DNA from: an uncultured virus (IMG/VR IMGVR_UViG_3300031993_000020)
Lineage: Duplodnaviria; Heunggongvirae; Uroviricota; Caudoviricetes
Length of the DNA stretch: 21,872 nt
IMG/VR virus record: IMGVR_UViG_3300031993_000020
Strand: one strand, 5' to 3'
The notes under the pieces are model-generated. The model saw only the letters and a list, made by a program, of their open reading frames with translations. It was not told where the DNA came from and searched no databases. Each line of letters opens with the position of its first letter. Position 1 is the first letter of the stretch. Below, in pieces: positions 1-21,872 of this stretch. The position numbers were made by a program, and so were the translations under genes.

Positions 1-18
1 GGTATAAGGAGATTTATT

Positions 19-516
19 ATGAAAAAGGTATTCACAACTGAATGGAAACTGGTACAAGCGAGTTCTGGAAAGAAACGGAACGAACAGCTCTTTGACCTGG
101 ATTTTCATCCTGTCCACACAGATGAAGCTGATTTTGGTTTGTCTGTCGGAGGACTCAAGAGTGACGTAATTCCGAAAGTTGGCAAAAACTACACGCTGAC
201 TCTTTATGAGGCAGAAGGTTATGATGGTGTCTGGTTCACTGTAACATCAGTTGCTATCGCTGATGATGGCGAAAAAACTCGCTTGGATGTAACACTTCTG
301 CAACAGAATGATGACTACTATACAGAAGTTGTCTTTAATTGCTTTACGGATAAGTTTTACACTAACCTGCACGACCGTTTCTATCTGATTTTGGAAGAGG
401 TTGACGATAACGCGCGGCTGATTGATCAGCTGCCGAATATTCTTAAAGAAGATCCTCGGACAGAGATTGAAGTAACCACTGACATCCGGAAAAGTTTTAT
501 TCGACCGCTTCCTTAG
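19..516 (+). CDS. hypothetical phage protein (165 aa)
   Basis: ORF with a strong RBS (AAGGAG at 6-11) 7 nt before the ATG; no motif recognised. Confidence 0.8.
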   Translation: MKKVFTTEWKLVQASSGKKRNEQLFDLDFHPVHTDEADFGLSVGGLKSDVIPKVGKNYTLTLYEAEGYDGVWFTVTSVAIADDGEKTRLDVTLLQQNDDYYTEVVFNCFTDKFYTNLHDRFYLILEEVDDNARLIDQLPNILKEDPRTEIEVTTDIRKSFIRPLP

Positions 517-534
517 TGCTTGAATATACAAGAA

Positions 535-650
535 TTTTGCAGAACGTTTTGAAGTACAGCTAACTACTTTACTCTTTGCTTTTGATGTGCTCATATTTTT
601 TCTCCCTTCTGCTTCCGCCGTCGTGAGATGCCGGAGAACGTTCTGTAGAA
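535..650 (+). ncRNA. putative structured small RNA, copy 1 of a shared scaffold
   Basis: 535-549 pairs with 636-650 (15 bp, G-U wobbles only on the + strand). Internal hairpin TCCG-C-CGTC-[GTGA]-GATG-C-CGGA (614-635) has a GNRA loop. Followed by a terminator. Homologous scaffold at 3503-3657. Confidence 0.6.
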
Positions 651-654
651 GTGT

Positions 655-701
655 GCTGACCTCTCTTGTGTACTTCGGAGGGGTCAGTTTTCTTTTTTTT
701 T
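655..701 (+). terminator. rho-independent terminator
   Basis: CTGACCTCTC (656-665) pairs with GAGGGGTCAG (678-687), followed by TTTTCTTTTTTTTT. Confidence 0.8.
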
Positions 702-718
702 CTCTTCTCGAGGCTTTT

Positions 719-1846
719 ATGAAGATCAATAAAAATACTATTAGAGATGGTTATATATGTAGTTATTGGGACATAAGTCAAGCAGAGCCCCGATCTATCT
801 GTTATCTTTCTGAAGATCCTTTATTCAAGGACCTTTATCAGATAGGAGGCGATGCATACAAAGAGCTTGCGATTCGTCGGTGGCTAGCCTCACATAATCT
901 TGACCCGTCATTTAATTCTCCTGATCGCGCAAAAGTCGATATGAAATGGGTCAAGGAACAGAGAACATTATATAAGACAATCATTCTTTCTGGTATTTAC
1001 GGCAGAAGTATTAAGGCACTATCTGAATCTGCCGGTGTTTCTTATGAAGTCGGTAAAGAGATTTGGGAAGGGTTCATGGGGCCGATGAAAAAGGTCACAG
1101 AATTCCGCGATAATAACATTGCCTACGCCGAAAAGAATGGTTACATTAATACAATTCTAGGGGAAAGAATCCCCTGTGATATGGATAATATCTATACGAC
1201 AGCTAACAATTGGGCTGTTCAGGGATTTACCGCAGTTATCTTAGCTACATTCTTTTATAATTGTATTGAAAAAGCATTAAGTATGGGAATCGACGTTACT
1301 TCGTACATGATTATTCACGATTCTCAGACTATTTCATTTCCCATCAAGGATTTATTCTTGATGGATTTGATCTGTAGAAAATATTTCCGCGAAGCCTGTA
1401 AACAGTATTTTAAGCCGGATTACAAATTCGATTGGGATCTGATGTTTGATTTAATGAAACATATTCCCTATCAATTTGATTTAAATTCCAGCACCGCTAC
1501 GTTTACTCTCTGGTCAGAAAAAGTAGATTATTTGTTGGATCATCTGGCAGTGAATTATAAATTCAAAGTGACCCAGAGAGATGAGTTTACAGAGCCAGAC
1601 ACGGAAGGTGCTAAGCTCTTAGTTAGCACAGGAAAGAACAAGTACCACTTAGTTATGGAAAACGAACGGTTCAGACAATTAAAACAGACAAAACTAAAAA
1701 TCCAGTTAACGGAAAAGTTAAAAAACATTGATTGGTGGGATGTTCCATTAGAGCCCACTTTTCTTGAACATATCAAGAAAATCAAATACTTAGACTTTAG
1801 TAAATTCTCTGGCGAAACTAATGTAGGTATTAGTAACGCAGTTTAA
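719..1846 (+). CDS. polA: DNA polymerase family A, C-terminal palm/fingers part only (split PolA)
   Basis: Motif A WDISQAEPR, motif B RTLYKTIILSGIYG, NGYINTILG...ANNWAVQG, motif C IIHDS. ATG at 719 is preceded by GAGG. The longer GTG start at 587 runs through the RNA and terminator and was rejected. Confidence 0.9.
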   Translation: MKINKNTIRDGYICSYWDISQAEPRSICYLSEDPLFKDLYQIGGDAYKELAIRRWLASHNLDPSFNSPDRAKVDMKWVKEQRTLYKTIILSGIYGRSIKALSESAGVSYEVGKEIWEGFMGPMKKVTEFRDNNIAYAEKNGYINTILGERIPCDMDNIYTTANNWAVQGFTAVILATFFYNCIEKALSMGIDVTSYMIIHDSQTISFPIKDLFLMDLICRKYFREACKQYFKPDYKFDWDLMFDLMKHIPYQFDLNSSTATFTLWSEKVDYLLDHLAVNYKFKVTQRDEFTEPDTEGAKLLVSTGKNKYHLVMENERFRQLKQTKLKIQLTEKLKNIDWWDVPLEPTFLEHIKKIKYLDFSKFSGETNVGISNAV

Positions 1847-1898
1847 TAAAAGTTGAATGCGTGTACTATTAGAACCAGAGTAGTTTTGGAGTTTCAAG

Positions 1899-2612
1899 AT
1901 GCCCGGTTTGCGTTTTTCATATCTATATCAGGAAGACATCGCGCAGATAATAGATGCGAAAATACCGATATGTCTTCTTAATAATAAGAACATTCTGATT
2001 TCTGGTGACGCTTCTCAACTTTTGTGCAGCTATCTATTAAGTAATCTAGTTACGCTTAAGAAATTCTACGATCTTAATATTGGTATTTATATTTGGCCTA
2101 ATACAACTGAATATTTTGGATGTGACTGTATTACCGGTATAAATAAATTGTCCGATGTTAAGAATACGGTTAGTTATATAATTGATACAGACAAGAGGCA
2201 CACAAGAGACCTTATTAATTATGCAACACGGCATAACGCCAGATTAGCTTTTATAACGGGATTGGATTCTTCCGAAGATGTTCCCAGTGGTGTTTCTCAT
2301 GTTACAGTGAGACTTGGACATTTACTGGGGATACTGCCTACTACCAAAAATTTAGTACAGACGACAATTTTAGGAATAGTAAGCGATCAAAAGATTTTAC
2401 TTCCTGATATAAGAGTCAAAACCGTATTACCAGAAGCTGCAGCTATTGGTATTCTGAAGGCGGTTTTATCTGATGAAGTAAAGGTTGAACTGATAAGCGG
2501 CACCGTAAATCCAAATAACATTTTACTGAAAACTCCGATGAATGGAGTTGAAGACTATGCATTGGAAGTGGTTAAAGTTTTAAGCCGATATAAAGAAGAA
2601 GAGAGCGATTAA
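1899..2612 (+). CDS. degenerate NAD-dependent epimerase/dehydratase-like (SDR fold) protein
   Basis: N-terminus EDIAQII...LNNKNILISGDASQLLCSYL resembles extended-SDR sugar epimerases, but the GxxGxxG motif is eroded and no YxxxK is seen at the expected position. GGAG RBS. Confidence 0.5.
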   Translation: MPGLRFSYLYQEDIAQIIDAKIPICLLNNKNILISGDASQLLCSYLLSNLVTLKKFYDLNIGIYIWPNTTEYFGCDCITGINKLSDVKNTVSYIIDTDKRHTRDLINYATRHNARLAFITGLDSSEDVPSGVSHVTVRLGHLLGILPTTKNLVQTTILGIVSDQKILLPDIRVKTVLPEAAAIGILKAVLSDEVKVELISGTVNPNNILLKTPMNGVEDYALEVVKVLSRYKEEESD

Positions 2613-2631
2613 GCTCTTAAGGAAGGGTTTT

Positions 2632-3492
2632 ATGGCAACTGAAGAACTAAAGAACTGGGAAGTAAGCAGTATCCTCGGATATTTCAAATTGGCATTAATC
2701 GCCGCGAAATCGAAGGGTGATATTGCATTTGCGCTCGTCTGTAATAAACCTGTCTATATTATGGATAGCAGGCCTTTAGAAGAAGCCTGTTCTAATCTGA
2801 TTTCTGGTGTATCAGATGACATTAAAGCGGCTGGCATCAATAGTATGACCGCTGATGAATTAAAAGGGTCGCTTATTATTAAACAGCATTTCAACAAGCT
2901 GGTGGACGACCTTTTTAAATATGCAGTAGATCAGAGTACTGTCCGTGTAGGCGTCAAGAATGCTCCGGCGGAAGAAGATGTTGAATACGATACTATCGAG
3001 CCGGGAGATCCCGTTATCGCTCTGTTTGATGTCTTACAGAATCTTGGATTAAAGCCGCAAGAGTCTCCAAAGACTCATCCAGATGAACCTCCGGTGATTG
3101 AACATTCATTTGCAGAAGAGTCAGAAGAGGTTGAGCCGGTAACCGACATCGAAGCAAGTATTAACGACGTTGATGACGATGATGTTCTAGACGGTAGCGA
3201 CGAAGAAGTAGAGGAACCCGTTGATATTGTCGAACCAGTAGAAGAACCGGAAGAAGCTGTAGAGACGGTAGAACCAATAGAACAAAGGAAACCTTTTTAT
3301 TCGGAGAGTGGTATGACTGATTTAGATACTCTTATTGAGCAGAGTGAGCTTCTCTGCCGGAATATTCGTAAGATTGCAGCGTTAAAGAAAATAGACGCTT
3401 ATGATAATATTGACGACAATCTTCTGGCTAAACTTTCAGAAGATTTAGATCGTATAAAAGAATCGATTGCAGAAATCCTTTTGGATATGTGA
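2632..3492 (+). CDS. acidic hypothetical protein with a low-complexity D/E/P/V central region
   Basis: 286 aa ORF, RBS AAGGAAGG, tract DVDDDDVLDGSDEEVEEPVDIVEPVEEPEE, helical-looking C-terminus. Confidence 0.8.
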   Translation: MATEELKNWEVSSILGYFKLALIAAKSKGDIAFALVCNKPVYIMDSRPLEEACSNLISGVSDDIKAAGINSMTADELKGSLIIKQHFNKLVDDLFKYAVDQSTVRVGVKNAPAEEDVEYDTIEPGDPVIALFDVLQNLGLKPQESPKTHPDEPPVIEHSFAEESEEVEPVTDIEASINDVDDDDVLDGSDEEVEEPVDIVEPVEEPEEAVETVEPIEQRKPFYSESGMTDLDTLIEQSELLCRNIRKIAALKKIDAYDNIDDNLLAKLSEDLDRIKESIAEILLDM

Positions 3493-3502
3493 TCGACAAA
3501 AG

Positions 3503-3657
3503 TTTTGCAACAGTGATAAGAAACGTAATCGTTCATAAAGTGCTCATGATGATTGTTCTGTTTTTGCATTAGTCCTTTCTGTATCGTGTACTCGGAAACT
3601 CCTATTTGTTATTTGTTTGGTCGGCAGTTGCGAAACTCCCGAGAAGCTGTTGCAGAA
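3503..3657 (+). ncRNA. putative structured small RNA, copy 2 of the shared scaffold
   Basis: TTTTGCAACAGT (3503-3514) pairs with GCTGTTGCAGAA (3646-3657). Hairpin TCGG-C-AGTT-[GCGA]-AACT-C-CCGA (3621-3642) is followed by a GAA linker, the same spacing as copy 1. Confidence 0.6.
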
Positions 3658-3701
3658 GACTAGACCCCTCGAAGTGCTTGACACATCTTGCTGGTTTAGC
3701 C

Positions 3702-3751
3702 TGTGATAAATTGTCCTTTATGCGCTTCTTCAATTTATCATATTTTTTCTT
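3702..3751 (+). terminator. AU-rich hairpin plus T-tract, possible terminator of RNA copy 2
   Basis: TGATAAATTG (3704-3713) and CAATTTATCA (3731-3740) form a perfect inverted repeat followed by TATTTTTTCTT. Confidence 0.4.
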
Positions 3752-3796
3752 AAAAAAATATTTGACAACAAAATTTTGGGCAGATATAGATAATCT

Positions 3797-3960
3797 TGCT
3801 CAAGTTGAGCTGTTTGTGACGGAAGTGATTTCCGTCGGGCAGATACGTCATTTGATGATAGTGCATTATCCTTCTCATGCACGACGACTGCCCTCCCTAC
3901 CGAGGAAAATGCACAACCTCGGTAGGGATTCCCCTTTTCTGCTTTTTGTTGTCACAAAAA
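3797..3960 (+). promoter_or_regulatory. highly structured RNA element (sRNA or switch-like 5' leader of the SLT gene)
   Basis: Consecutive stems: GCTCA/TGAGC; GACGGAA/TTCCGTC (3818-3836); GGGCAG..CGTC..GTGCAT/ATGCAC..GACG..CTGCCC (3837-3893); 12-bp TCCCTACCGAGG/CCTCGGTAGGGA (3894-3928) followed by a pyrimidine tract. TTGACA at 3762. Confidence 0.5.
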
Positions 3961-3970
3961 TGAGGTTTTT

Positions 3971-4604
3971 ATGTATAAAAGTTCGAAAGTAAAGGATTAT
4001 TGTTTATTACTGACCATGATATTTATCCCGCTGTTAATAGGTGTTGGATCAACTTATCTAGTAATGAAAAGTTTTTACGATAATGCACCGGCGGGAGATT
4101 TTAATGATAGAATAGCTGAGATTTCAAAAGAGAACACTTACGAGTTTCTTCCGAAAGAAATGTCAGAGTATATTTTGAAATTATGTGGAGAGCTTGGCGT
4201 AGACGGAGCATATTAATCGAAACAACAATCATTCAGTTGATTTAGGTTTGTTTCAATTAAATGATCGGTATCTGTATAGTACATTTCAAAAGAGGTATTG
4301 GAAGTTTAAAGATATTGAACTGGATCCTTTCAATTGGAAACACAATACTTACATTGCTATTCATCATATTCGTTATTTAACTAAGACACATAAAATTTGG
4401 AATGAAGTCGTTATGGCATATAATTGTGGGTCGACTTCAGTTATGAAAAACAAGGTTCCTGATTCGACTAAAGCGTATTTAGCCAGAGCCCAGAAGAATT
4501 ACGCTCTCTTGAAAAACAGAGTAAATGTTGACTTGGAAGTCCCAGAGATAATTCCAGAGAATCAGGACCGGGAAGAAGTTACCAGACTGGCGGATATTCG
4601 CTAG
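3971..4604 (+). pseudogene. membrane-anchored SLT-domain lytic transglycosylase, broken by an apparent frameshifting deletion near 4202
   Basis: Frame 1 has a TM helix then ...ILKLCGELGVD and stops at 4216. Another frame from 4203 reads TEHINRNNNHSVDLGLFQLN...DPFN...MAYNCG...TKAY (SLT motifs II/III). The helix carrying the catalytic Glu is absent. Confidence 0.75.
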
Positions 4605-4624
4605 TTTAGAAAGATTTTGATACG

Positions 4625-4936
4625 ATGCGCAAATCGGTTTATTCTCTCTACGCTGAGCAATTAAACAGCATAGACCAGGGACAAAGATGTAAAGCTCTCT
4701 GGTTGGCAGTTTTAGATCAGGCATTAGTGGATATTAGACATCCTACGGGAACGCCCACACAAAAAGGAATGCTTACGAGGCAGCTTTTTGTGTGGTCGAA
4801 AACGAAGGATTTCGATACAATCTGCATGTATGCCGGAGTTGATAAATCTGCCATGATATGTGCGCTTGAGAACGCTTACAAAGAGCGTAGAAGTGAAGGG
4901 AAGAAACACAAGAGGACGCATCGTAACTTCCTCTGA
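4625..4936 (+). CDS. conserved phage hypothetical protein
   Basis: Pattern LWLAVLDQALVD...W...DFDTICMYAGVD resembles a widespread family of small uncharacterised phage proteins (recognised by eye). Confidence 0.7.
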   Translation: MRKSVYSLYAEQLNSIDQGQRCKALWLAVLDQALVDIRHPTGTPTQKGMLTRQLFVWSKTKDFDTICMYAGVDKSAMICALENAYKERRSEGKKHKRTHRNFL

Positions 4937-4963
4937 GCAAGAGCTCAGAGGATTTAGTTCTTT
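4929..4963 (+). terminator. probable terminator hairpin overlapping the stop codon
   Basis: Perfect 10-bp stem TCCTCTGAGC-AAGA-GCTCAGAGGA followed by TTTAGTTCTTT. Confidence 0.55.
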
Positions 4964-5079
4964 GACAATTTGACCAACCAACAAAACCGAACTAAAGCAA
5001 ACGAACACAACTGGACAATTTTAAAGACAGCAGTACGCATACAAAAGAACCGTCTGACTGTCAAAAAAGGAGAACCGCC

Positions 5080-6360
5080 ATGGCAAATATAACCAATCTT
5101 GGCGACGTGTTTGAAATTGAAGATGTATCGACAGAAGCAGTAAAATTAAAGCTGAAAACTCAGGATAATTTCGAGGGAGTTGGAAGACTAACTGGCCGAG
5201 AACAGATGATCCTGATTTTTAAAGCTAATTCAGAACATGATCTGAAGTTTTATGTGTACTTGAAAGACAATTCCGTAATCTTTGCTGATTGCGATTCTAA
5301 ACTGTCAGATATACATAAATGGCAATTACCTGCTATTATCGAGTTTTTACAAGGGAATCACATTGATATTGGGCCTACAGACATATATGCAAAGCTCGGA
5401 AAAGGTTCAAAAGAGAAACAGAATAAAGTAGAATTGAAGAAATCATCAGATCGTGCATATATACAAAATAATACTTCATGGTTGCAGAATAATATAGACA
5501 GTCTGCGCTGTGAGGCACCAATAGATCCGAAGTTTGGAACATCATCACAGAAATTATTCTTCGACGTAGTAAAAACAGCATTAATTTATAAAGTTAAGGC
5601 AGGCGATGTTTTTAACTGGCGTCCTGTAGAGAATCAGACTTTCAGTATGGAAGACTGTAAATTTCATGTTGTTTACTATGTTCAGGGATTTTCTCATCCG
5701 GAGTCAATGGAGTGTTTTTATCTGATAGCTTATGAAGATAATGACAATTTGGCTCAAGCTCATGATATCTTGAGACAGTGGGAACAAATCTCTGAGGCTG
5801 ACAGACAGACGCTAAAACTTCCGAATGGAGTTTCTAGTTCTCCATACTCTGATGGTATTCCACACAAATGTTTCGCTCTTATGATCAACGAGAATAACAT
5901 TAATAAAACTTTCCATGACATTGCTTGTTCTTTTCTTGAAGACAATTTTTGCGTAGAGAAAATTTCAACTTCGAGTACGTCTTATTTGGAAAACACTCTC
6001 GGTAAGTTAAGACAAGAGACACCTACAGATGAGCCTGAGAGACTAGCTTATTCTCGTCTGGGAACTGTAGACCAAAATGAAAGAAAAAGATTCTCTGAAC
6101 TTTTGGTCTTAGTATCTCGTGTTCAGAATCGTGGACGAGTGGTGTTTGAGCCGACCGTTACTGTTCCTTATATGGACGGAGAGAACGTTGATGTTTGCAG
6201 TATTACTGTAAAAGAAGGTTCCTACGACTTAGTTCTTAATCTGAAGAATCCGATTCCTTATACTAACAGATATGATTTCTGCCTTTCAGATAAATTCTGT
6301 CCTAAAGTGGTATCGCAGCCGTTAGTTAATGCTTTGGAAAAGATGGTTGAGAACGCTTAA
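5080..6360 (+). CDS. hypothetical protein (426 aa)
   Basis: Long ORF, strong RBS AAGGAG; no motif recognised. Confidence 0.8.
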   Translation: MANITNLGDVFEIEDVSTEAVKLKLKTQDNFEGVGRLTGREQMILIFKANSEHDLKFYVYLKDNSVIFADCDSKLSDIHKWQLPAIIEFLQGNHIDIGPTDIYAKLGKGSKEKQNKVELKKSSDRAYIQNNTSWLQNNIDSLRCEAPIDPKFGTSSQKLFFDVVKTALIYKVKAGDVFNWRPVENQTFSMEDCKFHVVYYVQGFSHPESMECFYLIAYEDNDNLAQAHDILRQWEQISEADRQTLKLPNGVSSSPYSDGIPHKCFALMINENNINKTFHDIACSFLEDNFCVEKISTSSTSYLENTLGKLRQETPTDEPERLAYSRLGTVDQNERKRFSELLVLVSRVQNRGRVVFEPTVTVPYMDGENVDVCSITVKEGSYDLVLNLKNPIPYTNRYDFCLSDKFCPKVVSQPLVNALEKMVENA

Positions 6361-6414
6361 TTATTTTTAACAAAAAACGCCCACATATAAACTAGGGGCG
6401 ATGGAGAACAAACA

Positions 6415-7107
6415 ATGAGTAACTTAGATAATACTTTTGTTGATAGAACCGATGGTGAGAAATATACCTTACAGAACACTCTTGCTGATGTAGATATTAA
6501 TGAATATATGACGGAGCAGGGGTTTGTTTGTAAATTCAGTGATTTTATTGAACGTATGTCTTGGACGGCTGGCAGCTATGTTCATCTATTTGATAGATTT
6601 ATAACGACAGATGACTTTGAACTGTTCGACCGAAATTTTGAGGAGCGTCAGGAAGAAGCCGTCTGTCAAAGATACAAAGAGTTGCTAATGCAAAGTCCTC
6701 GCTATGAGAACTTTGTAGGACGCTGCTGGGGTTTTCGTTTGGAACCTTCGTATGATGATAGCCTGAGTATAGCGGAACTGCACGAACCTTCTAAAGAGGT
6801 TTTGGACGCTGTAACAGTGTATAATGAAAATACATATTGTAGTTTCTATAAGAACGTTTTCTTTTCTGTCGGGCAGCGTCAGCCGAACGGCGCTGTTAGA
6901 TGCGAAGTTCATGTAATCCTTAGTGATAACAGACTTGAACACTGTTCGATCGGAACTCTAGTCAATAATACAATTTTAACGTTAAACCTATTGGAACAGT
7001 ACCTCTGGACTGTCTTACAGCTCAGAAGTAAAATCGCTATGACTCGAGATGATCGCCGTCGTATCATTGACGAAGCGATTAAACAACAAACGACAGACGC
7101 CGCTTGA
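6415..7107 (+). CDS. hypothetical protein (230 aa)
   Basis: ORF with GGAG RBS; no motif recognised. Confidence 0.8.
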   Translation: MSNLDNTFVDRTDGEKYTLQNTLADVDINEYMTEQGFVCKFSDFIERMSWTAGSYVHLFDRFITTDDFELFDRNFEERQEEAVCQRYKELLMQSPRYENFVGRCWGFRLEPSYDDSLSIAELHEPSKEVLDAVTVYNENTYCSFYKNVFFSVGQRQPNGAVRCEVHVILSDNRLEHCSIGTLVNNTILTLNLLEQYLWTVLQLRSKIAMTRDDRRRIIDEAIKQQTTDAA

Positions 7108-7123
7108 CGTCTGCTAATGGTAT

Positions 7124-7220
7124 AAGCTCAGGTGCGCTTTTCGCTATTCTGCGAGTAATTCTTACAGCAAAATTCAAAACTTCTTCAATTGTACCGCAAG
7201 GTATTCTTCAGCCTGAGTTT
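7124..7220 (+). ncRNA. putative small RNA with paired termini and a GNRA hairpin
   Basis: AAGCTCAGG (7124-7132) pairs with CCTGAGTTT (7212-7220). GTACC-[GCAA]-GGTAT (7191-7204) lies just before the 3' arm, and a terminator follows directly. Confidence 0.4.
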
Positions 7221-7224
7221 AGAG

Positions 7225-7266
7225 GAGCGGGGATCGACAAAATCGGTCTCCGCTCTTTATTTTTCT
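7225..7266 (+). terminator. rho-independent terminator
   Basis: 13-bp stem GAGCGGGGATCGA / TCGGTCTCCGCTC followed by TTTATTTTTCT. Confidence 0.8.
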
Positions 7267-7283
7267 GATTTAGGAGATTTTTC

Positions 7284-7547
7284 ATGCAAAGTACGATTGC
7301 TACAAGGCTAAAGGGCCTTTTGTTAGAACGTGGAATCACTCAAAAGAAGTTGGCGGATATGATCCATTGTACCGAGGGTGCAGTTTGTCGCTATTTGCAG
7401 GGTGAGAGAGAACCGAGGATAGGAATTATTACGAAGGTCTGCGACATCTTTGAAGTATCTGCTGATTATTTATTACGCGGCACACCTGACATCAAGAAAC
7501 CGAGAATAAAAGTAAAACGAGGAAAAATTAAATGCACGTTACACTAA
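7284..7547 (+). CDS. XRE/Cro-C1 family helix-turn-helix transcriptional regulator
   Basis: RLKGLLLERGITQKKLADMIHCTEGAVCRYLQGEREP...FEVSADYLLRG is a classical HTH_3 pattern; AGGAG RBS. Confidence 0.92.
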   Translation: MQSTIATRLKGLLLERGITQKKLADMIHCTEGAVCRYLQGEREPRIGIITKVCDIFEVSADYLLRGTPDIKKPRIKVKRGKIKCTLH

Positions 7548-8113
7548 TTACAGGCCCTATGTTCTCCGGTAAAACAGTAAAGCTAGTGGGCAAAATAGAA
7601 AAGTATGTTATTGCGAAGAAACACATTCTCTGGATTGAACCAAGAATGGACGACCGGGGCGGGAGTCATATGAATCTTATGACTTTACGGATGACAGAGC
7701 TCAAGAATTCTGAATATGTTCACTGTCATCAGGTAGAACGTCCTGAGGAAATATTTGAAATTTTAGCTGATAGCAAAGAGATGCCAGAATGTATCTTCAT
7801 CGATGAATATTTTATGTTACCTTTTGATAAGGACTTTTTCTTTGATTATATGAGTTCCCAGTATCGGGAAATTCCTTTAGTATTGGCTGGACTTATTGCT
7901 ACATCTAATTCAGATTTATTCGCTTCATCAGCTATAGTGCTTCCTTTTGTTGATGAAATTATTAAGGACGTCGCTATCTGTATGGAATGCGGAAAACCTG
8001 CTCAATATTCATATTGTGCAAAACAAGAATCAGAAATTTCTGTAGATCATGGACAGTATATCTGTCTGTGCTCTGATTGTTATACCAGGCATAAAATGGA
8101 CGAGGACGAATAA
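7532..8113 (+). CDS. tdk: thymidine kinase (type II)
   Basis: P-loop GPMFSGKT, IFIDE Walker B, LAGL, Zn-lasso CMEC...CSDC. Confidence 0.92.
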   Translation: MHVTLITGPMFSGKTVKLVGKIEKYVIAKKHILWIEPRMDDRGGSHMNLMTLRMTELKNSEYVHCHQVERPEEIFEILADSKEMPECIFIDEYFMLPFDKDFFFDYMSSQYREIPLVLAGLIATSNSDLFASSAIVLPFVDEIIKDVAICMECGKPAQYSYCAKQESEISVDHGQYICLCSDCYTRHKMDEDE

Positions 8114-8114
8114 A

Positions 8115-8645
8115 ATGATTTACTTCATCGAGGGCTGTACCTGCGCAGGAAAGAGTACACTTGTAAAACAGATTTTATCCGGCGAAAAGAAGCTGGGAGA
8201 TTATAACGTTTCAGATTGGATTCATGCGCCCAAGCATACTCCAGAGCCGATGAATGATAATACATCGATCGTTGATAGGCAGTTTTACGTATTCACGTCT
8301 TTTGTTAGCCAGTTTTTAGCCATGATAGCAACTGGAAAGAATTATCTGGCTGATTTCAGTCCTTGGGGAGTAATACCTTTCTCTCTCGCTTACTTGAAAT
8401 TGGTCAAAGGAGAAGAGAGACAGAGATTATTAGAGCAGACAGAGAGACAGAATGATTTTTTAATAGATCTGACCAAAATGTACGACGAGCAACTGAAGTG
8501 TATCAGTTATCTCAAGGCAGATGCTGCAGTAATCAAAGAGAGGCTGAAAAACAGAAGAAGAGCCGGTGATGACTTTTGGACAGATGAATTTATCGAGAAT
8601 GTAGTTAAAGAATACAACAACATGTTCAGCCACTTCGTGAACTAA
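8115..8645 (+). CDS. deoxynucleoside kinase / dNMP kinase family protein
   Basis: N-terminal P-loop IEGCTCAGKST, PEP, RQF, YLKAD...ERLKNRRR lid. Start reassigned to the ATG at 8115 just after the tdk stop. Confidence 0.8.
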   Translation: MIYFIEGCTCAGKSTLVKQILSGEKKLGDYNVSDWIHAPKHTPEPMNDNTSIVDRQFYVFTSFVSQFLAMIATGKNYLADFSPWGVIPFSLAYLKLVKGEERQRLLEQTERQNDFLIDLTKMYDEQLKCISYLKADAAVIKERLKNRRRAGDDFWTDEFIENVVKEYNNMFSHFVN

Positions 8646-8686
8646 AAAGAACAGAGCAACTTAATCTTCAAAGTAATGAGGTAAAT

Positions 8687-11614
8687 ATGCGAGTTTTTAA
8701 AAGAAATGGACAAGAACAGGATTTCGATCTTGGAAAGATAACAGCTGCACTGACCAAAGCGTATAATGCTACTGGAATAGGCACAAAAGATTCTATCGAA
8801 GCAGTGCTTGGTACAGTGCAGCAATCTTTGAGTGGAGTCTCTACGATTACAGTAGAAGACATTCAGGATATCGTAGAAAAGGCATTGGTAGCCAATAATC
8901 AATACGATATTGCAAAGGCTTATATTATTTATCGACATGATAAAAAGTTAAATAAGAAATTTACCGATATGGAAGAGCAGATTCTTTCTGTCGTTGATGG
9001 TACAAATGACACACAGAGAAGTGAAAATGCGAATAAGCACTTAGATGTCAATTGTACTGTTAGAGATTACATTGCCGGAGTAGCCTGCAAAAGTCTTGCA
9101 GAAAAGATTTTGCCTAAGAGGGTTATCGAGGCGCACAAAAAGAAATGGATTCATTTTCACGACATGGACTACAGTCCTGTCATGCATCTGACGAATTGTG
9201 ATTTACTTAATGTCGAGGATATGTTGCAGAATGGCTTTCAGATGGGTGATGTTCACATTGATAAGCCGAGGAAATTCTCAACCGCCTGCAATCTGGCAGC
9301 ACAGATTAATATGCAGGTATCCTCTTCTCAATATGGTGGACAGACTATTTCCTGGGCTCATTTGTTGCCTTTTGTAGAAGGCACTAGAGAGTCCGCTGAC
9401 GGGTTCATTAAAGAGACCGTGGACAATCTTCCTCTCTTTATTAGAATCCTCATAAAACCGATTGTAGGGCTTTTTAGAAAGAGATTAATTGAAACAATTA
9501 CCAGACTGGATATTTATACAGGCATTAAGACGTATCAGTATCAGACCCTTTCTGGATATACTGCTAACGGTCAGACTCCGTTCGTTACGAATGTCTTGAA
9601 TCTAAGAGAAGCTGAGACTGAAGAAGAGTTGAAAGACTTAGCTATTATCTTTGAGGAAATATTCAAAAGGAGACTAAAAGGAGTCAAAGATAAGTCCAAC
9701 AAATTTGTTGGACCGTTATTCCCGAAGCTGTTGTATTTTACCTGCGATGGTCTAAATATTGATAAGAAAGATCCATATTACTATCTGACGAAGTTGGCTG
9801 CGAAGTGCATTGCGCTGAGAATGCAGCCAGATATTATGTCAGAGAAGAAAACGAGAGAAGTTAAAAGCGGTCAGGTTATCGCCTGTATGGGTTCAGTCGC
9901 TCCTAATGAAATTGTTACTTACAGAATTGGTAACAGTGTATACGTTGAAGCTATCGAAAGTATGTGGCAGAGACTGGGAGAGATTTATAGAGAAGCGAAA
10001 CAGGCTGAAGGTACGATTGACTGCTATATGAAATCTGATGGTATAAAGATTTACGACAACAAACAGAAAGATTTCGTTGACTGTCTTTGTATAACGAAGA
10101 ACTGGGCAGATCAGTTCTTGCAGGTGAAGATTGGTGACAGAATATTAGTTACGACTCTGGATCATAAATTTGAAACGGAGAATCGTGGTGAGGTGTTCGG
10201 TTACAATCTTAAAAGCGGAGATCAGATCATCGTATCAAAAGAGATGCCTAGTGTAGATAATATTGTAAGAGAGACTGAAATACAGACAGTCACTGAAGTT
10301 AAGACTCTTACTAAATCTGGCTGGTCGTATGATGTTACTACTTCCAGTGAGCATTTTGAGGTGTCTGGTATTTACTCGCACAACTGTCGTTCTTTCTTAG
10401 CTCCGGTCTGGGAAGATGTCCGTTATCCAATATCGGCGAAATTCCATTGGCAGAAAATTGAAGATGGAAATATTCAGTACAATGGAGCGCCGAATAAGAA
10501 TTTTGATTATTCCAGAGGCTTCGGTAAATACAGTGAATTACCAAAAGATCCTGTTGGTAAGGTTGTTATCAATTTTGCTGGTAATTCAGGCTGGGTAAAA
10601 GAGATTGATAGTGAACGAGATGAACTGATTATTACTAGACCGAAGGTATATGGTCGTCTAAACTGCGGTGTCGTTACTATCAATCTTCCTCATGCGGCTT
10701 TAACTGCAAAGAAAAGAGCCGAAGAAGAGCATACAGATATAAAAGAGACCTTTTATAAAGTTCTCGACGAAAGACTCGATATCTGTCACGAAGCATTACT
10801 TGAGCGCTGGAAATCAGTTCAAAAGATTAAGGCGAAGAACAGTCCGATTCTCTGGATGCACGGCGGCATTACAAGACTGCCTCCAGAAGCCAGTGTCGCG
10901 GATTATATTAAGTCCAGACAGAACATATCACAGACATCTATTTCTCTCGGATATATTGGCTTATGTGAAACTTGCTGGGCAATTATCGGGGAAAGTAACA
11001 CCACTGAAGCAGGAAGACAGTTTAGTAAAGATGTACTGAATTATATGAATAAAGTGTTAGCTGATTGGAAGAGTCAGGACGTCTTAGGATATGCTATTTA
11101 TGGTACTCCCGAGGAATCTGTAACCCTCTCAGCGGCACAAGCATTACAACGAGATTTTGGTTATGTTGAACATATAACAGATAAAGATTTTGTTGTCAAC
11201 TCTTATCATGTAGATCCCAGAGAACACATTGATGCCTTTACAAAACTAACAATTGAAGGCGAATATCTTGCTTTATCCTCCGGGGGAGCTGTCTCTTATG
11301 TAGAAACAGCAGATCTGACAGACAATCCAGAAGCGATTGAAACTCTTATAAAACACATGCACAACAGCATTATGTATGCAGAGGTAAATCGAAAAATTGG
11401 AGTCTGTTATAATTGTGGATATCAGGGAGATATTCCACTTACAAAAAGCACTGACGGTGATTTTATCTTTACCTGTCCAGAGTGCGGAAACAATGATTCA
11501 ACCAAAATGCACGTAGAAGCCAGAATTTGTGGCTATATTGGCGAAATAAGTAATAACAACGTCAACAAGGGACGGTTGGATGATATTTACAACAGAGTAT
11601 TACATCTGACTTAA
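8687..11614 (+). CDS. nrdD: anaerobic (class III) ribonucleoside-triphosphate reductase with N-terminal ATP cone and an intein
   Basis: ATP cone VFKRNG..FD..KI; IHFHDMDY, TNC, QYGGQT, GQTPF, FPKL, MG|CRSFL, GRLNCGVVTINLP, YGTPEES, NSYHV, CxxC...CPEC, glycyl-radical RICGY. Confidence 0.97.
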   Translation: MRVFKRNGQEQDFDLGKITAALTKAYNATGIGTKDSIEAVLGTVQQSLSGVSTITVEDIQDIVEKALVANNQYDIAKAYIIYRHDKKLNKKFTDMEEQILSVVDGTNDTQRSENANKHLDVNCTVRDYIAGVACKSLAEKILPKRVIEAHKKKWIHFHDMDYSPVMHLTNCDLLNVEDMLQNGFQMGDVHIDKPRKFSTACNLAAQINMQVSSSQYGGQTISWAHLLPFVEGTRESADGFIKETVDNLPLFIRILIKPIVGLFRKRLIETITRLDIYTGIKTYQYQTLSGYTANGQTPFVTNVLNLREAETEEELKDLAIIFEEIFKRRLKGVKDKSNKFVGPLFPKLLYFTCDGLNIDKKDPYYYLTKLAAKCIALRMQPDIMSEKKTREVKSGQVIACMGSVAPNEIVTYRIGNSVYVEAIESMWQRLGEIYREAKQAEGTIDCYMKSDGIKIYDNKQKDFVDCLCITKNWADQFLQVKIGDRILVTTLDHKFETENRGEVFGYNLKSGDQIIVSKEMPSVDNIVRETEIQTVTEVKTLTKSGWSYDVTTSSEHFEVSGIYSHNCRSFLAPVWEDVRYPISAKFHWQKIEDGNIQYNGAPNKNFDYSRGFGKYSELPKDPVGKVVINFAGNSGWVKEIDSERDELIITRPKVYGRLNCGVVTINLPHAALTAKKRAEEEHTDIKETFYKVLDERLDICHEALLERWKSVQKIKAKNSPILWMHGGITRLPPEASVADYIKSRQNISQTSISLGYIGLCETCWAIIGESNTTEAGRQFSKDVLNYMNKVLADWKSQDVLGYAIYGTPEESVTLSAAQALQRDFGYVEHITDKDFVVNSYHVDPREHIDAFTKLTIEGEYLALSSGGAVSYVETADLTDNPEAIETLIKHMHNSIMYAEVNRKIGVCYNCGYQGDIPLTKSTDGDFIFTCPECGNNDSTKMHVEARICGYIGEISNNNVNKGRLDDIYNRVLHLT
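9893..10384 (+). mobile_element. mini-intein (164 aa, Ser1, no homing endonuclease) in NrdD
   Basis: Interrupts the conserved MG-CRSFL motif. Starts SVAPNE, block B TTLDH, block F SYDVT, ends SHN followed by Cys+1. Confidence 0.93.
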
Positions 11615-11625
11615 CGGAGAAAATC

Positions 11626-12108
11626 GTGAATTACGCGGAGATTAAATACAATTGTGCTTCTAACGGCCCTGGAGTTAGAACTGCTTTCTATGTGTCCGGG
11701 TGCAATATCAAATGCAAGGGTTGCTTCAATCAGGAACTCTGGGATTTTAAGTACGGCAAGGAATTTACAGATGAAGTATTGCGCAAAGTTTTGGATTCAA
11801 TGGATCACGACTGGATTGCTGGTCTCTCTGTACTCGGCGGTGAACCGCTGGACCCGGATAATCAGGAATCAGTACTAGAACTTGTTTTGGCAACGCGGAG
11901 ACGTTTTGGAGAAAATAAGACTATCTGGTTGTGGACAGGCTATTTTCTGGGGAATATACCGAAAACTAAGTATCTGAATGACATTCTGAGTAATTTAGAT
12001 GTACTAGTCGGTGGTCCTTTTATGAATGGCAATACATCTCCTAAAGTTCCTTTCCGTGGTTCTAACAACCAAGTAATATTGGAGCTAAAGAAGCACCATG
12101 ATCTTTGA
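11626..12108 (+). CDS. nrdG: anaerobic RNR activating protein (radical SAM)
   Basis: NGPGVR..YVSGCNIKCKGCFN (CxxxCxxC), GGEP, WLWTGY, FRGSNNQ; GTG start with GGAG RBS; directly after nrdD. Confidence 0.96.
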   Translation: MNYAEIKYNCASNGPGVRTAFYVSGCNIKCKGCFNQELWDFKYGKEFTDEVLRKVLDSMDHDWIAGLSVLGGEPLDPDNQESVLELVLATRRRFGENKTIWLWTGYFLGNIPKTKYLNDILSNLDVLVGGPFMNGNTSPKVPFRGSNNQVILELKKHHDL

Positions 12109-12388
12109 AAAACAAATAGGTGAGCTTCCAGTAAAAGTAAAAGTATATTACGACGATCACGCACGGTTGATTAAAATAGAATTTTCAAGAGAGTTCTATG
12201 TACACAAAGAAGTGGTTGATGCGATTAATTACTACTTAGAAAAAGGCGTTTTAGGAAAGAAAGCTACGGATTTAGTCTTGCACGAAATAGCAGATTGGTT
12301 TAGTAACTATCTAAGGCTGGCATTTAAGCTGAATATAGCTCAGTTGAATGCTTTTACTGGTTGCATAACGATAAACGGAGTAAACTAA
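12098..12388 (+). CDS. hypothetical protein (96 aa)
   Basis: ORF overlapping the end of nrdG, GGAG upstream. Confidence 0.7.
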   Translation: MIFEKQIGELPVKVKVYYDDHARLIKIEFSREFYVHKEVVDAINYYLEKGVLGKKATDLVLHEIADWFSNYLRLAFKLNIAQLNAFTGCITINGVN

Positions 12389-12389
12389 A

Positions 12390-12932
12390 ATGATCTTTAC
12401 CTACGGAAAAACAATTGGAAACAAAAAATTAATGCTCGAATATGACAGCGAGAGCAATGAACCAGGAGATATTGGAGAAGATTTTCAGAAGGTAAAAGAA
12501 TATGTTACCCAAAATCTTTTCAAACAGAAGTATACATCAGACTTTCTGCGTATTCATAAGAGCGATCAGGCACAAAGCAGCTTAATCGTTGCTACTACTT
12601 TGATGGCTCTTAGTAGGGTATTGAGAGAAAGAGGAGTATTCAAATTCTGTTTAAGCTACGGTTCTTGCTGTGTAGCCTACGGATTTAGCAGAAAAGATTT
12701 AAGTATTCCTGAGATGTCAGTGCATTATCACTTAAGTAAATTAGGAACTTTTACCATTTTTACTTATACTGATAAGGACACTGTAGCTGTTGTCGATTCT
12801 GGAAGAAATAATCCTATCTCCTGCTGTTTAGATGCTATCGCCGCAGCAGAGAGTATGACCTATAATTCAGAGTTCGATAATACAATTTCTCGGTTCAAAC
12901 CGAAATGTTTGAAAGCAACTTCGGTCGCCTAG
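12390..12932 (+). CDS. hypothetical protein (180 aa)
   Basis: ORF with GGAG RBS, abutting the previous gene. Confidence 0.75.
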   Translation: MIFTYGKTIGNKKLMLEYDSESNEPGDIGEDFQKVKEYVTQNLFKQKYTSDFLRIHKSDQAQSSLIVATTLMALSRVLRERGVFKFCLSYGSCCVAYGFSRKDLSIPEMSVHYHLSKLGTFTIFTYTDKDTVAVVDSGRNNPISCCLDAIAAAESMTYNSEFDNTISRFKPKCLKATSVA

Positions 12933-12975
12933 TTGCTGGAAACGTGTATATATAGAGATATAAGGAGTAACAAAA

Positions 12976-13251
12976 ATGATCAAACCGATGGGCGAACAAG
13001 TAGTAATCAAAGTAGACAATATCGAAAAAGTTTCTCCAGGTGGAATTATCCTTGCGGAACTTAATCCAGAACCAGCAGATTCCGGTATTGTTGTCAGAAC
13101 GAGTATTAACCGTAAATCCCAGTTAAAAGAGGGAGACCACGTAAAGTTCAATCCGTATGCAGGTCAGGAGTTTAGAACTCCAGACTGCGAAGAAGGGTTT
13201 AAATATCGTTTAGTGCCGGAGCATAACATCTATGCTCTGATTGATGACTGA
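12976..13251 (+). CDS. groES: co-chaperonin GroES (Cpn10)
   Basis: IKPMGEQVVIK...EKVSPGGIIL...GIVV...LKEGDHVKFNPYAGQE...YRLVPEHNIYALI; AAGGAG RBS. Confidence 0.9.
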   Translation: MIKPMGEQVVIKVDNIEKVSPGGIILAELNPEPADSGIVVRTSINRKSQLKEGDHVKFNPYAGQEFRTPDCEEGFKYRLVPEHNIYALIDD

Positions 13252-13269
13252 AACGATAATATCGAGTTT

Positions 13270-13313
13270 GAGGGCCTACTGGGGATAGTCCTCGGTAGGC
13301 CCTTATTTTTTTT
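13270..13313 (+). terminator. rho-independent terminator
   Basis: 16-bp stem GAGGGCCTACTGGGGA-TAG-TCCTCGGTAGGCCCTT followed by ATTTTTTTT. Confidence 0.88.
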
Positions 13314-13333
13314 GTGAACAAACGAGGAATACA

Positions 13334-14059
13334 ATGGCGAAGAATTGGCAACTAATCGAACATTACTTTAGTGATTTTCTGGATCAGATAACGAAGACTT
13401 CCAGAGCGAAAGTTATCGAAGCATACAAGATAGTAGACGATAACTTCTTTATAATGCCAGCAGCATCAGGAGACCATCACAGCGAATTGCAGGCTTGTGA
13501 GCATGGACTGATGTACCACATTTATGAAGGGCTAATTGCTCTGGAACAATTTATCAGAGCGAGGTCTGACGTTATCAATTATTGGAAAAACAAACCAGAG
13601 TATGAGGGAGAGGATCCTACATCAGATCTGATAACCGCATACTTAATGCATGATATTTGCAAATTCAAATCTACGCCTTCCGGTTCTAATTATGAACACG
13701 ATGAGGACGCCTATGAATTTTGCAAGGCTTTAGGATTTAATCCCGTTGTCTGTGAAATCGTGAGATACACTCACGGGCAGTGGAGCACTGTTACAAAGAA
13801 AACGGGCAAGACCATTAAAGACAGCAAATATGCGAGTCTTTGTTGGCTATCTCATTTTGCCGATATGGCAGCCTCCTCTATGAGACCTTTGAGATTTATT
13901 GATAAGGTCAAAACCTTTGATAAGGTATACTTCTCGAACAACAAGGAGAAGAAGAGAGAGGGCGACAAAACAGTAGATGTTGCCTGGTGGAAAAGTGCCA
14001 TGAAGGCAAAACCGGAGCATACGATGTCTCTAGGCGAGAATGAGCCTGAGAGCTGGTAA
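13334..14059 (+). CDS. HD-domain phosphohydrolase (YhaM-like HD domain)
   Basis: PAAS..HH...GLMYH..E, LMHDICK, HG, HFAD metal-ligand pattern. Confidence 0.85.
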   Translation: MAKNWQLIEHYFSDFLDQITKTSRAKVIEAYKIVDDNFFIMPAASGDHHSELQACEHGLMYHIYEGLIALEQFIRARSDVINYWKNKPEYEGEDPTSDLITAYLMHDICKFKSTPSGSNYEHDEDAYEFCKALGFNPVVCEIVRYTHGQWSTVTKKTGKTIKDSKYASLCWLSHFADMAASSMRPLRFIDKVKTFDKVYFSNNKEKKREGDKTVDVAWWKSAMKAKPEHTMSLGENEPESW

Positions 14060-14080
14060 GAAAATGAAAGGGGTTTTAGG

Positions 14081-14341
14081 ATGGCAAGCTTTAAGAATAT
14101 AGCTGACGATGAGCTGTTATTCAAAAAATATCTGAACGATGTTTTTATAAAAGCGGCTGAAGATAGTTTAGCAAAAACAACTGATTGTCATCCTAGACTT
14201 CTGCCGATATTAGAAAATGATATTTTGCACTTAAAAACACAAAAAGAACGTTTAGAACTAGAAATAAGAAAGCGCCATCTGGAAGATCGAGATCTTTGGA
14301 GCGGACAACAAGTACAAGGAGAAACAGATGTCCCAGACTGA
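14081..14341 (+). CDS. hypothetical protein (86 aa, possible coiled coil)
   Basis: ORF filling the gap between the HD gene and the next gene, AAGGGG upstream. Confidence 0.65.
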   Translation: MASFKNIADDELLFKKYLNDVFIKAAEDSLAKTTDCHPRLLPILENDILHLKTQKERLELEIRKRHLEDRDLWSGQQVQGETDVPD

Positions 14342-15176
14342 AACTGAATTTGTGCTCACGAGTGCAAAAAGTTGTAAAATATACTGCGGTACAGTTGAAG
14401 GTAATGCTGGAGCAAAAATTATCAACATTACTGATGTCAGTACTGCAGATGATATTCAAGATGAGGTTGTATTCGGAGAATTTTATCCGAAAGACCAAAA
14501 TGAATTCGCAAATAACAATACTTACGGGAATGACCCCAGTAGTATTTATGCCTATAAAATCAATAGAGAAGAAGACCCATTTCTATGCGTTATAAAGGTA
14601 TTATTGCCGAGACAGACGTATAGAATCGAATTCTTTGACGAAGAATACGGAGAAGGTAATTTATTAGGACAGTTTAATTTCTATACTGTCGGAGATTACA
14701 ATATTCCTAATTACTATCCCTGCTATTATACGGTGTCGTTGTTTAGATACAATAAAACGTACGCGTATGAGACAGAAACAGAAGAAGTAAAATTACACAG
14801 GCTTGATAATGCAGCACATACACACGATACTGAAGTGCTGAGTGAAATAGTCGATCAGAGTATAGTTTCTACTTATTTCGTAGATGCTTTTAAGAATGAT
14901 TGTCGAAAGAACTCTCAGTTACTGAATGGAAATATTCTCACAAAAGACTGTCATCTGTTGTATTTGGGAAATCTAGTACATAAAAGTAAGCTGACACGAG
15001 CAAGTCTGGAAATAGTGCCTCCGAATGCTTCCTGGCTAACTCCTCCGGCACTTAGAAGTGAAAATCTGACTAAGAGCGGGCAGAACGAGGAAGTAGAGGA
15101 GAGTGAGCCTTCGATTGAGATTGAAGGAATTCTCGATACGGTAACGAACAATAACATAGCCTTTGTGGATGGTTAA
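14328..15176 (+). CDS. putative virion structural (baseplate/tail) protein
   Basis: AAGGAG RBS; beta-rich N-terminus and an HRLDNAAH motif like those in tail-fibre proximal regions; gene context. Confidence 0.5.
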   Translation: MSQTETEFVLTSAKSCKIYCGTVEGNAGAKIINITDVSTADDIQDEVVFGEFYPKDQNEFANNNTYGNDPSSIYAYKINREEDPFLCVIKVLLPRQTYRIEFFDEEYGEGNLLGQFNFYTVGDYNIPNYYPCYYTVSLFRYNKTYAYETETEEVKLHRLDNAAHTHDTEVLSEIVDQSIVSTYFVDAFKNDCRKNSQLLNGNILTKDCHLLYLGNLVHKSKLTRASLEIVPPNASWLTPPALRSENLTKSGQNEEVEESEPSIEIEGILDTVTNNNIAFVDG

Positions 15177-15187
15177 GGAGAGAAAAG

Positions 15188-15610
15188 ATGGCAGAGAATT
15201 TTATTGTAACCACACAGGGCTGTTATTATTTAGCACAAGAGGAAGAAGTAAAGCTGTATAGCATAAAGCTGTATGATGAGCCCGTAGAAGAAGGCGATAT
15301 TGATTCTTCTTGGACTGATGAATATAAAGAATTGTACTCTTGTAAGATTGAGAAAATAGAAAAATTAGAAGACGACAAAGTGCAGATAATAGGCACTTCA
15401 GACAAAGAGATAGAAGACACAGAAAAGATTCAGACGATTATTATAATGACAGAAAATTATCCTTTTGCTTTCTGTACGAAGGAAGCTATCTGTGGGGAAG
15501 TAAAGGATAGTCCTAAAAAGATCGTCTTGAATATAGCTGTAGACAATCAAGATATAGCAGATAGGCTAGTAGTCGGAGAGGAGAATGAAGATGAGCGAGC
15601 AGAACGATAA
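15188..15610 (+). CDS. putative tail-collar-fibre-like (DUF3751-like) protein
   Basis: FIVTTQGCYYLA...ELYSCKIEKIE...VQII...IQTIIIM...FAF resembles the tail-collar domain by eye; AAGGAG RBS. Confidence 0.45.
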   Translation: MAENFIVTTQGCYYLAQEEEVKLYSIKLYDEPVEEGDIDSSWTDEYKELYSCKIEKIEKLEDDKVQIIGTSDKEIEDTEKIQTIIIMTENYPFAFCTKEAICGEVKDSPKKIVLNIAVDNQDIADRLVVGEENEDERAER

Positions 15611-17918
15611 TAGCATTTCTCCTCGGAACACCGCCTTTGATACAACGGTAGTTGCAAATGTAGTAACGACAGGCTTCAGTGGTACAATTAAGAAAGTCGT
15701 TTTCTATATGTCTTCGGAAATACCGTGGTTTGAGAAAGTTGAAACAGCAATAGGAATTTTATATCCTCCCGTTATTACTTACATCCAGCCCTATATAGGC
15801 TACATAAAAAACAACAACAGCAAAAACATTCACCAAAACGTCTCTACTACCTGTATTCGCGTTTATGATATTAGCGAGTCTTTCTATTCCTGGAGTGACT
15901 GGACTTCCGAAGGGGATAGTCGTACGATAAATCTCGCTAAGAACGTCGTAATTGAAGACGATATTAAAGTCACGATCCGCACTGCTGATGCTGAGAAAAC
16001 GCTCGTCTATCATTATAATCAGTGGAAACAGTCAAGTGGCAAGTACTATCTTCCTTTGTCCGTTATTGATGGACAGTTAGAAGAGCAGGGCTTTAGAAGC
16101 CGTTCTAGTGGCACTTCTAGTGATATTAAGTCAGCTAGAAGCAAGACTCTTCAATTACACCTCAACAAACCCCTCAGAAACGATTTTACCGTGGTTATTG
16201 AATATGCCGGTGTAATTGACTCAGAGGAAGACGTAGGCGAATATAAGTCATTGTATGACCTTTATGGTATTGAGCCGAATACATTCGATGATGAAGTACC
16301 TTATAGATTTAATACTATAGCTCTCTGTTGTGAAACTGAAGCTACTTATAATATTGCCGCTGCCGTTAGATATGTTGGTACGAGCATTTATATTCCTTCT
16401 AATACTCCAACCGATTGTCCGTTCTCTGCGTATTTGAAGGTACGATCTTTTACAAATGTAAAGAACGAGATAGATTTTGAGACGGCATTTATTCCTAATT
16501 ATGAAGATCATATCGTTAATTTCCAGATGAATATGACTTCTGAACATCAACACTTACTCGATCCTACTTATCACAGAGCAGACCTTGAGAAGTATACTCA
16601 GTCATGGAGTGCTATATCTAGTCCGACAGCAATCGTATCGAATACTAGCAGCCTTTCTGGAATAGATTTCCCGTACAATCAAACTGATCCGAAGCTATAT
16701 CTTGATTATGGGAAGCAGTCTATTTATACAGATCGTTGGGGAGTTTCCGCTCGGATTGCTGGTAAAGGCTATATCTACGATAGCGACCTCTGGTATTATT
16801 GGTGGAAAGAAGGAAACGGTACTCGTGGTAATGGAATAAAAGAAGCACTGACACAGGCTGGTGTTTCTTACGATCCAAATATTGATTTCGTTCCGCAGTA
16901 TGTTGGCTTTAATTCTCGCTCTGGCTCTTTCTTGTACGGAGTGTATGGGAATATTCTTATCGTTGCCGGTAGTAATTTTTATCATTTTATTGATGTTTAC
17001 GTTCTCGGTAGCGGACAGCTTTTCCCGATGAATAATACCAATTTAAACAGCAGTGCGCCGACATATCGTACTAAACTGTTTCGTTGGTTCCAGCATTTGT
17101 ATTTCTGTACGAATGATACTGACAGTCCGATATTGTATTACGTTAAACCGGATGCTAATGAATCAATCTCCATAGGTACAGCTAATTGGCAGAAGATTAT
17201 GGATAATCCTGCTGACAATTATCTCTTTTACAAATATCGCATACATCAGAATTGTACGCTGGAACAGATATCTAATTCAGATTCCGATGGTCATGTTTAT
17301 CTGACAGAATTTTCTGACCTAGGTGATGTGGCTATTAAATATAATCCGGCTGATAAATCTCTGAAGTATGTTGGGTTAGCGCCCAAAGCAATAGCTGATG
17401 CTGGTACAGCTCCTGCAATAACTACAGATCGTAGTATTGATAATAGTCCCTCATTAGCGGATGCTCTAAACTATTACGATATTGAATATACTGGTTCACA
17501 GTACAATCTGGAGATGATGTATCGGCAGTCTGCATATCATATTAAATGGTTAAAAGAGCATAATTACAAGATCATTTACCTTGGAGCTAGATATTCCGTC
17601 GGATATGATAGCGGTACGGATTCGTATTTGTTCTTGATGAAAGATACGATTCATAAAGACTTTCGCAGAGTAAGAAGAAGCCGGAGTAGTCTCGCTGATA
17701 TAAAAGCCTTCTCTGATGATTACGTAATTAATACTGATGGACAGGGCTATAAGATTGAGGATGTTACTAACGAACATGAAATTGAGCTTCTGGAGAGTTA
17801 CTATATCAGTAATTTCATAGATGTCGATCGTGGAGTGTTTGTTATTAAATATCCTAACGGACTTCTTGAAGGTGATGGATATATGCGGATTTTAAGGGAT
17901 TATGAGGTGTCAGGATGA
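15591..17918 (+). CDS. large putative structural protein (baseplate/tail)
   Basis: About 775 aa, Y/S/T/N/D-rich, HLLDPTYH motif. The ATG at 15591 has better RBS spacing than 15585. Confidence 0.55.
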   Translation: MSEQNDNSISPRNTAFDTTVVANVVTTGFSGTIKKVVFYMSSEIPWFEKVETAIGILYPPVITYIQPYIGYIKNNNSKNIHQNVSTTCIRVYDISESFYSWSDWTSEGDSRTINLAKNVVIEDDIKVTIRTADAEKTLVYHYNQWKQSSGKYYLPLSVIDGQLEEQGFRSRSSGTSSDIKSARSKTLQLHLNKPLRNDFTVVIEYAGVIDSEEDVGEYKSLYDLYGIEPNTFDDEVPYRFNTIALCCETEATYNIAAAVRYVGTSIYIPSNTPTDCPFSAYLKVRSFTNVKNEIDFETAFIPNYEDHIVNFQMNMTSEHQHLLDPTYHRADLEKYTQSWSAISSPTAIVSNTSSLSGIDFPYNQTDPKLYLDYGKQSIYTDRWGVSARIAGKGYIYDSDLWYYWWKEGNGTRGNGIKEALTQAGVSYDPNIDFVPQYVGFNSRSGSFLYGVYGNILIVAGSNFYHFIDVYVLGSGQLFPMNNTNLNSSAPTYRTKLFRWFQHLYFCTNDTDSPILYYVKPDANESISIGTANWQKIMDNPADNYLFYKYRIHQNCTLEQISNSDSDGHVYLTEFSDLGDVAIKYNPADKSLKYVGLAPKAIADAGTAPAITTDRSIDNSPSLADALNYYDIEYTGSQYNLEMMYRQSAYHIKWLKEHNYKIIYLGARYSVGYDSGTDSYLFLMKDTIHKDFRRVRRSRSSLADIKAFSDDYVINTDGQGYKIEDVTNEHEIELLESYYISNFIDVDRGVFVIKYPNGLLEGDGYMRILRDYEVSG

Positions 17919-18775
17919 GTACTGAATTAGTTAAGCCGACATATATCAATCAAGATTTTCTTGATGATTGCAAAAGTTCTACTACACTTCGTGTGTTTAA
18001 GGTAGTGGCATCATATTTTGATAAAGTAGATCCTACTCATGAAGAAATCACTACCGCTTATCAGGGACTGTTTAGCTACGAATCCGGTACGCGATTTTTG
18101 AACCCTTGGTTCTATTGTCCCGTGCATATCGAAGATGACATTATTACAGTAAAGCTGACCGGAGATCTGATCGCTAATTACGCTTCTCTCTGGTTTATTT
18201 ATAATGAAGGCACAGACGTGGAAGGCGATGATTCCACTACTAACAAACTGGCGTTCTATACCTTGGTAAATACTCAGACACGTTTGTTAGAGCTGGAGAA
18301 AGAAAACTATATATCATTCTCGTTTAAGAAACTCTTTGGTATTAAATGCAACTGGGATACGTTCGATAGATACCTTGATAAGCCGGTTCCTAACGGTCAA
18401 ACTGAACCAGATTATAACATTTGGCCAGCACCGAATGAATTAAACAACGTCTACCGTCTGGACTTAGTAGAGCATAAGCATTCAAATGAGGCCCATCTTG
18501 CAAGCATGAATGACGCATTCAATGTATTGCAGAGTAAGTATTATAGTAACGGCGATCCTTTGGTGTTTGATATTTCTACAGAGCCACTGGATGTTCGTGT
18601 CAGTGATACTATTTTAAGAACAGATGGCAGTCACAATGTGTGTACCAGTTCAGACCGTTCCGTGACTCACGATATTGACTGGATCAAGATCCAAGGTATT
18701 TCTAATCTATTTTATCAAGACACAACGATTGCTAATCAGGAAGATTTTCGTTTTCTTGATTGCGGAGAATATTAA
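17915..18775 (+). CDS. putative structural protein
   Basis: ATGA overlap with the previous gene, GAGG RBS, HKHSNEAH motif. Confidence 0.5.
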   Translation: MSTELVKPTYINQDFLDDCKSSTTLRVFKVVASYFDKVDPTHEEITTAYQGLFSYESGTRFLNPWFYCPVHIEDDIITVKLTGDLIANYASLWFIYNEGTDVEGDDSTTNKLAFYTLVNTQTRLLELEKENYISFSFKKLFGIKCNWDTFDRYLDKPVPNGQTEPDYNIWPAPNELNNVYRLDLVEHKHSNEAHLASMNDAFNVLQSKYYSNGDPLVFDISTEPLDVRVSDTILRTDGSHNVCTSSDRSVTHDIDWIKIQGISNLFYQDTTIANQEDFRFLDCGEY

Positions 18776-19149
18776 TGGAAAACTTAAACCTAAACCACTA
18801 TTCAACTGATGCAGAACGATTTTTGAAGGACGGAAAACAGATCATTCTTAAATCTGTATACGTTAAAGAGGCGAAAGCGAAACAGAAGCCTAGCATTAAG
18901 CAGTTGGGTGCTTGGGCTAAGGCAAGAATCTTGGAAATCAAAAACGGTAAAGTCCTTGCTCGCGTAGTGAATCGAGAAGATGAACCTTTAGAAATTCACA
19001 GCCTCGCTATTACTTTCATGAAAGATGATGAAGAAGTACTCTTCTCATGGGGTTCGATGGATAATGCACTCATAAAAGTTAATTCCAAAGGGAGTGCGAT
19101 TCTCGTCTACGCGCCTAATACTCACTACAAATCTTTACTTGCTATCTAA
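18775..19149 (+). CDS. hypothetical protein, possibly tail-collar-like
   Basis: ATG at 18775 (TAATG overlap) with GGAG 7 nt upstream. Confidence 0.6.
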   Translation: MENLNLNHYSTDAERFLKDGKQIILKSVYVKEAKAKQKPSIKQLGAWAKARILEIKNGKVLARVVNREDEPLEIHSLAITFMKDDEEVLFSWGSMDNALIKVNSKGSAILVYAPNTHYKSLLAI

Positions 19150-19165
19150 AATTTAGGAGGTCTCC

Positions 19166-20251
19166 GTGGCAAACATTCATATTACTTACACGGCAGACGG
19201 TCAGACAGCTATTGATAATCAGAGTGACATTTCCTTAACTGGTATGTCTGTCTCCTCTGATGGCTCTAGCTGGGTTGCCTGTTCTGACCTTTCTTGGAGT
19301 GGCACACTTTATTCCGGTAAAGTGGTTGCACCCAGTGATGACTTTGAATTAAATCACGTTAAAGTTTTCTTCGGTGATACTACCACCGCTCTCTGTACTG
19401 GTGATACAAGTGATCCGATAGCTACGCTTGCTAAAGATGAGAGTATAGTTATCTCATTTAATCCTGCAGTAGCTACTAGGGATTTAGTTACCAACACTCC
19501 TTCTGGAGGTGGTGGTGGTGGGGAAATCGACCCTGCAGTTCTTAACGCAAAGCAGGATAAAGTACTGAGTCTGACGGGCAGTAATCAGATTAAGTTTAGT
19601 GACGGTTTCGGAACTGCTACTACCGTTGAAGATGCGCTGGTTCGGCTAAAAAATAAGATCAATGATACATCAAATGCATCTACAAGTCGACGCTTAACAA
19701 AGAATGCAATAACACAGCAACAGTCCGGTACTTATTACTATAAATTAGCTGAGGTGGTTACTCCAGATGTTGCTTATCAGACAGATCAGCCTAATGCGAT
19801 TACTTTTAGTATTAATGGCTTAATGCAAATGTATGTATGGAAAGATATTGTTCCAGATGACTTTAGCGCATATTATCCTTTACAGTTTGCAGAAATAAAT
19901 CTTCGTTTGCATATTATTAATCCTGGGGTTGTGTCTCTTGTGGGAACTTATTTTTACAATGAATTTCCTCAGGGGTCAGATATTTTAGTGACACAAGATT
20001 CTAATTCGTATTATCAAGTATATTTAAAATTCAATCGGGATACTACTGCTAAATCTGGTACAGTATTTAATATCTACTGTACCTCAGCGGATGATCTGAT
20101 TCTGGACGGTAACATTATTTCAGCTCTTCCAGAAGGCACAACTGTAGTCGCCTCGCTAACTCAAAATGCGATCGATCTGACCGCTCTCAATAGCGGTGAT
20201 GGCGGTGGAGGTCGCAGTATTCCTATTATCACTGTGGAGGTGGATCCATGA
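19166..20251 (+). CDS. putative tail fibre protein
   Basis: GTG start with AGGAGG. Collar-like N-domain, PSGGGGGG linker, LNAKQD and TVEDAL motifs typical of fibres, beta-rich C-domain. Confidence 0.6.
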   Translation: MANIHITYTADGQTAIDNQSDISLTGMSVSSDGSSWVACSDLSWSGTLYSGKVVAPSDDFELNHVKVFFGDTTTALCTGDTSDPIATLAKDESIVISFNPAVATRDLVTNTPSGGGGGGEIDPAVLNAKQDKVLSLTGSNQIKFSDGFGTATTVEDALVRLKNKINDTSNASTSRRLTKNAITQQQSGTYYYKLAEVVTPDVAYQTDQPNAITFSINGLMQMYVWKDIVPDDFSAYYPLQFAEINLRLHIINPGVVSLVGTYFYNEFPQGSDILVTQDSNSYYQVYLKFNRDTTAKSGTVFNIYCTSADDLILDGNIISALPEGTTVVASLTQNAIDLTALNSGDGGGGRSIPIITVEVDP

Positions 20252-21561
20252 GTGGTTGGATTTTAACTAAAGCTGAATGGACTGGAACAGGCGTAGATAG
20301 TTCTGATAATGCTATAGCTATTATTGATGCTTGCAAGAATGCACTTCTGCTTAATTCCTGTGGCAGTACTACCAATAAAAAATGGATATTAGATTCCACT
20401 GAAGGGTTTACTGACCGTCAAGTTTTTGGAAGTGGCAATACTCTTAGTTATGGTTATTACTTTGTACATAGTGGTACTGGCGCAAAACTGTGCATGATTT
20501 GCACATATAAAAGTAATCCATTCGCAACCAACTCTTACTGTTATAGCTTGCCCTTCGGCTCATCAAGCGGTGCTACATCACCACCCTTTGGTCTTTGCTT
20601 TGCTATGATACCTCCAAATGATACAGGTATTACTTGGGGAAGTGCTGATTGGACAACTGCCACTTGGCTTCCTGATATTGGTATAAGATTAACTGGTTTA
20701 GCTTGTAATGGAACAGACACTACTATTCATCCTTTAGCAGAAAGTAACACTGAATCTGTTGTCTATACATATTATTTTTTATGTAAATCAGACACCATTT
20801 TTGCTATGTCTCGTGCGAGCGACTGGAAAAAACCTTGGGAAGCAAATAGTTGTGAACACACTCGTAGCATGATTATAGGAGAGATTTTTGAATCTTTTGA
20901 TAAGCATCCAGAAATACCTTGGCATAACTATGGAGCATTATCAGGTGGTTGTAATACTTACAATTGCTCTCCTAAAGGTACTGAGTCAAAACAGAGTTTG
21001 AGTACCAGTAATGAACGTGCAATTATTTTTCGTAAATATACCAATGATCCTAGTTGGGACAATATTTGCTATAATTCTGCTTATGGCAGTGGTCACCTCT
21101 ATTGGCAATGTTTTAACAATATGGGAGTGCTTTGTATCTCTAGGGGAAATGGCACTAGTAGTTCGCCCACAGGGCGAAGCCCTGACATCAAAACTTATAA
21201 TGGCGATGGTATTGTTCCTATGCTTGGCTATAATCTGTATTATGCCTCCTTATCTCATTCCATGTATCATACAGCAGGGCAATTTCATAGTATGCCCATA
21301 GTGATGGCATTGCATCGCTCAAATTCCAACACTTTAAATGATAACTATCCGGGAATTTCAGGAACCACAGGTGATTCATCAGGTCTTAAAGGATATATCA
21401 GAACTGATTTGTTATTAAGTTGGACCAGCTATGGCATCGCATCACACAACTTAGCGACAGGGCAAACATGTAACAATCAAGCATACATTTGTCCTTGTGA
21501 TGGTGTTCTTTTAGGTTGGGACGCTTCAAACGAAAATATTTTTGCTAATCCTAATCCGTAA
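20248..21561 (+). CDS. putative tail-fibre-associated / receptor-binding protein
   Basis: ATGA overlap, GGAGG RBS, G/S/T/N/aromatic-rich 437 aa; gene context. Confidence 0.45.
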   Translation: MSGWILTKAEWTGTGVDSSDNAIAIIDACKNALLLNSCGSTTNKKWILDSTEGFTDRQVFGSGNTLSYGYYFVHSGTGAKLCMICTYKSNPFATNSYCYSLPFGSSSGATSPPFGLCFAMIPPNDTGITWGSADWTTATWLPDIGIRLTGLACNGTDTTIHPLAESNTESVVYTYYFLCKSDTIFAMSRASDWKKPWEANSCEHTRSMIIGEIFESFDKHPEIPWHNYGALSGGCNTYNCSPKGTESKQSLSTSNERAIIFRKYTNDPSWDNICYNSAYGSGHLYWQCFNNMGVLCISRGNGTSSSPTGRSPDIKTYNGDGIVPMLGYNLYYASLSHSMYHTAGQFHSMPIVMALHRSNSNTLNDNYPGISGTTGDSSGLKGYIRTDLLLSWTSYGIASHNLATGQTCNNQAYICPCDGVLLGWDASNENIFANPNP

Positions 21562-21577
21562 TGAAAGGAGCTGATAA

Positions 21578-21872
21578 ATGAATAGTTTACCGAGACTAGT
21601 AGGTGCTCAGATAGATAAGGAAACACCTATTAACTCTAATAGCACAAAAATATTAACTGTAACTGATATAAGTGAAAATGGTGATAGAAGTATTAAGTAT
21701 GGGACGTTGGATAATATTGAAGGGGATGTAAACATTACTGGAGGGGACTATATAATTTTAGAAGGAGGTAATAGTGAGTCAGAAATTGCGCTAAAGGCTC
21801 CTGACATTCGTATAGGTAGTACTGAATATCCCAATACAATAAAGATCGATAATGTTATTTTTTCTAACTCCG
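21578..21872 (+). CDS. partial CDS running off the window (MNSLPRLVGAQIDKETPINSNSTKIL...)
   Basis: AAAGGAG RBS, ATG at 21578, frame open to the end of the window. Confidence 0.75.
   Translation, partial: MNSLPRLVGAQIDKETPINSNSTKILTVTDISENGDRSIKYGTLDNIEGDVNITGGDYIILEGGNSESEIALKAPDIRIGSTEYPNTIKIDNVIFSNS

Follow-up and report, generated by a model that had tools for sequence, protein, structure and literature searches.

The question raised by this locus is what a small folded RNA is doing at two separate places between the genes of a large, uncultured gut phage. The window, that is, the whole stretch of DNA that was analysed, is 21,872 nt long and comes from an uncultured virus of the Caudoviricetes. 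It carries two copies of a folded RNA element on its + strand, at 535-650 and 3503-3657. The first-pass annotation, made from the letters of the window, had read these sites as phage small RNAs with a fixed scaffold, and all the coordinates and strings that it gave for both copies are present in the sequence. The same structured RNA module, a previously undescribed element with a total size of 117-155 nt, is thus present twice, as two paralogues.

Each copy is closed by a 12-bp helix, P1, which encloses a long loop, a hairpin and a short linker. In copy 1, the 5' arm TTTTGCAGAACG (535-546, + strand) is followed by a 67-nt loop (547-613), the hairpin (614-635), a GAA linker (636-638) and the 3' arm CGTTCTGTAGAA (639-650). 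Copy 2 runs in the same order on the same strand: 5' arm TTTTGCAACAGT (3503-3514), 106-nt loop (3515-3620), hairpin (3621-3642), GAA linker (3643-3645) and 3' arm GCTGTTGCAGAA (3646-3657). Both hairpins are made of 4 bp, a C-C mismatch and another 4 bp, and are capped by GTGA in copy 1 and GCGA in copy 2. The 12-nt arms form 12 of 12 pairs when G-T is allowed. The outer 7 nt of the 5' arm are the same in the two copies; within the helix the outer part of 7 bp is constant (UUUUGCA / UGYAGAA) and the inner 5 bp are free to vary together, with four of the five pairs differing between copies. The loop of copy 2 also holds a spare 5' arm, TTTTGCATTAGT (3562-3573), which pairs with the 3' arm at 11 of 12 positions.

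On the + strand, RNAfold predicts both the closing helix and the hairpin of each copy; most pair probabilities are 0.9-1.0, and the whole intergenic stretches have z-scores of -2.77 and -4.52. Five G-U pairs are compatible only with the + strand, so the fold is assigned to the + (mRNA) strand. The 3' geometry that had been described as identical (a 22-nt hairpin, C-C mismatch, GYGA loop and 12-nt arm) is present in both copies. The GAA linker of that description is clean only in copy 2; in copy 1 it is able to pair with UUU at 547-549.

The loops are pyrimidine-rich (49% T in copy 1 and 42% in copy 2, versus 29% in the window) and share two fixed words. One is GTGCTCAT, already noted as common to both loops, whose matches at 587-594 and 3540-3547 are the sole two in the window on either strand. 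The other is the 10-nt word TCCYTTCTGY, which has exactly two occurrences on the two strands of the window, at 603 and 3573, both within the loops: TCCCTTCTGC in copy 1 (603-612) and TCCTTTCTGT in copy 2 (3573-3582). As RNA, the fixed words of the 67-106-nt loop read GUGCUCAU and UCCYUUCUGY. Loops with two fixed words and a common pyrimidine bias do not fit the interchangeable cargo or guide sequence that had been proposed for them.

A descriptor of the fold asks for a hairpin of 4 bp + 1 + 4 bp capped by a GNRA loop, then a linker of 3 nt, and for 12/12 arms inside a 260-nt span; it finds two sites on the + strand of the window and none on the - strand. Over 200 dinucleotide shuffles of the window it matched a mean of 0.005 times, with one match in a single shuffle and two matches in none. 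Copy 1 and copy 2 were not linked by blastn-short. MAFFT shifts the innermost 5 nt of the two 5' arms out of register, which would mis-specify the helix in a covariance model of two sequences, and the descriptor scan took the place of such a model. Smith-Waterman alignment of the 3' 77 nt of both copies gave a score of 32, which was reached by 0 of 300 shuffles. A possible third, degenerate copy at 3673-3752 is weak, with a local score of 29 that 12 of 300 shuffles equalled, and was rejected.

The covariation comes from one comparison, between two paralogues, in which the 20 aligned base pairs comprise 11 identical pairs, two with one-sided changes and seven with two-sided changes, three of these in the internal hairpin, and none that is broken. 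This bears out the compensatory base changes reported earlier. The copies differ in 16 of the 40 paired columns versus 1 of the 10 unpaired ones. When the changed letters were re-dealt, all pairs were kept in 70 of 100,000 trials, and with random changes in 0 of 100,000. Base pairing is clearly under selection. Fixed unpaired nucleotides beside freely covarying stems are what one would expect of a scaffold that a protein recognises or that tertiary contacts keep in shape. Together with the G-U pairs, they uphold the annotation's assignment of the element to the + strand and to a fixed scaffold at the RNA level.

The annotation had recognised no known class of RNA, and the searches agree. Rfam 15 gave no match in the whole window at gathering thresholds; at E up to 10 in the region 400-4100 the sole overlap was SNORD11, with 20.2 bits against a threshold of 55, and the related locus L001 gave nothing in Rfam. 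ARAGORN found no tRNA or tmRNA gene in the window. Hammerhead, K-turn or C/D box, tRNA-like and attC structures were dropped after the sequence was read against the respective consensus, and a retron msr-msd was dropped for want of a reverse transcriptase. For attC, AAC and GTT do sit in the arms, but their registers differ between the copies; RYYYAAC / GTTRRRY, the core words of integron attC, are in register in neither copy, and the window holds no integrase.

Further copies are scarce. On both strands of a related 203-kb phage contig, the descriptor found only unrelated 11/12 matches without the fixed words, and four JGI relative loci gave no copy. Elsewhere in the G001 assembly there are 13 pattern matches, and the hairpin is formed by 0 of the 13. 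IMG/VR gave no match to strict and semi-strict IUPAC patterns and at least 120 to a loose one, and among the matches listed none makes more than 6 of the 8 hairpin pairs. The phage collection gave no DNA match to window positions 1-4200. One orthologue was found in X5, another cattle-gut sample, where the block 531-696 is kept at about 96% with seven substitutions and two one-base deletions; its ends are the helix foot and the terminator's U run, and both flanks are below 80% identity. What looks like one more 3' arm upstream of the block in X5 reads as the end of an ORF.

Relatives with the same genes and terminators (L001 and L026-L029) lack the element, and relative to L001 both copies are insertions: the polymerase halves overlap there, and an ORF fills the place of copy 2. 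What had been called a family thus comes down to two copies and the one orthologue in X5, with none in the relatives or IMG/VR. The annotation had said that a lack of further copies or of covariation in relatives would tell against it. Neither turned up among the relatives reached, which stand at only 62-72% protein identity, so that their intergenic DNA is not comparable.

The position of the copies says more about what they may be. The upstream ORFs end at 516 and 3492 and the closing helices begin at 535 and 3503. Since both copies start 10-18 nt past a stop codon within co-directional operons, they are most simply parts of mRNAs. Ahead of either copy there is no conserved promoter, only weak sigma-70-like matches by eye, and this, with the place of the copies just downstream of stop codons inside operons, goes against the discrete small RNA of the annotation. 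The shared tails that it noted are present, and are better read as intrinsic terminator sequence, complete at copy 1 and halved at copy 2: CTGACCTCTC is the 5' half of the complete terminator, and CTAGACCCCTC is the same half after copy 2. The terminator 3' of copy 1 (655-701, + strand) lies 5 nt downstream of the element and has a 12-bp stem, 655-666/677-688, followed by TTTTCTTTTTTTTT, with the U run reaching about 701. After copy 2, CTAGACCCCTCGAAG (3660-3674, + strand) is similar to the 5' half of copy 1's terminator, its 3' partner is absent from the window, and the next full terminator is about 240 nt away.

The C-terminal half of polA, which encodes motifs A to C of the enzyme, has its ATG at 719, 18 nt past the terminator of copy 1, and would be a gene without a transcript unless transcription reads through. 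The same crowding recurs along the window. Strong + strand terminators at 655-701, 3895-3949, 7222-7258 and 13269-13305 each have a start codon no more than 28 nt downstream (719, 3971, 7284 and 13334), and a fifth, at 4929-4952, is followed by a gap of 127 nt. Promoter room is therefore absent after four of the five strong + strand terminators counted, and some read-through mechanism is needed. Copy 1 and copy 2 are both upstream of the terminators at 3895, 4929, 7222 and 13269. An analogous layout, from another sequence family, is found on the + strand at 7123-7258 (z -4.87): an 11-bp long-range stem (7123-7133/7211-7221), a 3'-proximal hairpin with a GCAA loop (7191-7204), a 16-bp terminator (7222-7258) and then a ribosome-binding site, with the start codon at 7284.

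A riboswitch or attenuator was tried and rejected. In the minimum-energy fold the closing helix is present alongside the terminator, and the terminator still forms in RNAfold after the 5' arm is removed, so there is no built-in antiterminator switch. A riboswitch-like switch between the loop word UCCYUUCUGY and the 3' arm was likewise dropped; the pairing exists, and is estimated to be expected from pyrimidine and purine composition.

The best explanation, which we put forward tentatively and as no better than possible, is that the element works in cis: as part of the nascent mRNA it would enable transcription to continue through terminators, as nut and put do. The module would be transcribed within the + strand operons of a phage of roughly 200 kb, and its invariant unpaired nucleotides and GNRA hairpin would be recognised by a factor from the phage or the host, or by RNA polymerase itself. 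Transcription would thereby continue beyond the terminator that lies 5 nt after copy 1, and beyond later ones, so that the C-half of polA and later genes would be made, on the same principle as in lambda nut and HK022 put. The want of promoter room after most of the strong terminators, the place of the copies upstream of them, the region 7123-7258, which repeats the layout, and X5, which keeps 531-696 between diverged flanks, may speak for this. Against it, the predicted folds suggest no antiterminator switch, and boxA-like words are no more frequent in the loops than elsewhere. No such element immediately precedes the terminator at 13269, so that plain leakiness may account for read-through. 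The element is missing from relatives with the same genes, which have terminators too, and copy 2 has lost half of its own terminator and stands about 240 nt from the next full one.

Antitermination has three close rivals. The next in probability, itself unlikely, is a selfish repeat of the bcr1 type: a small, structured, non-coding DNA element resembling a MITE, with 12-bp imperfect terminal inverted repeats. It would spread or be shuffled between intergenic sites, be passively transcribed and keep its fold, and do nothing that the phage needs. Such a repeat would fit the insertion of both copies relative to L001, copy 1 and its terminator between diverged flanks in X5, the rearranged look of copy 2 (spare 5' arm, half terminator), the presence of the element in this lineage only among the relatives and IMG/VR patterns, and the terminal inverted repeats themselves, with 12/12 pairs when G-T counts. 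The bcr1 element of the Bacillus cereus group (PMC3184786) offers a precedent as a patchy, transcribed intergenic repeat of about 155 bp whose fold shows compensatory changes, but it has many copies and 5-bp flanking direct repeats. Here, in a phage, flanking direct repeats are absent at both copies (flanks read by eye), there are just two copies in 21.9 kb and none in the 203-kb relative, and no transposase is nearby. The ends of transposable copies should match, yet four of the inner 5 bp do not, and the internal hairpin has its two-sided changes with the unpaired bases fixed. Rather unlikely, and after the repeat in order, is a 3'-UTR-derived or independent sRNA of about 170 nt, from helix foot to terminator, whose pyrimidine-rich loop would base-pair in trans with ribosome-binding sites rich in purines, much like the guide idea of the first-pass annotation. 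The block conserved in X5 has exactly those ends, copy 1 is ended by a classical terminator, and the loop words CUCC and UCCYUUCU (in loops of 42-49% T) are complementary to the GGAG-type ribosome-binding sites preceding most genes. This sRNA would have no conserved promoter, copy 2 would be without a terminator of its own, and the loop pairing with the 3' arm is, by estimate, expected from composition alone.

A signal for mRNA processing or stability is more doubtful still. The 12-bp helix stacked on the 9-bp hairpin would give about two duplex turns with a GAA bubble, at which RNase III or some other nuclease might cleave or exonucleases might stall, and the polycistronic message would be cut after the upstream gene. 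The intercistronic sites just past stop codons, the fixed geometry with free stem sequence and the several dispersed copies within one operon system would suit this. In the early region of T7, the sites for RNase III are irregular hairpins of about 50-60 nt that are not known to have a large loop or fixed words in it. They resemble the element in being dispersed and intercistronic in a phage operon and conserved in geometry beyond sequence. Unlike known RNase III sites, the stack here is broken by the 67-106-nt loop; the conserved loop words would be left unexplained, and because a terminator follows anyway, a processed 3' end is not needed. Very improbable is a DNA-level signal, a single-stranded DNA fold or protein-bound inverted repeat near replication genes, such as a priming or recombination site. 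The elements do adjoin the split polymerase genes, and folded single-stranded DNA also tolerates G-T wobbles, but the attC core words are out of register, no integrase or recombinase is found near the copies in the window, and RNA is what a GNRA loop, a bias to G-U pairs and a terminator next to the element point to.

Antitermination, the reading we prefer, can be compared with known systems. In lambda, whose nut sites (boxA and boxB) act with the N protein, nutR lies between a gene end and the terminator tR1, ahead of the replication genes. As in lambda nut, a linear pyrimidine-rich part is followed here by a short hairpin with a GNRA-type loop, and the GNRA hairpin and close terminator of a nut-type site are both seen at copy 1, as a resemblance only. 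Unlike lambda nut, the element is without the boxA consensus, and boxB has no internal mismatch or closing helix. Terminators precede the early genes of lambdoid phages (PMC9378689), and HK022 has two put RNAs with a common structure, which are cis-acting nascent RNAs ahead of terminators. The element is alike in its two copies with a common fold. The put RNAs are about 70 nt long, with two adjacent stem-loops and a triplex, and lie just past early promoters, whereas the element combines a single hairpin with a long loop inside a 12-bp closing helix, and comes after coding genes; its fold is thus not one of about 70 nt with two adjacent stem-loops. conAn2, from the conAn antitermination system of pLS20 (PMC8191782), is an intergenic RNA between inverted repeats that works directly upstream of a terminator and follows a small-protein gene, of 172 codons there versus 165 here; it differs in spanning 260-600 bp and in its dispensable 20-bp repeats. 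The small protein there, ConAn1, is Pfam PF17362. ORF 19-516 has no Pfam match and is not ConAn1, and copy 2 has no such neighbour gene.

It is improbable, more so than antitermination as such or any of its close rivals, that the element stands for a new class of phage RNA antiterminator, joining put, EAR and conAn2, or alternatively for a protein-bound scaffold with trans guides. As an antiterminator, the compact clamp would present the pyrimidine-rich loop to a phage factor or the elongation complex, and the hairpin could fold back so that its GNRA loop docks on the conserved outer half of the closing helix. In a jumbo phage, a whole replication operon of 20 kb, studded with terminators, would be switched to read-through. 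In the alternative form, the clamp would be a protein-bound scaffold showing variable loops as trans-acting guides.

To our knowledge very few RNA-based antitermination or operon-control signals have been described, and almost none from large uncultured gut phages. Candidate phage RNA motifs have reportedly been catalogued in thousands in one survey. The evidence base here is thin (two paralogues and one orthologue). The architecture is small and sharply defined, with joints that are fixed and stems that are free, and a terminator lies 5 nt downstream. If it is only a structured repeat, the element still marks sites of gene-cassette entry in this phage lineage, and one such cassette is an ORFan wedged in beside a split DNA polymerase, next to its C-terminal half.

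The ORF that precedes copy 1, ORF 19-516, matched no Pfam family at E 0.01 and had no homologue except itself. Its single-sequence AlphaFold model, with a mean pLDDT of 40, is of too low a quality for use, and the Atlas structural neighbour is an Rpb8-like barrel with a TM of 0.58, which is a lead only.

The element is real, and every string and coordinate that the first-pass annotation gave for its two copies was found on reading the sequence. Both copies lie on the + strand. Copy 1 consists of a 5' arm (TTTTGCAGAACG, 535-546), a 67-nt loop between arm and hairpin, the hairpin TCCG-C-CGTC-GTGA-GATG-C-CGGA (614-635), GAA, and a 3' arm (CGTTCTGTAGAA, 639-650). Copy 2 has the same parts: a 5' arm (TTTTGCAACAGT, 3503-3514), a 106-nt loop, the hairpin TCGG-C-AGTT-GCGA-AACT-C-CCGA (3621-3642), GAA, and a 3' arm (GCTGTTGCAGAA, 3646-3657). 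It also carries an extra 5' arm, TTTTGCATTAGT (3562-3573), which pairs with the 3' arm at 11 of 12 positions, so that copy 2 resembles one and a half units. Two words occur only inside the loops: TCCYTTCTGY, found exactly twice in the window with both strands counted (603 and 3573), and GTGCTCAT, found in the window at 587 and 3540. The loops are 49% (copy 1) and 42% (copy 2) T, against 29% for the window. The GAA of copy 1 is able to pair with UUU at 547-549.

The two copies were compared over 20 aligned pairs in one pairwise comparison: 11 pairs are identical, 2 changed on one side (G-U to G-C), 7 changed on both sides, and 0 are broken. Sixteen of the 40 paired columns differ versus 1 of the 10 unpaired ones. 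All pairs were kept in 70 of 100,000 trials in which the changed letters were re-dealt among the changed columns, and in 0 of 100,000 trials with 16 random changes. On the + strand five of the pairs are G-U; read from the opposite strand they would be A-C. The compensatory changes and sense-strand fold noticed earlier hold up on these counts; the unbroken pairs, the randomisations and the + strand G-U pairs argue for selection on the fold, in the sense orientation of every neighbouring gene. Fixed in both copies are unpaired positions (the C-C mismatch, the loop G..A and the GAA), together with the closing helix's outer 7 bp. What had been described as a fixed scaffold is, on this evidence, a single-strand fold under selection on the mRNA strand, whose joints are sequence-specific. 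GAA links the hairpin (9 bp and a loop) to the 12-bp helix, and the hairpin could fold back so as to bring its GNRA loop up to the helix's outer half, where the sequence is conserved. Such docking would account for an outer 7 bp that stays fixed while the inner 5 covary.

RNAfold recovered the closing helix and hairpin on the + strand in both copies. The whole intergenic stretch of copy 1 has a z of -2.77 (2 of 200 shuffles fold equally well) and only -1.25 on the - strand; that of copy 2 has a z of -4.52 (0 of 100 shuffles). Pair probabilities of the closing helix are 0.87-1.0 for 9 of 12 pairs in copy 1 and 0.72-1.0 in copy 2, and those of the hairpin 0.74-0.97. A descriptor (4 bp + 1 + 4 bp hairpin, GNRA loop, 3-nt linker, 12-nt arms paired 12/12, at most 260 nt) matched the window twice on the + strand and 0 times on the - strand. 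On 200 dinucleotide-preserving shuffles it matched 0.005 times on average, with 1 shuffle giving a single match and 0 giving two; relaxing it to 11/12 added one unrelated match at 20195. blastn-short found no link between the copies; a local alignment of their 3' 77 nt scored 32, equalled by 0 of 300 shuffles.

The strings seen running on 3' of both copies are there, and turn out to be terminator sequence. CTGACCTCTC behind copy 1 is the 5' half of an intrinsic terminator, with a 12-bp stem (655-666/677-688) followed by TTTTCTTTTTTTTT; CTAGACCCCTC behind copy 2 is the same half, with no 3' partner anywhere in the window. The predicted folds contain both the helix and the copy 1 terminator, and removing the 5' arm leaves the terminator intact, which makes a self-contained, riboswitch-type switch unlikely. 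A small-molecule pocket is disfavoured by the variable, poorly structured loops with just two fixed words. Another word, AGTGCTTGA (= GTGCTTGA), has only two sites in the window, 19 nt 5' of copy 1 (516-523) and 16 nt 3' of copy 2 (3674-3681); the latter is kept at the matching place (13139) in the related phage contig L001.

All called genes in the window are on the + strand, and the copies start 10-18 nt behind stop codons (516 for copy 1, 3492 for copy 2). Copy 1 is followed by 5 nt, the terminator, 18 nt and an ATG at 719, and the 18-nt gap has no room for a promoter. The strong + strand terminators at 3895-3949, 7222-7258 and 13269-13305 each have a start codon at most 28 nt downstream; the one at 4929-4952, with a 127-nt gap behind it, is the sole exception among five. 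The lack of promoter room at four of the five argues that the genes behind them depend on read-through. Downstream genes encode thymidine kinase, thymidylate kinase, NrdD, NrdG, GroES and an HD protein (Pfam, PHROG). Pfam places ORF 719-1846 in the family A DNA polymerases (5.2e-16), and it makes up the C-terminal half of such an enzyme. The window belongs to a 198,555-bp contig.

A protein search with the polymerase half found 11 relatives at 40-79% identity. Relatives' DNA comprised L001 (203 kb, 72% identity) and four JGI loci (41-62%). None of it was in IMG/VR, and 50,697 phage records gave no DNA match and nothing close (best polymerase identity 27.6%). The element is absent from the whole L001 contig, the rest of its assembly and the four JGI loci. 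In L001 the polymerase halves overlap (ATGA at 8830-8839), so that neither ORF 19-516 nor copy 1 can be accommodated; at copy 2's place there is an extra ORF (12692-13123), behind which the DNA is weakly collinear with window 3674-3888. Two IMG/VR pattern searches for the element gave 0 matches, and a loose pattern gave at least 120, none of which, among the matches listed, forms the hairpin. As first supposed, this is not a recognised RNA: it is not in Rfam. As far as searched, the element is confined to this phage lineage.

Parts of window 1-4200 occur in ten public runs; all come from gut samples, of cattle or otherwise, and none is listed as RNA. Both copies are spanned, with 0 differences, by contigs from X2, whose sample and study differ from those of the possible source. 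An 842-nt contig of the gut sample X5 aligns with the window over 531-696 alone, where it shows 7 substitutions and two deletions of one base each (583, 585). Neither flank of this match continues like the window: the one upstream closes with a different ORF, and the one downstream is the start of a gene that has diverged. Farther downstream in X5 the flank before 947 is only about 70% alike by our own count, whereas 1094-2081 has 16 differences in 988; copy 2 lies within a 606-nt X5 piece with 12 substitutions. Because the match stops at 531-696 between two diverged flanks, the copy 1 unit, from helix foot to U run, is evidently kept as a block.

Tentatively, the element may act in cis as an antitermination or read-through signal like nut or put, a reading favoured because read-through is needed, the copies stand upstream of a series of terminators, and the unit is conserved with its terminator. 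HK022 has two put RNAs with a common fold, and terminators precede its early genes (PMC9378689); the element's architecture differs, which sets it outside put. conAn2 is an intergenic RNA bounded by inverted repeats, after a 172-codon gene, that works just upstream of a terminator (PMC8191782). The element's architecture differs here too and ORF 19-516 is not PF17362, so it is not a conAn2 member.

A structured MITE-like repeat, for which bcr1 is the model (PMC3184786), is doubtful, and direct repeats flank neither copy. Slightly more doubtful is a 3'-UTR-derived sRNA with a pyrimidine seed. The separate transcript of a discrete small RNA, as first proposed, was not borne out: there is no conserved promoter ahead of the copies, only weak sigma-70-like matches by eye. 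A processing or stability signal is a shade less probable again, and a DNA-level signal very improbable. The element's architecture is new within known kinds of element, either phage RNA signals that act in cis or structured repeats between genes.

ORF 19-516 is an ORFan of 165 aa, with 0 Pfam and 0 PHROG matches and no homologue besides itself among 5.8 billion clusters. Its ESM Atlas model (pLDDT 0.74) comes closest to beta-barrels of the Rpb8-like and OB/TOBE types (TM at most 0.58), which hints at a nucleic-acid-binding fold. The polymerase is split in this phage clade into N-half and C-half genes, with the break just before motif A, as read from window 719-1846 and L001 7208-8839 (the window phage's N-half lies outside the window). 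The window's C-half has its own ribosome-binding site and is preceded by the ORFan and copy 1. In L001 (region 8830-10010) the C-half starts at 8830, overlapping the N-half stop, and is interrupted for about 1.1 kb after ...SQAEP, resuming at RSICY. Group I introns are preceded by U and end in G; this insert's 5' neighbour is U and its last base G. It has no Rfam match, and its 260-aa ORF (9032-9814) resembles, by eye, a homing endonuclease of the GIY-YIG type that carries a zinc finger. The window's NrdD (8687-11614) has 975 aa versus 812 in L001, residues ~403-548 lacking a counterpart there, and no intein family was found in it at E 0.01 (Pfam).

A promoter-like TTGACA-17-TATAGA at 3773 is followed by about 140 strongly folded nt ending in a terminator (3773-3949); this stretch could be a small RNA of its own or a leader. 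The L001 counterpart (13246-13510) lies directly upstream of nrdD; across the two phages the site reads TTGACA-17-TATAGA/TATAGT, and the block GATACGTCA...TGCACGACGAC is conserved. Neither stretch matches Rfam. Most genes have a GGAG-type ribosome-binding site ahead of them, and there are U-run terminators. The GGAG-type sites and the promoter-like site suggest that the host uses classical signals, however the relative's bin is labelled; GGAG-type sites and U-run terminators fit poorly with a Bacteroidota host. The L001 contig was binned with a Paludibacteraceae genome.

The intergenic stretch 7108-7283 (z -4.87) repeats the layout of copy 1 with different sequence. On the + strand, an 11-bp long-range stem (7123-7133/7211-7221) encloses a GCAA-loop hairpin (7191-7204) and abuts a 16-bp terminator (7222-7258), 3' of which come a ribosome-binding site and, at 7284, the start codon of a gene for an HTH regulator.
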